Shown here: positions 1-64,000 of the stretch, piece after piece
Position numbering within the stretch: the stretch's first letter is position 1
How the letters are laid out: every line of letters starts with the position of its first letter
NCBI GenBank assembly: GCA_001823065.1
Contig: MHTJ01000002.1
Span: 156,320 to 220,319, forward strand
Length of the DNA: 64,000 nt
Direction of reading: 5' to 3'
Origin: Candidatus Vogelbacteria bacterium RIFOXYD1_FULL_44_32
Lineage (GTDB): Bacteria > Patescibacteriota > Minisyncoccia > Phycocordibacterales > XYD1-FULL-46-19
Position numbers and translations under genes: made by a program
Notes under the pieces: model-generated
The model's database searches: none
Seen by the model: the letters and a program-made list of their open reading frames with translations, nothing else
What the model was told of the DNA's origin: nothing

Positions 1-210
1 GTCGGGCTATCTAGACGAAGCCAAAAATACTGGTTTGTTTATGTTTAAAATAAAAGTGGCCGGGGAGGAGCGGGAAGTGGCGATCGTAGTGCTAAAATCC
101 GAACATCTCAAAAAAGATGTGGAGGTGTTGAAGGGGTGGGTGGAGAGAAATTATAAATAATTTGGGCTTAAATTTTATTTAACCCGATAAGGGTAAGATT
201 AAATTATCTT

Positions 211-444
211 ATGGATAAAAATAAATGGACAAAAATATTTGAATTTACAGGATCTGGTTTAGCAATAGTATATTCACTACTGATTGCATCCAATACGGGT
301 AATGAGATACTTGGTTTTTTGCTTCTTCTCATTTCAGCTTTGTTGTTTGCCGGTTGGGCGGTAATAGACCGACGGTGGGCTTTCCTTGCCTTGCAATTTT
401 TCTATATCATCTCAGCGATCATAGGATTAATTCGGTGGTCCTAA
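211..444 (+). CDS. Small hydrophobic membrane protein, hypothetical.
   Basis: 77-aa ORF with two predicted transmembrane segments. No recognisable motif. Confidence 0.3.
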   Translation: MDKNKWTKIFEFTGSGLAIVYSLLIASNTGNEILGFLLLLISALLFAGWAVIDRRWAFLALQFFYIISAIIGLIRWS

Positions 445-668
445 TTAATTATAATTAAAACACCTTAGGTCCTATTAAGTACTTGGGCCGCAAAACCGCC
501 GGAGATTTTGTAGGTAATTTTGTGGCGTTCGATAATATCAATAATCCAGTGAAATGCGGCTTTGGTGTCTCGCATGAGGTAAAAATTATTTTCAGGTTAA
601 CTTATTTTAGCAAAATGTAAATATTACGCCGTTTTTAAGAGATATTATAAAACGGCGTGGTGCTTCCC

Positions 669-1706
669 TTACAAACCACTACTGATGTACTTTGCAATTA
701 CAAAGTTTTTTGTTTCTTCCGGTATTATATAGAACTCAACTTCGTTACCATAATGATCTGGAACATCAAAAATTTTGTGTTTTAATAATGGTCCCCATGA
801 CCATTTAGAAATAACATTTTTTTTATTTTCCATAAGACCAACATGACTGATTGTCCCATCGTGTGCACGATATAAAACCATATCTCCTGCTTTCGGAATA
901 TTCCTATATTCCAAAATATCTTCAGAAATCATTTCATCAAAAACCAATCCGAGATTTCGCGTAAATTTCCATCCAGCATTTCCTAAAAATCGCTGATCAT
1001 TTTGAAGAGCCAACACATATACAAAACAGTTGTAATTTTGATCTTCCTTTGGTGGAGGTGCAATTATTTCAAGTTCTGGTGGAAGCAACGCCCGGGTATT
1101 TTTTTCAAATAATTCTATGCGCCACCAATTTTCCTCGTTTTCAATCGAGACTAGTTTTCCAAGCATTACTCTTAATTTAAAATGATTTTTAACCTTATTC
1201 ATCAGTTTTCTCATCCACTCATCTTTGTATTTTCGATAAAGTTCGTAGTCATTGGAATATTTTTTAGTTAGTTCAAATTTGAGATTACTGTATTCTTCCA
1301 CTATTTCAGGATGAGTACGAAAATAATTTCTCAAATCTAACATGTCTTTAACATGAGGATGTTCGGCCTCGAATACGTGCAGATTAACAAGTCGTGTGTC
1401 ATTCGCTTCTTTAACAAATAGACGCGAACCTTTATTGATATAGTCACCGAGAGATTTATAACCAATACCCTCTATTTTTTTTGATAGCTCATCAGCAATT
1501 TCGATTTTTTCAACAGTAACAAGTATGTCAATTGTTGGTTTTCCGGCAAGTCTAGGGACAGCAGTACTGCCGATGTGTTCGATCGAAATAGCTTCGTTTT
1601 GAAAAATTGGATGCAGAGATTCTGCCTCGGTTTCAAATTGTTTTTTCCATTCGGGATTGTATGGTTCAATAGTATATTTTCGATTTTTATATTCGGTCTT
1701 CGTCAT
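669..1706 (-). CDS. GrpB (UPF0157) nucleotidyltransferase-fold domain fused to a C-terminal NlpC/P60-like papain-fold cysteine peptidase domain.
   Basis: N-terminal HIGSTAVPRLAGKPTIDILV matches the GrpB signature. C-terminal NYNCFVYVLA ... GDMVLYRAHDGTISHVGLM resembles the Cys...His arrangement of NlpC/P60. Confidence 0.6.
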   Translation of the reverse strand: MTKTEYKNRKYTIEPYNPEWKKQFETEAESLHPIFQNEAISIEHIGSTAVPRLAGKPTIDILVTVEKIEIADELSKKIEGIGYKSLGDYINKGSRLFVKEANDTRLVNLHVFEAEHPHVKDMLDLRNYFRTHPEIVEEYSNLKFELTKKYSNDYELYRKYKDEWMRKLMNKVKNHFKLRVMLGKLVSIENEENWWRIELFEKNTRALLPPELEIIAPPPKEDQNYNCFVYVLALQNDQRFLGNAGWKFTRNLGLVFDEMISEDILEYRNIPKAGDMVLYRAHDGTISHVGLMENKKNVISKWSWGPLLKHKIFDVPDHYGNEVEFYIIPEETKNFVIAKYISSGL

Positions 1707-1851
1707 ATTTATTTCAAAAGTTTATTGTTTAAAACCAACATAATATATGTCTGTACATTTTAAACTATAAATGTAATACATAAACTTTTTTGTCGCTTTT
1801 GCAAACCTTGGCGGACTTTGTCACGCCGTAGGTTCGCTTCGGCGAACCGAA

Positions 1852-1904
1852 GGCGGAGGGGGAGAGATTCGAACTCTCGATGCCCTTGCGGCCTGGCGGT
1901 TTTT
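1852..1904 (-). other. tRNA-like 3' half (outer): anticodon 3' stem, long variable arm, T-arm, acceptor 3' strand CCCCTCC plus discriminator G.
   Basis: On the minus strand: AAAACCGCC AGGCCGCAAGGGCATC GAGAGTTCGAATCTCTC CCCCTCC G CC. It follows the second copy of the 40-nt repeat. Confidence 0.5.
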
Positions 1905-1939
1905 CCGCCCGAGGCGGACCCGCCTCGGGCGGGCAAGAC
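1900..1939. repeat. 40-nt direct repeat copy 2 (tttttccgcccGaggcggacccgcctCgggcgggcaagac). It forms an 11-bp hairpin.
   Basis: Matches 2325-2364 except for two substitutions that keep the hairpin base pairs (a/g and t/c). Confidence 0.8.
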
Positions 1940-1953
1940 ACAATTATCTTCCG

Positions 1954-2042
1954 TGCGGAGGGGGTGGGATTCGAACCCACGGTCCCGTTACCGAGACTCT
2001 TGTTTTCAAGACAAGCGCGATCGGCCTCTCTGCCACCCCTCC
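1954..2042 (-). tRNA. tRNA-Ser (anticodon TGA), complete class II tRNA with a long variable arm.
   Basis: Acceptor GGAGGGG/CCCCTCC with discriminator G. Anticodon stem-loop CTTGT CTTGAAA ACAAG. Variable arm GAGTCTCGGTAACGGGAC. T-loop GTGGGTTCGAATCCCAC. Confidence 0.85.
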
Positions 2043-2078
2043 GCACGAAAGACAATTTAATTCTAAAGTATCAGATTT

Positions 2079-2321
2079 TTACAGACCTAGCCACTTTATT
2101 CTTTCTCGACCTTTACCACTTTTTAAAAACAATTCTTCTTTTCGGGCAGAGGTCTTGGTTTCAAATGCTTCGTAATAAACCAATTTCCAAGGTCGTCCAG
2201 CTTTGGTGCTTGTTACTTTTTCGCTATTGTGTTGCCTAATTCTTTCAGGTAAATCACCGCAAGATCCCTTGTATAATTTACCAGTGGTTTGGCTTTTTAG
2301 AATATATACATAATAGAACAT
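2079..2321 (-). CDS. GIY-YIG nuclease family protein (YhbQ/UPF0213-like small endonuclease).
   Basis: YYVYILKSQTTGKLYKGSCGDLPERIRQHN ... YYEAF matches the GIY-YIG core. The ATG sits 3 nt after repeat copy 1. Confidence 0.8.
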   Translation of the reverse strand: MFYYVYILKSQTTGKLYKGSCGDLPERIRQHNSEKVTSTKAGRPWKLVYYEAFETKTSARKEELFLKSGKGRERIKWLGL

Positions 2322-2324
2322 AAG

Positions 2325-2364
2325 TTTTTCCGCCCAAGGCGGACCCGCCTTGGGCGGGCAAGAC
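2325..2364. repeat. 40-nt direct repeat copy 1 (tttttccgcccAaggcggacccgcctTgggcgggcaagac). Same hairpin.
   Basis: Lies between the outer tRNA 5' half and the GIY-YIG ORF. On the minus strand it begins GTCTTG, which is the anticodon-stem end plus the anticodon-loop start. Confidence 0.8.
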
Positions 2365-2394
2365 CGGTGCGATCAACCACTCTGCCACCCCTCC
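2359..2394 (-). other. tRNA-Ser-like 5' half (outer): acceptor, D-arm, anticodon 5' stem, and loop nucleotides CTTG.
   Basis: On the minus strand: GGAGGGG TG GCAGAGTGGTTGATCGC A CCGGT CTTG. The segment CGCACCGGTCTTG is identical to canonical tRNA-Ser(UGA). Confidence 0.55.
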
Positions 2395-2415
2395 AGGTGC
2401 CCGCGTGGAAGCGGG

Positions 2416-2766
2416 TTATTGATTTGTCAGATTACTTTGTGATACTTCTGGGACTGGTGCTGGGGTGGTAGGGGCCGGTGTTGTTACTGGAGTGGCGGGG
2501 GCCGAAGTAGGGGCGACTGGTGCCGTTGGGCTTGGTGGCACGACTGGAATAATTTTCTGGCTCCAGATTTTGGCCACTAAAGCGAGATAAATTATTTCCA
2601 ACAGACCAGCGGTGTTGATAAACATTAAAGCAATAAACCAAATTTTCTCCCCACGTTTGGCGGCATGCCACAACGCTACCGCTTTCCACACTACCGACCA
2701 AATGACCAACATTAAAATTGCTGACCAAATAAAACCAGCGGTTAAAAATGAAATGGACTGTTCCAT
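2416..2766 (-). CDS. Membrane protein with a Pro/Thr/Ala-rich N-terminal tail, hypothetical.
   Basis: Three transmembrane helices and a low-complexity PTAPV repeat region. Confidence 0.4.
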   Translation of the reverse strand: MEQSISFLTAGFIWSAILMLVIWSVVWKAVALWHAAKRGEKIWFIALMFINTAGLLEIIYLALVAKIWSQKIIPVVPPSPTAPVAPTSAPATPVTTPAPTTPAPVPEVSQSNLTNQ

Positions 2767-2822
2767 AGGGCTATCATAGCAAAAAACCTCTTAAAATCAA
2801 CAAAATATGCTATCATCTTTTT

Positions 2823-3218
2823 ATGCGAATGTTGGGAATTGACTATGGGACGAAAAAAATTGGCTTGGCTTTGTCCGACGAGCGGGGGCGTTTTGCCTCA
2901 CCATATTCCGTGATTGCGACCAATCAGAAGACACTGAAAACCGTGGTGGCTATTTGTCATCAGGAGGAAATTACTAAAATTGTAATTGGTAAATCGCTAA
3001 ACTATGAGGGGACACCAAATGCGGTTCAAGCCGAGGCGGAAAAGTTTGCCAAGACACTAGGTGAAGCGACCGGATTGCCCATTGCCTTTGAATTGGAAGT
3101 GTTGACTACCAAAGAAGCGGAACGGGATATTGGGCGGGATGAGCTGACCGATGCCCGGGCCGCCGCCCTAATTTTAAAAAGTTATATTGATAGACAACAA
3201 AATGACGGAAATAAATAG
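2823..3218 (+). CDS. ruvX: Holliday-junction resolvase-like protein YqgF/RuvX (putative pre-16S rRNA nuclease).
   Basis: MLGIDYGTKKIGLALSD ... matches the YqgF N-terminus. Length 131 aa. Confidence 0.85.
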   Translation: MRMLGIDYGTKKIGLALSDERGRFASPYSVIATNQKTLKTVVAICHQEEITKIVIGKSLNYEGTPNAVQAEAEKFAKTLGEATGLPIAFELEVLTTKEAERDIGRDELTDARAAALILKSYIDRQQNDGNK

Positions 3219-3819
3219 TGAAGAAAGGAAACAAAAAAATAGTTGGAGCGACTCTATCCGCCAATGGTCGGTGGTCCATGCCGATGAAAAATCTACATCG
3301 TGGTGGTTGGGGGCGTTGTCTTTTACTGAAAGTTCATTTTTTCCCATCCCGCCAGATGTAATGCTGGTAGCTATATTGACCGCTAGCCGGCGTTGGGCGT
3401 ATTACGCTTTGGTCACCACTCTCGGTTCGGTGGCTGGCGGTGTGGCAGGGTATTTTATCGGCCACTTTTTCTTTGATCTGGTGGGGGTAAAAATTATTGC
3501 GTTTTATCATTTACAAGACGAAATGCAAAAGGTGGGCGAGCTGTATGCGGATAATGCTTTCTGGTCTATTTTTGTTGCGGCCTTCACGCCTATACCTTAT
3601 AAAGTTTTCACTATTTCGGCTGGGTTTTTCAAAATTAATTTTTTAACTTTTATTTTCGCTTCCATTATCGGTCGGGGGTTAAGATTTTTTATCGTTGGTT
3701 ATTTAATGAAAATGTTTGGGCATCTTATGGGTGAGACAATCTATAAATATTTTAATATTTTCAGTCTGCTGGTGGCGGTAGCCATTGTCGGTGGAATATT
3801 ACTTTTGTATCTACTTTAG
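3187..3819 (+). CDS. DedA/YqaA-family (VTT domain) membrane protein.
   Basis: FFPIPPDVMLVAILTA ... GYFIG matches the DedA/YqaA core. The ORF overlaps ruvX by 32 nt, so the true start is probably internal. Confidence 0.55.
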   Translation: MIDNKMTEINSEERKQKNSWSDSIRQWSVVHADEKSTSWWLGALSFTESSFFPIPPDVMLVAILTASRRWAYYALVTTLGSVAGGVAGYFIGHFFFDLVGVKIIAFYHLQDEMQKVGELYADNAFWSIFVAAFTPIPYKVFTISAGFFKINFLTFIFASIIGRGLRFFIVGYLMKMFGHLMGETIYKYFNIFSLLVAVAIVGGILLLYLL

Positions 3820-3860
3820 ATTGAAAATCGGTCTAAATTGGGCTAATCTAATAGACGATT

Positions 3861-3912
3861 GCCCCTGTAGTTAAATGGATATAACTGCGGACTTCCCCGC
3901 CTGCCAAAGCAT
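3861..3912 (+). other. tRNA-like 5' half (outer), paralogous to the 5' part of the adjacent tRNA-Arg.
   Basis: GCCCCTG TA GTTA AATGGATA TAAC TGCGG ACTTCC... It has no T-arm. It differs from the inner tRNA at acceptor position 4 (T to C). Confidence 0.45.
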
Positions 3913-3984
3913 GCCTCTGTAGTTCAATGGATAGAACACCGGACTTCTAAGCCGGTTATGTGGGTTCGATTCCCCCCAGAGGCA
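3913..3984 (+). tRNA. tRNA-Arg (anticodon TCT).
   Basis: GCCTCTG TA GTTC AATGGATA GAAC A CCGGA CTTCTAA GCCGG TTAT GTGGG TTCGATT CCCCC CAGAGGC A. Confidence 0.85.
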
Positions 3985-3986
3985 CA

Positions 3987-4048
3987 ATTAAATAAAGGCA
4001 TGGCGGGCAGGTAAGCCCGAGATGGGGGTTCGATTCCTGGCGGGGGCA
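3987..4048 (+). other. tRNA-like 3' half (outer): T-loop GGGGGTTCGATTCC and acceptor 3' strand CGGGGGC plus discriminator A.
   Basis: The 3' strand CGGGGGC pairs with the outer 5' GCCCCTG (7 bp including one G.U). The substitutions are compensatory relative to the inner tRNA. Confidence 0.45.
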
Positions 4049-4088
4049 CCCGAAATATTTTCTTTAGATAGGTGTATTATAGTAAGAC

Positions 4089-4652
4089 ATGCCCACATAT
4101 GATGGCCTATCCGACGAAGCTTTGGCGTTAGAAACTCAAGGCGGCAATAAAGACGCCTATGGCGAGCTAGTTCGCCGTTTTGAAAAAAAGATTGGCCGCT
4201 ATGCGCGAAAATTTGTTGCCGACAGCGATGCAATCGACGACTTGGTCCAAGATGTTTTTATCAAGGCCTATATCAATATCAATAGTTTTGATGTCGGTAA
4301 AAGATTTTCGCCGTGGCTCTATCGCATTGCCCACAATGAATTTGTTAATGCTTTACGGAAGAAAAAATCCATCCCGTTTTCCTTTTTTGAATACGATGTC
4401 CTTTTACCTAAACTCTCTGATAGTTTAAAAGCATCTGATTTGGCCGAAACTGAGGAAATAAAAAGATTAGTTGATTCATCGGTCCAAGATTTGCCCCCAA
4501 AATATCGGGAACCGTTGCTCCTTTTTTATTTTGAGGAACTGGATTATGAGGCGATTGCTGATGTGCTCGCTATCCCGGTGGCAACTGTGGGGGTGCGTCT
4601 TATGCGCGGGCGCGATTTACTAAAGAAAAAACTGCATAATATTAATAATTAA
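4089..4652 (+). CDS. RNA polymerase sigma-70 factor, ECF subfamily.
   Basis: Region 2 DLVQDVFIKAY ... PWLYRIAHNEFVNALRK and region 4 YEAIADVLAIPVATVGVRLMRGRDLLKK. Confidence 0.85.
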   Translation: MPTYDGLSDEALALETQGGNKDAYGELVRRFEKKIGRYARKFVADSDAIDDLVQDVFIKAYININSFDVGKRFSPWLYRIAHNEFVNALRKKKSIPFSFFEYDVLLPKLSDSLKASDLAETEEIKRLVDSSVQDLPPKYREPLLLFYFEELDYEAIADVLAIPVATVGVRLMRGRDLLKKKLHNINN

Positions 4653-4658
4653 AAGCTT

Positions 4659-5444
4659 ATGAATAATAACAACCCAAAAACACCACTAAATATTGCCGAG
4701 GTGATTGTAGCCAAAATAAATCTGGCCGAGATCAAAACTAAACCCAAACTCTTTTTTATGGCCAAGAGTGGGTTGGTGGTGGCGATGGTGATTTTTCTCT
4801 TTCTCTTTGCCTTGTATGCGGTCAGTCTTATTTCTTTTATTCTGCGGTCTAATGGCATCTTGGGGGCGCCAAACCTGGGCTGGTGGGGGGTGGGTCTAGT
4901 GCTCAATTCTTTACCGTGGTTACTTATTTTGCTGGCAGTTTTGGCGATTATTATTTTAGAAATCACAGTAGGGCATTTCCGCTTTGCTTACCGGCGACCA
5001 GCTTTATACTCACTATTAGGAGTAATTATATTGGTGATTGGAGGCAGTGTGCTCGCCGAACAAATGGAAGTACATGCCAGGTTATACCGCCGAGCGGTGG
5101 ACAATCGGTTGCCAATATTTACGCCAATTTATCGTGACTACGATATGATGCCGATTGTGGGCCACCATCGTGGTCAAGTGGAAAAACTAGAAGAAACAGG
5201 CTTTTGGTTGCGGGAAAATAAAACTGCTAAAAAATTTGAAGTGGTGATTTTACCGGCGACTCGTCTGATGATACCGACGGGGGAAGAAATAGAGGTTGGG
5301 GAGCGGGTAATTGTGTTGGGTGACACTGATGGTGAGGTTATAGAAGCGAGGGCGGTCCTAGTGCCCCCAGACGATTTGCCAGATTTTTCGCGTCCAGCTA
5401 TGAGACGGCAAATGATGGAGCAAAGATTTGAAATAAAAGACTAA
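4659..5444 (+). CDS. Membrane protein immediately downstream of the ECF sigma factor (possible anti-sigma factor).
   Basis: Multiple transmembrane helices. The gene starts 7 nt after the sigma-factor stop. No conserved motif. Confidence 0.35.
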   Translation: MNNNNPKTPLNIAEVIVAKINLAEIKTKPKLFFMAKSGLVVAMVIFLFLFALYAVSLISFILRSNGILGAPNLGWWGVGLVLNSLPWLLILLAVLAIIILEITVGHFRFAYRRPALYSLLGVIILVIGGSVLAEQMEVHARLYRRAVDNRLPIFTPIYRDYDMMPIVGHHRGQVEKLEETGFWLRENKTAKKFEVVILPATRLMIPTGEEIEVGERVIVLGDTDGEVIEARAVLVPPDDLPDFSRPAMRRQMMEQRFEIKD

Positions 5445-5532
5445 ACCGGTTTGTAATACTAAATTAGATGCCGGAGGTGTCTGGACGCTTAGCGCGAGCG
5501 TCTTAAATATTAAAATTAATTTAATTAAAAAA

Positions 5533-6006
5533 ATGAAACACAAAAAATGGTTGGCTTATAGTTTGATGCCCGCTTTGGCTCTGTTTATTTTAGGAGCTGA
5601 CACAGCCGCGGCTCAAGGTTTTGGTTTTGGGCTAGGGGGTAAAAATGTTGATCCAACCGAAGCGGCGGACCGACTACAAGAGATGTTTGCTAGCCAGGCC
5701 AAAGTCTTAGGTTTGGAAGTGTCGGACATAAAAGAAGCGTGGGCTGAAGGTAAAACAATTAAAGAACTGGCCGATGAGAAAGGTATAGATCTAAACACCC
5801 TGCGTGACAAAATGAAAGCGCAGAGGTTGGTTGATATGAAAGCACACCTACAGGCTTTAGTAGACAAGGGGGTGATTACCCAAACTCAAGCCAACAAACG
5901 TTTGGAGTTTATGCAAAAAGCAACAGATAAAATAAAAGATAAGGCTGAAAAGACTGGTGGGCGGGGCTGGAAAATGATGGGCGGGCCGATGATGGGATGG
6001 TTTTAG
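5533..6006 (+). CDS. Secreted hypothetical protein with a signal peptide.
   Basis: N-terminal hydrophobic segment ending AAAQG. Charged helical remainder. Terminator follows. Confidence 0.4.
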   Translation: MKHKKWLAYSLMPALALFILGADTAAAQGFGFGLGGKNVDPTEAADRLQEMFASQAKVLGLEVSDIKEAWAEGKTIKELADEKGIDLNTLRDKMKAQRLVDMKAHLQALVDKGVITQTQANKRLEFMQKATDKIKDKAEKTGGRGWKMMGGPMMGWF

Positions 6007-6022
6007 ATTTTATTAGATTTTT

Positions 6023-6062
6023 AAAACCCACCCGAGACACGGCCGTGTCTCGGGTGGGTTTT
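6023..6062 (+). terminator. Rho-independent terminator.
   Basis: aaaacccacccgagacacggccgtgtctcgggtgggtttt is a perfect hairpin with a T-run. Confidence 0.8.
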
Positions 6063-6104
6063 ACTTGAAAAAGACCAAAAATGTGCTAAAGTTTTGCCAT
6101 TGAT

Positions 6105-6177
6105 GGGCGATTAGCTCAGTTGGTAGAGCAGCGCTTTTACACAGCGAAGGTCAGAGGTTCAAGTCCTCTATCGCCCA
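6105..6177 (+). tRNA. tRNA-Val (anticodon TAC).
   Basis: GGGCGAT TA GCTCAGTTGGTAGAGC A GCGCT TTTACAC AGCGA AGGTC AGAGGTTCAAGTCCTCT ATCGCCC A. A terminator hairpin follows at 6187-6208. Confidence 0.9.
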
Positions 6178-6240
6178 CAAGAAAAGAAAAACCGCTCACG
6201 CGGTTTTTCTTTCAATTCTTTTATTTGTTACAGTACTCTT

Positions 6241-6975
6241 ATGAACTTCCAACCGGAAATTATTTATCAAGACCAAGATGTGCTGGTCATCAACAAGCCC
6301 GCTGGCCTGGCGGTGCATTCTGACGGCCACAAAGCTGAGCTGACTTTGGCCGACTGGGTAGCGGGACAGTTTCCCCAAGCAGTGGAAGTCGGGGAACCCA
6401 TGACTTTGCCCGACGGGCGGATTATCGCTCGACCCGGTATTGTCCATCGACTGGATCGTGATACGAGTGGGGTAATGATTATTGCTTTAAATCAGCCAGC
6501 TTTCTTGTGGCTCAAAGACCAGTTTCAAAATCGCCGAGCCGAAAAGACTTACCACGCTATTTTATATGGCCAGTTTGCTGATCCGGACAAAGAGCAGACG
6601 ATAGATTTGCCGATTGGCCGAAGTTTAAGAGATCCACGCGTGCGGGTGGCAAGTAAAAAAGCGGCCAGTAATCTGCGTGAGGCGGTGACAGTGTTTCGGG
6701 TTTTAGAAACAATTGGTGATTATTCTTATGTTGAAGCTAAACCGAAAACCGGCCGGACCCACCAGCTCCGCACCCATTTTAAAGCCCTACAACATCCGAT
6801 AGTTTGTGACCATTTATATGCCAAGGGTAAGGTTTGTCCGCCTAGCTTGGCCAGGCAGGCTCTACACGCTCTACGGCTTAAGATTGCTCTGCCAGGGGGA
6901 TCGATAAAAGAGTTTGAGGCCCCTCTACCTGATGATATAAAAACCACTCTTGATAACCTCCGTTTGTCGTGCTAG
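6241..6975 (+). CDS. RluA-family pseudouridine synthase.
   Basis: VINKPAGLAVH ... HRLDRDTSGVMIIA ... GRTHQLRTHF. Confidence 0.85.
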   Translation: MNFQPEIIYQDQDVLVINKPAGLAVHSDGHKAELTLADWVAGQFPQAVEVGEPMTLPDGRIIARPGIVHRLDRDTSGVMIIALNQPAFLWLKDQFQNRRAEKTYHAILYGQFADPDKEQTIDLPIGRSLRDPRVRVASKKAASNLREAVTVFRVLETIGDYSYVEAKPKTGRTHQLRTHFKALQHPIVCDHLYAKGKVCPPSLARQALHALRLKIALPGGSIKEFEAPLPDDIKTTLDNLRLSC

Positions 6976-6987
6976 ACTACCCCCGTT

Positions 6988-7488
6988 ATGCAAGCAACTA
7001 TATTTAAAGTCTCGCCGGTTGATATGGCTAAGCGCCAAAAGCTAGAGATTGCCTCTGGTAATACTGTGCGAGTGCACCAAAAGATTCAAGAAAAGGGTAA
7101 AACCCGCATTCAGATTTTTGAGGGGCTGATTATTGCCCGCAAACATGGCTCCGAAGCCGGTGCTACTTTCACGGTGCGTAAAGTGGCCTCGGGGGTGGGG
7201 ATGGAAAAGACTTTTCCCCTTTATTCACCTATGATTGATAAGATTGAGATTGTAAGAAAGTCCAAAGTCCGTCGCTCCAAGCTTTACTATATTCGCGACA
7301 AAGCCGCCAAAGAAATTCGCCGGCGCATGAAGCAGGTTTTGGGTGGGCGAACCGATGTTGAAGAAGAGGCGGTTGCTGGGCCGGAAGAAACACCAGCAGA
7401 AGTAGAAGAGGTAAAAGCTGAAGAAGTTACACCAGTTGAAACCGAAACTCAAACTGAAGAATCAACAGAGGAACCAAAAACTGAATAA
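6988..7488 (+). CDS. rplS: 50S ribosomal protein L19 with an acidic C-terminal extension.
   Basis: [31 protein letters not shown] ... [44 protein letters not shown]. Confidence 0.85.
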
Positions 7489-7566
7489 TTTAAAATCAAA
7501 AAAAACAAGCTCATAAGACAGCTTGTTTTTTGGTTAATTTTAAATACAATTAGCCTGTGTACAAAT

Positions 7567-7650
7567 GCCCGAGTGCGGAAATTGGTAGACCGGCTACCTT
7601 GAGGTGGTAGTGCCCGCAAGGGCGTGGAGGTTCGACTCCTCTCTCGGGCA
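7567..7650 (+). tRNA. tRNA-Leu (anticodon GAG), class II.
   Basis: GCCCGAG TG ... CTACC TTGAGGT GGTAG, long variable arm TGCCCGCAAGGGCG, GGAGGTTCGACTCCTCT CTCGGGC A. A terminator hairpin lies at 7652-7685. Confidence 0.85.
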
Positions 7651-7939
7651 CAAAAACAAAAACCACTTTTGTGGTTTTTGTTTTTGTGCCCGAGAGCAAG
7701 CCAACTGCTTGGCTTGCGTAGAGGAGTCGAAAGACTTTTCGTTACCGAGCACCTGAAAAAGGTGCCTCGGTCGAAAAGTACCCGCCCCCGTAGGGGGAGA
7801 GTCCTCTCGCTAGGCAAAAGTTGTAGCCGAGTCCTCCTTCCATTTGCATTTTATTTCAGATATGGTATAATATTAAGTAGATGAACTTGGGGTTTCGGAT
7901 TCTGTCCTATCCTAGTAAGGGTGGAGAAAGGAGTCAAAA

Positions 7940-8221
7940 TTGGCCAAGGATTTACAAAAATATGCAGTCTATGCCAAGGAAGGCAGACTGGATATTTTCA
8001 AGGGCGAGACCTGGGCGACCAGCGAGGCCCAGGCGATAAACAATGTTGTTAATCGTCTGGCGGGCGAGGTGCCAAAGGATCGGCGCCCGCCGATGTTTGG
8101 GCAGGTCATAGAAGGGGCGGGGACAAAGCGCCCCAAACCACGCAAGGGTGGCCAAACAAGGAAGTCGGCCAAAGCTCTGCCCCGACCCGGGCTCCAACTT
8201 GGTCTCCCGGGGGTGAAATAA
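7940..8221 (+). CDS. Hypothetical basic protein.
   Basis: 93-aa ORF preceded by a TGnTATAAT-like -10 element (tatggtataat, 7861-7871). Confidence 0.35.
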   Translation: MAKDLQKYAVYAKEGRLDIFKGETWATSEAQAINNVVNRLAGEVPKDRRPPMFGQVIEGAGTKRPKPRKGGQTRKSAKALPRPGLQLGLPGVK

Positions 8222-8302
8222 TCTTTTTGTTGCAGTACCTGCCCAGCACCACCTTTGGTGCTGGGCGGTTTCTTTTTAATTATTTTACGGTAAAATTACC
8301 CT

Positions 8303-8860
8303 ATGGCTCTATTTACTGGCAAAGGAGACAATGGAACGACCAAAACTTTTGGTTGTGATCAAAGAGTATCTAAAAGCTCGACCATTGCCGAGGCGTTGGG
8401 CACGCTAGACGAAATCAATTCTTTCTTGGGGATTTGTAAAGAAAAATCTCGTTCGGGCTTTTCAATACCGCCCGACAATATACCAGTGCACGAGTTGGTC
8501 CACCAAACCCAGCAAAATCTTTTTATTGTGCAGGCCGAGCTAGCGGGGGCGGATAAACATATCAATCGCGAGAAAGTGATCGAGACGGAAACAACGATAA
8601 ACGAGATTGAAAAACTTTTACCACCCATTACTACTTTTTTCATTTCTGGGGGTACCGAGCTGGCCGCTCATTTTGATTTTGCACGCACGTTGGCGCGTCG
8701 GGCCGAGAGGCGAGTGGTGGCCGTACAAGAGGAAGGTTTTCGACCAATTGCCGACGATACCCGCGCTTATCTCAACCGTCTTTCCAGTCTTTTGTACGCT
8801 TTAGCTAGACTTACCAACCATATGTCTGGTATAACAGAGGAGCCACCACAGTATAAATAG
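8303..8860 (+). CDS. ATP:cob(I)alamin adenosyltransferase, PduO type (MMAB family).
   Basis: N-terminal TGKGDNGTT motif typical of PduO-type ATR. About 185 aa. Confidence 0.75.
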   Translation: MALFTGKGDNGTTKTFGCDQRVSKSSTIAEALGTLDEINSFLGICKEKSRSGFSIPPDNIPVHELVHQTQQNLFIVQAELAGADKHINREKVIETETTINEIEKLLPPITTFFISGGTELAAHFDFARTLARRAERRVVAVQEEGFRPIADDTRAYLNRLSSLLYALARLTNHMSGITEEPPQYK

Positions 8861-8880
8861 TGGTTGGTGGATATAAATAT

Positions 8881-8953
8881 GGCGACCATGGTGTAACGGT
8901 TAACACTGAGGTTTGTGGAACCTTCGATTCGGGTTCGATTCCCGATGGTCGCC
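8881..8953 (+). tRNA. tRNA-His (anticodon GTG) with an encoded G-1.
   Basis: G GCGACCA TG GTGTAACGGTTAACAC T GAGGT TTGTGGA ACCTT CGAT TCGGGTTCGATTCCCGA TGGTCGC C. A terminator follows at 8958-8982. Confidence 0.85.
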
Positions 8954-9212
8954 CACGAAAAAGCCCGCGCAAGCGGGTTTTTGCGTGGGCGACCAAGCAC
9001 GTGAACTGCTTCACGTGCGTTCGGGAATCGAAAAGGCTGAGCTTGTCGCAACGAGCCGAGCACCAATAAGGGAATCATTAGTGCTCGGCGAAGTGAGACG
9101 CGAAGCCTGTACCGTTCCTGTAAGGAAAGATTCCCGATGGGCACCTCAAATGTACAATTTCAATTTATTTTGTTAGTAATATTCTAGACCGCAAGCTAGA
9201 AACAGAGAGGAG

Positions 9213-9620
9213 GTGATAACATTGATTACTTGTGAACAATTTCTTGCGCTGAAAGAAGGAGACAAAATAGCCGACGCCGGTGGTTGGCAGACATGGCGAG
9301 TGGAGTCAGTAGAAGACATCACCACTAGAGGGCGCAGGGTTGTGTTAAAGGCGATGGCTGTTGGCAAAGAAAATCAGCCAGGTCTGGCTTTCTACTGGTA
9401 TCGGTCTAAGGCTTATCGCTATGGATTCATAGTGAATGAGCGGGGGGAAAAAGATATGGGTCTCAATTGGACTGATTCTTTTGTCCAGCCAGAGACAGTC
9501 GAGCAGATCGTGGAGGAACTCCTTAGGAAAGAGGAAATTTCCTCTACCAATGCAACCCGTCTCCTGGCAGCGCACGACCGCGCCACTGCTCAAGCTTCTG
9601 ATCGGGCCTTGGGCCTGTAG
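9213..9620 (+). CDS. Hypothetical protein.
   Basis: 135-aa ORF with a GGAGG ribosome-binding site. No motif. Confidence 0.35.
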   Translation: MITLITCEQFLALKEGDKIADAGGWQTWRVESVEDITTRGRRVVLKAMAVGKENQPGLAFYWYRSKAYRYGFIVNERGEKDMGLNWTDSFVQPETVEQIVEELLRKEEISSTNATRLLAAHDRATAQASDRALGL

Positions 9621-9726
9621 CCGTTTCTAGCTTTGCTGGGTGATACTCTCTGTGGTGACCGCCACGGGGAGTTTTCTTTTTTAAAAGAAATAACAAAATG
9701 ACTTTCTCCCTCCAACCTGCTAAAGT

Positions 9727-10395
9727 TTGGGGATGGAAACAGAAAATTCTCGTGAAAATAGGGAGGGAAAAATTGAACTAGATATTTCTTTTAGTTTGGA
9801 CCAAGAAATAAAACGGGTAAATTATACTTTAGGTAAGCTAGCTTGGTATCGGGAGAATTATGGAAAATTGGCTAATATTTTGCCAGAGGGTGTAGGCGAA
9901 GAAACAACAGAAGATGAAATTACCCAAGCAGTTGAACGAGAATTTACGAAAGATGACTATAATCAATTTGTTGAATATATTAATGAGGAATGGAAAAAGG
10001 TGGCGGGGCGATTGGAAATCTTGAAAAATCTTTCAGCTTTTAATTTATTAGCTGGTTATTCAATTTTTCTGACCAAATACGGTATGGGTGGAAGTTATGA
10101 TGCCGAGACCGGAGAAGTGGTGGTAAATATAAATCGAGTTTCAAAGGAAAAAATAATGGGGGTAATAATTCACGAGATTATCCATATTGGTATTGAACAT
10201 ATAATAAGAGCCCACAATATAGAGCATTGGTCTAAAGAGAGATTAGTAGACCTAATTGGTGAAAAATATTTTGCCGATTTAGTTAAAACACAAAATATTA
10301 AAGAAGATGTGGAGGTAGTGGACGAGGCATTTAATGAGTTTTTTCCAGATTTAGAAGCGGTTGGACTAAAATTAGGAGAAAAAATTGATTTATAA
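9727..10395 (+). CDS. Hypothetical protein with an HExxH motif (possible Zn-metallopeptidase-like).
   Basis: The HEIIH motif is followed by IGIEH. Confidence 0.35.
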   Translation: MGMETENSRENREGKIELDISFSLDQEIKRVNYTLGKLAWYRENYGKLANILPEGVGEETTEDEITQAVEREFTKDDYNQFVEYINEEWKKVAGRLEILKNLSAFNLLAGYSIFLTKYGMGGSYDAETGEVVVNINRVSKEKIMGVIIHEIIHIGIEHIIRAHNIEHWSKERLVDLIGEKYFADLVKTQNIKEDVEVVDEAFNEFFPDLEAVGLKLGEKIDL

Positions 10396-10401
10396 TAAAT
10401 A

Positions 10402-10914
10402 ATGAAATTAATTGTTGAAATCCGAGAAAAAGATATTGGCCCGAGTCGGGAACAACTGCCCGACGAGGCACACATAAACTATCGCGAATCGGCGAAGGTG
10501 GTGTTGTTTGACCAGGATGACAATATTGCTTTGGTGTATTATCCACCAATAGAGGGGTTTTTCGGTGGGTATTATCTTCCCGGTGGTGGGTTGGAAGAAG
10601 GGGAAACAATCCTTGAGACTCTTCACCGTGAGGCACTCGAAGAAACTGGTTGTAAAATAAAAGAGATTGGTGAAATTGGTTTTGTGATTGAGTATATGAA
10701 AGACAAACTGCTCAAGCAGAAGGTTTTTGCTTTTACCGCTAGGGTAGATGGTGAAAAAGGTGAACAACAACTAACGAAGTCCGAGCAAAAGAGAGGGCTG
10801 GAAATAGTGTGGAAGCCTTTAGGGGAAGCTATAAAATTAGTTGAAGCTAACCAATATGTTGATTTTGCTAAGTTTAGAGCAATCATGATTTTAGGTTTAA
10901 TTAAAAAGATATAG
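10402..10914 (+). CDS. NUDIX hydrolase.
   Basis: Nudix box GGGLEEGETILETLHREALEETGC. Confidence 0.75.
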   Translation: MKLIVEIREKDIGPSREQLPDEAHINYRESAKVVLFDQDDNIALVYYPPIEGFFGGYYLPGGGLEEGETILETLHREALEETGCKIKEIGEIGFVIEYMKDKLLKQKVFAFTARVDGEKGEQQLTKSEQKRGLEIVWKPLGEAIKLVEANQYVDFAKFRAIMILGLIKKI

Positions 10915-10986
10915 GCGGTTTAGTAAATCCCCGCCAGCGCATAGCGCTGGCGGGGATTTACTTTTGATTAAGTGGATAATCTTAGC

Positions 10987-11014
10987 TTGACTTAATACCC
11001 CTAGGGGGTATAAT
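10987..11014 (+). promoter_or_regulatory. Sigma-70-like promoter (TTGACT, 16-nt spacer, TATAAT) with a candidate CsoR operator palindrome inside the spacer.
   Basis: ttgact taATACCCCTAGGGGGTAT aat. The GC-rich inverted repeat resembles known CsoR operators. It sits upstream of the SHOCT-csoR-copA operon. Confidence 0.55.
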
Positions 11015-11043
11015 GGAAACATTAGCCATTAACCTAATTTTTT

Positions 11044-11289
11044 ATGATGTACTATTTTGGAAATTATGGCAGTCCATTCTTTTACCCACCTATGCTTATT
11101 GGCGGGTTACTGATGATGCTTTTTTGGGGCGCGCTTATTTATCTTTTGTTTGTCGGAGTGCAAAAATTGACCAGTCACAATGACAGTCGTGATACCGGGC
11201 GAGCGTTAGAGACTTTAAAGGAACGTTATGCCAAAGGTGAAATTACTCACGAAGAATATGAGAAAATAAGAAAAAATTTGGAAAAATAA
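11044..11289 (+). CDS. SHOCT-domain small membrane protein.
   Basis: Transmembrane N-terminus plus the C-terminal motif ETLKERYAKGEITHEEYEKIRKNL. Confidence 0.6.
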   Translation: MMYYFGNYGSPFFYPPMLIGGLLMMLFWGALIYLLFVGVQKLTSHNDSRDTGRALETLKERYAKGEITHEEYEKIRKNLEK

Positions 11290-11290
11290 T

Positions 11291-11554
11291 ATGAAATCGA
11301 TTAATGAAAAATTAGTTAGACGGCTGAAAATTGTCGAGGGGCAAGTGCGGGGGTTACAAGAGATGATAAAGAAAGGCGTGTACTGTGTGGATGTTATTAC
11401 CCAAACTTCGGCCGTGAAGCGGGCCCTGTCGGGGGTGGAGGACGCCTTGATGGAACAGCACTTAGCCACTTGTGTGGCGCACCAAATGCAAGAGGGCCAA
11501 GTGCCACAGGCGACCGCGGAAGTGCTGAAAGTTTATCGCCTTAAACGAAAGTAA
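11291..11554 (+). CDS. csoR: CsoR/RcnR-family metal-sensing transcriptional repressor (copper-sensing).
   Basis: [13 protein letters not shown] ... HLATCV gives a Cys-His-Cys arrangement. 87 aa, directly upstream of copA. Confidence 0.75.
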
Positions 11555-11555
11555 T

Positions 11556-13847
11556 ATGACTACCAATACCTACAAAATAAAAGGCATGCACTGCGCGTCG
11601 TGCGCGGCCAGTATTGAAAAAACTTTTAAGAAAGAAGCGGGGGTGCACTCGGCCGAAGTAAATTATGGCACCGAAACGGCCAAGCTAGATTTTGACGAAA
11701 CAAAAATCCAGCCAGCTGATTTATCCAAAAAAATAGAACCCCTTGGTTACTCGCTGGTTTTAGAAACAGCAGAAGAGATGAACATGTCGGCCGACGAACA
11801 CGCCGAGCACACGGGGCTTAATCAATCAAAAAAAGACAAGCTGGCCGAACTGCAAGATATGAAAATGAAGCTTTGGTCGATTATTCCACTAGCTATTATG
11901 AGTGTGGTGGTGATGACTTGGGATATTTTGGTTCAATATGGCCAGGTGGCGGCCATGACGCCGGTGGTGGAAGAATTTATTCATCACCTGATGCCTTTGT
12001 TTGCGACCTACGCGTTGTTTGTCGTCGGCAAGCCATATTTGCTTGGGGTTTACCGATTTCTCCGGTTTGGTCGAGCCAATATGGACACCCTGATCGGGAT
12101 TGGCACGATGGCCGCCTATCTTTACAGTTTTGTGGTGACGGCGTTTGAAGAGACGCTCGCGCCATTTATCAATGTTACCTATACCTACTACGATGTGACA
12201 ATTGTAGTAATTGCCTTTATTGCCCTCGGCAAATTTTTGGAGGCAAGGTCAAAAATAAAAACGGGCGACGCGATTGAAAAACTGCTTAACTTGCAAGCTA
12301 AAACGGCTTTAGTCATTCGTGATAACGAGGAGATAGAAATACCCATCACTGAGGTAAAACACGGTGATGTGATAGTGGTAAAACCGGGAGCACGCATTCC
12401 GGTGGACGGCCAGGTGGTTAGTGGGCAGTCTTTTGTCGATGAATCGATGGTGACCGGTGAACCCATGCCCAATCAGAAAAAAATGGGGGATATGGTGGTA
12501 GCGGGGACAATCAACACCACCGGCGCTTTTACTTTCCGCGCCACCAAGGTGGGGGCGGAAACTTTGCTTGCCCAAATTATAAAAATGGTGGGCGAAGCGC
12601 AGGGCTCTAAAGCACCCATCCAAGCGCTGGCTGATAAGATTTCCAGTGTGTTTGTACCGATTGTTTTGGGGTTGTCGGTGCTTACCTTGCTAACCTGGTT
12701 GGTGGTCGGGACTCAATATTTAGGCTTTGCTCAAGCCCTTTCTTATGGCCTAGTGTCTTTTGTGGGGATTTTGGTGATTGCTTGCCCGTGCGCGTTGGGC
12801 CTCGCCACCCCGACCGCGATTATTGTGGGGGTGGGCAAAGGGGCGCAGGAGGGAATTTTGATTAAAGACGCGGCGACTTTGGAAAAATTACACAAAGTGA
12901 CAACGGTGGTGGTAGACAAAACCGGCACCATTACCAAAGGCAAGCCCACTCTGACGGATATTAAAAATTTACAAGCGGGCACGGAGGAAAATTTGCTGCA
13001 GATTTTGGCAACCTTGGAAAATAAATCTGAACACCCGATTGCGCGGGCCATAATGGCTTATGCCACCGAAAAAAACATCCAGCTAGCCGAGGTTTCTAAT
13101 TTTGAGGCGCTTGAGGGCAAAGGATTGAAAGGAATAATAAATGGTAAGGAATATTTAGCCGGCAATGTTAAATTAATGACCGAGGCCGGGTTTCAATTTG
13201 ATTTAGCGACTATTGATTTACTCACTAGTCAAGGCAAGACACCGGTGATTGTGGCCGACAGCACGGGTGTACTAGGTTTGGTGGCGGTGGCCGATGAAGT
13301 CAAACCAGAAGCCAAAACGGCCATTACTAATTTACACAAGCTGGGAATAAAAGTGGTAATGCTGACCGGTGATGATGAGAAGGCGGGACGGTATATTGCA
13401 TCACTGGTTGGTATTGATGAAGTGGTGGCCAATGTTTTACCACAAGACAAGCTGGCTAAAATTAAGGAGTTGCAACAAGCCGGGCACATGGTGGCGATGG
13501 CTGGCGACGGGGTCAATGATGCGCCGGCGCTCGCTCAAGCTGATGTGGGAATAGCGATGGCGACCGGTACCGATGTGGCCATTGAGTCGGCGGGAATTAC
13601 GCTTTTGCATGGCGATATTTCCAAGCTGGTTAAAGCGATTCGTTTGTCCAAGCTGACGATGCGGGGGATCAAGCAAAATTTGTTTTGGGCTTTTGCCTAC
13701 AATGTGGTCGGCATCCCGCTGGCGGCTGGGGTCTTTTTCCCAATTTTGGGTTGGCTGTTGTCGCCAATTTTTGCGGGGCTAGCGATGGCCTTTTCCAGTG
13801 TGTCGGTGGTCGGCAATTCACTTCGTTTAAAAACTATTCGTCTTTAA
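11556..13847 (+). CDS. copA: Copper-translocating P1B-type ATPase.
   Basis: HMA motif [11 protein letters not shown] (ACPCALG), DKTGT, and GDGVNDAP. Confidence 0.9.
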
Positions 13848-13853
13848 AAAATT

Positions 13854-14888
13854 ATGACTGAAGAAAATTTACAAACATTTGTTTTTCACGCTCATGGTTT
13901 ACATTGTGCCTCGTGCGCGGGTTTGATTGAAGGCGAATTGGGAGAGCTGGCCAATGTAAAGGCGGTCAAGGTGACACTCTCGGCCAATACCGTGGCCGTG
14001 ACCGCCGATTTTGGTGAGCAGTCGATGAGTGAGGCGGCTGATACTTTGTCAGCCGTGATAAAACCCCACGGTTATTCACTATCGGTTGAGCCGATTAAAC
14101 CAACAGTCAATTGGAGTGAATTTAAAATCGCCATACCGCTGACATTTTTACTGGCGCTCATATTTATCTTGTTGCAAAAAAGTGGCTTGATAAATTTGGT
14201 GTCTACTGGTTCGGTGTCTTATGGTACGGCGTTTGTGATTGGGGTGGTGGCTTCGCTGTCTACTTGTATGGCGGTCGTGGGTGGGTTGGTGCTATCTCTA
14301 TCAGCCAACTTGGCCCGAGGAAAAGACGCTTGGCGCCCGCAAGTCTTGTTTCATTTGGGGCGAATCATTTCTTTCTTTGTTTTAGGGGGAGTAATCGGGG
14401 CGATTGGAAGTACCTTTAAATTAAGTATTACTATGACTTTTGGGTTGGGGGTAGTAATTGGTTTGGTAATGTTGGGTCTGGGTTTAAATTTGTTAGATAT
14501 TTTCCCGTGGGCAAGGCGGTTGCAACTAGCTTTGCCTAAAGTTTTTACGGCTAAAGCGGGGAATTTTGCTAAAGCCCGTCACTCTCTGACACCGCTTTTA
14601 GCCGGCGGGGTGACTTTCTTTTTACCTTGTGGTTTTACCCAAGCCATGCAACTTTATACTTTGTCGACGGGTAGTTTCCTCACGGGGGCGGGTACCATGC
14701 TCGCTTTTGCGCTGGGGACTTTGCCGGTGCTCGCGCTTTTGTCTTTTGGTTCACTAAGCTTGGCTAAACATCGTCTGGCCGGTATATTCTTTAAGACGGC
14801 GGGTCTGGTGGTGATAATGTTTGGCTTGTTTAATCTGATCAATAGTCTGGTAATTATGGGGTGGATTGCGCCAGTGTTTAATTTTTAA
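13854..14888 (+). CDS. HMA-domain protein fused to a multi-pass permease (TauE/SafE- or DsbD/CcdA-like) with conserved transmembrane cysteines. Probable metal transporter.
   Basis: N-terminal HGLHCASCA. Transmembrane Cys in SLSTCMAVVGG and FFLPCGF. Confidence 0.5.
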   Translation: MTEENLQTFVFHAHGLHCASCAGLIEGELGELANVKAVKVTLSANTVAVTADFGEQSMSEAADTLSAVIKPHGYSLSVEPIKPTVNWSEFKIAIPLTFLLALIFILLQKSGLINLVSTGSVSYGTAFVIGVVASLSTCMAVVGGLVLSLSANLARGKDAWRPQVLFHLGRIISFFVLGGVIGAIGSTFKLSITMTFGLGVVIGLVMLGLGLNLLDIFPWARRLQLALPKVFTAKAGNFAKARHSLTPLLAGGVTFFLPCGFTQAMQLYTLSTGSFLTGAGTMLAFALGTLPVLALLSFGSLSLAKHRLAGIFFKTAGLVVIMFGLFNLINSLVIMGWIAPVFNF

Positions 14889-14893
14889 TTTTT

Positions 14894-15289
14894 TTGTCTA
14901 TGAATAAAATTCCGGTCGCGATATCAATTGTGGTGGTCGCCATACTTATCGGGTGGGCGCTGGCTTTTTCTGATGGTAAGCCAACGCGAGATACCGCTTC
15001 GCGTGATAATGTAACAGTGGTGGCTGGGGTGCAATATGTTGATATTTCAGCCCGTGGTGGTTTCCAACCCCGAGTCTCTGCTGCTAAAGCCGGGCTCCCG
15101 ACAGTTTTACGGTTTAATACCGCCAATACTTTTGACTGCTCGGCCTCGGTGATTATTCCTAGTTTAAGAATTAGTAAAAATTTACCCTATACCGGACAGA
15201 CGGAAATAAATATTGGGACTTCGACGGTGGGAACACTCGCTGGTACTTGCGCTATGGGGATGTATCCCTTTGCGGTGGAGTTTGAGTAA
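14894..15289 (+). CDS. Signal-anchored cupredoxin-like small protein (putative periplasmic copper-binding protein).
   Basis: N-terminal transmembrane anchor. Cys/Met-rich C-terminus GTCAMGMY. Part of the copper operon. Confidence 0.35.
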   Translation: MSMNKIPVAISIVVVAILIGWALAFSDGKPTRDTASRDNVTVVAGVQYVDISARGGFQPRVSAAKAGLPTVLRFNTANTFDCSASVIIPSLRISKNLPYTGQTEINIGTSTVGTLAGTCAMGMYPFAVEFE

Positions 15290-15344
15290 ATGTTGGTTTT
15301 TACTGCCGGTTGTGTTAGAAATACCACTAGACTGGACAATCCTT

Positions 15345-15695
15345 ATGGAGGGAGGTGATTTTGTGAGTGAAGAACAGCCAGATAACATCAAAAAAAAGTT
15401 GGAGGAAAAGGTGTTTGGTTATATGACGGCCTATGATGTTTCGGGGCGAATGATGGGGTTTTACCTCAGTCTTGCTATTCTTGATCATCTGAGGACGAAG
15501 CCGGGCATCGAATTGAGGGATAATTTGCTTTCTCCGCCGGCCGCCGATTGTATTTCAGCAGCAAATTCCTTTTTTCGCGAACAGCTCTTGCCGGCTCTGG
15601 CTTTTGTCTCCAGTAGTTCACAAAGGGAAGAAGAAGGCCTGGCCGATCTCCTTAGTTTTTCCATAAAGCTGTTTACGGACAGCTTTCAGCGCTGA
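15345..15695 (+). CDS. Hypothetical protein. The likely true start is a GTG at 15363.
   Basis: A GGAGGGAGG ribosome-binding site lies 7 nt upstream of the in-frame GTG. Confidence 0.3.
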   Translation: MEGGDFVSEEQPDNIKKKLEEKVFGYMTAYDVSGRMMGFYLSLAILDHLRTKPGIELRDNLLSPPAADCISAANSFFREQLLPALAFVSSSSQREEEGLADLLSFSIKLFTDSFQR

Positions 15696-15762
15696 AAGAA
15701 GAAAAGAGTTTAAAAGCTTCGTCATCCGGTCTGGCGGGGCTTTTTCTTTTGGTTGAAAAAGT

Positions 15763-15798
15763 ACACCTCGGCCCGCGCGCCTATGGCGCGCGGGATTT
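15763..15798 (+). promoter_or_regulatory. 23-bp perfect GC-rich palindrome (cccgcgcgcctatggcgcgcggg) abutting a TATAAT -10 element. Candidate operator plus promoter for the cupin/NUDIX genes.
   Basis: The inverted repeat at 15763-15785 overlaps the -35 position of the tataat at 15793-15798. Confidence 0.4.
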
Positions 15799-15837
15799 GC
15801 TATAATGTCTTATGTTATTAATCTTATCTAAAAAAAT

Positions 15838-16239
15838 ATGAAAAAAGGTTACAAAGAAAATATTGAGAATCTAACTATTGCTAATAACGATTTTCGCCAC
15901 GTGGTTTACACTGGGGAGCATATGCAACTGGTGCTAATGTCACTAAAGCCGGGCGAGGATATTGGAATGGAGACTCACGAGGACAATGACCAGTTTTTTC
16001 GCTTTGATGCCGGCGAGGGAAAGGTATTAATAAATGGCAATGAATACGAAGTAGCGGATGGGGACGCAGTGATTGTCCCCTCTGGCGCCGAGCACAATGT
16101 AATTAACACCTCGCTTGACCAAGATTTAAAACTTTACACTATTTACGCCCCCTCGCATCACCAAGACGGTGTAGTCCGCGCCACTAAAGCCGAAGCCATT
16201 GCCGACAGCCCAGATTTTGATGGCAAGACAACAGAATAA
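15838..16239 (+). CDS. Cupin-domain protein.
   Basis: GEDIGMETHEDNDQFF ... GDAVIVPSGAEHNVIN matches cupin motifs 1 and 2. Confidence 0.7.
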   Translation: MKKGYKENIENLTIANNDFRHVVYTGEHMQLVLMSLKPGEDIGMETHEDNDQFFRFDAGEGKVLINGNEYEVADGDAVIVPSGAEHNVINTSLDQDLKLYTIYAPSHHQDGVVRATKAEAIADSPDFDGKTTE

Positions 16240-16762
16240 AATGAAACCATTATTGGTTTTAACCGACAAACAAATTTTTCCTGACTTTGAGTTGGATGTT
16301 GATATTACCTATGAACTGCGACTGGCGGTAAAAATTGTTGCTTTTGATGGTGCTGGGCAACTAGCTTTAGTTGGAACTAAATACCGACTTTTGCCGGGCG
16401 GAGGTGTGGAGGAAGGTGAGACATTTGAGGAAGCGGTCTGGCGCGAAGCTAAGGAGGAGATGGGTTGTGATGTAAAGATTGAAAGAGAGATTGGTGTGAC
16501 TGAAGAATATCGGGCGAAAATTGGCCGTCACCAAGAAACCCATTTTTTCTTAGCGACAGTATTGGGCGACAAAGGTGTACCGACTACTACTCAAGAAGAT
16601 GAACAGGGAATACAAATAGACTGGGTTACTCTTGATCGGGCTATTGTATTGTTAGAGGAGCAGGTAAAAAATATATCAACTCAAAGTTACCATTCGTGTT
16701 TTAATGTCCGGACTCACCTGGTTGCCCTTAAAGAACTTAAAAAACAAACTACACCTCGATAG
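16199..16762 (+). CDS. NUDIX hydrolase. The start is probably at the internal ATG near 16241.
   Basis: Nudix box LPGGGVEEGETFEEAVWREAKEEMGC. Confidence 0.75.
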   Translation: MPTAQILMARQQNKMKPLLVLTDKQIFPDFELDVDITYELRLAVKIVAFDGAGQLALVGTKYRLLPGGGVEEGETFEEAVWREAKEEMGCDVKIEREIGVTEEYRAKIGRHQETHFFLATVLGDKGVPTTTQEDEQGIQIDWVTLDRAIVLLEEQVKNISTQSYHSCFNVRTHLVALKELKKQTTPR

Positions 16763-16787
16763 TTTTTACACTGTTACTATTAATTTA

Positions 16788-17540
16788 TTAGTGGGGAAAG
16801 ATGGTATTGAAGCCGATCATTAAAGCTAGCCCACAAGCTAGGGCTAAAATATGCCACTTGGTATTGCCGTGGCGTCGAATATTTTTAGTGGTGTGAGGAA
16901 TAAGGTCGCGGACAATCACATAGAAAAAACCGCCAGCCGACAGGGCCACTAGGGGGGCGATAAGCTTTTCGGTACTAGCTAAATATAAACTTAAGACGAC
17001 GCCAATTAAAATAGTGCTGGAGGTAAATAAGTTTATGAAAAGGGCTTTTTTAGCCCCCAATCCCGCTTCGCGCATCACAAAAAATTCGGATATTCCTTGG
17101 ACGACCTCATGCAGAAAAATACCCAAAGTGGCTGAAAAGCCAAAGAGGGGGCTAGCCAGAAAAGCGGGAACGAGTAATAAGCCATCGCCAATGTTGTGAA
17201 TAGCGTCGCTTAAAATCATGCGTCTGGCATCGACTTGGTTGTGAGTGTGGCTGTGTTCGATTTCGTGGTGATGGTGGGCCTCGGGGATAAGGTGGCTAGC
17301 CAGTTCTAAAATCGCGAAACTGGCGACCACTAAAGATATTAGTTCCACTAGATTAAGTCCTAGATGTTTGGTTTCTTCAAACAAGGAATAGGTAATAACC
17401 GCAAAAATACCAATTGAAAAAGTCGCGAGATAGACCAAATTGTTTTTAACCAAATTATCTAATTTCAGCCAGACAAAAATAACCCCCGCCAGGGAGGCGA
17501 GCATAATAAAAGCCGAGGCGATGAGTATTTCGATAGTCAT
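16788..17540 (-). CDS. ZIP-family metal (zinc) transporter, ZupT-like.
   Basis: His-rich loop HHHHEIEHSHTHN. Transmembrane HNIGDGL and HEVVQG motifs. Confidence 0.8.
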   Translation of the reverse strand: MTIEILIASAFIMLASLAGVIFVWLKLDNLVKNNLVYLATFSIGIFAVITYSLFEETKHLGLNLVELISLVVASFAILELASHLIPEAHHHHEIEHSHTHNQVDARRMILSDAIHNIGDGLLLVPAFLASPLFGFSATLGIFLHEVVQGISEFFVMREAGLGAKKALFINLFTSSTILIGVVLSLYLASTEKLIAPLVALSAGGFFYVIVRDLIPHTTKNIRRHGNTKWHILALACGLALMIGFNTIFPH

Positions 17541-17603
17541 AAAGACGAGTATAGCCGAAGTGACTTAGAAATGAAATAGAATTTAAAGCCAAGCTAGGGC
17601 GGG

Positions 17604-20600
17604 TTAGCTTTTAGCCTTTTTTATCACCGCCCTTGCCCCCTCTAGGGCCTTGGCAAAACTTTGGTTTTTAAAACTAAAGAAATATCCTTGCTCGGTTAGG
17701 GGCTGGTCATCGGCACTAAATAATCTGGTTAGCATTATTTTTTGGTTAGTAGGGTCTATATTTAGTGAACCCTTTAGACCACTAATTTCTTTTAGTAATA
17801 AATCGCCACTTTTAGTGATTTGAAAAACTCTGGGGCGGTCGGGGACAAGGTCGGCACCAAAGGCACTTTGCCAATATTTGGTTTCATTGGGAAAAGCGAG
17901 GGCCTGGGCCAAGGCCAGTTCTTTGTTTGGTTCCCAGCCAATCCGGTCAGTAAAATCCATCGCTTGTTTTATAACTTCGGGGGCCACATTTTGTTTGTCT
18001 AGACTGGTAAATATCTCGATTTGGGATTTATCGATTTTACCAGTCTGGTCAAATAAAGTGGCAAACTTTTCGCCAGCAAATAGTTTGGTTAAACGGTCAA
18101 AACTACCACTAGCGACAATACTACCGTCTGGGTTCACACCACTAATCCGCCCAGAAACTCCTAGCTCGACTAATTGGTCGGCCTTCAGTTTTGGGACATT
18201 AAATCGGTCGCTTAATTGAGTCGACATCCGATCAGAAGAATATCGATTAAACTGAGCATCGTGGCCACCAGCTGGGGTTTGGGGGATTAAAGGTTCTGGT
18301 CCTTCCGCGCTCATTTTTATTTCATTTTCGGCTATCATATTGTCAAGCGGGGCGGTGGCAGGCGTGGGTTCGATTTCTAATTGATTGCCAATTATTTTTG
18401 AACCAAAATCTTCAGCCACTTTCATCTGGTCAGGATCAAATCTTTGGTCCAACATTTCTTGCCAATTGGCGGTGGAAGTGGCTTGGGCAAATTTTACCGC
18501 TGGTGAATCGCTGGTAATATTTTCGGCGGCCCGGGCAAATAGGGGTTTTAGTATTGTGCTAGAAAATTTTTCATAATCAGTAATTATTAATTTCCCATTT
18601 TCAAATTTGGCGACAGTGTCCAATTGGCTAGGACTAATACCGGCGATAGTTTTACCTTCAAATATTTCTCGGACATTGGCCAAAGTATTTTCTAACTGCG
18701 CGGCTTCAATTGTGCCCAAGACCTTATCGGTTGGGTCAAAATTATATTCTTGCATCACCAGGCGACGCAAGGTTTGGTCTAAAGTGGCAAAGTCTCCACC
18801 CCGACTGATGTCATATTCCACCCGTATTTGGCCCGTGCCATCCATAAAATCTACCTTGGCGCCAGTTTTTTCTAAGAGGGACAAATCTGGCCGGGTCTCT
18901 ATTTCTGGAGTATCAGGCAGACGATAGGGCGGCTTGATTGGGTTCAGCGAGTCAGCCTCGGGGGTAAATTTTGGTACTTTCCATTCTTTTGGTTCTACTG
19001 GTGGCGGAAATTTAACTGGACCTTGAGCAAAAACATTTTCGGCCGGGATATTTTCTCGCAAATTTAGTGGTGCTTCAGCTATGGCATCGGGGGATACATA
19101 TTCTTGGTCTGTTGTAATAGTTGGAGTTTCTGTGGCTTCAACATATTCAACTGGTGTGAAGTCACTGGCGGTGGTGGCTGGGGCTGGATTTTCACTATTT
19201 ATTTCTGGTTGGGCCGAGTCACCTGATTCCTGGTCCAGATCAACATTTTTATCAAAAATTTCATCCATAAAGTTGTAGCTAAGCATGAGCAAACTTTCTA
19301 GCATCATGGCTTTAGTGGTCATACCGGCTACCCCTTCCAGTCGTGAGGCTCCATAAGCCAGAGTATCGACATGGGCATATTTAGTGGTCATGCGGTCTAA
19401 ATCCTTAATATGACGACTGTATTTACGAAGAATAGCTTGACGTTTGATCGCCTTTTTTTCGGGGGCTAGTTTCTGGTTGGCCTCGATTGCTTCTAATTTG
19501 TCATCGATAGTTTGGACTAAGCGACGATTGTCGGCTTGGATTAAAGCTTGAAAGGAATCATGCACAAATAGCCGTGCTTTGTTTAAGGCCCCTTTATCCG
19601 AACCAAAACGCTGGCGGACTTTGGCTCTAATTTCCTTTAGTCTATTAGCTCGTTTTTTAACATCATCACTATTTTCATTTTTATCAACACTAAAACGTTC
19701 CTTGAGTGAGGCAAAAGCTTCGGCTTCAAATTCATGAAGAGTTTTAAATTCGGCAGCGGTTTCTTTGGCTTCGGGATTTTTTAAAATAGAGCCAGAACGT
19801 TTTTGGGCCTTCTGGCCCGCGAGAGTAGATTCTTTACCGGCCCCAGCTAGTCGACCGATAGCCATACTACCTGCCAAAACATAGCGTAAAGGGTTTACGG
19901 TGGAGATACCGGTGACATCGGCAATAACCCGACCACTTTTTATCATAAAACCAAGGGTGTTGGAGACGGTGCCGATCTTGTGGCGTAACCTCGTGCTATC
20001 ACCTTGCTCTTTAAGCTGGGCAATTTCGCGCATCTCCGCTTTGGCCCGCCTACTATCGTCACGGTAACTTTCAGCCATAAAATGTTTCAGTCGACTAAAG
20101 GTACTGCCGGCTTGGAGTTCGCTGGGAGTTTTTGGGGCATCATTTTTTTCAAACAAACTAGCCATAATGTCACTTTTTAGTTTTTTCAACTTAAAACCAC
20201 TATAAAACAGCCCTACGGCTATTTTTTCTTGGGTGGGGGCGGGGAGACGATCAAATGCCTCGACAATTTGGGGGTCATTTTCTCCTAGTGAGTAATCCTT
20301 TCCGTCAAAATATTCATGAACTATTGGTGGATATTCGCCTGGGCCTAAGACTATTTTTTTCCAATCTTCTAACTCTTGAAGGAGTCGTTCTGTTTCCTTT
20401 AGGCGATTTTCAGATTCTGATTCAGGCGGTAAGGCAGAAGTAGTTTCTGGGTCTTCTATTGGCATTGGTATTTCAGCGGGGGCATTTTCTTTAATACTGA
20501 TAGTTATGTCCATCAGTAGAGGAAAAAGTTTGTTGTCTAGTAATCCTTTTTCACCTGAATCCAAAGCCGATAAAGTAATTTGTTCATCGACGGTAGTGAG

Positions 20601-21617
20601 TTGTCCATAAATATTTTCCAGTAGTTTCAAATTATTTGCAGTGGTTTTAATACTATCAAATTCTATTCTTAGAGAATCTAATTTATGGTCAAGCTCTAGC
20701 GCTTCCGGCGAATGCAATTTTTCTACTAATTCTGGATTATTTAAACCAACTGAAGCCTCTGCCGGATTATCTATATTAATATTTTCAATCGGGTTGTCAC
20801 TATAATGTTCTTCAAGTTCGCTGGCCTGCTCATTTAGTTTGCCAGTTTCTGTGTAATCAATTTTTTCAGTCTTGTTTCGGGGTTTGGATTTTTTAGGTGT
20901 CCGTTGTAATTTTATGTTTGGATCTTTTGCTACTTCGCTATACCAACGATCAATTGTCGATTGGTCTTCGCGACTAAGTTTTTCATTATTTATATTGTCA
21001 GGTTTTGGGTTGGCTACCCCTGGTTCAACTATGGGAGCTGGCGAGGCTGTAACAGTGGGTGGGGTTGGTTCTGGTTCAGGAGCTGGTATGTTTGTTGGCG
21101 CTTGGGGTTTATTTTTATTTTGTTCGGCATTGATAAAACGATTTATATTTAGGATATTTTCTTGTTCTGCCATATCCAGTTCTAATTTTAGAGCAATACC
21201 AACAACCTCATTTTTGGTTTGGCGGAGGGTGTCAAGCAAGCGCCATTTTTCCTCTCTATTTAAAGGATGTTCGGAAAATAGATTTTTTATTTTTTCAAAA
21301 CTTTTGGTTAATTCAGACTCATAATCGACATAGGTATCAATCAGAGAGTTGTGGAATTCCTCGTCGAGTTGGTCTGGGATTTTGATCTCAGCTATTTTTT
21401 TCGCTATAAATTCTAAACTATCCAAGCTATTGGAAATAAGTTTTTCGACGGGAATTTCTTTTTCTGTGGTTTCAGTAGGGTTTTTTATAGTGGTTGGGGC
21501 TAGGGTTTCAGCACTTACACTTTGGTTGGCTATTTCCGCTTGGGCGGCTGCTTCCCGGGCCAGTCTGGTTGTATTAGGATCAATCCATTTCTTTCCTCCT
21601 CCTTGTTTTAGAGTCAT
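17604..21617 (-). CDS. Giant (1337-aa) hypothetical protein. It is coiled-coil and low-complexity rich, with no signal peptide and no recognised domain.
   Basis: Single uninterrupted ORF. Pro/Thr-rich linkers, predicted long helical segments, and an acidic N-terminal region. Confidence 0.5.
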   Translation of the reverse strand: MTLKQGGGKKWIDPNTTRLAREAAAQAEIANQSVSAETLAPTTIKNPTETTEKEIPVEKLISNSLDSLEFIAKKIAEIKIPDQLDEEFHNSLIDTYVDYESELTKSFEKIKNLFSEHPLNREEKWRLLDTLRQTKNEVVGIALKLELDMAEQENILNINRFINAEQNKNKPQAPTNIPAPEPEPTPPTVTASPAPIVEPGVANPKPDNINNEKLSREDQSTIDRWYSEVAKDPNIKLQRTPKKSKPRNKTEKIDYTETGKLNEQASELEEHYSDNPIENINIDNPAEASVGLNNPELVEKLHSPEALELDHKLDSLRIEFDSIKTTANNLKLLENIYGQLTTVDEQITLSALDSGEKGLLDNKLFPLLMDITISIKENAPAEIPMPIEDPETTSALPPESESENRLKETERLLQELEDWKKIVLGPGEYPPIVHEYFDGKDYSLGENDPQIVEAFDRLPAPTQEKIAVGLFYSGFKLKKLKSDIMASLFEKNDAPKTPSELQAGSTFSRLKHFMAESYRDDSRRAKAEMREIAQLKEQGDSTRLRHKIGTVSNTLGFMIKSGRVIADVTGISTVNPLRYVLAGSMAIGRLAGAGKESTLAGQKAQKRSGSILKNPEAKETAAEFKTLHEFEAEAFASLKERFSVDKNENSDDVKKRANRLKEIRAKVRQRFGSDKGALNKARLFVHDSFQALIQADNRRLVQTIDDKLEAIEANQKLAPEKKAIKRQAILRKYSRHIKDLDRMTTKYAHVDTLAYGASRLEGVAGMTTKAMMLESLLMLSYNFMDEIFDKNVDLDQESGDSAQPEINSENPAPATTASDFTPVEYVEATETPTITTDQEYVSPDAIAEAPLNLRENIPAENVFAQGPVKFPPPVEPKEWKVPKFTPEADSLNPIKPPYRLPDTPEIETRPDLSLLEKTGAKVDFMDGTGQIRVEYDISRGGDFATLDQTLRRLVMQEYNFDPTDKVLGTIEAAQLENTLANVREIFEGKTIAGISPSQLDTVAKFENGKLIITDYEKFSSTILKPLFARAAENITSDSPAVKFAQATSTANWQEMLDQRFDPDQMKVAEDFGSKIIGNQLEIEPTPATAPLDNMIAENEIKMSAEGPEPLIPQTPAGGHDAQFNRYSSDRMSTQLSDRFNVPKLKADQLVELGVSGRISGVNPDGSIVASGSFDRLTKLFAGEKFATLFDQTGKIDKSQIEIFTSLDKQNVAPEVIKQAMDFTDRIGWEPNKELALAQALAFPNETKYWQSAFGADLVPDRPRVFQITKSGDLLLKEISGLKGSLNIDPTNQKIMLTRLFSADDQPLTEQGYFFSFKNQSFAKALEGARAVIKKAKS

Positions 21618-21835
21618 AATTTATTCAGGTTTATTTATATATTCTAAATTATACAATAAATCAAATATTTTGAGTGATAATTATCCCCTCGAGGAGGCAA
21701 CGGGGGTTGAAATAAATATAACTAAATAAGCTATAATACGTTTGGTGGTTTGGCAGGTTTTATATCAAGGGCTTATAAATAGATAAAACAACATTAATAA
21801 AATTTAGACCGCATATTATTCCCGAATTTATAGCG

Positions 21836-22111
21836 GTGTGGGTGGCTGGGGTAGCCCGTTTTGTTTTGGGGCGACGCGTGATTTGGCGGAAATTAGCTAT
21901 TGTGGTTATATTAGCTCTACCACTGGCTATCGGGTTGGAAGTTTGGGCACTGGAGACTAGTCGTTGGGCTGATACTAATGTGATGCCACTAATCCCGCTA
22001 TTAGAAGTTGGTTGGTTGCCGACTATTCAACTAGCTTTGACTGGGGTGTTGGCGGTTACCAGTGCCCGTGTTTTAAAAAATTTATGTCCCATTTGTCGTC
22101 AATATGACTAA
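21836..22111 (+). CDS. Small membrane protein, hypothetical.
   Basis: 91 aa with three hydrophobic segments. Confidence 0.3.
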   Translation: MWVAGVARFVLGRRVIWRKLAIVVILALPLAIGLEVWALETSRWADTNVMPLIPLLEVGWLPTIQLALTGVLAVTSARVLKNLCPICRQYD

Positions 22112-22697
22112 AGAGATAATTTATAAATATAAATGGCCACTTTTGTTTTCTACCCTTTATTTTTTGGCCTTTTGTTTATATTTTATTTCAATCCGTGATT
22201 TTGAATTTCTCTGGTATATAGTGATGATGATATTTTTTTTCGGACTGGTTTTGGGTACTATCAAATATACCAAACTAACCAATACCACCATCTGGGGGCT
22301 GTCTATTTGGGGGCTTTTGCATATGGCTGGGGGCAGTCTGCCGGTGGGTGACTCGGTTCTTTATGCCTGGAAAATATTTCCCTTGCTGGATCGCGGTGGT
22401 GAATTTTATATTTTAAAATTTGATCAAGTGGTGCACGCTTTCGGCTTTGCTGTGGCCACCCTCGTAATGTTTGAAATAATTAGTCCGCGGTGGCGGGGTA
22501 GTAAGGGGCTTTTATCTTTCGTTATATTTCTCTCTGGTATGGGCCTCGGGGCGCTTAATGAGATTGTGGAGTTTGCCGCGGTACTAGTTTTTCCAGCCAC
22601 TGGCGTGGGTGGGTATTTTAATACTGGCCTTGATTTAGTATTTAACGCCGTTGGTGCAACCTTAATGGCCCTAGGATTATATTTATGGAAGAAATAA
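22104..22697 (+). CDS. Polytopic membrane protein, hypothetical.
   Basis: 197 aa with 5-6 transmembrane segments. Overlaps the previous ORF by 8 nt. Confidence 0.4.
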   Translation: MTKEIIYKYKWPLLFSTLYFLAFCLYFISIRDFEFLWYIVMMIFFFGLVLGTIKYTKLTNTTIWGLSIWGLLHMAGGSLPVGDSVLYAWKIFPLLDRGGEFYILKFDQVVHAFGFAVATLVMFEIISPRWRGSKGLLSFVIFLSGMGLGALNEIVEFAAVLVFPATGVGGYFNTGLDLVFNAVGATLMALGLYLWKK

Positions 22698-23704
22698 ATT
22701 TAAAATCTAAAGCAGGAGAAATAAAACAGGTGATTGATAACGCAACTAATATTCTTTTTCACTTGCACCCGAGCCCGGACCCAGATTCGGCGGGGTCGGT
22801 GCTGGCCTTGGCTGAATATTGTGAGTCTCTAGGTAAAAAGACGACGATTATCGGTGGTGATTCTGAATTGTCAGAGACTATGGCGGTATTGCCGGGGTTT
22901 GGGCAAATTTTATCCAAGTCGTATTTAGACATTAATCCCGCCGAGTTTGATTTATTTTTAATTTTGGATTCTGGGTCGGTGGGGATGATTTCCAAAAAAG
23001 GGGAAGTGGTATTTCCAGCTGGTATGATGGCAGTCGTGATAGACCACCATGCAACCAATGTGGGTTATGGGCAAATAAATTTAATTGATACGGAAGCGCC
23101 AGCCACGGCTCAAATTGTTTATGAATTGTTGGTCGAGTGGGGGGCCCAAATTTCCAACGATATGGCGGTTAATTTATTTGTTGGTTTACACACTGATACC
23201 AGTGGCTTTAGATATTTAAAAGGGGATGGGGTGCGAACACTAGAAGTGGGGGCCAAATTGCTTGCCCTTAGTAAAGATGCACCAAAGATGGTTTTAGATA
23301 TAGATAGGACTATGGCCAAAGGAACTTTGCGGTACAAAGCGCTGGCGCTGTCTAAAGTGGAAGAGATTGTTGGTGGTCGCGGAGCGCTCTTGGCGGTTTC
23401 TTATGATGATTTAGAGAAAAATAATATCTCTTTTAAAGAAACAGAGGGGGCATCACTATCGTCGGAACTGTTGATGGTTAAAGATTGGGAGTTTGCGGTG
23501 ACAATAGTGGAAAAAGAGCCAGGACAGGTCCGAGTTTCTCTACGAGCCAAAGATGCAAAAGTTTTAGATGTGTCTAAAGTGGCCGAGATTTTGGGTGGCG
23601 GCGGGCATCCAGCGGCCGCCGGGGCGCTTTTTATTGGGACAATTGAAGAGGCTAAAAGTAGAGTGATAGAAAAAATATCCGAATTGATTGGTGGACAAAA
23701 GTAA
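22685..23704 (+). CDS. nrnA: DHH/DHHA1 phosphoesterase (NrnA-like nanoRNase / pAp phosphatase).
   Basis: DHH motif (VVIDHHATN), DHHA1 motif (GGGGHPAAAG), and N-terminal HPSPDPDSAGS. Confidence 0.8.
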   Translation: MEEINLKSKAGEIKQVIDNATNILFHLHPSPDPDSAGSVLALAEYCESLGKKTTIIGGDSELSETMAVLPGFGQILSKSYLDINPAEFDLFLILDSGSVGMISKKGEVVFPAGMMAVVIDHHATNVGYGQINLIDTEAPATAQIVYELLVEWGAQISNDMAVNLFVGLHTDTSGFRYLKGDGVRTLEVGAKLLALSKDAPKMVLDIDRTMAKGTLRYKALALSKVEEIVGGRGALLAVSYDDLEKNNISFKETEGASLSSELLMVKDWEFAVTIVEKEPGQVRVSLRAKDAKVLDVSKVAEILGGGGHPAAAGALFIGTIEEAKSRVIEKISELIGGQK

Positions 23705-23760
23705 ATTTTTTTGATTTGATAAAAAAGGAGACTGAACTTTTTAGAGAGGAGACAGGAATT

Positions 23761-23961
23761 ATGTCAGGAATGATGGCTCAGGTTCCCGTTGAATCTGAAA
23801 TAATTGATCCTAACTTCGCCTTTGTTCAAAGGGCAATGGCTAGTGGCATGCCGGTGTTTCGCGTTTCAAATGAACGTAACCAGGAAAGTCTGTTTTTTGT
23901 CGGGCAGACCACAATAGCCGGCCAGGATCCGATATCTATTCACTGTGAACTTTACGGTTGA
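23761..23961 (+). CDS. Small hypothetical protein (66 aa from the internal ATG).
   Basis: A GAGAGGAGA ribosome-binding site precedes the internal ATG. A hairpin follows at 23978-24009. Confidence 0.3.
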   Translation: MSGMMAQVPVESEIIDPNFAFVQRAMASGMPVFRVSNERNQESLFFVGQTTIAGQDPISIHCELYG

Positions 23962-24103
23962 CGGCGACGTCAACACCAGCCCCGCGAAGTCGAAAGACTG
24001 CGCGGGGCTTTGCAATTTAATTTTTTATTTGTTGACTTAAAAATTTGACCGGAATAAAGTTATAAAAGATTCGATCGGAGGTTTAGCAAAAAGGAGAAGT
24101 GCT

Positions 24104-24343
24104 ATGAGTAATACAACGACCACTGCGGGACTTTTTGATAGGCCTTGTGGGTGTTCGCCAAATTGTGAAAAAGTCCTTCAGATGACCCGACCGGAAATTT
24201 TGGTTTTGGGAAATTTGGGGACGATTTTTCCGGTTCACATCGGCTGTATCTCGATGTTGGGAAATGATTTTGAGCAGGTTGAGCCAGCGCGAGATCGAAG
24301 CTACGCTCTTTTTGTGAAGCTGAGCACGGCTCCTCTTTTTTGA
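24104..24343 (+). CDS. Small Cys-containing hypothetical protein.
   Basis: AAAAGGAG ribosome-binding site. CGCSPNC motif. A bidirectional terminator follows at 24360-24395. Confidence 0.3.
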   Translation: MSNTTTTAGLFDRPCGCSPNCEKVLQMTRPEILVLGNLGTIFPVHIGCISMLGNDFEQVEPARDRSYALFVKLSTAPLF

Positions 24344-24414
24344 AAGCTGTATTTTTGTTGGGACGTCACCGGCTTTAGCTGGTGACGTCCCTTTTAAATT
24401 AAAATTTTATTATT

Positions 24415-25578
24415 TTAACTAAGTTTACTGATGGCATCAGCTACGACTTTAGCCACCTTTTTATCAAAAGGCGAGGGGATAATTTCTTCAGGAGTAGGGT
24501 TCGTCACACAACTAGCAATCGCCCGAGCGGCCGAGATTTTCATTTCTTCGGTCACTTTTTTGGCACCGCTATCAAATAGGCCACGAAACAAACCCGGAAA
24601 GGCGAGGACATTATTGACCTGATTAGGGAAGTCGCTCCGACCAGTAGCGACAACATAGGCTCCAGCTTTCTTGGCTACATCAGGCATAATTTCGGGGGTG
24701 GGGTTGGCCATGGCAAAAACTATCGCTTTAGGGGCCATCGATTTTATCATCTCGGCCGTGACGGTGTTTGGTCCAGAAACGCCAATCAAAATATCAGCAT
24801 CTGCAATAACATTGGCTAGTGTGGTGGTCGGGCAAGTAGGTGAACAGTAAGCAGAAGCCAGTGGAAATTCTTCAATGAAGTTGGCCTTAGCGGGATTTAA
24901 ATCTAAACGGTGATGGCAAATGAGACCTTTGGAATCGACTAAACCAAAATTTTTCAGGCCAGCGGTCAGTAAAAGTTTGGTAATTGCCATACCGGCAGCG
25001 CCCGCACCAGTAATAACTACCTTAGTTGAGGTTAAATCTTTCTTAACTATTTTTAAAGCGTTTATTAATCCAGCTAAAACCACAATGGCCGTACCATGTT
25101 GGTCGTCGTGAAAAACAGGAATGGGTAAAATTTGTTTCAGCCGTTCCTCAATCTCAAAACACCGGGGCGCGGAAATATCTTCGAGGTTGATCCCGCCAAA
25201 AGAGGGGGCAATGGCGGTAATAGTTTTAATAATTTCTTCGGTGTCTTGGGTCGAGAGGCATATTGGCACCGCATCTACACCGCCGAACTCTTTAAACAAA
25301 ATCGCTTTGCCTTCCATGACCGGCATCGCGGCCTCCGGGCCGATATTGCCGAGACCCAAGACCGCCGAGCCGTCGGTGATTACCGCCACGGTGTTGCCGA
25401 CATTGGTGTAGGTATTAAGAGTGGTTTTATCGCTGACAATGGCTTGGCAGACCGCGGCCACCCCCGGGGTGTAGGCCAAGCTCAAATCTTCTCGTGTGTG
25501 GAGGGGGACTTTAGATTTGGTCTCAAGTTTGCCTCGGTGTTTTTGGTGTAGTTCTAGTGATAATTTAGCAGTATCCAT
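24415..25578 (-). CDS. maeA: NAD(P)-dependent malic enzyme (short bacterial form).
   Basis: AYTPGVA ... VITDGSAVLGLGNIG ... GINLEDI ... ITGAGAAG (Rossmann fold). Confidence 0.85.
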   Translation of the reverse strand: MDTAKLSLELHQKHRGKLETKSKVPLHTREDLSLAYTPGVAAVCQAIVSDKTTLNTYTNVGNTVAVITDGSAVLGLGNIGPEAAMPVMEGKAILFKEFGGVDAVPICLSTQDTEEIIKTITAIAPSFGGINLEDISAPRCFEIEERLKQILPIPVFHDDQHGTAIVVLAGLINALKIVKKDLTSTKVVITGAGAAGMAITKLLLTAGLKNFGLVDSKGLICHHRLDLNPAKANFIEEFPLASAYCSPTCPTTTLANVIADADILIGVSGPNTVTAEMIKSMAPKAIVFAMANPTPEIMPDVAKKAGAYVVATGRSDFPNQVNNVLAFPGLFRGLFDSGAKKVTEEMKISAARAIASCVTNPTPEEIIPSPFDKKVAKVVADAISKLS

Positions 25579-25706
25579 TTGTCTATTGTAGCTTATACTT
25601 CTCTCTTACGCTAAATATTTCATTTGGTGTCATTGTTTGACTTATACCCCTAAAATTTGATAGTATAAGAGGGTGCCCCGCGGGGCTTTTTTAATACAAC
25701 AACCTT

Positions 25707-25886
25707 ATGTCATTTATCGATTATCTCAAATCTACTAAAGGAGAGCTTAAACATGTCAACTGGCCCACCCGGCGGCAGGCGATTGTTTATACCGTTATTG
25801 TCATTGTAATCTCGATTGCCACTGGTTTTTACTTGGGTGTGCTGGATTTTGCTTTTACATCGGTGATTAAAGAATTTATCATTTAA
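25707..25886 (+). CDS. secE: Preprotein translocase subunit SecE. This 59-aa ORF falls below the ORF-track cutoff.
   Basis: MSFIDYLKSTKGELKHVNWPTRRQAIVYTVIVIVISIATGFYLGVLDFAF. A single transmembrane helix located directly upstream of nusG. Confidence 0.7.
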   Translation: MSFIDYLKSTKGELKHVNWPTRRQAIVYTVIVIVISIATGFYLGVLDFAFTSVIKEFII

Positions 25887-25895
25887 TCTTTAACT

Positions 25896-26441
25896 ATGGC
25901 CAAACAAGAACTTGATCAAGGGCGCAATTGGTATGCCATTCACACCTATGCGGGTTATGAAAATGCCGTGGCGCGTAATTTAAAACAGCGGATTGAATCA
26001 CTCGGGATGGAGACAAAGATTTTTAATGTGCTCGTGCCGTCCGAAAAAAAAGTGAAAATCAAAGCAGGTAAGCGAGTGACTGAAGATGAGAAAATTTATC
26101 CGGGCTATGTCTTGGTAGATATGGTGGTGACTGATGATTCGTGGTATGTGGTGCGTAATACGCCCCGCGTGACTGGTTTTATTGGTTCGGGCGTTATTCC
26201 AGTGCCACTAGAGAAATTTGAAGTAGATGAACTTTTCCGCCGGATGGGTGACGATTCGACCAAGCACACTATTGATTTAACTATTGATGAAGCAGTGGTG
26301 GTCATCGACGGGCCGTTTAAAGAATTTGAAGGCAAGGTGAGTGAGATTGATACTGAGCGAGGCAAAGTCAAAGTCTTGGTGTCGATGTTCGGGCGGGAGA
26401 CCCCGGTGGAGCTAGACTTTCTCCAAGTTAAGAAAATTTAG
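25896..26441 (+). CDS. nusG: Transcription termination/antitermination factor NusG.
   Basis: NWYAIHTYAGYENAV (NGN domain) and a C-terminal KOW motif (GKVSEIDTERGKVKVLVSMFGRETPVEL). Confidence 0.9.
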   Translation: MAKQELDQGRNWYAIHTYAGYENAVARNLKQRIESLGMETKIFNVLVPSEKKVKIKAGKRVTEDEKIYPGYVLVDMVVTDDSWYVVRNTPRVTGFIGSGVIPVPLEKFEVDELFRRMGDDSTKHTIDLTIDEAVVVIDGPFKEFEGKVSEIDTERGKVKVLVSMFGRETPVELDFLQVKKI

Positions 26442-26486
26442 TCTTACCTTGCCAATATCACTTTAATATAGTAGATTTCTATCACT

Positions 26487-26912
26487 ATGGCCGACAAGAA
26501 AGTAATAAAAAAGGTAAAACTTCAAATCCCGGCTGGGGCGGCTAACCCAGCGCCTCCGGTTGGACCAGCTCTTGGTCAGGCAGGCGTTAATATTGGTGAA
26601 TTTGTAAACCAATTTAATAGCCGAACTCAGGAAATGCGAGGGGATATCATTCCCGTGGAAATTTCAGTCTACGAAGACCGTAGTTTTGATTTTATTTTAA
26701 AGACGCCACCCGCTTCACGGCTTATTTTAAAAGCGATTGGGACCGACAAAGGTTCCGGTAAAAACATTCTCAAGAAAGCTGGCACTATTACCAAAGCGCA
26801 AATCAAGGAAATTGCCGAGAAAAAAATGGTGGACCTAAATGCTCATGATATAAATGCCGCCATGAAGACAATTGAGGGAACGGCGCGGAGTATGGGCGTC
26901 GAAGTGAAGTAG
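26487..26912 (+). CDS. rplK: 50S ribosomal protein L11.
   Basis: [35 protein letters not shown] strong terminator lies at 27025-27055. Confidence 0.9.
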
Positions 26913-27102
26913 TGCAACTTCGACGGGCCGGAGGCCGACGAGCCGAGGCGGGCCCGCGTAACTTTTCAACAGAAAAGTATGGGTGGGTGGAGGTGAAATA
27001 ATTTTAAAAAATATAGATAAAATAAAACCCCCGCGCCGTAGGCGCGGGGGTTTTATTTTATCTATACTTTGTGTTAGGTATTAAGTTAGGTGTAAATGAA
27101 CC

Positions 27103-27768
27103 TTGGAAAGGAGTTATGGTATGAAAAAAGCGGACAAGAATGGAAGTTCTTCGCGCAAGGACATTTTGGGTATAAGCGATGCCTTTGAGGCACGACTGTT
27201 CAAAGAAAGGTCTGAGCTCGTGGCGGCCATTGATGCTCTGAAGATGTTGGGGCATCGGATTGTGCTCACGATGGGGGTGTGGGATTTGCCTCATATTGGC
27301 CATTGTCGCTATCTGCGGGAAGCACGGTCTAAAGGGGATATTTTAGTAGTCGGAGTTGATTCGGATGCTCTGACCAGAAAAACCAAAGGTCCCAATCGAC
27401 CAACGGTGCCCGAAGACGAGCGGCTGGAGATGCTGGCCAATATTCGTTGGGTGGACATTCTGGCTTTGCGGTCAGAAAATGAGCACCCGGACCTGCTGGT
27501 GCAACAGGTGAAGCCGGATGTCTGGGTTACATCCAACACGACCAGAATGTTTCGGTCCGATGCCAAGAAGCGTCTTGGTAAGTATTGTGGTGAGATTGTT
27601 ACCCTGGATGCCCAGGCGACAATTTCTACCACGGCACGCATCAGTCAGTTGGAACGGACCGGGGTGAGTCAGTTGGGACGGGATCTGGTTGAATTGCTAG
27701 AAAAACATGGGGTGGCCACAACCAGCCCACCACCAATTGCGCTCAGCAAAAAGAGGAGGGGAAAATGA
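27103..27768 (+). CDS. Cytidylyltransferase-like nucleotidyltransferase (RfaE-domain-II/TagD-like HxGH enzyme).
   Basis: GVWDLPHIGHCRYLREA (HxGH) and ILVVGVDSD. Confidence 0.6.
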   Translation: MERSYGMKKADKNGSSSRKDILGISDAFEARLFKERSELVAAIDALKMLGHRIVLTMGVWDLPHIGHCRYLREARSKGDILVVGVDSDALTRKTKGPNRPTVPEDERLEMLANIRWVDILALRSENEHPDLLVQQVKPDVWVTSNTTRMFRSDAKKRLGKYCGEIVTLDAQATISTTARISQLERTGVSQLGRDLVELLEKHGVATTSPPPIALSKKRRGK

Positions 27769-28598
27769 AAGTTTTGGTAGCGTATATTCCCGTGATCCAC
27801 GCGGGGTACCTGGCACTCTTGCAGAAATATAAGGATTGCCACTTAGCTATCATAGGAGGAGAGCTTCTAGATACCTTGCCTTACCTTAAGCGTGATTTTC
27901 GGGCTTGTCCGGCTCATTTGATCGAAGGGATGATCCGTGGGTTGGGGTTCTTTTCGCCCATTGTTGGGGTGGTTCGCACTGGCGAAGAATTGATATTTTC
28001 CTGCGCTGGGGTGGACGAGATTATCTTGCCCGACGAAGATATCAGCCGGGCCTGTGCCGAAAAGTATTTGGCTGGATTGTCGGTCACATACGCATCGATC
28101 TGGCTACGTTGGGACAAGAAAAATGCCACTAGCGAAAAGGAGCCCAGCCCCAATCGGCTGGTCACTAGCTTGTGGGCGGATCAGGTCTTTATGGGGCAGG
28201 CTGAAAAATGTGCCTTGTCCAGCTCAGATTGGTGGCGCCAAGTGGGAGCGGTCGTGGTCAAAAATGACCAAGTGCTCATCACCGCTTTCAATCATCACTT
28301 GCCGACGGCTCAAACACCGTATATAAACGGTGACCCGCGGGGTAACTTTGACTGGGGCGAGCGGATTGACTTGTGTACGGCGATTCACGCTGAGGCGGCC
28401 ATTGTCGCTCAGGCAGCTAAGTCTGGTCTTAGTCTTGAGGGGGCCTCGTTGTATTCGAGTACCTTTCCTTGTCCGGGTTGTGCCAATCTCCTCGCGGAAA
28501 CAGGTATTGCTAAGGTGTACTACCGCGAGGGGTATTCACTGCTTGATGCCGAGACGGTATTTGGTTCGGCCGGCATTGAGCTGGTAAAAGTGCTGTAG
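27765..28598 (+). CDS. Deoxycytidylate (dCMP) deaminase domain protein with a ~130-aa N-terminal domain of unknown function.
   Basis: C-terminal HAEAAIVAQAA ... PCPGCANLL zinc-binding CDA motifs. Confidence 0.65.
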   Translation: MKVLVAYIPVIHAGYLALLQKYKDCHLAIIGGELLDTLPYLKRDFRACPAHLIEGMIRGLGFFSPIVGVVRTGEELIFSCAGVDEIILPDEDISRACAEKYLAGLSVTYASIWLRWDKKNATSEKEPSPNRLVTSLWADQVFMGQAEKCALSSSDWWRQVGAVVVKNDQVLITAFNHHLPTAQTPYINGDPRGNFDWGERIDLCTAIHAEAAIVAQAAKSGLSLEGASLYSSTFPCPGCANLLAETGIAKVYYREGYSLLDAETVFGSAGIELVKVL

Positions 28599-28788
28599 GT
28601 CTAGGGGTTCTCGCTTATGTCGAGGACCCCTTTATTGGTGTGCCGAAATACCCTCCGGTTTTACCGGAGGGATAAGAGGCACTAACGATAGGAGCGGCGG
28701 AGCCTCTACCTCTTCCAAAAAACCAGCCCCGATGCTGTCCGCGTAATACCCCGTCCGCTGGCGGCGGGGAATCGACGGACAGACTGGT

Positions 28789-29301
28789 TTATTTTTTATA
28801 ACCAACTCTAGCGGAGATGGTTTTTTTATTAGTATTTCTCTTGATCCCGGAAATAATATGACAATGGAGATGAGTAACACTGGCGCCGGTGTATTCAGTA
28901 TCACCAAAACGCAATAAAAATGATCCACCCGGTATTGCAAATTTTTTAGTAGTCCAATCAATAATTTTTTTTAAGTCAGACCACTCGCTGGTTTTAATTT
29001 GTTTAATATTTTCAATATGTCGTTTATGAATAATCAAAAAATGATATTTTGAACCACTATAAGGGTTTTGATTTATGGTCACCAACCAACCACCATTTTC
29101 TTTTAAAATTGGTGGTTTATGATATTTTGGTAAATTTTTTTGGCAGAAAGGACAGACACCATCATTTTTGATTTGGCCTAATAGTTTTTCGTATTGGCCG
29201 GGTCGGCCATGATTAATATTTACATGCATTGGCCTTATCATATCATATTGGTTTTTTAGCAAAAATCCCCCGCCGGCGAAGCCGGCGGGGGGGGGGGACA
29301 C
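28789..29301 (-). CDS. HIT-family (histidine triad) protein.
   Basis: HLHCHIISG triad and a Cys cluster CPFCQ. Confidence 0.75.
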   Translation of the reverse strand: MSPPPAGFAGGGFLLKNQYDMIRPMHVNINHGRPGQYEKLLGQIKNDGVCPFCQKNLPKYHKPPILKENGGWLVTINQNPYSGSKYHFLIIHKRHIENIKQIKTSEWSDLKKIIDWTTKKFAIPGGSFLLRFGDTEYTGASVTHLHCHIISGIKRNTNKKTISARVGYKK

Positions 29302-29310
29302 AACCCAAAA

Positions 29311-29805
29311 CTAACGGATTGTGACATATTCGGTGAAGAACATGTCGCAATCATCCTTGTCTTGCCTGGGCTGGAAGTCTTTTCTGACAAGCTTCCAGTT
29401 TGACAGCTCAAAAGGCGGGAAGAATACATCACCTTCGGCTTCCATGCAAACCTCTGTGATAAGAAGTCGGTCGGCAATAGGCAGGGTCAGTGCATAAATT
29501 TCAGCCCCACCAGCGACAAAAACGATTTCGTCGGGTCGGGTAATCTGCTGGAGTTGTTCAAGATTCTGAATCACCTCAGCACCTTCGGGCGAGTAACCAT
29601 CTTGCCGCGACAAAATGATGTTTCGGCGGTCGGGCAAGGGGCGCCACTTTGATGGAATCGACTCATAAGTCTTCCTCCCCATTAGTACCACATGGCCGGT
29701 GGTCACACGCTTGAAGTATTTTTGGTCGGTAGATAATCGCCACGGGAGACCGTTTCCCTGACCGATAATTCCGTTTTGGGCCCGTGCTACAATTAAGCTC
29801 AACAT
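29311..29805 (-). CDS. folA: Dihydrofolate reductase. The start is at the internal Met, with an AAGGAAA ribosome-binding site upstream.
   Basis: MLSLIVARAQNGIIGQGNGLPWRLSTDQKYFKRVTTGHVVLMGRKTYESIP. Confidence 0.85.
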   Translation of the reverse strand: MLSLIVARAQNGIIGQGNGLPWRLSTDQKYFKRVTTGHVVLMGRKTYESIPSKWRPLPDRRNIILSRQDGYSPEGAEVIQNLEQLQQITRPDEIVFVAGGAEIYALTLPIADRLLITEVCMEAEGDVFFPPFELSNWKLVRKDFQPRQDKDDCDMFFTEYVTIR

Positions 29806-29815
29806 AGGTTTCCTT

Positions 29816-30733
29816 TCAGATGCCGACAGGGATGCCGTCGATAGGGGGGTGGGGGTGGTAATCAGTAAGGGTAAAATCTCGAGCCCGCGCGAGCTCAAAA
29901 CTTGTAACTCCTTCGTGGAGGGTTAGGGTAGGCAGGAACCTTGGTTCGCGTCCCAGCATTTCTTTTACCCCCTCAACTTGGTTGTCGTAAATGTGGGCGT
30001 CACCAAATTGGTGAGTGAAAGTGCCAACCTCATAGCCGGTGACCCGCGCCAAGAGAATAGTCAGGGCCGCGTACTGGATCATATTGGCGGGGACTCCGAT
30101 CGGAAAATCAGCCGATCTTTGCCACATGTTCAAACACAACTTACCATTGATGACTCGCACATGGATCCAACCGTGGCAAGGCGAGACCACCGCTTTTTGG
30201 TAACCCCCTCGGCCGATGTAATACGGAATCCAAGGGGAAATAAAAGCGGTGCGAACATAAGGAAACTTCTTGATTTGCTCGATCAGGTGGGCAAATTGGT
30301 CGAACTTTTGTCCGTGGGCCATCGGAAAGTCGTGGAAGGCGGCGCCATAGGAACCGGGCCCCAGATCGTCTTTCACCAGACCAAATTCCTCAGATCGTTG
30401 GGCCCAAGGTTGCCACCAATCACAGCCCCAGTCTTTGAGGCCGGAGAAAGTGTGCACACCACTAGCAAACGCCAGAATTTCGGCGATGGCCTTACGCCAA
30501 AAACCAATTTTCCGTTCGGTGATCAGTGGTGCGCCATTCTCCAAATTAAATACCATCGGAGGCAAGGCACCAAAGACCGTGTAAGCACCAGTGCCTTGGG
30601 GTGTTTCGGCGATGAATTCACCTTTTTCCAAAATGAACCGCAGTCGATCTTGGTATTGGGTGTCCGCCGTCCTGTCGCTGTAAGGTTTCAATTTAAGTCC
30701 TCCAGAGTTTTGGGTTGAGTTGTCAGTGTTCAA
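29816..30733 (-). CDS. thyA: Thymidylate synthase (ThyA).
   Basis: PCHGWIHVRV ... RSADFPIGVPANMIQYAALT ... HQFGDAHIY. Confidence 0.9.
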   Translation of the reverse strand: MNTDNSTQNSGGLKLKPYSDRTADTQYQDRLRFILEKGEFIAETPQGTGAYTVFGALPPMVFNLENGAPLITERKIGFWRKAIAEILAFASGVHTFSGLKDWGCDWWQPWAQRSEEFGLVKDDLGPGSYGAAFHDFPMAHGQKFDQFAHLIEQIKKFPYVRTAFISPWIPYYIGRGGYQKAVVSPCHGWIHVRVINGKLCLNMWQRSADFPIGVPANMIQYAALTILLARVTGYEVGTFTHQFGDAHIYDNQVEGVKEMLGREPRFLPTLTLHEGVTSFELARARDFTLTDYHPHPPIDGIPVGI

Positions 30734-30777
30734 AGTCCCAAGCTAATTTCTAGCGTATTTAGGGTGGATATGCAATT

Positions 30778-31950
30778 ATGTCTGAAATGAAAGACAAACA
30801 AATTGCCAAACTAATCCAGACCGAAAAAGTGCGCCAAAAAAAGGTGGTCAATCTTATTGCCTCAGAAAATTATGTATCGAAAGATGTTTTAGTGGCGCTT
30901 GGTTCAGAATTAGTCAACAAATATGCCGAGGGGTACCCGGGGGCGCGTTACTATGGTGGCAATGAAGTGGTGGATAAAATAGAAACTTTATGTCAGGAAA
31001 GGGCTTTAAAACTTTTTAAATTAAACAAAAAGCAGTGGTCGGTAAATGTTCAACCGCTGTCTGGTTCGCCAGCCAACACGGCGGTTTATTTAGCCCTAGT
31101 ACCAGTGGGGGGAAAAATAATGGGGATGACTTTGTCTGACGGGGGGCACCTTACTCATGGTCACAAAGTTTCGGTAACGGGTAAAGTTTGGCAACAAATT
31201 CCTTACGGTGTTGATTCTAAAACCGAACAGCTTGATTATGAAGAAATTTCTAAAATTGCCGAGAAAGAAAAACCTAAAATAATTGTGGCTGGTTTTACCG
31301 CTTATCCGCGTCAGATTGACTGGAAAAAGTTTCGCGTGATTGCCGATAGTTGTGGCGCCTATCTTGTGGTGGATATGTCCCACCTAGCGGGCCTGGTGGC
31401 TGGTGGGGCTTACCCCAGCCCTTTTCCCTATGCCGATGCGGTGACCACTACTACTCACAAAACTTTGCGGGGGCCACGAGCTGCGCTGATATTTTCTAAA
31501 AAAGAATTAGCAGAAAAAATAGATAAAGCGGTTTTTCCAGGGGTGCAGGGTGGTCCACATCTAAATCAGGTAGCGGCGGTGGCTGTTGCTTTGGGGGAAG
31601 CGATGACGCCGGCGTTTAAAACTTATGCTAAACAGGTGGTGAAAAATGCCAAAGCTTTGGCAGGGGAATTGAAAAAACTTGGCTGGCGGTTAGTGTCGGG
31701 TGGTACCGATTCCCATTTAATATTGCTAGACACTTGGCTGGACGGAAAAGGGGTGGGTGGTAAAGAGGCCAGTGATCGTTTAGAAAAAGTGGGGATAATT
31801 GTAAACAAAAATACTATCCCGGGTGATAAAAGAAGCCCGGTTGACCCATCGGGTATTCGCCTTGGCACAGCCGCCGAAACCAGTCGCGGGAAAAAAGAAA
31901 AAGATATGGTTAAACTCGCGAAAAGGATAAATAATATCTTAAAAAAATGA
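30778..31950 (+). CDS. glyA: Serine hydroxymethyltransferase.
   Basis: LIASENYVSKDV ... YPGARYYGG ... TTTTHKTLRGPR (PLP lysine). Confidence 0.9.
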   Translation: MSEMKDKQIAKLIQTEKVRQKKVVNLIASENYVSKDVLVALGSELVNKYAEGYPGARYYGGNEVVDKIETLCQERALKLFKLNKKQWSVNVQPLSGSPANTAVYLALVPVGGKIMGMTLSDGGHLTHGHKVSVTGKVWQQIPYGVDSKTEQLDYEEISKIAEKEKPKIIVAGFTAYPRQIDWKKFRVIADSCGAYLVVDMSHLAGLVAGGAYPSPFPYADAVTTTTHKTLRGPRAALIFSKKELAEKIDKAVFPGVQGGPHLNQVAAVAVALGEAMTPAFKTYAKQVVKNAKALAGELKKLGWRLVSGGTDSHLILLDTWLDGKGVGGKEASDRLEKVGIIVNKNTIPGDKRSPVDPSGIRLGTAAETSRGKKEKDMVKLAKRINNILKK

Positions 31951-32381
31951 GTAGTTTCAAATTAAAAATAAAAAAATTAAATCCCGAGGCTAAATTGCCA
32001 AGTTATGCTCACACGGGTGATGCTGGTCTAGATTTGTTTGCTGTGGAAAAAGTGGTCGTGCCAGCTGGTGAGCGGGCCACTATTTCTACTGGCCTTGCTT
32101 TCGAAATACCAGAGGGTTACGTGGGTCTAGTTTGGGACAAAAGTGGTTTAGCTTTTAAACGGGGTCTGACCTCGGTCTCCGGGGTGTTAGATTCTGGCTA
32201 TCGAGGGGAGCTTTTTTTGTGTATTTTGAATACCTCTCGAGAAGACTATATTTTTGCGAAAGGAGACAAAGTAGCTCAACTTTTAATTCAACCTATACTT
32301 CATACTGATATCGAACAAGTAGAAGAACTCTCTGATTCTAGCCGCGGTGAAGGGCGGTTTGGCTCTACTGGCAAGCAATAA
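31947..32381 (+). CDS. dut: dUTP diphosphatase.
   Basis: AHTGDAGLDLFA ... GLVWDKSG ... SRGEGRFGSTG. Confidence 0.85.
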   Translation: MSSFKLKIKKLNPEAKLPSYAHTGDAGLDLFAVEKVVVPAGERATISTGLAFEIPEGYVGLVWDKSGLAFKRGLTSVSGVLDSGYRGELFLCILNTSREDYIFAKGDKVAQLLIQPILHTDIEQVEELSDSSRGEGRFGSTGKQ

Positions 32382-32446
32382 TTTACGCTTAAAAGACGGA
32401 GTAAATAACCCTATACAATAGGGGTTTTTATGCTATATTTGACCTA

Positions 32447-34165
32447 ATGACTCGCTCTAATATTGAAAAAGCCCTGGTCGAGGAACTTAAACTCTTAGGC
32501 ATACGGGGTCCCAAAATTACTCTAGAACATCCAGCTGACCCAGGTTTGGGGGATTATGCGACCAATGTGGCCCTTATCTATGCTAAAAAGCTGGGTGCCA
32601 ATCCAATTGAGTTGGCCGGTCAGCTAGTGCAAAGTCTTAAAAATCGCCACTTTCCAGAGGTGGAAAAAATAGTGGTGGCGGGTTTTGGGTTTATTAATTT
32701 TTATTTAAAACCAGAATTTTTTGAGGGAGGAATAAAAAAAATAATTGGTAATGAAAAATTTGGTCAAGGTTCTAAATTGAAAAATGAAAAAACGATTGTT
32801 GAATATACCGACCCTAATCCATTTAAAACTTTTCACATTGGCCATTTAATGTCCAATACGATTGGGGAAGCGGTGTCGCGACTACTCGAGTGGAATGGGG
32901 CGGAAATAAAACGGGCCTGCTATCAAGGTGATGTTGGTTTGCATATTGCTAAGGCGATATATGGTTTACAAAAAAAACCAGGGCAGTTTTGGAAGGAAAA
33001 GTTTTTTGGTACCGCTTTCAGTCGGGTCTCGTACCTAGGGGTAGCTTATGCTTTAGGAGCTAAACAATATGATGAAAGCAAAGAGGTTCAGAAAGAGATT
33101 GCTGAATTAAATAAAAAAATTTATGAACGCAGTGATATGGCGGTCAATCGACTTTATGATGCCGGGCGTAAATGGAGCCTGGACCATTTTGAGATAATCT
33201 ATCAACGATTAGGGACAGATTTTAACTTCTATTTTTTTGAGAGCGAGGCGGGTCCTTTTGGTAAAGAATTAATAAACGAATTTTTAAAAAAGGATGTTTT
33301 TACCGAGTCGGACGGCGCGATTGTTTTCAAAGGTGAGGCTCATGGACTACACACTAGAGTGTTTTTAAATTCGCAAGGTTTGCCAACCTATGAGGCCAAG
33401 GAACTTGGTTTGGCCAAAATGAAATATGATTTATACCCCTACGACCGGTCGGTGGTAGTAACCGGTAATGAAATAGACTCTTATTTCAAGGTGATAAAAA
33501 AAGTTATGGAGTTTGTTTTTCCTGACCTTGAAAAAAAGACCCATCACATATCTCATGGCATGTTGCGACTACCCTCGGGAAAAATGTCTTCGCGGACAGG
33601 CGATGTGGTAGCGGCTGAAGATTTGTTGGCCGAAGTTGAAAATAAAGTATTGGAAAAATTGGCCGACCGACAAATGGCTAAGTCCGAGAAAAAAAGTATT
33701 GCCGAGGCGGTAGCGGTGGCGGCTATTAAGTTTTCCATTCTAAAACAAGCACCCGGACGTGATACTATTTTTGATTTGGAAAAATCGGTGTCTTTTGAAG
33801 GGGATTCGGGACCCTATTTACAGTACACGGCCGTGCGGGCGGGGTCGGTGCTTGATAAAGCGGTCACTGAAGACCTGGTCCCAAAGACTGTCCGACCAGA
33901 GGGGGATGTGGTACCGCTTGAGCGTTTGTTGTATCAATTTCCAGAAATAGTTGAGCGGGCAGGGACCGAATATGCTCCACAATACATCGTTACTTATTTG
34001 TTGGAGCTAGCTAGTGCCTACAATGGTTTTTATGGGGCCAATAAAATAATTGATGTCGACAACCCAGCAGTGTCGGCGTGGCGTTTGGCACTCTCTGCGG
34101 CCACCCGAACGGTAATGACAAATGGTTTGACGGTGCTGGGGATACGGGTGCCGGAGCAAATGTAA
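32447..34165 (+). CDS. argS: Arginyl-tRNA synthetase.
   Basis: PNPFKTFHIGHLMSNTIGEAV (HIGH), a GKMSSRTG KMSKS-like motif, and the C-terminal DALR domain. Confidence 0.9.
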   Translation: MTRSNIEKALVEELKLLGIRGPKITLEHPADPGLGDYATNVALIYAKKLGANPIELAGQLVQSLKNRHFPEVEKIVVAGFGFINFYLKPEFFEGGIKKIIGNEKFGQGSKLKNEKTIVEYTDPNPFKTFHIGHLMSNTIGEAVSRLLEWNGAEIKRACYQGDVGLHIAKAIYGLQKKPGQFWKEKFFGTAFSRVSYLGVAYALGAKQYDESKEVQKEIAELNKKIYERSDMAVNRLYDAGRKWSLDHFEIIYQRLGTDFNFYFFESEAGPFGKELINEFLKKDVFTESDGAIVFKGEAHGLHTRVFLNSQGLPTYEAKELGLAKMKYDLYPYDRSVVVTGNEIDSYFKVIKKVMEFVFPDLEKKTHHISHGMLRLPSGKMSSRTGDVVAAEDLLAEVENKVLEKLADRQMAKSEKKSIAEAVAVAAIKFSILKQAPGRDTIFDLEKSVSFEGDSGPYLQYTAVRAGSVLDKAVTEDLVPKTVRPEGDVVPLERLLYQFPEIVERAGTEYAPQYIVTYLLELASAYNGFYGANKIIDVDNPAVSAWRLALSAATRTVMTNGLTVLGIRVPEQM

Positions 34166-34386
34166 TTTGCTCACCTAGCTTCCTTTTCCAAACACAGAAA
34201 ACCACTCCAGCGAGTGGTTTTCTTCTGCTCCAGCGGGGCCGTTTGGCCTCGTGCCTGCTGGCCCAAATTCTCCAAAGGCCAAAACCCTGCCGGCCGACAC
34301 CTCCGCAAGGTTTGGAAAAGGAACTAGGATCGCGCCCCAACGAGTCTCATTGTAAATACCCCTATTTTAAGGTAAATTAGTTAAAT

Positions 34387-37300
34387 ATGTCAGAGGAAAA
34401 GAACCAGCCGGAAAAGTCAGAAACCGCCAAACGGGAGGAAGAAATTCTGCAGTTTTGGCAGGATAATAATATTTTCAAAAAATCGGAAGAAAAAGATGCT
34501 TCAGAAGGCGAATTTGTTTTTTATGAAGGTCCACCAACCGCCAATGGCCGGCCGGGTATTCACCACCTAGAAGCCCGAGTGTTTAAAGATGCTATTCCGC
34601 GCTACAAGACAATGCGCGGGTTTAGAGTGCGCCGGCGTGGTGGCTGGGACACCCACGGCTTGCCGGTAGAAATAGAGACAGAAAAGAAGCTTGGTTTAAA
34701 ATCAAAAAAAGAAATCGAAAGTTATGGTATTGGCAAATTTAATGATGAATGTAAAAAAAGCGTTTGGTCCTATGTGGATGAATGGCGGAGTTTTACTGAG
34801 AGGATTGGTTACTGGGTAGATTTGGACAATGCCTATGTTACCTACAAACCAGAATACATGGAGTCGGTGTGGAATATTTTGGCCACCGCCCACAAGCGGG
34901 GGCTTTTGTACCAAGACTATCGCGTCGTGCCGTGGTGCACGCGGTGTGGTACCGCTTTGTCTAGCCACGAATTGGCGCAAGGTTATGCGGAAGTCAAAGA
35001 TTTGTCGGTGTATGTAAAGTTTGAGCTAGAGGACGAGCCAAATACCTTTATGCTCGCTTGGACAACGACCCCGTGGACTTTGCCGGGCAATGTGGCGCTG
35101 GCCGTGGGTGAGAATATTGAATATGTAAAAGTAAAAGTTGGCAGTGAGTTTTTAATCTTGGCTAAAAACCTAGCTGCTACTGTTGAAGGGGAGGTGGTTG
35201 AGGAATTTTTGGGCAAAGGATTGATTGGTAAAAAATACAAACCCTTGTGGCCATTTTTGGTAGACAAGATGTCAGATGAGGAAAAAGAAAAATCATTCAA
35301 AATATATCCAGCCGATTTTGTCACGACCGAAGATGGAACGGGGGTGGTACATACAGCGGTAATGTATGGTCAAGATGACTTTGAGTTGGGTACCAAATTT
35401 GGTTTACCTAAATATCATATTGTAAATGACGATGGCACTTTTAAACCAGAGGCCGGTTTTTTGGCCGGCAGATTTGTTAAAGATGAGGATACAACAGTTG
35501 AAATAATAAAAGATTTGGCTGGTCGCGATATATTGTTTAAAAAAGAAAAGCACACTCATACTTATCCGCATTGTTGGCGGTGCAAAACTCCGCTCATCTA
35601 TTTTGCGCGCGACTCTTGGTATATTGCTATGTCCAAATTGCGCGATGAGTTGGTGGCGGAAAATCAAAATATAAATTGGGAACCGGCCCATACCAAAGAC
35701 GGTCGGTTTGGTGAGTGGCTGTTGGGTATTAAAGATTGGGCGATTTCGCGCGAGCGCTATTGGGGGACACCACTACCAGTGTGGCGGAGTGAGGATAAAA
35801 AGGAAATGATAGTTGTTGACTCAATCGAGACTTTACGGCGACACACTAAAAAGTCTGGCAATAAATATTTTATAATCAGGCACGGCGAAGCCGAACATAA
35901 TGCCAAGGGAATTATTGATGCTAATGATGAAAATAAATGGTCATTGACGGCCAAAGGGCGAGAACAGATTAAATTGGCAGTAAATGATTTAAAAGATAAA
36001 AATATTGATTTAGTATATTCCTCACCTTTTGTGCGAACACGAGAGACAGCTGATATTTTAGTTGCTGGTTTAAGTATTGACAAGACGGAAGTAGTTTTTG
36101 ATGACCGGCTTAAAGAATTAGATTTTGGTAGCTTGCACGGCCAAGAATTTTCGGAATTTCTAAAATATGAGAAAGAAAATATGTTGTTGTTTTCTGACCC
36201 ATTGCCAGGTGGGGAAAGTTATTTGGATGCTAAGAGGCGTTTCGGAAAGTTTATTTATGAATTAGAGGAGAAAGTTAAGGGTAAAAATATTTTAATTATT
36301 ACTCATGGCATTGGCGCTGAGGTTTTAATGCCGGTAGCTTTGGGGGTAAATAGTGAAGACTCAAAAAAAATATTAGATAAAGTGGCACCAAAAGTGGGGG
36401 AAGTTAATCAAATTGATTTTGTGCCCCTACCCCACAATGATAATTTTGAAATTGATCTCCATCGGCCGTTTATTGATGAGGTAGTTTTGATTTCAGATAA
36501 GGAGACAGAGTTGCATCGCGTGTCCGAGGTGATGGACGTTTGGTTTGATTCAGGTGCAATGCCTTTTGCGCAGGACCATTATCCGTTTGAAAATAAAGAA
36601 AAACTAGAAAATGGTGGCTATCCAGCTGACTTTATTTCCGAAGCGATTGACCAGACTAGGGGTTGGTTTTACACCTTGCACGCGGTGGGGGCGCTTATGG
36701 GCAAAGGCAAGGCCTACAAAAATGTTATTTGTTTAGGCCTTATTTTAGACGCGGAAGGTAAAAAAATGTCCAAGTCGGTGGGCAATACAGTAAACCCGTG
36801 GGAGATGATAGATAAATATGGCGTGGATATTTTGCGTTTTTGGATGTATAGCGTGAACCAGCCGGGTGATGCTAAAAATTTTGACGAAAAAACAGTTGAT
36901 GAGGTCAATAAAAAAGTTTTTAACTTGCTTAAAAATGTTCTCAATTTTTATGAGATGTTTAAAACAGGTGTAGAACCACTGGCCGATTTTACAGATTTGC
37001 CAATTCTTGACCGCTGGATAGTGGCCAAATTGGATGAATTAAAAAATGGTATGACGGCTAGTCTCGATAGATATGATTTATTTTCGGCAACTAGATTGTT
37101 GCGGGAGTTTGTGGCCGATTTGTCGCAGTGGTATATTCGGCGTTCGCGCGACCGGTTTAAAGATGGCGGGGCGGATGCTCTAAAAGCGGAAGCGACGACC
37201 AGATTTGTGTTGTTAGAAATTTCTAAATTAATAGCCCCCTTTGCGCCGTTTTTTGCCGAAGATTTGTATCAAAAATTAAAAACAGTTGGCAATCCTGAAA

Positions 37301-37797
37301 GTGTTCACTTGGCCGAGTGGCCGACGGCGGGGGTGGTGGATGAAAAGTTGTTAGTTGATATGGAAAAAACTCGCAGTTTGGTAACTATTACTCTAGAGCT
37401 ACGCGCCAAGTCGGGGATTAAGGTCCGTCAGCCACTAAGCGAGTTATCTCTAAAAGAAAATATTGATACCGAGTATTTTGATATCATTAAGGATGAAATC
37501 AATGTCAAACAAGTGACAATAAATACTGGGCAAGAAGAGGCGGTATTGCTCAACATTGAAATAACACCAGAGCTGGTGGAAGAAGGCAAGGTTCGCGAAC
37601 TAATGCGTGAAATTCAAGACTTGCGCAAAGAACGGGGCCTCTTGCCTAGTGACCGGATTAATCTAGTAATCGCTACCGCCGCGGCGGGGCAGACTATTGT
37701 AGAAAAATTTAAAGCGGAAATATTAAAAACAGTAGGAGCCGACAGTTTGTCGTTTGCGCCCGCTCAGTCTGACCGTGAATTTGAAATATCTTTTTAA
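34387..37797 (+). CDS. ileS: Isoleucyl-tRNA synthetase carrying an internal ~175-aa histidine-phosphatase (PGAM/RHG) domain insertion.
   Basis: PPTANGRPGIHHLEAR (HIGH), the TTPWTLPGN editing motif, WAISRERYWGTPLP, and KMSKSVGN. Residues ~493-665 give RHGEAEHN ... SSPFVRTRETA ... ILIITHG. Confidence 0.9.
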   Translation: MSEEKNQPEKSETAKREEEILQFWQDNNIFKKSEEKDASEGEFVFYEGPPTANGRPGIHHLEARVFKDAIPRYKTMRGFRVRRRGGWDTHGLPVEIETEKKLGLKSKKEIESYGIGKFNDECKKSVWSYVDEWRSFTERIGYWVDLDNAYVTYKPEYMESVWNILATAHKRGLLYQDYRVVPWCTRCGTALSSHELAQGYAEVKDLSVYVKFELEDEPNTFMLAWTTTPWTLPGNVALAVGENIEYVKVKVGSEFLILAKNLAATVEGEVVEEFLGKGLIGKKYKPLWPFLVDKMSDEEKEKSFKIYPADFVTTEDGTGVVHTAVMYGQDDFELGTKFGLPKYHIVNDDGTFKPEAGFLAGRFVKDEDTTVEIIKDLAGRDILFKKEKHTHTYPHCWRCKTPLIYFARDSWYIAMSKLRDELVAENQNINWEPAHTKDGRFGEWLLGIKDWAISRERYWGTPLPVWRSEDKKEMIVVDSIETLRRHTKKSGNKYFIIRHGEAEHNAKGIIDANDENKWSLTAKGREQIKLAVNDLKDKNIDLVYSSPFVRTRETADILVAGLSIDKTEVVFDDRLKELDFGSLHGQEFSEFLKYEKENMLLFSDPLPGGESYLDAKRRFGKFIYELEEKVKGKNILIITHGIGAEVLMPVALGVNSEDSKKILDKVAPKVGEVNQIDFVPLPHNDNFEIDLHRPFIDEVVLISDKETELHRVSEVMDVWFDSGAMPFAQDHYPFENKEKLENGGYPADFISEAIDQTRGWFYTLHAVGALMGKGKAYKNVICLGLILDAEGKKMSKSVGNTVNPWEMIDKYGVDILRFWMYSVNQPGDAKNFDEKTVDEVNKKVFNLLKNVLNFYEMFKTGVEPLADFTDLPILDRWIVAKLDELKNGMTASLDRYDLFSATRLLREFVADLSQWYIRRSRDRFKDGGADALKAEATTRFVLLEISKLIAPFAPFFAEDLYQKLKTVGNPESVHLAEWPTAGVVDEKLLVDMEKTRSLVTITLELRAKSGIKVRQPLSELSLKENIDTEYFDIIKDEINVKQVTINTGQEEAVLLNIEITPELVEEGKVRELMREIQDLRKERGLLPSDRINLVIATAAAGQTIVEKFKAEILKTVGADSLSFAPAQSDREFEISF

Positions 37798-37814
37798 CCT
37801 CCAACCTCTAACCC

Positions 37815-38408
37815 ATGGCCCATCGCCATTATCACACCAAAGGATTTGTGCTTAATCTTCGGCCATTAAAGGAAAAAGATTTACTGATCTCGGTTTTTAC
37901 CCATGACCTAGGGCTAATTAGGGCCATCATAAAATCGGGGCGCGAGGTGCGGTCTAAACTACGACCACACGGTAGTCGATTTGGCGATGTAAATATAACT
38001 TTAGTGCGGGGTAAAGAATGGTGGCGGGTGGTGGGACTAGAGACTGGGGATACAATAAAAGGACTGTGGTCAAATACCCGGGCGGCCGTGCCGGCCGCCC
38101 GGGTATTTGACCTCCTGGAAAAACTTTTGCCACCCGAAGAGCCAATGATAAGTTTGTTCGATGATTTTTATAGTCTGATTTCCATGTTTAAAAAAAGCCA
38201 GCTGACCGAGCCTAGTTTTTTAGCCAACCTAGAATGCCTGGCGGTATTGAGAATACTTCACCACTTGGGTTATTTACCTGATCTGGCCTTTCTTGCACCT
38301 TTTACTGGTGCGCTTAGTTTGGATGAAGCGACAGTCAAATCTTTAACGCCGGTAAGATTGGAGGCGATTCGGGCGATCAATAGCAGTTTAAATGAGACTG
38401 GTATTTGA
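37815..38408 (+). CDS. recO: DNA repair protein RecO.
   Basis: KGFVLNLRPLKEKDLLISVFTHDLGLIRAIIKSGRE. About 197 aa. Confidence 0.75.
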   Translation: MAHRHYHTKGFVLNLRPLKEKDLLISVFTHDLGLIRAIIKSGREVRSKLRPHGSRFGDVNITLVRGKEWWRVVGLETGDTIKGLWSNTRAAVPAARVFDLLEKLLPPEEPMISLFDDFYSLISMFKKSQLTEPSFLANLECLAVLRILHHLGYLPDLAFLAPFTGALSLDEATVKSLTPVRLEAIRAINSSLNETGI

Positions 38409-38425
38409 TGCCGTAATATAGACCC

Positions 38426-40345
38426 TTGTGCTATAATTTCCCTATGGTCAACGATGAATCTAAAAGTAAGCTCGAGGAGACGGAAAAAAATTTGTACCGT
38501 CGTGATGTTCCACCGCCCATCCGACCGCGGACAATCTTAAAACCAGTTTCTTTTGAATCTACACCAGACTGGTCCACTCGGCCCGGTAATTATAATGCTA
38601 ACAATAATGGCAGTTCATTTTTAGCTAAAGTTTTATTGTTAGCCGTCTTTATATTCTTGGTGACTTTGGGTATTGCGGCTTTTGTTTTGTATCGCGGGGG
38701 TAATCAAATTTCTGGTGGTAATATAGATTTTGAAATCAAAGGACCAGTGGCGGTTAAAGCGGGGGATGAAACCTCTTTGCAAATTTTAATCGGCAATCGC
38801 AATGTCGCCAATTTAGAGGACGTTAAGTTAATAGTTGAATATCCAGCCGACACCAAGTCTGCTTCTAGTACCAAAATCGCCCTCAACCGTGAGACAAGCA
38901 GTATCGGTTCGATTGATTCTGGTGAAGTCATAAACAAAACTATCAAAGCGGCTTTTTTTGGGGATGAGGGGCAAGAAAAAGAGGTTAAGGCCAAAATTGA
39001 ATACAAAGTCACTGGCTCCAATGCTTTATATACCAAGGAAACGATGATGTTTTTTCTAATTAGTGCTCCGTCCATCGCTTTAAATTTCAAGGCCGTGCCC
39101 GAAATTGTTTCTGGTCAGAAAATAAAATTGGAAATTACTATTTTGCCGCGGGCCAAACAGACTGAAGACAAAACTTTATTAGTGGTGGACTATCCCGCTG
39201 GTTTTTCCTTTGGCAGTGCTAGTGACAAACCAACCTATCGCGACAATGCTTGGTTAGTAAAAAATATTTTGCCCGGAGAAGAAAAAGTAATTACTATCGA
39301 AGGGGTGTTGGCTGGCAATGAAAATGAAATAAAATCTTTTGTTGCCACAATTGGCGCCCAAGACCCAATCGGGGAAGATACTATTATTTTCCCTTATAAT
39401 AAATCATTTCATGAGGTAAAAATAAAAGCGCCATTTATCAGTCTCAACCTATTAATCAATAATAGCAATCGGCCGCCTCATCTTGCCGATAGTGGGAGAG
39501 ATATTGAAATTAATCTGGATTGGCAAAACAATTTAGATACCACTTTAACCGATGCAACTATCCGCGTGGAATTAAGTGGTAATGGGCTAAATGAAATCGC
39601 GGTTGCCCCAGCTCTCGGGTTATACCGAGTGTCTGACCAGTCTATTACTTGGACCAAATCGGTGTTGGGGTCTTTGACTTCAGTCAAACCAGGTGGTAAT
39701 GGTAATTTGTCATTTAGAATTAATTCTAAATATTTAGCCAATCCGGAATCAGCAGACATTCGCAATCCAGCCATTGGTTTAAAGGTGATAATGATTGGCA
39801 ATCGCTCGGCCAGTGGCTTTCAAGGTGAAGAAACTCGTGCGGAAAAAATGGCGGAAATAAAATTGCGGACTATTGCTAAAATTAATCAAAAAGTTCTGCG
39901 GGCGGAAGGACCATTTCAAAACACCGGGCCAGTGCCACCAAAAGTGGAAACCGAAAGTACTTATACTGTGGTTTGGACGGTCAGTAATTCTTCGAGCGTC
40001 TTGCGCGATGGTTTAGTCAAAACAGTCCTACCAGCTTATGTGGAGTGGAAAAACGTGCAAAAACCTGCAGTGGAAGAATTAGCTTTCAACCCAGTTTCGC
40101 GGGAATTGATTTGGAAATTAGGGCGGGTACTGCCGGGCGGAGCGCCGCGAGAGGTATCATTTCAATTAGGTTTGGTTCCCACCCAAAATCAGCTTGGCTC
40201 GACCCCGGTGCTAATAGACCGATCAAATTTGTCAGCCTTTGACACTTTTGCCGAAACCGTGATAGAAAGTGAGGTATTAGATATTAATACTAAAAATATT
40301 TCTGATAGTGGTTATATTGCCACATCCGGAATTGTCACCCAATAA
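38426..40345 (+). CDS. Large membrane-anchored extracytoplasmic hypothetical protein.
   Basis: A single N-terminal transmembrane helix followed by ~570 aa of beta-rich sequence. No known motif. Confidence 0.4.
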   Translation: MCYNFPMVNDESKSKLEETEKNLYRRDVPPPIRPRTILKPVSFESTPDWSTRPGNYNANNNGSSFLAKVLLLAVFIFLVTLGIAAFVLYRGGNQISGGNIDFEIKGPVAVKAGDETSLQILIGNRNVANLEDVKLIVEYPADTKSASSTKIALNRETSSIGSIDSGEVINKTIKAAFFGDEGQEKEVKAKIEYKVTGSNALYTKETMMFFLISAPSIALNFKAVPEIVSGQKIKLEITILPRAKQTEDKTLLVVDYPAGFSFGSASDKPTYRDNAWLVKNILPGEEKVITIEGVLAGNENEIKSFVATIGAQDPIGEDTIIFPYNKSFHEVKIKAPFISLNLLINNSNRPPHLADSGRDIEINLDWQNNLDTTLTDATIRVELSGNGLNEIAVAPALGLYRVSDQSITWTKSVLGSLTSVKPGGNGNLSFRINSKYLANPESADIRNPAIGLKVIMIGNRSASGFQGEETRAEKMAEIKLRTIAKINQKVLRAEGPFQNTGPVPPKVETESTYTVVWTVSNSSSVLRDGLVKTVLPAYVEWKNVQKPAVEELAFNPVSRELIWKLGRVLPGGAPREVSFQLGLVPTQNQLGSTPVLIDRSNLSAFDTFAETVIESEVLDINTKNISDSGYIATSGIVTQ

Positions 40346-40346
40346 A

Positions 40347-41720
40347 ATGAAAAATGATTCAGTAATGGAAAATATAGTCAGTCTGGCCAAACGACGTGGC
40401 TTTGTTTACCAGGGCTCGGAAATATATGGGGGATTGGCCGGAGTGTACGATTTTGGTCCACGGGGTGTGGAACTTTTAAATAATATTAAAAAATCTTGGT
40501 GGCAAGCCAATGTCTATGATAAAGAGAACTATTATGGTCTTGATTCTGGGATGTTCAAGCACCCGCGGGTGTGGGAGGCGAGTGGCCACGTCAATAGCTT
40601 TTCTGACCCGCTGGCTGAATGTCGAAACTGTAATGCGCGCATTAGAGTTGATAAAGAATTAGATAAAATTAATGTTACGGCTGATGAAAAAATGACGGAG
40701 GATGCGATAAATACTCTGTTTGACCAGTACCGCGACAAAATAAAATGTCCCAATTGTGGCAAGAAAGATTTTACGAAAGTCCGAGCTTTTAACCTTCTGG
40801 TTAAGAGTAATCTGGGGGACTTTACTTCCGAAGGAGATGAGCCAGTGTATTTGCCGGGCGAAGCTTGCCAGGGAATTTATCTTAATTATAAAAACATTGT
40901 TGATACGATGCAGCCTAAAATACCGTTTGGGGTGGCTCAAATAGGTAAAGCTTTTCGTAATGAAATTTCTCCCCGCAATTTTTTGTTTCGGACGCGCGAG
41001 TTTGAGCAAGCAGATACTCAATTATTTATTAAACCGAATGAGAATAAAGAAGCTTACGAGACTATTAAACAAGATCGCTGGAATTGGTATCTATCTCTCG
41101 GTATTGATGAAAAAAAACTACGCTTCAAACAGCATGACAACTTAGTTTTTTATGCTAAGGACGCTTGGGATATCGAATATGAATTTCCGACTGGTTTTGA
41201 CGAGGTGGAAGGTGTTCATGACCGGACTGACTATGATTTATCTCAGCATATGAAGTTTTCTGGGACTGACTTAAATTATGTCGACCAAGAAAAAGGAGAA
41301 AAGTATATACCTTGGATATTAGAAACATCGATGGGTCTGGGGCGAGTCTTTTTGGCTGTCCTTTGTAATGCTTACTATGAAGATGAAATGAATGGCGAAA
41401 AGCGAGTTGTTCTTAAACTCCCTTCTCATTTAGCGCCGGTAAAGGCCGCCGTTTTTCCGCTTCTTAAAAATAAACCTGAACTTGTGGCCAAAGCGCGGGA
41501 AGTCTACCTAAATCTTAAAAAAGACCAGCCGCAGATTATGTGGGATGACAATGGTAATATTGGCAAACGTTACCGTCGGCAAGATGAAATTGGCACGCCG
41601 ATTTGTATTACCATTGATTTTGACACTTTAGAAAATAATACTGTTACCGTGCGTGATCGCGATACTGGGGCTCAAGAGCGAGTGGCGGTGGCGGATTTGT
41701 TGGCGCGTTTTTCTGTCTAA
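40347..41720 (+). CDS. glyQS: Glycyl-tRNA synthetase (alpha2 dimer type).
   Basis: RRGFVYQGSEIYGGLAGVYDFGPRGVEL ... FRNEISPRNFLFRTREFEQ (class II motifs). Start taken at the Met after the upstream stop. Confidence 0.9.
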   Translation: MKNDSVMENIVSLAKRRGFVYQGSEIYGGLAGVYDFGPRGVELLNNIKKSWWQANVYDKENYYGLDSGMFKHPRVWEASGHVNSFSDPLAECRNCNARIRVDKELDKINVTADEKMTEDAINTLFDQYRDKIKCPNCGKKDFTKVRAFNLLVKSNLGDFTSEGDEPVYLPGEACQGIYLNYKNIVDTMQPKIPFGVAQIGKAFRNEISPRNFLFRTREFEQADTQLFIKPNENKEAYETIKQDRWNWYLSLGIDEKKLRFKQHDNLVFYAKDAWDIEYEFPTGFDEVEGVHDRTDYDLSQHMKFSGTDLNYVDQEKGEKYIPWILETSMGLGRVFLAVLCNAYYEDEMNGEKRVVLKLPSHLAPVKAAVFPLLKNKPELVAKAREVYLNLKKDQPQIMWDDNGNIGKRYRRQDEIGTPICITIDFDTLENNTVTVRDRDTGAQERVAVADLLARFSV

Positions 41721-41936
41721 TTTAAGCGCCAAATTCCCCGTCAGTTTACTGCGGGGATAAAGACGCGAGGAAAGGGGGTCGGGGAAAACACCTGTTTTCC
41801 CTGTGGAGGAGAGCAGTGAGCGAAGCGAGTGTTGAGAACCGAGTGGTTCTCAAAAATAAAGCTACCTCGTCAGCTTGCTGCAAGGATTTATTTGTCTTAG
41901 CGCCAAGCTTGTAGTAACATACAAGTAAATAAAGGC

Positions 41937-43004
41937 ATGTCGCAAAGTTCAGCCCCTCAACAATTGGTCATTTCTACTGGAACAATCGTCCGGACAGTTT
42001 TTGTCTTGGTGATCGTTTTTCTGTTGTATTTACTCCTTGATTTGGTCCTAATTGTTTTAACTTCGGTGGTGATTGCCTCGGCGGTGGAGCCGGCGACCCG
42101 TTGGTTTGGCAAGTATCATCTGCCTCGGATTTTGGCGGTGATTTTTGTTTATCTTATGTCTTTCGGCCTTATTTTTGGCTTCATTTATTTCTTTATTCCA
42201 CCACTTTTTGTCGATATCACTCAACTTTCCATTGCTTTACCAGACAAGGCGACCAATGTGCCAATTTTAGATCGTTTTGGTCCTATTTCCAGTTTGACTG
42301 GCAACTTTTTTCCTGGGTTATCTCTTGATGCAATGTTGGCCGATATTCAGTCAATGCTCGCCAATTTTTCTGGGGGGACTTTTACCACGGCTAGCAATGT
42401 TTTTGGTGGGGCCTTTAGTTTTATTATGATTTTGGTTATTTCTTTTTACCTCGCCGTGCAAGAGCGGGGAATTGAAAATTTCTTGCGCATTATTTCACCC
42501 CTTCGTTATGAGTCATATATTGTCGATCTGTGGAAGCGCTCACAATATAAAATTGGCCAATGGATGAAGGGTCAGCTTCTCCTTGGTCTAATTGTGGGGG
42601 TGTTGGTCTATCTCGGGCTCACTATTTTAGGGGTTAAATACGCACTAGTGCTGGCAATCTTGGCCGCCATGTTTGAACTCATCCCTATTTTTGGTCCAAT
42701 TCTTTCCGCTATCCCAGCTATATTTTTAGGTTTTGCCACTAGTCCCTCGGCGGGGCTAATGGTAATTGGTCTCTATGTTATTATTCAGCAATTTGAAAAT
42801 CATCTAATTTATCCGCTCGTGGTGAAAAAAATTGTTGGGGTGCCGGCCATCATTGTCATTCTGGCGCTTATTGTGGGTGGCCAGCTCGCCGGGTTTCTTG
42901 GTATTATTTTGGCGGTGCCCCTGGCCACGGTAATTATGGAGCTGGCTCATGATGCCGAACGCCGTAAACTAAATGTTCAATCTTCTCGCGAAAAAACTGC
43001 TTAA
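41937..43004 (+). CDS. AI-2E family (UPF0118/PerM-like) transporter.
   Basis: Eight transmembrane helices and the FELIPIFGPILSAIPAIFLGF motif. Confidence 0.8.
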   Translation: MSQSSAPQQLVISTGTIVRTVFVLVIVFLLYLLLDLVLIVLTSVVIASAVEPATRWFGKYHLPRILAVIFVYLMSFGLIFGFIYFFIPPLFVDITQLSIALPDKATNVPILDRFGPISSLTGNFFPGLSLDAMLADIQSMLANFSGGTFTTASNVFGGAFSFIMILVISFYLAVQERGIENFLRIISPLRYESYIVDLWKRSQYKIGQWMKGQLLLGLIVGVLVYLGLTILGVKYALVLAILAAMFELIPIFGPILSAIPAIFLGFATSPSAGLMVIGLYVIIQQFENHLIYPLVVKKIVGVPAIIVILALIVGGQLAGFLGIILAVPLATVIMELAHDAERRKLNVQSSREKTA

Positions 43005-44466
43005 TATTGGTAAAAAAAGAGGGGGAAAAAAACCTTTTTACATCACCACTACTTTACCCTATGTGAATGCCGAACCACATATTGGTTTTGCGATGGAGTT
43101 AGTGCGGGCGGACATTATTGCTCGTTATCAAAAATTAATAGGCCGGGCAGTTTTTTTCAATACCGGTACCGACGAGCATGGTCAGAAAATTTACCAAAAA
43201 GCAGTCGAAGCGGGACTAGAGCCCCAGGCTTATGTTGATAGTTATGCCACTAAATTTAAAGCCCTTATTCCTCTTTTAGGGATTAGTGAAGACATAAATT
43301 TTATTCGTACCACTGACCGGCATCATATCGAAGCGGCTCAAGAGTTTTGGCGCCGAGTGGATAAGGCAGGTTTTATTTACAAAAAACAATACGAAACTAA
43401 ATATTGTATTGGTTGTGAATTGGAAAAAACTGACTCGGAATTGGAGGATGGGCGTTGTCCAATTCACCCCAACAAAGCCATTGAATTGCGGGCCGAAGAA
43501 AATTATTTTTTTCAATATTCCGCTTTTGAATCTAGGTTGCAAGAGTTGTATGCTAAAAATCCAAATTTAGTGGTACCAGATTTCCGTTTCAATGAAATAA
43601 AAAACTTTGTTAAGAGTGGTTTGCACGATTTTAGTATTTCTCGGTTGAAAACTAAAATGCCCTGGGGGATAGCGGTACCCGGGGATGAGGAGCAGGTAAT
43701 GTATGTTTGGTTTGATGCCCTAGTAAACTATATTTCCGCTATCGGTTGGCCGAAAGATGAGGCCAAGTTTAGGCAGTGGGGGGTAGAGTCTGGGGGGGTG
43801 GTGCAGTACGCTGGCAAAGACAATTTGCGCCCACAGGCGGGGATGTGGCAGGCGATGCTGTTGGCGGTTGGTTTAACACCATCACAAACTATCGTAATTG
43901 ATGGTTTTATCAATGCCTCCGACGGCCAAAAAATGTCCAAGTCTATTGGTAATACCATCAGCCCTCACGAGCTAGTGGCCGGATTTGGGGTGGAGGCAGT
44001 GCGTTATTATATGGCCCGACACATCAACGACTTTGAAGATTTTGATTTTTCACTGGAGAAAATGACCGAGGCCTACAATGCCAATTTGGCCAATGGTCTG
44101 GGTAATTTGGTGAGCCGAGTTATGAAAATGGCGAGCACTCATTTGGCTGGGCCAGTTAGTGTATCCGATCAGTCTATCCCCGCAGATTTTAAACAAGCGA
44201 TAGCCAATTTTGAGCTCAACAAGGCTAGTAATATTATTTGGGCCCAGATTGGGGAACTTGATAAAAAAATTCAAACCACTGAGCCTTTTAAACTAATAAA
44301 AACCGAACCAATCAAAGCCAAGGCCATTATTACTGAACTGGTGGTTGGTTTGTATGCTGTGGGCCAAATATTGGAACCGATTATGCCGACAACTTCTGCT
44401 ACCATTAAAGCCCTCGTCAAAGCCAATCAAATGCCTACTACACCGCTGTTTGGGCGAAAGGACTAA
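42973..44466 (+). CDS. metG: Methionyl-tRNA synthetase (short form).
   Basis: YITTTLPYVNAEPHIGFAME (HIGH-like), KMSKSIGN, and a CxxC...CP zinc knuckle. Confidence 0.9.
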   Translation: MFNLLAKKLLNIGKKRGGKKPFYITTTLPYVNAEPHIGFAMELVRADIIARYQKLIGRAVFFNTGTDEHGQKIYQKAVEAGLEPQAYVDSYATKFKALIPLLGISEDINFIRTTDRHHIEAAQEFWRRVDKAGFIYKKQYETKYCIGCELEKTDSELEDGRCPIHPNKAIELRAEENYFFQYSAFESRLQELYAKNPNLVVPDFRFNEIKNFVKSGLHDFSISRLKTKMPWGIAVPGDEEQVMYVWFDALVNYISAIGWPKDEAKFRQWGVESGGVVQYAGKDNLRPQAGMWQAMLLAVGLTPSQTIVIDGFINASDGQKMSKSIGNTISPHELVAGFGVEAVRYYMARHINDFEDFDFSLEKMTEAYNANLANGLGNLVSRVMKMASTHLAGPVSVSDQSIPADFKQAIANFELNKASNIIWAQIGELDKKIQTTEPFKLIKTEPIKAKAIITELVVGLYAVGQILEPIMPTTSATIKALVKANQMPTTPLFGRKD

Positions 44467-44476
44467 TGTATTTTTT

Positions 44477-45154
44477 ATGGATGTAACTAATTTAGAAAAA
44501 TTTTTTTATACCTTAAGTCAGTTAAAGAAAGTTCAGGTTAAAGATAATGGAGAAAAACTAGTGAATATTAAAAGTATAGACCCTTCAATTTTAATAGAAA
44601 CACCTAAGGATAATATTCCATATACAGGAGACGCTATTTTTATCAGAGAAATGGTTGCTAAAAAGCTGAAGTTAATTCAGAAAAAATTAAACGATCAAGG
44701 TCTTGGGTTAAAAATAACGGATGGATATCGCCCAATTGAAGTTCAAGCAAGTTATTGGGAGTGGAGAATCAAAAAAGATAAACAAGAACACCCAGAATTA
44801 TCGGAGGAAGCATTAGAAAATTTTTCAATCAAATTTACTGCCAAACCAGAATATGCTTATCATACAACAGGGGGAGCGGTAGATCTCACAATTATTGATT
44901 TTAAGACAGAAAAAGAGTTGAACATGGGGACACCAGTGGATCATTTCTCGGAAAAGGCCTATTCGCATTATGCAAAATTATCAAAGGAGGTTCTGTCTAA
45001 TAGAAGACTCTTATTTAAATATATGGAAAATTATAAATTTTATAATTTTCCTAGCGAGTGGTGGCATTTCTCTTATGGAACTCTAGATTGGGCAATTTAT
45101 TATAAGAAGCCATGTGCTATTTATAAATCAATTAAGTTTCAGGTTGCTGTGTAA
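44477..45154 (+). CDS. D-alanyl-D-alanine dipeptidase (VanX-like, M15 family).
   Basis: ITDGYRPIEVQ ... YHTTGGAVDLTI ... EWWHFSYG. Start set after the metG stop. Confidence 0.75.
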   Translation: MDVTNLEKFFYTLSQLKKVQVKDNGEKLVNIKSIDPSILIETPKDNIPYTGDAIFIREMVAKKLKLIQKKLNDQGLGLKITDGYRPIEVQASYWEWRIKKDKQEHPELSEEALENFSIKFTAKPEYAYHTTGGAVDLTIIDFKTEKELNMGTPVDHFSEKAYSHYAKLSKEVLSNRRLLFKYMENYKFYNFPSEWWHFSYGTLDWAIYYKKPCAIYKSIKFQVAV

Positions 45155-45180
45155 GGATTTTGTATTTAATTTAAATTATT

Positions 45181-46014
45181 ATGTCACCTAAACTCATTGA
45201 TGCCCACGCTCATGTCAATTTTGCCGCTTTTGACATGGACCGAGACGAAGTGATAAAAAGAGCACTCGAGGCCGGTATTTGGCTGGTCAATGTAGGGACG
45301 GATTTAAAAACTTCGACGGCGGCGGTAGCTTTGGCGCAAAAATATGAGACCGGGGTGTTTGCGACAGTTGGGCTTCATCCTGTCCACACCGGGCCATCTT
45401 ATCATGACCAAGCCGAAGGTCAGGGTGACCAACCAGAAACGGAATTTGATTTCACTGAATATTTAAAATTGGCTAAAGACAATAAAGTAGTGGGGATCGG
45501 GGAATGTGGCCTCGACTATTTCCACGCTGGCGAGGAAGCTAAAGTAAAGCAAACGGCTATTTTTCGGGAGCAGATTCGTTTAGCTAAAGAGGTGGCCAAA
45601 CCACTTATGCTTCATCTGCGGTCGGGTAAAGATGGTCTGTCTGCCTACACCGACGCCCTCGCTATCTTGCAAGCGGAAAAAGCCGAGCGAGGGGATGTTC
45701 ATTTTTTTGCCGGCACAATGGCTGAAGCCGAAACTTTTCTTGATTTAGGTTTTTATTTATCATTTACTGGGGTACTGACTTTTACTACCGATTATGACGA
45801 GGTGGTTAAATTTGTCCCACTGGATCGAATTTTAGTTGAAACCGATTGCCCCTATGTGGCGCCGGTGCCCTACCGTGGTAAGCGCAACGAGCCACTATAT
45901 GTGGAGGAGATGGCCAAGGCCGTAGCGCGGATTAAGGGCCTCTCACTGGAGGAAGTTAGTCGCCAAACCACCCTTAATTGGCAAGCTCTTTTTGGGCTAA
46001 GCAACGGTTTTTGA
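45181..46014 (+). CDS. tatD: TatD-family metal-dependent hydrolase/DNase.
   Basis: LIDAHAHVNF ... GECGLDY ... PLMLHLR ... ETDCPY. Confidence 0.85.
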   Translation: MSPKLIDAHAHVNFAAFDMDRDEVIKRALEAGIWLVNVGTDLKTSTAAVALAQKYETGVFATVGLHPVHTGPSYHDQAEGQGDQPETEFDFTEYLKLAKDNKVVGIGECGLDYFHAGEEAKVKQTAIFREQIRLAKEVAKPLMLHLRSGKDGLSAYTDALAILQAEKAERGDVHFFAGTMAEAETFLDLGFYLSFTGVLTFTTDYDEVVKFVPLDRILVETDCPYVAPVPYRGKRNEPLYVEEMAKAVARIKGLSLEEVSRQTTLNWQALFGLSNGF

Positions 46015-46059
46015 CATTAGGGCTAGTCTCTGGTAGGATACCCATACTAATTAATTATT

Positions 46060-46560
46060 ATGACTGACCAAACTATGAGTGATGTGAATCAACAGGATTC
46101 AAAAAAATACGAATTAGGCTATTTGTTTGTGCCTTTTGTGGGCGAAGGGGAAAAAGACGGAGCGATAAAAAAGGAAATAGTGGCGGTGATCGAAAAAAAC
46201 GGAGGGCAGGTAATTAGTGAATTAGCACCGGTACTACGACACTTGGCTTACTCTATTCGTAAGATGATCAACAACAAGTACAATGCTTTCACCGACGCCT
46301 ACTTTGGTTCAATTAAATTTGAGATTGTTCCCTCGGGGATAGAAAATATTAATAGTGCCTTACGTAAGTCGGATTCGGTTATCCGCCATCTGTTAGTCGA
46401 GGCACCGAAGGTGGGTCAGGTAAAAATAAAACCACTGGTACCACTAGCGTCATTGGTGCCAGCCGAGTTGACCACCAAAGAAGTTGAAGTAGAGGTCGCC
46501 AAAACCACCACTGATGAAGTGGCGATTGATAAGGAAATAGAAGATCTTTTAATTGCCTAA
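46060..46560 (+). CDS. rpsF: 30S ribosomal protein S6 with a C-terminal extension.
   Basis: The KKYELGYLFVPF start and position in an rpsF-ssb-rpsR operon. Confidence 0.7.
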   Translation: MTDQTMSDVNQQDSKKYELGYLFVPFVGEGEKDGAIKKEIVAVIEKNGGQVISELAPVLRHLAYSIRKMINNKYNAFTDAYFGSIKFEIVPSGIENINSALRKSDSVIRHLLVEAPKVGQVKIKPLVPLASLVPAELTTKEVEVEVAKTTTDEVAIDKEIEDLLIA

Positions 46561-46563
46561 ATT

Positions 46564-47007
46564 ATGTACTTAAACAAAGCAATTGTTATCGGCAACCTGA
46601 CTCGTGACCCCGAAGAGCGCCAGCTACCATCGGGAGCAGCTGTCACAAGTTTTTCAGTAGCCACTAATCGGGTGTGGAAAGATAAAAATGGCGCCAAACA
46701 AGAAGATACCCAATATCACAATATTGTGGTTTTTGGCCCTCAGGCGCGCAATTGTGCCCAATATTTAAGGAAAGGTAGCTCGGCTTTAATTGAGGGTCGG
46801 ATGCAGACTAGAAGCTGGGATGCTCCCGATGGTAGCAAAAAATATCGGACGGAAATAATTGCTGATCGGGTGCAGTTTGGGACTAGACCAAGTGGTGCCC
46901 CAGCTGACCAGGTATCAAGTGCCACCTCGACCGAGGCCCCGAAACCAGAGCTCGATACTATTGATTATCCGGATGAAGAAATTAATCCTGAAGATATTCC
47001 TTTTTAA
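46564..47007 (+). CDS. ssb: Single-stranded DNA-binding protein.
   Basis: NKAIVIGNLTRDPE ... OB-fold and the acidic tail DIPF. Confidence 0.9.
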   Translation: MYLNKAIVIGNLTRDPEERQLPSGAAVTSFSVATNRVWKDKNGAKQEDTQYHNIVVFGPQARNCAQYLRKGSSALIEGRMQTRSWDAPDGSKKYRTEIIADRVQFGTRPSGAPADQVSSATSTEAPKPELDTIDYPDEEINPEDIPF

Positions 47008-47013
47008 ATAATT

Positions 47014-47235
47014 ATGATTATGAACGACAATAAAATGAAGCAGTGCCATTTTTGTTTGGCCAATGCTAAAGAGATAGATTATAAAGATATTGAAAGTCTA
47101 AAGCTTTTTTTAGATGGTCACGCACGGATAATCAAGCATAAAAAATCGGCTGTTTGTTCGCGCCACCAACGTAAACTTTCGACCGCGATTAAGCGCGCTC
47201 GGTTTATGGCTCTTTTGCCATTTGTGCAGGGCTAA
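47014..47235 (+). CDS. rpsR: 30S ribosomal protein S18.
   Basis: CHFCLANAKEIDYKDIESLKLFL ... GHARIIKHKKSAVCSRHQRKLSTAIKRARFMALLPF. Confidence 0.85.
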   Translation: MIMNDNKMKQCHFCLANAKEIDYKDIESLKLFLDGHARIIKHKKSAVCSRHQRKLSTAIKRARFMALLPFVQG

Positions 47236-47388
47236 AACATTTGGGTTAGCCAAAATCACTAAACTCCTCTTGGTACGAATTTTTGCTCGACGCGCATAAA
47301 AATCTGTTGATTTTTTGCTATGCTCGGCGCGTCCGCCTGTGCAATGTCTCGCAAAAACTGTACCGGCGAGAAGTTTTGTAATTAAAAA

Positions 47389-47949
47389 TTACCCTCGTCC
47401 GACATATTCTCCAGTTTCGGTATTTATTTCCACCATATCTCCTTCATTTACAAACAGCGGGGAGTTAATAGTTGTTCCAGTTTCTAAAACAATTTGCTTG
47501 GTGGCCCCCTGGGCAGTATTGCCCCTGACCGCTGGGGCCGCTTCAGTCACTTTTAGTTTGACTTTAATTGGCACCGCTAGGCCGATGGGCTGGTCATTAA
47601 AAGACAGGATTTCTACTAAGTCATTAGGACGAACATAAATTATTTTTTCAGCCACTAAAGGGGCTGGCAATTGAAACCGCTGGGCCGGATTACTGGCCTC
47701 ACAAAACCAAAATTCACCCTTGTTGCCGTAGAGGTATTTTACTTCTCGTTTATTGATTTCCGCTTCAGCCACTTTTTCGCTTTGGTGAAATGATTGTTCC
47801 ACCACTTTACCGGTCATCAAATTTTTCAGTTTGGTTTGGTTGACCGGTTTTCGTTGTTGCTTACGAAAAACATGGGAGTCAATCACTTCAAATGGTTCAT
47901 TTTGCCACACAATAAATTTGTGCGGACGAATTTCGTTGTAATCAAGCAT
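47389..47949 (-). CDS. efp: Elongation factor P.
   Basis: FIVWQNEPFEVIDSHVFRKQQRKPVNQTKLKNLMTGKVVE (KOW-like fold plus conserved Lys region). Confidence 0.9.
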   Translation of the reverse strand: MLDYNEIRPHKFIVWQNEPFEVIDSHVFRKQQRKPVNQTKLKNLMTGKVVEQSFHQSEKVAEAEINKREVKYLYGNKGEFWFCEASNPAQRFQLPAPLVAEKIIYVRPNDLVEILSFNDQPIGLAVPIKVKLKVTEAAPAVRGNTAQGATKQIVLETGTTINSPLFVNEGDMVEINTETGEYVGRG

Positions 47950-48081
47950 GATATAATTTTGTGATACAAAATAATATAAATCACATACAAATCAAACGAA
48001 TAAAATCTCTGAATTCGTATTATTCGTGCAATTTATTTACCTGTCTGCCAATAGGTAGAGGGGAGGTAGATTAGTATCGAG

Positions 48082-49110
48082 TTAATTAGCTAACTGCTGT
48101 TTAATCTTTTTAACAATTTCACTCTTAATTTTGGGGTTCTCCTTAAGGTAGGTTCGAGACGCATCATAGCCACGGCCGAGAGCAATTTTCTCGCCGGCCT
48201 CGGTAGTATATGAATAAGAAGAACCTGACTTCGAGATTAAATCATATTTTTCACCCAAAGCCAACATTTCACCCTCGGGCGAAATACCCTCGTTGTAGAG
48301 GACATCAAACTCGGCCGTTTTAAATGGCGCGGCAACTTTATTTTTTACCACTTTCACTCGAACCCGACCACCGACCACTTCTTCTCCTTTTTTAATCTGG
48401 GCAATTCGGCGAATGTCGAGGCGGACGGAAGCATAAAATTTAAGGGCCTTGCCCCCCGGGGTAGTTTCTGGGTTGCCAAACATGACACCAATTTGCATGC
48501 GAATCTGATTAATAAAAACCACAACCGTTTTCGATTTGGCAACAATGGCGGTCATTTTGCGTAGGGCCTGGGACATTAGGCGGGCTTGCTTACCCACATG
48601 ATGAGCACCCACGTCACCCTCAATTTCATCTTTCGGGGTAAGGGCGGCCACCGAGTCTACCACAATAATATCTATTTTGCCCGATCGGATCAGACTTTCC
48701 ACTATTTCCAGCGCTTGTTCACCATAATCTGGTTGCGAAATAAGAAGCTGATCTATTTTTACGCCGAGCCGTTTAGAATATTCTGGGTCCATGGCATGTT
48801 CCGCATCGATAAAAGCACAAACCCCGCCTAGTTTTTGGGCTTCGGCCACCATATGTAAAGCCAGAGTTGTTTTACCGGAAGACTCCGGACCAAAAATTTC
48901 AATTACTCGTCCGCGGGGAATACCGCCAATCCCAAGTGCCAAATCGAGGCCAAGCGAGCCGGTGGGAATAGCATTAACATTTACTTTTGGTTTATCACCA
49001 AGTTTCATAATCGCTTCGTCACCAAAACGCGATTGAATCGCTCTAATAGTGTCTTCAATATCAGATCCGTCCGCCTCTCTTTTTCTGGTTGGTTTTTTAG
49101 TAAATGCCAT
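48082..49110 (-). CDS. recA: Recombinase RecA.
   Basis: [24 protein letters not shown] (Walker A) and L2 loop [20 protein letters not shown]. Confidence 0.95.
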
Positions 49111-49121
49111 AGGAATATTGT

Positions 49122-49481
49122 TTAGCCTTGATAAATTAATTCGATTTGTTTAGACACCTTACGCCCGAAAGCATCGGTGGCTTTCAAGGTCAGTATATTA
49201 TAGCCGGAAAAGAGGAGCAATGGCTCACTAAAGTGACCCTCATTGTCGGTAAATATCTGGCGGTCGTTCATATAGATTTTAGTAATTCTTTCAACTTTGC
49301 CTTTGACCACTACTAACTCACTCGCATAAATATTACCCGCAGTAGGGGAGAGAATTTCAATGGCCGGACCCTTAATAAGTGCCGTCATTTTAAAGCCAGC
49401 GTAAATAATACAAATTAAAAGGACCACCCCCATCGCCCAAAATGAGACTTGGCGTTGGTTAGATATTTTAACTGGGTTCAT
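49122..49481 (-). CDS. Small membrane-anchored hypothetical protein.
   Basis: N-terminal transmembrane helix. 119 aa. Confidence 0.4.
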
Positions 49482-49486
49482 GTTTA

Positions 49487-51658
49487 TTAAATTAAGTCAG
49501 TGGGCGCGGTGGGGTTGGCCTCCCGATAAACTTCTCGTGGTTTGGCCCCATCACCGGCTCCAATCACACCTCTTTCCTCGAGCATATCTAGGAGACGGGC
49601 TGCTCGGGCATAGCCCACTTTTAGTTTTCTTTGTAAATATGAGGCCGAGGCTTTACCCGCTTCCATTACCGCTAGTCGTGCGTCTTCATACAAATCGTCA
49701 TCATCACTACTATTATCTAAAGCGGTAGAAAATAGCGCGCCACTTGGGGTTTCGGCTTCCAGGCTGATTTCATCGGGTAGCTCATCGGCGTATTGTTCAC
49801 AAAGATAAGCCACCACTTTTTTTACTTCTTGTTCGGAAATAAAAGCAGATTGCAGACGAATTGGTTTAGACATTTCACCTGACAAATAAAGCATGTCACC
49901 AGCGCCTAAAAGTTTTTCAGCCCCAATGCCATCTAAAATAGTTCGTGAATCAATCTGCGAAGCCACCTGGAGGGCGACACGAGTTGGAATATTGGCTTTA
50001 ATTAGACCAGTAATAACTTCGACCGATGGTCTTTGGGTCGAGAGCATAAGGTGGATACCAACTGCGCGCGACATTTGCGCGAGCCGGACAATCGCCGCTT
50101 CTAGTTCGCGGGGGTAGGAAGACATAATGTCGGCCAGCTCATCGATTATGACTACAATATAAGGCATTTGTTCAATGTCCGTATCTTCGCTATTGGTTTT
50201 TTTAAGGGCTGGCTCGAGAACATTGGTGTGATAAGACTGGATATCGCGGACGGCCTCCCGCTCCAAAATATCATACCGCCGGTCCATTTCTTTAGCTGCC
50301 CAACGCAGGGCAACAATGGCTTTTTTGGCATCGGTAATAACCGGGGTTAAAAGATGAGGAATTTTATTATACAAAGTGAGTTCGACCCGTTTTGGGTCAA
50401 TCATAATAAATCGTAAGCGCTCGGGTGGATTACGGTACAAAAGTGAGGTGATGAGGGTGTGGATGGTGACGGATTTGCCCGAGCCGGTCGCGCCGGCAAT
50501 CAGCATATGGGGGGCTTTAGCCATATTGGCAAATAGGGCTAGACCAGAAATACCTCGGCCCAAGCCGACCAATAGGGGGTGGGCAGAGTTCGCAAATTCT
50601 TTGGCACTTAAAATGGAAGCTAAACCGACTGTAGTTTTTTGGCTGTTAGGAATTTCGATGCCAACTAATGATTTACCAGGGATCGGGGCCTCAATCCGGA
50701 GTGGATGGGCGGCCAACGCGAGCGACAAATCATTTTGGAGATTTACAATCCGGGCTAGCTTTACCCCTTCGGCTGGTTTCAAGGCGTAGCGGGTGATTGA
50801 AGGTCCGATTGATATTTCATCCATCTCAACATTTATCCCAAAGTTAGCCAGGGTTCTTTTGATAATATTAGAATTAGCTTTAATGTCGCCGACCTCTGGT
50901 TTGCCAGAGTCACGGGCAAGTAAAGACAGTGGTGGCGGTGTAAATTCCTTGCCTCGGCGGGAGAAACCTTTGAGTGAAGCAAAGAAACCTCCTTCGGCCT
51001 CGGCTTTACCGACCGCTGTGGTTGGGGTAGGTGCTAAGGGGTGGCTTTTGTCTTCCTCACTTTCACTTGTGTCATTGCCGTTGAAAATAGTTGGGCCCTT
51101 ATCTTCCCTGGCCAATTTAGCTTGAGCCAAATCATCTTCAGTGGGCTTACCCCACAGGCGAGTGCCAAATAGTTTTGGTTCGAGGGTCAGACGAGTATCA
51201 AACATAATAAAAATCCCAATTAAAGCGACTGTACTGAGGATAACTAGACTGGAATAGAAATCAAAAAATTTGAGTAAGGGAAAAGATATTAAATTGCCGA
51301 TTACCCCACCAGTTTTTTCGCTGGCTAGCACCACATTGACCAGGCCCAGACTAGAAGTAAAAAGGAGGAGACCACCAAGCAGGCGATGGCTAATAAAATT
51401 TGGACGAACTGTTTTTAAAAAGGAAATTCCAACTACAATAAATATTACAGGAATGAGAAAAAAGCCCGCCCCAAAAAGGTAGTCTAGGCCCTGGTAGGCA
51501 TACTTACCAGCGAGGCCGGCTTTGGCCAAGCTGGCCAGCAAAAAGAAAATACCACAAGCAATAAAGATCACCGCTAAAATACCCTGTTTGGTTTCGTCGC
51601 CTAAACCACCTAGCCAAGCGCTAGCTTGTTCCTTGTCTTCTTTTTTTCGTCTACCCAT
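49487..51658 (-). CDS. ftsK: DNA translocase FtsK/SpoIIIE.
   Basis: N-terminal transmembrane segments, GATGSGKSV (Walker A), and a C-terminal gamma wHTH domain. Confidence 0.9.
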   Translation of the reverse strand: MGRRKKEDKEQASAWLGGLGDETKQGILAVIFIACGIFFLLASLAKAGLAGKYAYQGLDYLFGAGFFLIPVIFIVVGISFLKTVRPNFISHRLLGGLLLFTSSLGLVNVVLASEKTGGVIGNLISFPLLKFFDFYSSLVILSTVALIGIFIMFDTRLTLEPKLFGTRLWGKPTEDDLAQAKLAREDKGPTIFNGNDTSESEEDKSHPLAPTPTTAVGKAEAEGGFFASLKGFSRRGKEFTPPPLSLLARDSGKPEVGDIKANSNIIKRTLANFGINVEMDEISIGPSITRYALKPAEGVKLARIVNLQNDLSLALAAHPLRIEAPIPGKSLVGIEIPNSQKTTVGLASILSAKEFANSAHPLLVGLGRGISGLALFANMAKAPHMLIAGATGSGKSVTIHTLITSLLYRNPPERLRFIMIDPKRVELTLYNKIPHLLTPVITDAKKAIVALRWAAKEMDRRYDILEREAVRDIQSYHTNVLEPALKKTNSEDTDIEQMPYIVVIIDELADIMSSYPRELEAAIVRLAQMSRAVGIHLMLSTQRPSVEVITGLIKANIPTRVALQVASQIDSRTILDGIGAEKLLGAGDMLYLSGEMSKPIRLQSAFISEQEVKKVVAYLCEQYADELPDEISLEAETPSGALFSTALDNSSDDDDLYEDARLAVMEAGKASASYLQRKLKVGYARAARLLDMLEERGVIGAGDGAKPREVYREANPTAPTDLI

Positions 51659-51930
51659 GGGGATCTTTCACGTCTAAATTAGCCCTACCATTAATCCCTA
51701 AATTATAGCAGATTAAACCACCTATTTATACTAGCTCGATGTTTTTGGTGGATATAAATATGGCTAACAATAAGGACATAATAGGCCAAGGGCTAGTGAA
51801 TATTGGACAAAATAATTGTCTGATATATAATAGACGATATAAGACATTATTTGTAAAGGTCACAAGGACAAACAAATAACGGCCAAGAGACAGTCTTTTA
51901 TTTGGCCTATAAACTTAAACTCAAAGACAA

Positions 51931-52686
51931 ATGATTACTAAGGACAAAAATGTAGCGGTAGTAAATTTTTCACCTGAACAGGCTTCTTTTATTGTGACCA
52001 AAAATCAGCGTCTAGCTTCGGCGGTGTATATGGTGACTAACTTAATGCCTGAGACTGAACCCCTAAAATGGAAATTGCGAGAGCTGTCCCTTGGCCTTTT
52101 GGCGGAAATAAATTTGTCTTTTAGTTCCGCTGTCTCACCAGTCAATTTTTTACCCGACAAGTCCTTTAAAATTTTAGGGGATATTTTGTCCTATATTTAC
52201 GTTGCTTTGTCTGATTCAAATATTTCCCAAATGAATTTTATGATTCTGAAACAGGAATATGAATCTTTAAAAAATACTATTACTGCTGGCGCCACGACTG
52301 CAAATTTTTCTTCGTATTTGTTAGCCGGGGGAGAACCACCAGCTCCTACTACCTCTACTATTAGTTTGCCCACACCTGAAGTTTTTTATCAGCAAAGTAA
52401 AGTTGACCGACCTATGACAAGTTCTCCTACCCCTTTGTCTCGGCCAGTTGGGGGGCTACCAAAAGTAAATTTTGGTGCGGGTGATCTGGGGGATAAAGGT
52501 GGCCGTAAGGATAAAATAAAGGAATTTCTTAAAGGACGGGAGTGGACATCTATCAAGGACATTTCTCGCGCCATCCCCGGCTGTAGTGTGAAAACTATCC
52601 AGCGGGACTTGGTGGACCTAGTCAGTGCTGGCCTATTGTTAAAAACCGGTGAACGACGCTGGAGCCGTTATCGTCTTATTGCTTAA
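51931..52686 (+). CDS. Hypothetical protein with a C-terminal winged-helix DNA-binding-like domain.
   Basis: C-terminal KTIQRDLVDLVSAGLLLKTGERRWSRYRL resembles DeoR/FaRel wHTH. Confidence 0.4.
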   Translation: MITKDKNVAVVNFSPEQASFIVTKNQRLASAVYMVTNLMPETEPLKWKLRELSLGLLAEINLSFSSAVSPVNFLPDKSFKILGDILSYIYVALSDSNISQMNFMILKQEYESLKNTITAGATTANFSSYLLAGGEPPAPTTSTISLPTPEVFYQQSKVDRPMTSSPTPLSRPVGGLPKVNFGAGDLGDKGGRKDKIKEFLKGREWTSIKDISRAIPGCSVKTIQRDLVDLVSAGLLLKTGERRWSRYRLIA

Positions 52687-53224
52687 GCTGAAATAGCGGT
52701 TGCCTCTTAATCTCGTTGACTTTTTACCATTTGGCGGTATACTTTAAGGTGGTTTGAAATTGTAGTTTTAGGGCGTTTATCATGAGTTAGATCGAGGACC
52801 AATCTAGACTTATCCACAAAGGTTAAGTCCCAAGTTTGCAGACCGATGCTCAAAATACTATAATTCCATTAAGTACCTTGGTGGTACCCGCTTGTTCGTT
52901 GAAAATTAAATAGCGCTTTATATTTAAAACTACCGCCTATTTCTGCCCTGATTTGTTTATGGCTGACCGACCGAAACGCCGACTAAAATATTGTTATTAA
53001 ACTCATTGGTTGACGTAAGTTGACCAGTGAGGTTAATAAAAAAATTGTTATCAATGATGCGAAGTCCTTTGACTCTTGTGAGTTTTAGGACTTATGCATT
53101 GATAAGTCCGTTAGTTAGAGACAGGTGGAGCACATGTCGATGTGTACTTTGCAAAATCTTTAACAGCGGGCAGAATTCAATTACAAGTTGAATTATAAGT
53201 AATATTTATTCGTTACAAAAAATT

Positions 53225-55252
53225 ATGATAAAAGTTAAACAAGCTGTAGCGTTGGTAGCCGGTTTGGCTGCTGGTGTTATGGTGTTTGCCGCAGTGGCCG
53301 CTCCGGCTCCTGCTCAGGCAGACGCAACTCAAGACAAGATCGATGCTCTTATGCAAGAGATCGCTGCCTTGAAAGCTTCGATGGGTGGTTCAAGTACTGC
53401 GAGTGTTGTTTTCACTCGTGATCTTACTATTGGCTCCACTGGGGCTGATGTTACCGCTCTACAACAGTTTCTTATTGGCAAAGGTCATGTAATTCCAGCT
53501 GGGGCTACCGGTTACTTCGGGGCTCAGACTAAAGCTGCCCTTTCCGCTTACCAGGCTGCTAATGGTATTGTTCCAGCTGCTGGTTATTTTGGTCCGATCA
53601 CTCGCGCCAAGGTTTCTGCTGGTACAACTACTGGTGGCGGTAATACTGATGACGGTGACGATGATAGCGATACCGATACTGACACTGGTGACCTCGAAGG
53701 TGGCGCCGGATCCGTTGACAGTTACAAACTTATGTCTGGTCTAACCAATGAAAAAGTTGGTGAAGATGCCGAAGACGTAGATGTCGCTGGTTTGGAAATT
53801 GAAGTTGATAATGGCTCTGACATTGAAATTACCGCTGTTCGCCTTGTTTTCAACGAAGGTACAGCTGGTAGCGACTTTGACAAGTATGCTTCTGAAGTAG
53901 CCATCATGCTTGATGGTAAAGAAGCGGCTCGTGTTGATGCCGATGAGTTCAACTCCGATAACAACTGGACCAAAACTGTTTCATTGGACAATGGGGCAAT
54001 TATCCGTGGTGGCGACACTGAAAACTTGACAGTTGCCATTTCTGGTATTTCTAACCTTGACACCAATGATGCAGCTGATACTTGGACTGTAGACTTCACT
54101 CAAATTCGCTTCCGTGATGGAGCCGGTGATTCTACTTCTGAAGACCCAGCTACTGGAACTCGCACCTTCTCTTTCGAAAGTTTTGCTACCGCAACCAATG
54201 CGGAGTTGAGACTGGTGGAGAATGATGAAAATATCAATGATGCACATGTTATTGATGTGCATGCAACCGATGATACCAACGATGTTCCCCTTCTTTCTTT
54301 CACTATGGAAGCACGAGGAACTTCTGACTTGAAACTCAACAAATTGGCCGCTAGTACTACAGTTACTGGCGCATCCCATGTTGATGACATTCTTAAGGAA
54401 GTAACACTTTGGATTGATGGTGAAGAGATCACCTCTGGTACTTCAATTCAGGACTCTGATGGTGTCGAAGTTGGTACAACTGAAGGTTATCTTTTTGACG
54501 ACCTAGATTACACCATTGATGCTGGTGACAAGGTAGAAGCCGAGATTCGTGGTTCCTTCAATTCCGTTGCTGATGCATTGGATGAAGGTGATACGGTTAC
54601 GGTTACTATTGACGAAGATACAACCGACACCCCAGCTGCCTGGGATGTTGATGATGAAACTGGCGAGCGTCTAGGTGATGCTGACCTTATTGGTACAGCT
54701 ACTGGTGGTGCTCACCCAATCTACGATAATGGTATTAAGGTTAAATTCTTGAGCCAGTCAACCTCACAGTCTGAGGGTTCAATCGCTGGTGACAAGGACG
54801 TTGCCTCTTTAGTGGTTAAGTTTAGTGTTGAAGCTCTAAATGGTAACAGCCAATATATCTACATCGACGGTGACACCGTGGCTACTGCTACTCCAAGTAC
54901 AGATGCTGATGGTGATGCTTCGGCTGTAGGTTTCTCGTGGGCTACAACAACTGACTCCACAATTGGTACCACTACCGCTCAGATTACTGCAATCTTGGAA
55001 TCCGATAATGGTACCCAAACTGGTGATACCACTACCTCGGGTGACAAGCGTTTCCGGATTACTGCTGGTAGCACCCCTCGGAACTTTACCTTCACGGTAA
55101 CCGTTCCAGCTGAAGGTGTTAACGGTATTGTGGGTTCTAAGGTGACTGGTCTACGTTGGGGTACAACTGATGCCGATGCAATGGCTAATGTGTACACCTA
55201 TGACCTAGGTAACTTTAAGACTAGCCTAGTGACTGGTGTAAGTATTCACTAA
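53225..55252 (+). CDS. Large secreted Asp/Thr-rich surface protein with an N-terminal peptidoglycan-binding (PG_binding_1) domain.
   Basis: Signal peptide, then LTIGSTGADVTALQQFLIGKGH ... GYFGAQTKAALSAYQAANGI. Confidence 0.6.
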   Translation: MIKVKQAVALVAGLAAGVMVFAAVAAPAPAQADATQDKIDALMQEIAALKASMGGSSTASVVFTRDLTIGSTGADVTALQQFLIGKGHVIPAGATGYFGAQTKAALSAYQAANGIVPAAGYFGPITRAKVSAGTTTGGGNTDDGDDDSDTDTDTGDLEGGAGSVDSYKLMSGLTNEKVGEDAEDVDVAGLEIEVDNGSDIEITAVRLVFNEGTAGSDFDKYASEVAIMLDGKEAARVDADEFNSDNNWTKTVSLDNGAIIRGGDTENLTVAISGISNLDTNDAADTWTVDFTQIRFRDGAGDSTSEDPATGTRTFSFESFATATNAELRLVENDENINDAHVIDVHATDDTNDVPLLSFTMEARGTSDLKLNKLAASTTVTGASHVDDILKEVTLWIDGEEITSGTSIQDSDGVEVGTTEGYLFDDLDYTIDAGDKVEAEIRGSFNSVADALDEGDTVTVTIDEDTTDTPAAWDVDDETGERLGDADLIGTATGGAHPIYDNGIKVKFLSQSTSQSEGSIAGDKDVASLVVKFSVEALNGNSQYIYIDGDTVATATPSTDADGDASAVGFSWATTTDSTIGTTTAQITAILESDNGTQTGDTTTSGDKRFRITAGSTPRNFTFTVTVPAEGVNGIVGSKVTGLRWGTTDADAMANVYTYDLGNFKTSLVTGVSIH

Positions 55253-55454
55253 TTATTAGCGCTTGTGATCTTGGCTAACTTTGGTTAGTTGAGATAGCTA
55301 ACAAAAAACCCCGCGCCTATGGCGCGGGGTTTTTTGTGTGGGGGTTATCCACTTTTTACTCTGGTATTAACTGTCTCCTTTGTCTGCGTTAAATTATAAT
55401 TTAGTAGAGATTTATTTATTAGCTTTGTAAATTTAAATTATTGAAAGTTATGCT

Positions 55455-56375
55455 ATGATAAAAATCTTTACTAAAAGTTTTCTTTTTCTGTTTTTTGTTT
55501 TTTCTCTGGGTTTGTTGGTTGTACCCTCTGTCGAGGCAGCCACAACTGATTTCGTAGCCGATGGTGATATAACCGTGGCTAGTGTTGTTTATAATTCTCT
55601 GACAGCCGATCTTCTCATCCTAAATGGGTCTAAGGCTGAGATTTGGAATTTTGATAGTAGTAACTTTATTGTTACCAACCCTGATCCCAGTGCCCAATTT
55701 AAGGTTGGTTCTTCTGATGCCTCGGTCAAATCTATTAGGACTCGGCTAACAACTGGTGATGATGAAGTTTGTGCTAATAATACAACACCTGGTACAAGTT
55801 ATGTGACAGTACCAACACAAGGTGCTTACTTTGTTTATCCTTCTTCTGATTCTTGTACCACTGCTTCCTCAGGGGGTACAGGTGGTGGGGGTGGAGGCGG
55901 GAATAAGAAGGCCAAGCCAGTTACGTCTGCTATCCCAGCTGTGCCTGGGGTGAGCTCGGCGGTACCAGCTTCACCGGCGCTGGCCAATGCTTCTGCTCAA
56001 GCTTCGTTTAATCGCGCCTTGACTGTAGGTAGCACTGGGGCCGATGTGAAAAGTTTGCAACAGTTTTTAAATAGTCATGGTTTTGCGGTGGCAAGCGTTG
56101 GGGCAGGTTCGCCCGGCCTAGAGACAACTCTCTTTGGTCCAGCCACTAAAGCCGCGGTGCTGAAGTTTCAATTAGCCAATGGGGTTGTCTTGTCTGCTAG
56201 TGATTTAGGGGCTGGTCGAATGGGCCCACTCACCATGGCCAAGATAAATGGTCTATTAAATGGTGGGGTACCAGTGTCAGTGGGCGCTACCTCAAGAGAA
56301 GAACAGGTCAAGTCCTTAATCGCTGAACTAGAGCTACTTAAGTCGCAGTGGCAGGCCTATCAAGCCAGTCATTAA
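55455..56375 (+). CDS. Secreted protein with a Gly-rich linker and a C-terminal PG_binding_1 domain.
   Basis: Signal peptide, GGTGGGGGGG linker, and LTVGSTGADVKSLQQFLNSHGF ... FGPATKAAVLKFQLANGV. Confidence 0.6.
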   Translation: MIKIFTKSFLFLFFVFSLGLLVVPSVEAATTDFVADGDITVASVVYNSLTADLLILNGSKAEIWNFDSSNFIVTNPDPSAQFKVGSSDASVKSIRTRLTTGDDEVCANNTTPGTSYVTVPTQGAYFVYPSSDSCTTASSGGTGGGGGGGNKKAKPVTSAIPAVPGVSSAVPASPALANASAQASFNRALTVGSTGADVKSLQQFLNSHGFAVASVGAGSPGLETTLFGPATKAAVLKFQLANGVVLSASDLGAGRMGPLTMAKINGLLNGGVPVSVGATSREEQVKSLIAELELLKSQWQAYQASH

Positions 56376-56415
56376 TTTAGCAAATTTATTATAAGTTATT
56401 AAGTAAAAAGTTATT

Positions 56416-56859
56416 ATGGATCTAAAAACTATTTCTAAAAGTCTTACTTTATCCGCTTTGTCATTTTTCCTTGCCACTGGTGTTTTGTACGCTGCCTCGA
56501 CCATTGGCGCCAATATGGTGACTACGGGCACTCTATCCGTAACGGGTGCCAGTACTCTGACTGGTGATGTGACCAGCTCCGGTACGATTACGGGTGCCGA
56601 TATTACCTCGACTGATGACGTAACAGCTGGTGATGATTTGGTGGTTTCTGGTGGAACAGCAACTATTACCACTACAAATTCTGCGACCTCTACGGCCGTT
56701 GTCGGTTGTATTCAAACAACCGCTACCAGCACAGGACAGTATATTAAGCTAGTCCCTTTTGCTACTTCAACCGATGCTAACGGAAATGCGGTGGGAAGCA
56801 ATAATGGCGGGAACACACCTTTTGGTGGTTATGTAATGTGGGCCTACGGTTCGTGCTAG
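56416..56859 (+). CDS. Secreted Thr/Gly-rich small protein, hypothetical.
   Basis: Signal peptide plus a TG/TS-rich repetitive body. Confidence 0.4.
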   Translation: MDLKTISKSLTLSALSFFLATGVLYAASTIGANMVTTGTLSVTGASTLTGDVTSSGTITGADITSTDDVTAGDDLVVSGGTATITTTNSATSTAVVGCIQTTATSTGQYIKLVPFATSTDANGNAVGSNNGGNTPFGGYVMWAYGSC

Positions 56860-57004
56860 TTGTTTCTTGTCCTAAGTGTTTATAAATCCTGAAAGTTGAA
56901 GCCCAAAAATACCCCGTAAGGGGTATTTTTGGGCTTGGAAACAATAATTCCTCTATTTACAGTTGCCTCAGACTTACACTTTAGGCTACAATTAAAACAA
57001 TAAT

Positions 57005-58030
57005 ATGAAATACACTAAGGGTGAGCTGGACAATGAACTGCTGATTTTTATTGGCATTTTTCTAGTTTTAGGTTTAGCTTGGGTGACCATGTCTCCGGAC
57101 ACTGAAAAAGCCAAACAACAACCCCTGACTGGTATTTTCCAAAATATAAACCCGGGGTTGGTGGGGACAAATAGCAGCCCTTCTGGGAGTCAGTCAGCCA
57201 GTGCCCAAGGTAAAAAAGAAGAGACGACGATTACCCTGGCCGGGTGGACTTATACTAAATCGCCTTGGTATGGACAAGTGGAGCTTAGTGCCGGTAATGC
57301 CCGCTCACAGAGTAGGGCTAATATGGAATATGTAGTTTTAGGCTCTAATAACCAGAATAAAGACAATATAAACATTACTGGTTGGAAATTAGAAAATGGG
57401 CGAGGACGAAAGATTACTGAACCAGCCAAATCGAAGGCGGTGGTTTTGCCTTCGCAGTGGTCCACTATCCCTAGAGGGGCCGAACTTTTTTTACTAGATA
57501 AATCAGTTTTGGGCCCAGTTATTCTCTGGCCGGGGGATAAAGCGATAATTACTACTGGCTCACTAAAAACTGGCGGTGATCTGCCGGTGCGCGTGAGTTT
57601 TAAGACCAATTTGTGTACCGGCTATTTGGCTGACAATAAGCGCAATGAGTTTATTCCTACCCTGCGCCGTAATTGCCCGAAAATAAGTGTTGACCCAGAA
57701 GCGTCTAAGATGTCGGACGAGTGCTATAAATTTATCCGCAATTATCCCACTTGCCATACCCCAGACACCAAGCCTTATCGCAATTATCTTGGCGATTTGA
57801 TAAAAAATCATATTGATAAAAATACCGCCGTGAGCAAGCTTTGTCGCGGGTGGATTATTAGTCGGGCCAGCTACAGTACTTGTGTGGCCAATAATTTGGC
57901 GGCCAAAGATTTTACTGGAGACGAATGGCGTATTTTCCTCAATCGCGATTGGGAATTGTGGGACAATGACCGCGAAGTAATTACTCTTTATGACACCAAT
58001 GGCCTTTTGGTCGACCAAATTTCCTATTAA
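57005..58030 (+). CDS. Membrane-anchored extracellular protein with a lamin-tail-domain (LTD)-like region and a Cys-rich C-terminus.
   Basis: ANMEYVVLGSNNQNKDNINITGWKLENGRG ... and a terminal EVITLYDTNGLLVDQISY. Confidence 0.5.
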   Translation: MKYTKGELDNELLIFIGIFLVLGLAWVTMSPDTEKAKQQPLTGIFQNINPGLVGTNSSPSGSQSASAQGKKEETTITLAGWTYTKSPWYGQVELSAGNARSQSRANMEYVVLGSNNQNKDNINITGWKLENGRGRKITEPAKSKAVVLPSQWSTIPRGAELFLLDKSVLGPVILWPGDKAIITTGSLKTGGDLPVRVSFKTNLCTGYLADNKRNEFIPTLRRNCPKISVDPEASKMSDECYKFIRNYPTCHTPDTKPYRNYLGDLIKNHIDKNTAVSKLCRGWIISRASYSTCVANNLAAKDFTGDEWRIFLNRDWELWDNDREVITLYDTNGLLVDQISY

Positions 58031-58060
58031 GCAGTAATAAATTTACTGGCATTAAATTTT

Positions 58061-59518
58061 ATGAAAATTGCAGCTATATCACAATTTAAAAAATTTAAGG
58101 TTAAATTTTGGCCAAGTGGTTGGTTGGGGTCAACAGGGAAGGTGGTGATGTTCATTTTATTTTTTATTTTAGTGCCTAATATTGGGCTGGCGGCACCGGC
58201 GATGACAGAGTATAAATTAAATAGTGGCTCAAGTGATGTGCGTCTAAACCCAAGTCGGGGTGATACGGTGGCTATCTCTTTAACGGCAGATACGGCGGTC
58301 AAGTTTAATACCATTGCACTTTGTTTAACTACTGATGCCACCTGCTCGCGTACCACGGCGGCTAAATATTTTAGCCAAACCAACAGCTATAGTACGGCTG
58401 TCAGTAAAGTGTGGGATGGTAAAAAAAGTTCCGGGGAGGCTGTGGATGCGGGAGATTATAAGGTAAAAGTAACAATGGCCGTGGAGGGGGTAGCCGAAAC
58501 CTCTTTTGTTGAGCTTAGTTTACCACTGATTATTGTTGACCCAAGTTATACTGGCGGGGCTGGTGACGATGGAACTGACGGGGAAGATGATGGTGGAAGC
58601 GATATTGGCAACGAAGCCGGCGGGAACCCGGCTGGGGGTAATTCTGACAGTAGCTCTGGTTCAAGTGCCTCAAGTTATTCGGCCCATAACAGCCCCACGG
58701 CGGCCAAAGTTAGTAAAGTTGCTAAAACCAGTGAGCTGTCGGCGGGCCGACCCAGGCTCGCGGTCGTAAATTCGCCAGTAACTTTTGAAGTGCCAGAATT
58801 AAGCAAATTTGCGGTGGCTAAATTAAAGTGGTCATTTGGGGATGGTGTTTCGGTCCGCGGTCGTAAAGCGGAACATATCTATCGCCAGCCGGGAGACTAT
58901 GTGGTAGTTCTTAATGCTAAAAGCGACGAGGGAGAGGAAGTGGCGCGGACAACAGTTAAAGTAATACCGGCTACTTTTACTATTAACTGTGCGACTAGTA
59001 AAGAATTTAATATTACCAATAGTGGTGCTTATGAAATGAATCTGGGAGGCTGGCGTTTAAAACAAGAGCAAAATAATTTCACCATTGCTATTGATACGAT
59101 TTTACTGCCGGGTAGCACTCTGATTTTTGATTCAACTCTACTAGGTTTTACTATTAATACTGAAAATTATATCGAGTTTGTCGCTCCCAATGGGGCAGTT
59201 GCTGGTGGCTGTCGTGGGGGCCAACCCTTGGTTAATAGTAATAAAGCAGATTTAGTCCCTAAAATAGAAATAGATTCAGAAACAGAAATTGTGGTGGAAA
59301 AACTGGCAACAACCAAGGAAACAATAGTGAAAGAGGTTGAAGAGGTTGAAGAACCAGCTGACTCTAAAATTATTGCTACTAAAAAAATAACTCAAACCGC
59401 TTCAGCCAGCCAAGCGGGTGAAGTGCTAGTCCTAAAGCGTCCGTCGGGCAATTTCTTTAGTCGAATCTTAAATTGGCCGTCAACTGTAAAGCGGGCGGTA
59501 GTTGATTTAATAAGATAA
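58061..59518 (+). CDS. Secreted protein with PKD-like and LTD-like domains.
   Basis: WSFGDGVSVRGRKAEHIYRQPGDYVVVL (PKD) and FNITNSGAYEMNLGGWRLKQEQNNFTI (LTD). Confidence 0.55.
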   Translation: MKIAAISQFKKFKVKFWPSGWLGSTGKVVMFILFFILVPNIGLAAPAMTEYKLNSGSSDVRLNPSRGDTVAISLTADTAVKFNTIALCLTTDATCSRTTAAKYFSQTNSYSTAVSKVWDGKKSSGEAVDAGDYKVKVTMAVEGVAETSFVELSLPLIIVDPSYTGGAGDDGTDGEDDGGSDIGNEAGGNPAGGNSDSSSGSSASSYSAHNSPTAAKVSKVAKTSELSAGRPRLAVVNSPVTFEVPELSKFAVAKLKWSFGDGVSVRGRKAEHIYRQPGDYVVVLNAKSDEGEEVARTTVKVIPATFTINCATSKEFNITNSGAYEMNLGGWRLKQEQNNFTIAIDTILLPGSTLIFDSTLLGFTINTENYIEFVAPNGAVAGGCRGGQPLVNSNKADLVPKIEIDSETEIVVEKLATTKETIVKEVEEVEEPADSKIIATKKITQTASASQAGEVLVLKRPSGNFFSRILNWPSTVKRAVVDLIR

Positions 59519-59660
59519 ATTATTAATAAATGAAAAATTTTACTTCAGGATTTTGGAAAATGGTGGCGGGTTTCATTTTTATTATTGTCATGGGTTTGTT
59601 GGTAATGACCAGTGTATCCTGGTATGAGAACTACCGGGGTAGGGGGCCAACTGTAAATTT

Positions 59661-59828
59661 TGACATCATAAATACTTTCTGCTAAAGTAGTGCCTAACGC
59701 CGTAGACATTAGGCAAGGGGTAAGTAGCCCACTTAAGTCCTAATTAGGTCCCAACTTCAAACCCTGTTCTAAATGAGCAGGCGGGAGGTCGAACGTCCGG
59801 CGGCTAATAGCCGTTTTTATTTTACAAT
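59661..59828 (+). promoter_or_regulatory. Promoter (TTGACA, 17-nt spacer, TAAAGT) plus a structured rplJ leader (candidate L10 autoregulatory leader).
   Basis: ttgacatcataaatactttctgctaaagt, followed by a ~140-nt GC-rich leader before the rplJ ATG. Confidence 0.45.
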
Positions 59829-60326
59829 ATGGCTTTATCACGAGAAAAAAAATCAATCATTCTCACTCAATTGAAGGGAGTGGCTAAAGAGGCCAAGTCT
59901 ATTACTTTTGTTAATTTTCACGGTTTGACTGTGACCAAAGCCGATGAATTGCGCAAAAGTCTACGCCTGGTTGGGGTGGGTTATGCGGTGGCTAAAAAAA
60001 CTTTGGTCCGTATGGCTTTAGGCGGAGTAAATATCGCAGGGGAGTTGCCAAACTTGCCTGGCGAAATTGCGGTGGCCTATTCCACGTCCGACCTGTTGGC
60101 CCCAGCCAAAGGGGTGTATGATTTCGGTAAAAAATATCCCAATACCGTGTCTATTGTTGGCGGGGTGTTTGAGGGTAAGTTTATGGACGAAGGGACAATG
60201 GTCGCGATTGCTAAAATTCCGGGGCGGGAGATTTTGCTTGGTCAATTGGCTAATATGCTAAATTGGCCGATTCAGGGTTTGGTTATAGCTTTAGACCAGA
60301 TTGCACTGGCTAAAGAAAGTAAATAA
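59829..60326 (+). CDS. rplJ: 50S ribosomal protein L10.
   Basis: MALSREKKSIILTQLKGVAKEAKSITFVNFHGLTVTKADELRKSLR. Confidence 0.9.
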   Translation: MALSREKKSIILTQLKGVAKEAKSITFVNFHGLTVTKADELRKSLRLVGVGYAVAKKTLVRMALGGVNIAGELPNLPGEIAVAYSTSDLLAPAKGVYDFGKKYPNTVSIVGGVFEGKFMDEGTMVAIAKIPGREILLGQLANMLNWPIQGLVIALDQIALAKESK

Positions 60327-60360
60327 TCAGCTTAAAATTAAAAAATAAATTAAAAGAAAT

Positions 60361-60837
60361 ATGGACGAACAGAAAGATATCCAAACAGAAGAAGTGGCTA
60401 CTAATCCAGTAGTCGAGGAAGCGCCGGTGGTTTCGGCTCCAGCCAAGGATGACGAGCCATTGGTCGTGCCTGCCAAGTTTAAGGACTTGATCGAACAGAT
60501 TGACACTATGAGCGTACTAGAACTTCATGAATTGGTTAAGGTATTTGAAAAGAAGTTTGGGGTGTCGGCTCAAGCCACGGTTGTGGCCGGCGGGGCTGGA
60601 TCGGAGGCTGGGGCGGTGGCAGAAAAGAGCTCATTTACAGTTGAGCTGACAGCAGCTGGTGATCAGAAAGTGCAAGTGATTAAAGCTATTAAAGAAGCTT
60701 TAGGGCTTGGTTTAAAAGAAGCTAAAGATTTGGTTGACGCGGCCCCATCTGTTTTAAAGGAGGGGGTTAAGAAAGAAGAAGCCGAAGCGATGAAAAAGGC
60801 CATTGAAACGGCTGGAGGAAAAGTTGAGCTTAAATAG
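60361..60837 (+). CDS. rplL: 50S ribosomal protein L7/L12.
   Basis: C-terminal [23 protein letters not shown] ... KVELK. Terminator follows at 60864-60899. Confidence 0.9.
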
Positions 60838-60953
60838 GTTTGTGGTCAAAAAGATGCCGGTTTAAACACCCGGCCCGACGCAGTCGGGCCGGGTGTTTGT
60901 CTATCTGATTACTTGTGCTATATTTTGTCCAATACTAGCTAGAATCTAATGGG

Positions 60954-61547
60954 ATGGAAATTTTAGAAAAACTGTTTGATAGTAAACACCGGGTTAAACT
61001 TTTACGTCTTTTTCTCTTTAATCCGGAAGTGGTTTTTGATCGAGTCGAAATTCTTAAACGGAGTAAGGTGCCAGCTTTGGCTATTCGACGGGAATTGGCG
61101 CTTTTAGTGGGGGTGGGATTGATAAAGCAAAAACGAGCCACGGTGGTGAGAAATGGTCGACGTAAGACAGTCCAAGGCTGGGAATTAGACCCGTCGTTTC
61201 CTTTGTCACAAAATTTACGAAGTCTACTAAATACTGATTTTTTACGCCGCAAAACCGATATTATTAAGCGCTTTAGGAATTGTGGGCGGGTTAAGCTGTT
61301 GGTGGTTTCGGGGGTGTTTTTAAATGAGGACGACCAACGGCTCGATATTCTTTTAGTGGGTGACCATTTAAAAAAAGTGATAATTGAAAAAAATGTGCGC
61401 TCAATTGAAGCCGAAGTTGGCCGTGAGCTCAATTATGCCATGCTTGAAACCGAAGATTTTCTTTATCGAGTTGGCACAAGTGATCGTTTTGTTCGTGATA
61501 TTTTTGACTACCCGCACGAGCGCATGATCGACAAACTCACTTTTTAG
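60954..61547 (+). CDS. Hypothetical protein (possible wHTH regulator).
   Basis: 197 aa with an N-terminal helix-turn-helix-like segment. No conserved motif. Confidence 0.35.
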   Translation: MEILEKLFDSKHRVKLLRLFLFNPEVVFDRVEILKRSKVPALAIRRELALLVGVGLIKQKRATVVRNGRRKTVQGWELDPSFPLSQNLRSLLNTDFLRRKTDIIKRFRNCGRVKLLVVSGVFLNEDDQRLDILLVGDHLKKVIIEKNVRSIEAEVGRELNYAMLETEDFLYRVGTSDRFVRDIFDYPHERMIDKLTF

Positions 61548-61682
61548 TGTGAATTGGTCACCCCCGCCTGGGTTAATTTGGGGTTGACCAAACGGCTCGA
61601 TTTTGTGGTATTATTTAGGTAGATTAGATTATAAATTAGCGGGTCGAATTTAGTGCTTAATCAATAAGTCAGTTTAAATCAT

Positions 61683-62372
61683 ATGTTGTTACAAAATTGG
61701 AGTGATGTTCTTGTCACTTCGTTTCAAGATTTATGGACGGATATTATCGCTTATGTACCTAATATCCTAGTGTCCATCGTAATTTTTATTGTTGGTTGGG
61801 TTTTTGCGACTTTGGTCAGCAAGTGGATTTCTAGTCTCGTTCGTTCACTTAAATTAGACACAGTTTTGCAAAGTTTGGGCGTGCAGGATTTGGTCAATCG
61901 GGCAGGCTATCGTTTAGATACAGGAGCTTTTATTGGCGCCTTGATCAAACTGTTTGTCATTGTCGTCTTTTTGATTGCGGCTTTAGATGTGCTTGGTCTC
62001 GATCAAATCAATGAATTTTTGAAAATTGTGGTGGCCTCGTATATTCCCAATGTTATTGCGGCAGCTATTATCCTACTAATTGCGGCGGTCATTGCTGATG
62101 TCTTGCGCAATATTGTAGTTGGTTCGGCCAAAGCCGCCGGGGTAATGTACGCGGATCTATTGGGTGGAATTACCAAGTGGGCGATTTGGATTTTTGCGAT
62201 CCTCGCCGCTTTCAATCAGCTAAATATTGGCGCAGTCTTTGCTCAGACTCTATTTACTGGTTTGGTGGCCATGCTCGCGCTGGCGGGTGGTCTCGCCTTT
62301 GGTCTTGGTGGTCGGGAAGCAGCAGCCCGCTATTTGGAGAAACTAAGACTAGACATTTCAGACCGTAAATAA
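61683..62372 (+). CDS. Polytopic membrane protein, hypothetical.
   Basis: 4-5 transmembrane helices. Terminator-like hairpins follow at 62402-62436 and 62527-62556. Confidence 0.4.
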   Translation: MLLQNWSDVLVTSFQDLWTDIIAYVPNILVSIVIFIVGWVFATLVSKWISSLVRSLKLDTVLQSLGVQDLVNRAGYRLDTGAFIGALIKLFVIVVFLIAALDVLGLDQINEFLKIVVASYIPNVIAAAIILLIAAVIADVLRNIVVGSAKAAGVMYADLLGGITKWAIWIFAILAAFNQLNIGAVFAQTLFTGLVAMLALAGGLAFGLGGREAAARYLEKLRLDISDRK

Positions 62373-62709
62373 AGGGTTTTTCTGGTTTTTGGTTAATAGA
62401 AAAAAGGTGTCAGGTTATAACTTGACGCCTTTTTTCTTTAGTATATAATACCCCTTGTCAGATATGATAAATAAAGTAAACCCAAAAACCAGGCGGAAAC
62501 CGTAGCTTGTATTTAGCTGGTGCTACTTTCTACCGCCTTCAGGCGGTTTATTTTTTCCAGACATGAGAGAACTTTGACAACAAAACCCTGCCACGATATC
62601 GACTTTTCCGTCTATAGGATAGATGGAAGGGGTCTTTTCAAATATCGGAGGCAGAATAGGTAGAAACATTGTGTTTTGAAAGTAATTAAAGAAAGTGGTT
62701 TTTAAATTT

Positions 62710-64000
<1,291 letters not shown>

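Follow-up and report, generated by a model that had tools for sequence, protein, structure and literature searches.

Background

The anticodon loop is a classic integration sublocation of tRNA-targeting islands, and Rickettsia palindromic elements (RPEs), which are about 100-150 bp in length, are confined to one genus. In phage T4, SegB is a free-standing GIY-YIG homing endonuclease in a tRNA gene region (PMC2330249). Group I introns of Patescibacteria have been described in tRNA-Asn and tRNA-Asp genes, in a paper that makes no mention of tRNA-Ser, GIY-YIG or hairpins (PMC13011429). Slx1, another GIY-YIG protein, is reported to cut branched DNA at several sites close to the branch point (PMC6902002). 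The term stand-alone Slx1-like minimal form is that of Dunin-Horkawicz et al. (2006), and an RNA role for prokaryotic Slx1 homologues has been suggested on the basis of a GIY-YIG/TrmH fusion (PMC1564403).

The locus analysed here lies in a 64-kb stretch of DNA from a Vogelbacteria genome, which as a whole stretch is called the window, and consists of a minimal GIY-YIG gene and an intact tRNA-Ser gene between the two halves of another tRNA-Ser gene. We consider that it is probably a copy of a selfish nuclease-plus-replacement-tRNA cassette lodged in a resident tRNA-Ser gene, and our best reading is that this cassette is widespread in Patescibacteria and some other uncultivated phyla.

Organization of the locus

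All of the elements are on the minus strand and are given in that order, which is the order read in the initial annotation and was borne out for each element. The 5' half of the outer tRNA-Ser (2359..2394, tRNA positions 1-35 by sequence) is made up of the acceptor strand GGAGGGG, the D arm, the anticodon stem CCGGT and the loop bases CTTG. Exactly at G35/A36 it is followed by the left 30-nt double-hairpin unit (2329..2358, palindrome I4), which reads CCCGCC-CAA-GGCGGG and then TCCGCC-TTG-GGCGGA and fits the family consensus given below. On the inner side of this hairpin there are five tRNA bases, AAAAC (2324..2328, positions 36-40, in direct repeat D1), and 2 nt past them is the ATG of the 80-aa minimal GIY-YIG nuclease gene (2079..2321; Pfam GIY-YIG, PF01541, 53.5 bits against a cut-off of 22.6, E=2.9e-14). 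The intact inner tRNA-Ser(TGA) (1955..2042; ARAGORN; Rfam tRNA, 53 bits, E=3.5e-10) is enclosed by the left (2043..2057) and right (1942..1954) arms of inverted repeat I2. Including the acceptor strands this repeat comprises 22 nt with 91% complementarity, and in the predicted fold it lengthens the acceptor stem of the inner tRNA; acceptor-extending inverted repeats were also found at loci L122, L139, L143, L147, L161 and L189. Five tRNA-like bases, TCTTG (1934..1938, positions 31-35, again in D1), come next, just inside the right hairpin, an arrangement shared with loci L139, L133 and L199. The right 30-nt unit (1904..1933, palindrome I3, detected as the downstream unit) reads CCCGCC-CGA-GGCGGG and then TCCGCC-TCG-GGCGGA, and is followed by the outer tRNA-Ser 3' half (1854..1903, positions 36-73), which contains AAA, ACCGC, the variable arm, the T arm GAGAG/CTCTC, CCCCTCC and a final G.

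The direct repeat that had been described as 40 nt long exists, but its length is 41 nt (2364..2324 and 1939..1899), with 39 of the 41 positions identical. Each copy contains a perfect 13+13 palindrome, and only these two copies of the repeat and its hairpin unit are present in the 64 kb, compared with a chance expectation of 0.00-0.04. The earlier rejection of a plain tRNA array was upheld: a nuclease-tRNA cassette is situated in a tRNA-Ser gene, with a duplicated junction that contains the hairpin.

Compared with the inner tRNA, the outer 5' half shows 83% identity to the corresponding 5' part, 6 of 36 positions being different, and the outer 3' half shows 80% identity to the 3' part; the T stems differ as well. 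Joining the two outer halves naively resulted in an 8-nt loop and a tRNA that ARAGORN reports as undetermined. The claim that the joined halves form a tRNA-Ser(TGA) holds in so far as ARAGORN calls an 88-nt tRNA of this identity, but only when one of the five A's is given to the insert, an assignment that follows exactly from the 30-nt hairpin unit seen across the family. The tRNA so joined has a C27.C43 mismatch in its stem.

Our best reading is that the outer halves are remnants of an invaded resident tRNA-Ser(TGA) gene and not exons. At the nested loci L189, L167, L147 and L161, the outer 5' and 3' acceptor strands pair with each other and differ from those of the inner tRNA (for example, GGAGAGG/CCTCTCC versus an inner GGAGGGG, and GGAGGCG/CGCCTCC versus an inner GGAGAGG). 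Two loci, L165 and L190, count against this reading, as their 3' fragments resemble the inner tRNA and not a distinct resident gene. In the window it is the inner tRNA, not the outer one, that resembles the tRNA-Ser(TGA) of a syntenic relative in the anticodon stem and the T arm; judged by sequence, the inner tRNA appears to be native, which is a point against invasion by a cassette.

Structure of the 30-nt unit

At the core of the repeat there are two hairpins in a conserved 30-nt arrangement, not one long hairpin. Its family consensus is YCNGCC-CRA-GGCNGR followed by YCNGCC-TNG-GGCNGR. Stem pairing was counted over 49 relatives, in which the outer 4 bp of each hairpin make up 392 cells. The results showed that 386 of these cells are paired, compared with 290.6±6.1 in shuffled sequences, and none of 1000 shuffles reached the observed value. 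Each stem occurs in at least seven types and the two stems covary independently. Watson-Crick pairs account for 578 of 588 stem cells and G.T pairs for only 4; such near-strict Watson-Crick stems fit a palindrome at the DNA level.

The initial annotation described an 11-bp hairpin that is kept by compensatory changes between the two copies. The structural selection on the hairpins is borne out by the stem covariation across the 49 relatives, but the supposed long hairpin is really two independent 6-bp hairpins, and the a/g and t/c differences between the window copies sit in the loops of this structure. A single long hairpin under RNA selection was rejected, as it pairs 279 of the 392 cells, which is the shuffle baseline. 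The middle loop bases are complementary in 11 of 49 relatives, which is the chance level and thus gives no evidence for a long hairpin. Because both stems of the window unit are CCGCC, a single 12-bp hairpin is another fold open to this sequence. An intrinsic terminator was rejected as well: on both strands the flanking bases are T/Y before the unit and A/R after it, a terminator scan called none, and solo copies are mostly located within ORFs. No promoter was predicted upstream of the outer half, and promoter and terminator scans were blank at the unit.

The GIY-YIG protein

The Pfam match agrees with the GIY-YIG endonuclease gene of the initial annotation, but the homing type suggested there does not hold, since the protein is Slx1/UPF0213 by profile and fold. 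The AlphaFold model (pLDDT 92.8) has a beta-beta-alpha-alpha-beta-alpha-alpha fold. In profile comparison with the PDB, the matches were 1zg2 (UPF0213; 1.4e-10), 1ywl (3.6e-6) and SLX1 (about 3-5e-3), and Foldseek placed 1zg2 and Slx1 first (TM 0.69-0.74, 28-36% identity), with I-TevI behind (E=0.3, 18% identity). The NCBIfam model 'group I intron endonuclease' gave no more than 18.4 bits, its cut-off being 56. A C-terminal DNA-binding module is absent, the 80 aa being catalytic domain throughout. By its sequence matches and modelled fold, the protein is a minimal stand-alone Slx1/UPF0213-type GIY-YIG nuclease and not a member of the I-TevI/Seg lineage, and the predicted nuclease would have a structure-specific fold.

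The window protein has the residues Y4, Y6, Y17, G19, R27, H31 and E62/E63, which are invariant or nearly so in 36 relatives. Purifying selection on the gene is strong, with 23 columns invariant among relatives at 50-75% identity, including the catalytic-type Y, R, H and E; all 23 are kept in the window protein.

Related cassette loci

A set of 77 non-redundant loci encoding a relative of the ORF was assembled. In 68 of them the ORF is followed within 200 nt by an intact tRNA in the same orientation, these being 63 tRNA-Ser (19 Ser-GCT, 18 Ser-TGA, 16 Ser-CGA and 10 Ser-GGA), 3 Tyr and 2 Cys, and most of the other 9 loci run off the contig end. The double hairpin is present upstream of the ATG in 67 of the 77 loci, with the gene nearly always 7-35 nt downstream of the unit, and 51 of the 77 have, directly next to the hairpin, a tRNA 5' fragment whose start lies at tRNA position 1-4. 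The junction positions in the tRNA vary (5, 8, 12-15, 20-21, 25 and 35-36), and 33 of the 37 junctions mapped have a further 5-11 nt of tRNA past the hairpin, continuing at X+1 from junction position X. Of 63 loci, at least 9 have a tRNA 3' fragment as well as a second hairpin, which often interrupts the tRNA elsewhere than the first does. In 5 or more nested loci the second hairpin is in the T loop and the first in the D or anticodon loop; both units are at the same anticodon-loop position in the window, L139, L133 and L199, and one of the two hairpins is inverted in L190.

Neighbours in the ORF tree occupy different isoacceptors with different junction positions, and many unoccupied tRNA-Ser genes are present on the same contigs as cassettes. 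ORF-less or degenerate derivatives (L161, L181, L119 and L176) and a truncated second copy also exist among the relatives. The order tRNA-Arg(GCG), cassette, tRNA-Ser(CGA) recurs in L123, L131 and L165. In a Kiritimatiellae metagenome-assembled genome (MAG), a distant GIY-YIG gene has two units upstream and no tRNA. A phage origin was rejected, as no relatives of the ORF were found among viral contigs.

Comparison of homologous loci, which had been proposed as a check on the insertion, confirmed the recurrence of the nuclease-tRNA linkage but yielded no empty-site allele from a close relative. All contigs with the identical protein carry the cassette, and there is no close homologue of the DUF5652 neighbour. 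A single relative is syntenic, L204: its neighbour is 60% identical, and at the site it has just one tRNA-Ser(TGA), intact but oppositely oriented; as an empty site this is suggestive only. All-against-all BLASTN of the loci gave no near-identical cassettes in different contexts, the matches being same-locus duplicates or units of about 80% identity (fragment, hairpin, ORF, tRNA), and the boundaries of the mobile unit are therefore not set by this comparison.

Solo copies of the unit in protein genes

A pattern scan showed that the 30-nt unit occurs alone in at least 120 loci from many phyla, the host groups being Patescibacteria, Omnitrophota, Planctomycetota, Kiritimatiellia and others. Among the matches listed, 86 of about 112 solo copies are inside long ORFs and 64 of 90 read as S-A-x-G-G-S-A-x-G-G. 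The unit is an exact 10-codon in-frame insertion and encodes the same decapeptide in either orientation. Host genes include those for RecG, Mfd, RpoC, PheT and ValS. Alignment with solved homologues showed an 11-aa gap for RecG and two gaps, of 9 and 10 aa, for Mfd, and the insert at L098 is 30 nt without target duplication. UvrA was rejected as a clean example of insertion, its alignment being confounded by a missing domain.

Solo units lie within 300 nt of a tRNA in 8 of 127 cases among the matches listed, compared with about 3 expected; the excess is modest, and the solo copies are not mainly tRNA-associated. No published description of the cassette or of the 30-nt unit was found in the literature searched, and a 30-nt palindromic insert of this kind is apparently undescribed so far.

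Proposed mode of spread

In the cassette reading that we prefer, the cassette would consist of a double hairpin, an Slx1-like GIY-YIG gene and an intact tRNA-Ser with its flanking inverted repeat, to which the complete form would add a second double hairpin at the end. The inner tRNA would be the working copy that takes over the function of the broken resident gene, and the insertion would be tolerated because the lost function is replaced in this way. The cassette is probably transcribed from the upstream signals of the invaded tRNA gene, and a processing stem would come from the inverted repeat that encloses the inner tRNA.

As for its spread, we infer that the nuclease would be structure-specific, would recognise either the double hairpin in extruded form or the tRNA gene folded as a single strand, and would break the DNA a few bases from the recognised structure. 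Repair would then copy the cassette, with tRNA-Ser sequence as the only available homology. Repair of this kind would lead to duplication from tRNA position 1, to the resumption of 5-11 nt of tRNA inside each hairpin and to spread among tRNA-Ser isoacceptors. Classical site-specific homing explains neither the variable junctions nor the escape of the inner tRNA from cleavage.

Competing explanations

A different account, which we find rather doubtful, follows the logic of REP/RAYT or MITE systems: what really moves would be the hairpin unit itself, with the GIY-YIG gene as the autonomous partner that drives it. Once the double hairpin is extruded, the Slx1-like nuclease would cut at its base, and the unit would be mobilised in DNA form, for instance by ligation of the single-stranded double hairpin into a nick. 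Between hairpin copies and next to a tRNA gene, the nuclease gene would have a safe, well-expressed harbour, and breaks made 5-11 nt from the hairpins would incidentally leave the tRNA fragments behind. This account is consistent with the many solo copies within ORFs and their common decapeptide reading, the exact insertions in RecG and Mfd, the lack of target duplication at L098, the short spacing between unit and gene, the Kiritimatiellae gene with two units and no tRNA, and the strictly Watson-Crick stems taken together with the predicted structure-specific nuclease fold. However, among the matches listed, a GIY-YIG relative is present within 400 nt of a solo unit in only 4 of 120 loci, which fits non-autonomous copies or no relationship alike. 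Furthermore, there are no solo units within this 64-kb window, and solo copies mostly have RRA/TYY loops while gene-linked copies have CRA/TNG. We know of no GIY-YIG enzyme that mobilises DNA in the way this account needs.

We put forward tentatively, as a possibility, that the Slx1-like gene and the 30-nt unit together represent a new class of mobile DNA, in which the nuclease would cut beside the extruded double hairpin, the unit would spread as a minimal non-autonomous element, and the gene would persist by nesting in tRNA-Ser with a replacement tRNA. The unit, being 10 codons long and a pseudo-palindrome that gives a harmless linker in either orientation, could thereby colonise essential genes.

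It is unlikely that the locus is a stable domesticated arrangement, in which the host would use the GIY-YIG protein, expressed together with tRNA-Ser, for instance in nucleic-acid processing, the upstream fragment and the hairpins would be regulatory or processing signals, and the outer halves would have arisen by local duplication and decay. The strong purifying selection on the 23 invariant columns, the linkage of gene and tRNA across deep divergence (the shared order of L123, L131 and L165), the RNA role suggested from the GIY-YIG/TrmH fusion (PMC1564403) and the lack of recent transposition in the BLASTN of loci are all compatible with it. Against this, occupancy is partial over six tRNA species and incongruent with the ORF tree, the acceptor stems of the outer fragments differ from that of the inner tRNA, ORF-less relics and a truncated second copy exist, and regulation leaves the hairpins in 3' fragments downstream of the tRNA unexplained.

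The initial annotation had favoured an intron or homing cassette; a nuclease-plus-tRNA cassette in tRNA-Ser is indeed present, but the intron part fell, for want of a ribozyme core and, mostly, of a 3' half. As an intron or split tRNA, 454 nt would be removed, the outer halves would be ligated to an 88-nt tRNA-Ser(TGA), and the hairpins would mark the splice sites. Such a scheme draws on the single anticodon-loop position of both units in the window, L139, L133 and L199, on the tRNA-Ser that ARAGORN recognises when everything between G35 and A36 is deleted, and on the potential complementarity, at 12 of 13 positions, between the left unit's 5' arm and the right unit's 3' arm. We regard it as very unlikely. 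Rfam gave no group I or II model match in 1400-2900 at E<=10, and a gathering-threshold scan of 12 related loci gave only tRNAs and one unrelated 6S RNA. The borders are CTTG/hairpin and hairpin/AAAA, with a possible 13-bp long-range helix beside a 4x4 internal loop but no bulge-helix-bulge. The 3' half is absent from most relatives, and in the five or more nested loci with hairpins at different tRNA positions excision cannot rebuild the tRNA. The joined tRNA has the C27.C43 mismatch, and an intact tRNA-Ser(TGA) is already located between the halves. The hairpin as a mini-intron of a complete tRNA was likewise rejected: when 212 units were deleted in silico, with 16 boundary variants for each, a tRNA was restored only in L074.

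An integrase-type island remnant, with site-specific recombination at the anticodon loop and the 41-nt repeat as attachment core, is highly improbable and the earlier suggestion of an element with a duplicated attachment sequence was given up, for, although the direct repeat brackets the insert and starts within the anticodon loop, no recombinase is encoded in or beside the 454-nt insert (its sole ORF is GIY-YIG and the neighbours are DUF5652 and GrpB), the repeat does not regenerate the outer tRNA, the hairpins of relatives are often at different tRNA positions, with one inverted in L190, and the core of the repeat is the conserved 30-nt unit that also occurs within protein genes.

Significance

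If the preferred cassette reading is true, a selfish nuclease gene can inhabit an essential single-copy RNA gene without an intron by bringing a spare copy, and the stand-alone bacterial Slx1/UPF0213 nucleases, a large and functionally obscure group, gain a concrete candidate substrate in the tRNA-side double hairpin. The 30-nt unit, a by-product, may matter more, and would rank among the smallest mobile DNA units known. For annotation, it is a source of spurious tRNA fragments, of ORF calls that run too long and of Gly/Ser/Ala loops in CPR proteins that otherwise lack an explanation, and it bears on the tolerance of selfish DNA by reduced genomes.

Comparison with known systems

As with SegB, a GIY-YIG nuclease gene lies among tRNA genes and takes a working tRNA allele along with it, and the spread proposed here would similarly involve a break and repair that co-converts flanking tRNA sequence. 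Seg proteins, however, have DNA-binding domains and belong to the HEase/UvrC lineage, whereas the protein here is an 80-aa catalytic domain of the Slx1/UPF0213 type; moreover, the cassette is chromosomal in bacteria, with no relatives found in viral contigs, and leaves hairpin-interrupted tRNA fragments with varying junction positions. The best sequence and fold matches are the Slx1/UPF0213 proteins (BH0048, EF2693, YhbQ-like), which are matched in the catalytic domain only. Structure-specific cleavage is known for Slx1-Slx4, to which the window protein is likened by sequence and predicted fold, but there is no Slx4-like partner and no RING/zinc domain here. No systematic linkage of Slx1/UPF0213 to tRNA-Ser genes or to a conserved double hairpin has been reported in the literature searched.

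Like tRNA islands and prophages, the locus has a partial tRNA beside an intact one, a border direct repeat and an anticodon-loop breakpoint; unlike them, it has no integrase, an insert of only about 0.4 kb, a duplicated 5' part and fragments interrupted by palindromes. With the split tRNAs of Nanoarchaeum and the tRNA introns of Patescibacteria it shares separated halves with GC-rich complementary sequence at an anticodon-loop break, here within a CPR genome, but it differs from split tRNAs and group I introns in having no ribozyme core, no bulge-helix-bulge and an intact copy between the halves.

By analogy, the short dispersed hairpin repeats, the hairpin-flanked enzyme gene and the putative recognition of a DNA structure recall REP/RAYT and IS200/IS605 systems. 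Those systems use HUH tyrosine transposases, while no HUH (Y1) transposase was found at the cassette, and the resemblance to REP/RAYT is thus in logic only; in addition, REPs are extragenic, whereas the 30-nt unit is mostly intragenic and exactly 30 nt long. In common with RPEs and PARCEL (PMC2996958), the unit behaves as a selfish palindrome that is tolerated in frame, including in housekeeping genes. Unlike RPEs, it measures 30 nt, encodes the same decapeptide either way, crosses phyla and is tied to a nuclease-tRNA cassette.

Organization of the locus

All elements claimed in the initial annotation were found, in the claimed order, on the minus strand: an outer tRNA 5' half, GGAGGGGTGGCAGAGTGGTTGATCGCACCGGTCTTG (2394..2359), a first 41-nt repeat copy (2364..2324), an 80-codon GIY-YIG ORF (ATG at 2321, end 2079; 53.5 bits, E=2.9e-14 for the domain), an intact inner tRNA-Ser(TGA) (2042..1955) flanked by an inverted repeat (2057..2043 and 1954..1942), a second 41-nt repeat copy (1939..1899) and an outer tRNA 3' half ending at 1854. 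The repeat copies share 39 of 41 positions, each contains a perfect 13+13 palindrome, and they are the only two within the 64 kb, where chance predicts none. The outer halves are 83% and 80% identical to the inner tRNA. Their joining into a tRNA-Ser(TGA), as had been proposed, was reproduced by ARAGORN if one of five A's stays in the insert, but the product is 88 nt long and has a C27.C43 mismatch; a naive join gives an 8-nt loop. If the repeat is taken as the 30-nt unit described below, each unit fits precisely at the G35/A36 boundary and no A is left over.

Two small features were observed 3' of the outer 3' half on the minus strand. Directly adjoining it, at 1809-1853, lies CCGCCTTCGGTTCGCCGAAGCGAACCTACGGCGTGACAAAGTCCGCC, which folds as small hairpins (z = -3.1) and also directly follows the 3' fragment of an unrelated comparison locus, L190:2790-2870, where it is interrupted by a 53-nt block; it may be another small element linked with tRNA 3' ends. 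At 1722-1781, a 19-codon ORF, MYYIYSLKCTDIYYVGFKQ, resembles a second GIY-YIG gene, from another subfamily, of which a stop codon leaves only the N-terminal part (GIY...YVG).

Recurrence of the arrangement in related loci

A profile built from 36 homologues was used to scan metagenome contigs, and 536 relatives were confirmed; the best 80 of the 536 were fetched and, together with the window, gave 77 non-redundant loci. An intact tRNA gene on the same strand was found within 200 nt downstream of the ORF at 68 of the 77 loci, mostly at 12-50 nt (Ser-GCT 19, Ser-TGA 18, Ser-CGA 16, Ser-GGA 10, Tyr-GTA 3, Cys-GCA 2); at most of the other nine the contig ends too early. A GC-rich double hairpin lies 7-35 nt 5' of the ATG at 67 loci, and at 51 of the 77 a fragment matching the tRNA-Ser 5' end, from tRNA position 1-4, adjoins it. 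For 37 exactly mappable junctions, the tRNA position before the hairpin was 5 (1 locus), 8 (3), 12 (11), 13 (7), 14 (6), 15 (1), 20-21 (4), 25 (1) or 35-36 (3); all but one of these fall at unpaired bases of the cloverleaf or at the D-stem edge. At 33 of these 37 junctions, the base after the hairpin is the next tRNA position, and the match to the tRNA extends over 5-11 nt. A search of species-representative genomes with the hairpin alone independently recovered the cassette architecture in an Eubacteriales MAG (L040, where the hairpin interrupts tRNA-Ser(TGA) at the anticodon-loop position seen in the window), an unclassified MAG (L046) and an Omnitrophota MAG (L074, beside tRNA-Val).

In a deep-branching ORF group (L175, L185, L186, L188), longer, different paired hairpins, for example CCGCTCGTATCGCTATGCGATCGAGCGG / CCGCTCA...TGAGCGG, stand 5' of the ATG; the position is kept and the hairpin sequence replaced. 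Automated annotation calls some ORFs of this family too long at the N-terminus, and the N-terminal extensions of the database protein P0006 and similar entries (e.g. ...SPRLIRLGRKNLFYM) are read-through of the hairpin unit.

The nested arrangement itself is not unique to the window. Of 63 loci that could be tested, at least 9 carry a second unit no more than 120 nt 3' of the intact tRNA and, beyond it, a tRNA 3' fragment; L122, L133 and L199, which have variant stems or reach a contig end, add to these. Both units occupy one anticodon-loop position in the window, L139, L133 and L199. The second unit splits the T loop (GGTTC-unit-GAATCC) in L143, L147, L165, L189 and L190, and apparently also in L122 and L167; their first unit is in either the D loop or the anticodon loop. 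The acceptor strands of the two outer fragments pair with one another, and differ from the inner tRNA, in four loci: L189, L167, L147 and L161, the last of which has no ORF. Of all observations, this one points most clearly to breakage of a resident tRNA gene, with the inner tRNA as a replacement. The 3' fragments of L165 and L190 match the inner tRNA, which limits the mobility reading. The inner tRNA is commonly bracketed by a 10-15 nt inverted repeat lengthening its acceptor stem.

Structure of the 30-nt unit

Forty-nine distinct units were aligned, anchored solely on two CC-NNN-GG apices 15 nt apart, with the outer stem bases left free. At the four outermost stem pairs of both hairpins, 386 of 392 cells were paired, against 290.6±6.1 with shuffled partners (none of 1000 shuffles was as high), and a single long hairpin paired 279 of 392, which is the baseline. 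Each hairpin has at least seven stem variants (CCAG/CTGG, TCCG/CGGA, TCAG/CTGA, TCGG/CCGA, TGCG/CGCA and others), and the consensus is YCNGCC-CRA-GGCNGR followed by YCNGCC-TNG-GGCNGR. Because the two stems pair and vary independently while the long hairpin stays at baseline, we concluded that the unit is a double hairpin; the window units can also fold as a 12-bp hairpin because both stems are CCGCC.

The initial annotation had suggested one 11-bp hairpin maintained by selection on RNA structure. Conservation of structure was borne out, but for two hairpins, and 578 of 588 stem cells are Watson-Crick, with G.T in just 4, a strictness that fits selection on a DNA palindrome pairing on both strands better than selection on RNA. 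The a/g and t/c changes taken as compensatory concern middle loop bases, complementary in 11 of 49 units, as expected by chance.

Solo units in protein-coding genes

A genome scan for units with CCGCC stems gave at least 120 loci; the matches listed come from Patescibacteria, Omnitrophota, Planctomycetota, Kiritimatiellia, Verrucomicrobiota, Ignavibacteria and others, and about 15 of them, from high-GC genomes, look like chance matches. Among the matches listed, the nuclease gene is nearby in only 4 of 120, a tRNA is near 8 of 127 units (about 3 expected, a small excess), long open frames contain 86 of about 112 copies, and 64 of 90 are read in a single frame as S-A-x-G-G-S-A-x-G-G. This decapeptide is identical in either orientation because the unit DNA is a pseudo-palindrome.

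Hosts include core genes: RpoC, DnaE, UvrA, PheT (two copies), ValS, RecG, Mfd, HsdR and DnaJ (solo units in ORFs are found, for example, at L098:1647, L050:686, L096:4889, L027:5846 and 6866, and L108:2920). Alignment with homologues of solved structure leaves the decapeptide opposite a clean gap of 9-11 residues, as in RecG, where HGRM(PARGGSASGG)K stands opposite HGRL-S of 1gm5, and in Mfd, which has two gaps of 9 and 10 residues against 6ac6; the RpoC unit lies within a lineage-specific insertion. At L098, 30 nt exactly have been inserted between ATG and AAG, and no target sequence is duplicated. The solo unit has the appearance of a selfish palindromic insert, minimal in size and present in several phyla, and the junction module of the cassette is a member of this family of tiny gene-colonising inserts.

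In PVC-group MAGs (L004, L009, L043, L079) the unit lies within a longer repeat, between CATAGGAATTTT and ACAATCCG. At L004:4480-5130, from a Kiritimatiellae MAG, two units stand 130-200 nt 5' of a GIY-YIG gene that is only distantly related; no tRNA is close by.

Probable mobility of the cassette and alternative explanations

Three kinds of observation speak for mobility. Neighbours in the ORF tree differ in isoacceptor and in junction position, and many unoccupied tRNA-Ser genes lie on the same contigs. Derivatives lacking the ORF were also observed: a nested relic (L161:1110-1400); a fragment with two units immediately 5' of tRNA-Ser(TGA) (L181:2790-2900); tandem tRNA 5' fragments, each with one unit, 5' of an intact tRNA-Arg (L119:2400-2660); and, 3' of tRNA-Ser(CGA) in L176, a pseudo-tRNA whose position 25/26 carries four hairpins. 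No recently moved copies were found among the loci compared. When relatives were compared for presence or absence of the insert, the one syntenic locus recovered, L204:2841-2929, was found to keep the VTT-RuvX-DUF5652 order and to have a single uninterrupted tRNA-Ser(TGA) after DUF5652, with anticodon stem and T arm like the inner tRNA of the window and unlike the outer one, but on the opposite strand, and no empty site was found in close relatives.

We consider the cassette probably selfish and the outer halves probably remnants of the tRNA gene that it invaded. That the nuclease additionally mobilises the 30-nt units seems rather unlikely. The intron reading of the initial annotation, in which the cassette interrupts one split tRNA-Ser, has the joined ARAGORN call on its side, but the insert matches no group I/II intron or other Rfam family at E<=10, 12 related loci gave nothing but tRNAs at threshold, and deleting 212 units in silico rebuilt a tRNA only once, which also speaks against an excisable hairpin; we regard it as very improbable. 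The ORF family was not found in viral contigs. Integrase-type insertion was set aside, the locus having no recombinase, and a terminator was discarded, since T/Y precedes and A/R follows the unit on both strands.

The nuclease and comparison with known systems

The family profile matches the UPF0213 proteins BH0048 (1.4e-10) and EF2693 and, more weakly, SLX1. The confident structure model (pLDDT 92.8) consists of the GIY-YIG fold alone, and its Foldseek neighbours are UPF0213 and Slx1 nuclease domains (TM 0.69-0.74, about 30% identity), with I-TevI and UvrC well behind. Slx1 is a structure-selective nuclease that makes several cuts near the branch point of branched DNA (PMC6902002).

For the preferred selfish cassette, direct observation covers the recurrent architecture, the hairpin covariation, the fold class of the nuclease, the outer fragments with their own acceptor stems and the solo units inside genes. 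Beyond this, we infer that the nuclease would recognise either of two structures, the double hairpin when extruded or the tRNA gene when single-stranded and folded, and break the DNA a few bases away; repair would then copy the ORF together with its tRNA, with tRNA-Ser sequence providing the homology, and the replacement tRNA would make the invasion harmless. Copying of this kind would account for a duplication that begins with tRNA position 1, for the 5-11 nt of tRNA found inward of each unit, for the variable junction positions, and for movement among Ser genes plus the D-arm-similar Tyr and Cys genes. Should the nuclease also prove to be the driver of the 30-nt units as passengers, the system would be a new kind of mobile DNA. 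Neither cassette nor unit was described in the full-text literature searched, which mostly excludes subscription journals, so that a prior report is possible.

The 2006 superfamily survey presents prokaryotic Slx1 homologues as the minimal stand-alone form and makes no mention of tRNA-gene linkage (PMC1564403). Classical homing endonucleases are defined by a DNA-binding module, which the window protein therefore lacks; its modelled fold is that of enzymes recognising DNA by its shape. In concept, the cassette is a variant, itself new, of free-standing nuclease cassettes.

What the first reader, a model, noticed from the sequence alone, without database searches (positions are those of the whole stretch)
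3861..4050. tRNA-Arg(TCT) flanked by tRNA-like 5' and 3' halves whose acceptor stems co-vary
Upstream of the complete tRNA-Arg is a 52-nt fragment that is a close paralog of its 5' half, but with acceptor GCCCCTG instead of GCCTCTG. Downstream is a fragment with a T-loop and a 3' acceptor strand CGGGGGC-A instead of CAGAGGC-A. The T-to-C change at position 4 is compensated by an A-to-G change at position 69. The two outer halves therefore form their own 7-bp acceptor stem, distinct from the inner tRNA. GC-rich segments on the inner flanks (CCCGCC/TGCC and GGCGGG/CAGG, with AAAG(G)CATG on both sides) could pair. This is the same nested architecture as the tRNA-Ser locus, but without an ORF. I could not define clean splice junctions or a canonical outer anticodon arm by eye.
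Basis: seen in the sequence. Interest (0 to 1): 0.7.

Follow-up and report, generated by a model that had tools for sequence, protein, structure and literature searches.

The report
Split tRNA-Arg gene holding replacement copy
A resident arginine-tRNA gene of this Patescibacterium was split in its anticodon loop by a 116-base hairpin-armed insert that carries a complete tRNA with the same anticodon. It is one example of what looks like an undescribed way in which small mobile cassettes occupy tRNA genes in these bacteria without killing the host.

Summary
A complete tRNA-Arg(UCU) at 3913-3984 sits between the 5' part (3861-3895, tRNA positions 1-35) and the 3' part (4012-4048, positions 36-73) of a second tRNA-Arg(UCU). 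The insert is bounded by 10-bp GC-rich arms that pair. Four independent assemblies show the same arrangement.

The outer halves are not a working intron-containing tRNA. Related genomes carry one uninterrupted tRNA of the outer type at exactly this site. Joined at 35/36, the outer gene has a broken anticodon stem (2 of 5 pairs) and T stem (3 of 5). The only SNP among samples hits the universally conserved T54 of the outer half. There is no group I intron and no bulge-helix-bulge motif.

The architecture recurs. There are four further nested tRNA-Arg loci, and L042 has identical arms. The neighbouring tRNA-Ser locus belongs to a widespread cassette found in 76 of 80 loci: tRNA 5' fragment, covarying double hairpin, SLX1-like GIY-YIG nuclease, then a complete tRNA.

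Best reading: this is the footprint of a tRNA-gene-targeting cassette that brings its own replacement tRNA. The inner gene works and the outer halves are remnants. The insertion mechanism is inferred, not shown.

The parts
3861..3895 (+). Outer tRNA-Arg(UCU) 5' part, tRNA positions 1-35 (acceptor 5' strand, D arm, anticodon-stem 5' strand, C32 U33 U34 C35). Remnant of the resident gene.
   Evidence: 86% identical to the inner 5' half. It is 35/35 identical to the intact tRNA in L103 and 34/35 to that in L104, after the same upstream flank GGGCTAATCTAATAGAC.ATT.
3896..3905 (+). 5' arm of the insert, CCCGCCTGCC.
   Evidence: Pairs with 3997-4007 in the minimum-energy fold. Read on the minus strand, the arms are identical to those of the nested tRNA-Arg(gcg) in L042.
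3906..3913 (+). AAAGCATG, left copy of the short direct repeat that flanks the inner tRNA. Its last G is base 1 of the inner tRNA.
   Evidence: Read directly from the sequence. L042 has the analogous repeat GCTTA / GCTTT.
3913..3984 (+). Inner, complete tRNA-Arg(UCU). Presumed to be the functional gene.
   Evidence: Called by ARAGORN. Rfam tRNA model, 65.8 bits. Minimum-energy fold is a cloverleaf.
3985..3996 (+). Trailer of the inner tRNA, CAATTAAATAAA. It overlaps the start of the right repeat copy AAAGGCATG at 3994-4002.
   Evidence: Read directly from the sequence.
3997..4007 (+). 3' arm of the insert, GGCA(T)GGCGGG.
4008..4011 (+). CAGG, the last four bases of the insert before the outer tRNA resumes.
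   Evidence: Read from the sequence. CAGG also follows the single hairpin in the tRNA-Arg(gcg) 5' fragment of L062.
4012..4048 (+). Outer tRNA-Arg 3' part, positions 36-73. It is a mosaic: positions 52-72 match the orthologs, and positions 36-51 are a divergent patch that breaks the anticodon and T stems.
   Evidence: Positions 52-72 are 19-20/21 identical to L103 and L104, but positions 36-51 only 8-9/16. The right flank CCCGAAATATT... is shared with L005 and L006. In sample L004 the only SNP is T54->G in this part.
1854..2394 (-). Neighbouring tRNA-Ser locus with the same nested plan, on the minus strand:
- outer 5' part, 2394-2359
- double hairpin, 2358-2329
- GIY-YIG ORF, 2321-2079
- inner tRNA-Ser(UGA), 2042-1955, with a 15-bp leader/trailer helix
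- GTCTTG plus second double hairpin, 1939-1904
- outer 3' part, 1903-1854
   Evidence: (D5, I9).

Best explanation
The locus is the footprint of a small mobile cassette that landed in the resident tRNA-Arg(UCU) gene.

A 116-bp insert (3896-4011) split that gene between anticodon-loop positions 35 and 36. The insert is a complete tRNA-Arg(UCU) gene held in the loop of a 10-bp GC-rich hairpin. Because the insert supplies a tRNA with the same anticodon, the disruption is tolerated.

The inner gene is the working one. It is probably transcribed from the resident promoter, with the outer 5' part as its leader. The arms then form an RNA helix that keeps the inner pre-tRNA from mis-pairing with the homologous outer halves. 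RNase P and RNase Z would release the inner tRNA, and the outer pieces would be discarded.

The outer 3' part is a mosaic. Positions 36-51 are foreign and positions 52-73 are resident. This fits acquisition of the whole nested unit by recombination, with the outer tRNA halves acting as homology arms and the right-hand crossover in the T loop.

The cassette belongs to a wider set of hairpin-bounded elements in Patescibacteria that bring a replacement tRNA. Many of them encode an 80-aa GIY-YIG nuclease that is only a catalytic domain and resembles SLX1. Such an enzyme plausibly cuts hairpins or cruciforms extruded at tRNA-gene loops. One copy lies 1.5 kb away in the tRNA-Ser locus.

Shown: the anatomy, the derived state relative to orthologs, the degeneracy of the outer gene, and recurrence of the architecture.

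Inferred: the insertion mechanism, a role for the nuclease, co-transcription, and processing.
For: 1. Orthologous sites. The same DedA neighbour and the same upstream flank are followed by one uninterrupted tRNA-Arg(tct) in L100 and in L104/L105. In L103 they are followed by a 5' fragment (positions 1-19), a hairpin, and then a complete tRNA. The outer 5' part here equals the L103 and L104 tRNA at 35/35 and 34/35 positions.
2. The outer gene is degenerate: anticodon stem 2 of 5, T stem 2 Watson-Crick plus 1 G.U of 5. The orthologs have 4 of 5 and 5 of 5. The only population SNP falls on the outer T54.
3. Recurrence among tRNA-Arg genes.
   - L042: inner tRNA-Arg(gcg) inside an outer tRNA-Arg(gcg) split at 23/24, with identical arms CCTGCCCGCC...GCTTT GGCAGGCGGG and a duplicated loop sequence. 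The outer gene rejoins into a perfect tRNA.
   - L078 (gcg, T loop), L099 (cct, T loop) and L093 (tct, 35/36 plus T loop). In each the inner and outer anticodons are the same and 10-15-bp inverted repeats flank the inner tRNA.
4. Empty copies of the same hairpin occur elsewhere: L104:3857, inside a double hairpin in L036, and L024.
5. The Ser locus and 80 GIY-YIG loci.
   - 76 of 80 have a tRNA 8-85 nt downstream of the nuclease gene.
   - 69 of 80 have a double hairpin upstream. Its outer stem pairs are 47/47 paired with 2-4 pair types, against a shuffle maximum of 31-42.
   - The hairpin sits inside an exact copy of the 5' part of the downstream tRNA, at positions 8/9, 12/13, 13/14, 21/22 or 35/36.
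   - Two-hairpin forms with cargo exist, as in L023. ORF-less forms exist in L037, L062 and L047.
6. The nuclease matches UPF0213 and SLX1 catalytic domains only. Its catalytic residues are invariant in 31 homologs.
Against: - No empty-site allele of this locus and no excised form was seen. All four assemblies of this species carry the insert, so mobility is inferred from comparison between species only.
- No nuclease or recombinase gene lies inside the Arg insert.
- The arms in L042 and in the window are in opposite orientation relative to the tRNAs. This fits a hairpin-first, tRNA-second history or symmetric arms better than a rigid cassette.
- No promoter-like site was detected upstream of either copy with the sigma-70 consensus scan, so co-transcription is unproven.
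- The outer 5' part shows no decay at all. This is unexpected for an old pseudogene unless the event is recent or the part is retained as a leader.
Confidence: 0.62

Rival explanations
1. The outer halves are a functional tRNA gene with a tRNA-containing intron. RNase P and RNase Z excise the inner tRNA. The two outer pieces are then either ligated (for example by RtcB) or work as a two-piece split tRNA held together by the 10-bp helix, as in Nanoarchaeum split tRNAs.
For: - The outer acceptor stem is intact, and the arm helix brings the two break points together in the predicted fold.
- In L042 and L023 the rejoined outer gene is a perfect tRNA.
- Position 35/36 is where Patescibacterial group I introns sit (PMC13011429).
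Against: - The rejoined outer Arg gene has 2 of 5 anticodon-stem pairs and 3 of 5 T-stem pairs, and no 7-nt anticodon loop.
- In L093 the outer parts cannot be rejoined at all, because positions 36-56 are missing.
- No Rfam group I intron hit was found even at E <= 10. Base 35 is C, not the U that group I 5' splice sites require. The insert is only 116 nt.
- The junctions lie in a C.C mismatch and at a helix end, not in 3-nt bulges separated by 4 bp.
- The inner tRNA already supplies the same anticodon.
- There is a SNP at the universally conserved T54 of the outer part.
- Bacteria are not known to have a tRNA-splicing endonuclease (established knowledge).
Confidence: 0.04
2. The locus is the remnant of a classical site-specific integrative island (attL/attR in a tRNA gene) whose cargo was later deleted. 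The complete tRNA would be the attL hybrid, and the outer 3' part the displaced attR copy.
For: - In L006, a relative whose sigma factor is 88% identical, a CBASS island (CD-NTase and Cap15) lies between a tRNA 3' end identical to the outer 3' end and a partial repeat of that end. This sits just upstream of the same sigma-factor gene.
- L104 has a 20-nt direct repeat of the tRNA 3' end around a roughly 200-nt element.
- The mosaic joint in the T loop of the outer 3' part looks like a crossover point.
- An archaeal precedent exists: a tRNA-Thr 5' fragment, a recombinase element, then a complete tRNA (PMC3293823).
Against: - A single integration leaves one fragment, not both a 5' part and a 3' part around a complete gene.
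- No integrase gene is present in the window near the locus or in the L006 island.
- The break at 35/36 is bounded by inverted arms, not by a direct att repeat.
- The same arms occur at position 23/24 of a different tRNA-Arg in L042.
Confidence: 0.2
3. The locus arose by local duplication and rearrangement, through replication slippage or unequal recombination between tRNA copies, followed by drift. No mobile element would be involved.
For: - L095 shows plain tandem 69-nt repeats of a tRNA-Arg 5' half.
- tRNA fragments occur upstream of tRNA-Arg(tcg) in unrelated metagenome contigs L092-L098.
Against: - The inner and outer copies differ at 5 of 35 and 9 of 37 positions and have different acceptor stems, while the outer 5' part is identical to the orthologs. 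The inner copy is therefore not a recent copy of the outer.
- The arms are shared with L042 in a different tRNA and genome.
- The same-anticodon nesting recurs at loop positions in at least five loci.
Confidence: 0.1

Closest known systems
Mobile elements that integrate into tRNA genes and leave partial tRNA copies (classical att sites in tRNA genes). Includes the archaeal case of a tRNA-Thr 5' fragment, a 1.8-kb recombinase element and a complete tRNA-Thr in Caldiarchaeum (PMC3293823).
   Same: A resident tRNA gene is the target. Fragments of it remain at the borders, and a complete tRNA is preserved so the host survives.
   Different: - Here the element supplies a whole tRNA gene rather than only the displaced part.
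- It sits inside the anticodon loop, with both halves of the old gene left outside.
- It is bounded by inverted GC-rich arms instead of a direct att repeat.
- It is only 116 bp and has no recombinase.
Free-standing GIY-YIG homing endonucleases in tRNA gene clusters, such as phage T4 SegB (mentioned in PMC13096335).
   Same: A GIY-YIG nuclease gene lies next to tRNA genes, and spread is presumed to occur by break-induced gene conversion.
   Different: - The Patescibacterial protein is an 80-aa catalytic domain of the UPF0213/SLX1 type with no DNA-binding domain.
- It is always preceded by a covarying double hairpin set inside a copy of the tRNA 5' part.
- The Arg locus itself has no ORF.
Group I introns at position 35/36 of Patescibacterial tRNA-Asn and tRNA-Asp (Nakagawa et al. 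2026, PMC13011429).
   Same: Same phylum and the same insertion position, 35/36 in the anticodon loop.
   Different: - There is no group I ribozyme (no Rfam hit, 116 nt).
- Base 35 is C, or G in the Ser locus, instead of U.
- The insert is itself a tRNA gene.
Archaeal intron-containing and split tRNAs (bulge-helix-bulge introns; Nanoarchaeum split tRNAs with GC-rich complementary leaders).
   Same: A GC-rich helix juxtaposes the two tRNA parts, and the breaks lie in tRNA loops.
   Different: - There is no bulge-helix-bulge motif.
- The host is bacterial, and bacteria are not known to have the splicing endonuclease.
- The outer tRNA is degenerate.
- A complete same-anticodon tRNA is present inside.
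Small palindromic repeat elements (REP/BIME and MITE-like hairpins).
   Same: Short GC-rich hairpins recur at many sites, including empty copies (L104:3857, L036, L024).
   Different: Here they mark break points inside tRNA gene copies and can carry a tRNA gene in their loop. No RAYT or transposase is associated with them.

Membership tests
Group I intron in a tRNA anticodon loop | Match to the group I ribozyme core (Rfam RF00028 or related models). | tested here: not met
   No Intron_gpI hit in 3700-4200 at E <= 10, nor in the whole window at gathering score. The insert is 116 nt, of which 72 are a tRNA.
Group I intron in a tRNA anticodon loop | U as the last exon base at the 5' splice site and G as the last intron base. 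| tested here: not met
   The last exon base is C35 (G35 in the Ser locus). The requirement for U is stated in PMC13011429. The last insert base is G, which alone is uninformative.
Archaeal-type (bulge-helix-bulge) tRNA intron or split tRNA | Two 3-nt bulges separated by a 4-bp helix at the exon-intron junctions. | tested here: not met
   In the fold of the junction region the 5' junction lies at a C.C mismatch and the 3' junction at the helix end (third sequence).
Archaeal-type (bulge-helix-bulge) tRNA intron or split tRNA | The joined exons give a canonical tRNA. | tested here: not met
   Anticodon stem 2 of 5, T stem 3 of 5, no 7-nt anticodon loop.
Archaeal-type (bulge-helix-bulge) tRNA intron or split tRNA | A splicing endonuclease (EndA) and a ligase are encoded by the organism. 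| not tested
   Only 64 kb of the genome is available, and its ORFs were not all scanned.
Site-specific integrative element at a tRNA gene | An integrase or recombinase gene within the element. | tested here: not met
   The insert has no ORF. The neighbouring genes are RuvX, a VTT/DedA protein and a sigma-70 factor.
Site-specific integrative element at a tRNA gene | Direct att repeats derived from the tRNA at both borders. | tested here: inconclusive
   Only an 8-9-nt direct repeat, AAAG(G)CATG, flanks the inner tRNA, and it is not tRNA-derived. The mosaic joint in the outer T loop, and the L006 and L104 sites with 17-20-nt repeats of the tRNA 3' end, show that such events do occur at this tRNA in relatives.
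Homing-endonuclease cassette (free-standing GIY-YIG) | An endonuclease gene within or next to the inserted DNA. | tested here: not met
   There is none in the Arg insert. One GIY-YIG gene, the only one in the window, lies at 2079-2321 in the Ser locus.
Homing-endonuclease cassette (free-standing GIY-YIG) | Presence/absence polymorphism with co-conversion of flanking sequence. | tested here: inconclusive
   Between species the insert is present here and absent in L100 and L104. The mosaic outer 3' part is compatible with a conversion tract. Within the species no empty site was seen.
Patescibacterial hairpin-bounded cassette that brings a replacement tRNA (defined here) | A complete tRNA inside or next to fragment(s) of a tRNA with the same anticodon. 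The break lies in a tRNA loop and abuts a GC-rich hairpin. | tested here: met
   Window Arg locus. Arms identical to those of L042. The same plan is seen in L078, L093, L099, L103, the window Ser locus and the GIY-YIG loci.

The most novel reading that the evidence does not exclude
Patescibacteria may harbour a previously undescribed class of tRNA-gene-targeting mobile cassettes. They would insert at the D, anticodon or T loops of a tRNA gene and carry a complete tRNA of the same anticodon, so that they compensate for their own damage. They are bounded by covarying GC-rich hairpins and would be mobilised by a minimal SLX1-like GIY-YIG nuclease that cuts hairpin or cruciform DNA. They would spread between genomes using the tRNA halves as homology arms. 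The Arg locus would be an ORF-less member, mobilised in trans or left as a fossil.
Probability: 0.45. Interest if true: 0.8.

Novelty: new variant of a known kind. Interest (0 to 1): 0.6.

Why it matters
If the reading is right, tRNA genes in these reduced genomes, which mostly hold one gene per anticodon, are colonised by elements that bring a spare copy of the gene they destroy.

- This would explain how a parasite can sit in an essential single-copy gene.
- It would explain why tRNA fragments and assembly breaks cluster at Patescibacterial tRNA genes.
- It would explain how tRNA genes are exchanged horizontally.
- It warns annotators that tRNA halves in these genomes are not evidence of bacterial split tRNAs or new intron types.
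- The pairing of a double hairpin with a minimal GIY-YIG nuclease is a testable candidate for a structure-guided DNA-cutting system.

Tried and rejected
- **Group I intron.** No Rfam hit, wrong splice-site base, too small.
- **Bulge-helix-bulge intron or split tRNA.** No motif, and the outer stems are broken.
- **Outer gene as tRNA-Arg(CCU).** Adding one extra C to the 5' part lets ARAGORN call a cct anticodon with a shifted register and two bases at position 26. I rejected this because orthologs with the same 5' part read CTTCTAA.
- **Assembly artefact.** Rejected: four independent assemblies agree.
- **Known RNA family for the double hairpin or for the elements after tRNA-Leu and tRNA-His.** None found in Rfam.
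- **Leader/trailer helices as a general property of cassette tRNAs.** Not so. Median duplex energy is -5.7 kcal/mol for cassette tRNAs and -6.9 for the others, p = 0.23. Only the nested tRNAs have such helices.
- **A tRNA interrupted only by a double hairpin, as a possible intermediate.** Among 85 double hairpins only one gave an intact tRNA on removal, and it is the right border of a two-hairpin element.
- **Phage origin of the GIY-YIG cassette.** Only 1 weak relative was found in IMG/VR.
- **Promoter and terminator scan of the locus.** Found nothing.
- **Literature.** Searches found no description of nested bacterial tRNAs or of the association between GIY-YIG, tRNA-Ser and the hairpin.
- **Contigs L093 and L099.** They carry no nuclease or recombinase ORFs.

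Full report
**What is there.**

The window comes from a Candidatus Vogelbacteria-like Patescibacterium. Its GIY-YIG protein is 100% identical to A2571_00920 of Vogelbacteria RIFOXYD1_FULL_44_32.

Between a VTT/DedA gene (3187-3819) and a sigma-70 factor gene (4089-4652), ARAGORN and Rfam find one complete tRNA-Arg(tct) at 3913-3984, scoring 65.8 bits. It is flanked by paralogous halves. Positions 3860-3895 are 86% identical to its 5' half, and 4012-4049 are 76% identical to its 3' half.

The outer pieces break exactly between tRNA positions 35 and 36 (CTTC | insert | TAA), so the outer gene was also a UCU tRNA. The 116-nt insert reads as follows:
- CCCGCCTGCC, the 5' arm
- AAAGCATG
- the inner tRNA
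- CAATTAAATAAA
- GGCA(T)GGCGGG, the 3' arm
- CAGG

AAAGCATG and AAAGGCATG form a direct repeat on either side of the inner tRNA.

The minimum-energy fold of 3861-4048 consists of the outer acceptor stem, the 10-bp arm helix and the inner cloverleaf. Three further assemblies from other samples carry the same sequence: L001 and L002 are 100% identical and L004 has one SNP.

**What the outer halves are.**

I fetched orthologous sites through the DedA neighbour. After the same upstream flank (GGGCTAATCTAATAGAC.ATT) the relatives show:
- **L100** (DedA 85% identical): one uninterrupted tRNA-Arg(tct).
- **L104/L105** (65%): one uninterrupted tRNA-Arg(tct) whose first 35 nt match the window's outer 5' part at 34/35 positions and whose last 21 nt match at 20/21.
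- **L103** (76%): a 5' fragment (positions 1-19), a hairpin, about 100 nt, and then a complete tRNA whose first 35 nt equal the outer 5' part exactly.

The outer halves are thus the resident gene and the inner tRNA is the newcomer. The acceptor-stem "co-variation" is the ordinary difference between two tRNA-Arg lineages.

Joined at 35/36, the outer gene has 2 of 5 anticodon-stem pairs and 3 of 5 T-stem pairs. The orthologs have 4 of 5 and 5 of 5. ARAGORN cannot give the joined gene a 7-nt anticodon loop, and it does not fold as a cloverleaf.

The damage is concentrated in a patch at positions 36-51, which is 8-9/16 identical to the orthologs. Positions 1-35 and 52-72 are nearly identical to them. 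This mosaic is compatible with recombination joints at the insert and in the T loop.

The single SNP among samples changes the universally conserved T54 of the outer part. The Rfam searches of the region returned no match to a group I intron model. Base 35 is C rather than the U that group I introns require, and the junctions do not form a bulge-helix-bulge motif.

A spliced or split functional outer tRNA is therefore very unlikely.

**The architecture recurs.**

A metagenome scan for two Arg-type D arms 20-50 nt apart, together with the loci fetched for other reasons, gave further nested tRNA-Arg genes:
- **L042:** an outer tRNA-Arg(gcg) is split at 23/24 by CCTGCCCGCC-GCTTA-[inner tRNA-Arg(gcg)]-GCTTT-GGCAGGCGGG, and the outer gene rejoins into a perfect tRNA. 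Its arms, and the GCTTT next to one of them, are identical to the window's arms read on the minus strand. In both loci the hairpin-loop sequence is duplicated on either side of the inner tRNA.
- **L078** (gcg) and **L099** (cct): the inner tRNA lies in the T loop of a tRNA with the same anticodon.
- **L093** (tct): the inner tRNA lies in a 13-bp hairpin abutting position 35/36. The outer 3' part begins only in the T loop, after a double hairpin, so the outer gene cannot be rebuilt.

Empty copies of the CCYGCCYGCC-type hairpin occur at L104:3857, inside another hairpin in L036, and in L024.

**The tRNA-Ser neighbour and the GIY-YIG cassette.**

On the minus strand the Ser locus reads:
- outer 5' part, positions 1-35
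- a 30-nt double hairpin
- an 80-aa GIY-YIG ORF
- a complete tRNA-Ser(tga) with a 15-bp leader/trailer helix
- GTCTTG plus a second double hairpin
- outer 3' part

Removing everything from the first to the second double hairpin restores a tRNA-Ser(tga).

A profile of the nuclease recovered 80 Patescibacterial loci.
- In 76 of them a tRNA follows the ORF within 8-85 nt. It is mostly tRNA-Ser of all four anticodons, with some tRNA-Tyr.
- In 69 of them a double hairpin precedes the ORF. Its two 6-bp stems covary: the outer pairs are 47/47 paired with 2-4 pair types, against a shuffle maximum of 31-42.
- The hairpin sits inside an exact copy of the 5' part of the downstream tRNA, at position 8/9, 12/13, 13/14, 21/22 or 35/36.
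- Two-hairpin elements with cargo exist. In L023 the right border is hairpin plus the rest of the tRNA.
- ORF-less forms exist in L037, L062 and L047.

The closest relative, L012/L100, has the one-hairpin form. This is explicable by deletion between the inner tRNA and the outer 3' part.

The protein is a bare catalytic domain of the UPF0213/SLX1 type with invariant catalytic residues. Rfam has no family for the hairpins. I found no paper describing this association.

**How it most likely works.**

Shown:
- the insert is derived
- it carries a same-anticodon tRNA
- the outer gene is degenerate
- the plan is recurrent, is bounded by hairpins, and is often linked to an SLX1-like nuclease

Inferred:
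- A structure-specific nuclease cuts hairpins or cruciforms at tRNA-gene loops.
- The cassette is copied in by recombination that uses tRNA sequence as homology, which would explain the mosaic outer 3' part.
- Only insertions that bring the same anticodon survive, because these genomes mostly have one gene per anticodon.
- The inner tRNA is transcribed through the outer 5' part.
- The arm helix insulates its folding.
- RNase P and RNase Z release it.

Weak points:
- No empty site or excised form was seen within the species.
- The Arg insert contains no enzyme gene.
- The arms are in opposite orientation relative to the tRNAs in L042 and in the window.
- No promoter was detected.

**Comparison with what is known.**

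The closest known kinds are listed below. This locus differs from each.
- **Integrative elements that leave tRNA fragments,** including the archaeal fragment-element-tRNA case (PMC3293823). Here a whole tRNA is nested inside a loop of its homolog.
- **Free-standing GIY-YIG homing endonucleases in tRNA clusters** (T4 SegB). Here the borders are hairpins and, in the related loci, the nuclease is minimal.
- **Group I introns at 35/36 in this phylum** (PMC13011429). Here there is no ribozyme.
- **Archaeal split or intron-containing tRNAs.** Here there is no splicing motif and the outer tRNA is degenerate.

**Verdict.**

The functional-intron interpretation is not supported. The locus is best read as an ORF-less footprint of a cassette family that targets tRNA genes and brings its own replacement tRNA. 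That family appears to be undescribed. I class it as a new variant of a known kind, with interest 0.6.

Noticed in passing
window 1854-2394 (minus strand); loci L012-L091: An 80-aa SLX1/UPF0213-like GIY-YIG gene is preceded by a covarying 30-nt double hairpin that sits inside a copy of the 5' part of the tRNA immediately downstream. The tRNA is mostly tRNA-Ser, sometimes Tyr, and in single loci Cys or Glu. The tRNA is present in 76 of 80 Patescibacterial loci and the hairpin in 69 of 80. I found no Rfam family and no paper.
   Followed up: yes
window 7652-7830 and 8955-9145 (+); L006:2606-2800; L104:3731-3940; L005:3720-4000; L076:1840-2000 and 2495-2608: A conserved structured element of about 150-230 nt lies directly after tRNA-Leu, tRNA-His, tRNA-Arg and tRNA-Ser genes. 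Its order is:
- a long perfect palindrome that starts within the tRNA 3' end
- the reverse complement of the acceptor 3' strand
- a covarying 9-bp hairpin with a G(C/T)AG loop
- the reverse complement of the T arm
- a conserved core (AAGGCTGAACTTATCGCA...GAAGCCTGTACC-hairpin)
- a direct repeat of the tRNA's T-loop and 3' end

The core is conserved, while the tRNA-matching segments change with the adjacent tRNA. No Rfam family matches. In L006 a CBASS island lies between the tRNA and the element. It may be the end of an island or a target-matching guide.
   Followed up: partly
L006:1-2830: In a relative whose sigma factor is 88% identical, a CD-NTase/Cap15 (CBASS) island is inserted between a tRNA-Arg 3' end and the sigma-factor gene. 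This is the position occupied by the nested Arg locus in the window. No integrase was seen.
   Followed up: partly
L008/L009/L010, about 4809-5879: In a relative whose sigma factor is 58% identical, a 356-aa reverse transcriptase (RVT_1) gene lies immediately upstream of the orthologous sigma-factor gene, and no tRNA was detected there.
   Followed up: no
L005 and L007 (contig starts); L101, L102 and L106 (contig ends): Contigs of close relatives break exactly inside or next to the tRNA-Arg gene. This suggests repeated tRNA sequence at this locus in those genomes too.
   Followed up: no
L092, L094, L096, L097, L098 (about 120 nt upstream of tRNA-Arg(tcg)); L095: In unrelated metagenome contigs a tRNA 5' fragment (acceptor, D arm and a variable pseudo-anticodon arm) lies between a good sigma-70 promoter and a complete tRNA-Arg(tcg). 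The arrangement is conserved across five contigs. L095 has tandem 69-nt repeats of a tRNA-Arg 5' half before the complete gene.
   Followed up: no
L047:440-700 (minus strand): A pseudo-copy of tRNA-Arg(gcg) is riddled with three hairpin insertions: at 12/13, at 21/22, and in place of the anticodon arm. It lies just upstream of the complete tRNA-Arg(gcg).
   Followed up: no
window 6022-6063: A perfect 21+21-nt palindrome with no loop lies between an ORF and tRNA-Val (repeat finder I5).
   Followed up: no
window 62712-64000: The 5' part of a 23S rRNA gene runs off the end of the window (Rfam, 916 bits). I did not examine it for the insertions that are common in this phylum.
   Followed up: no
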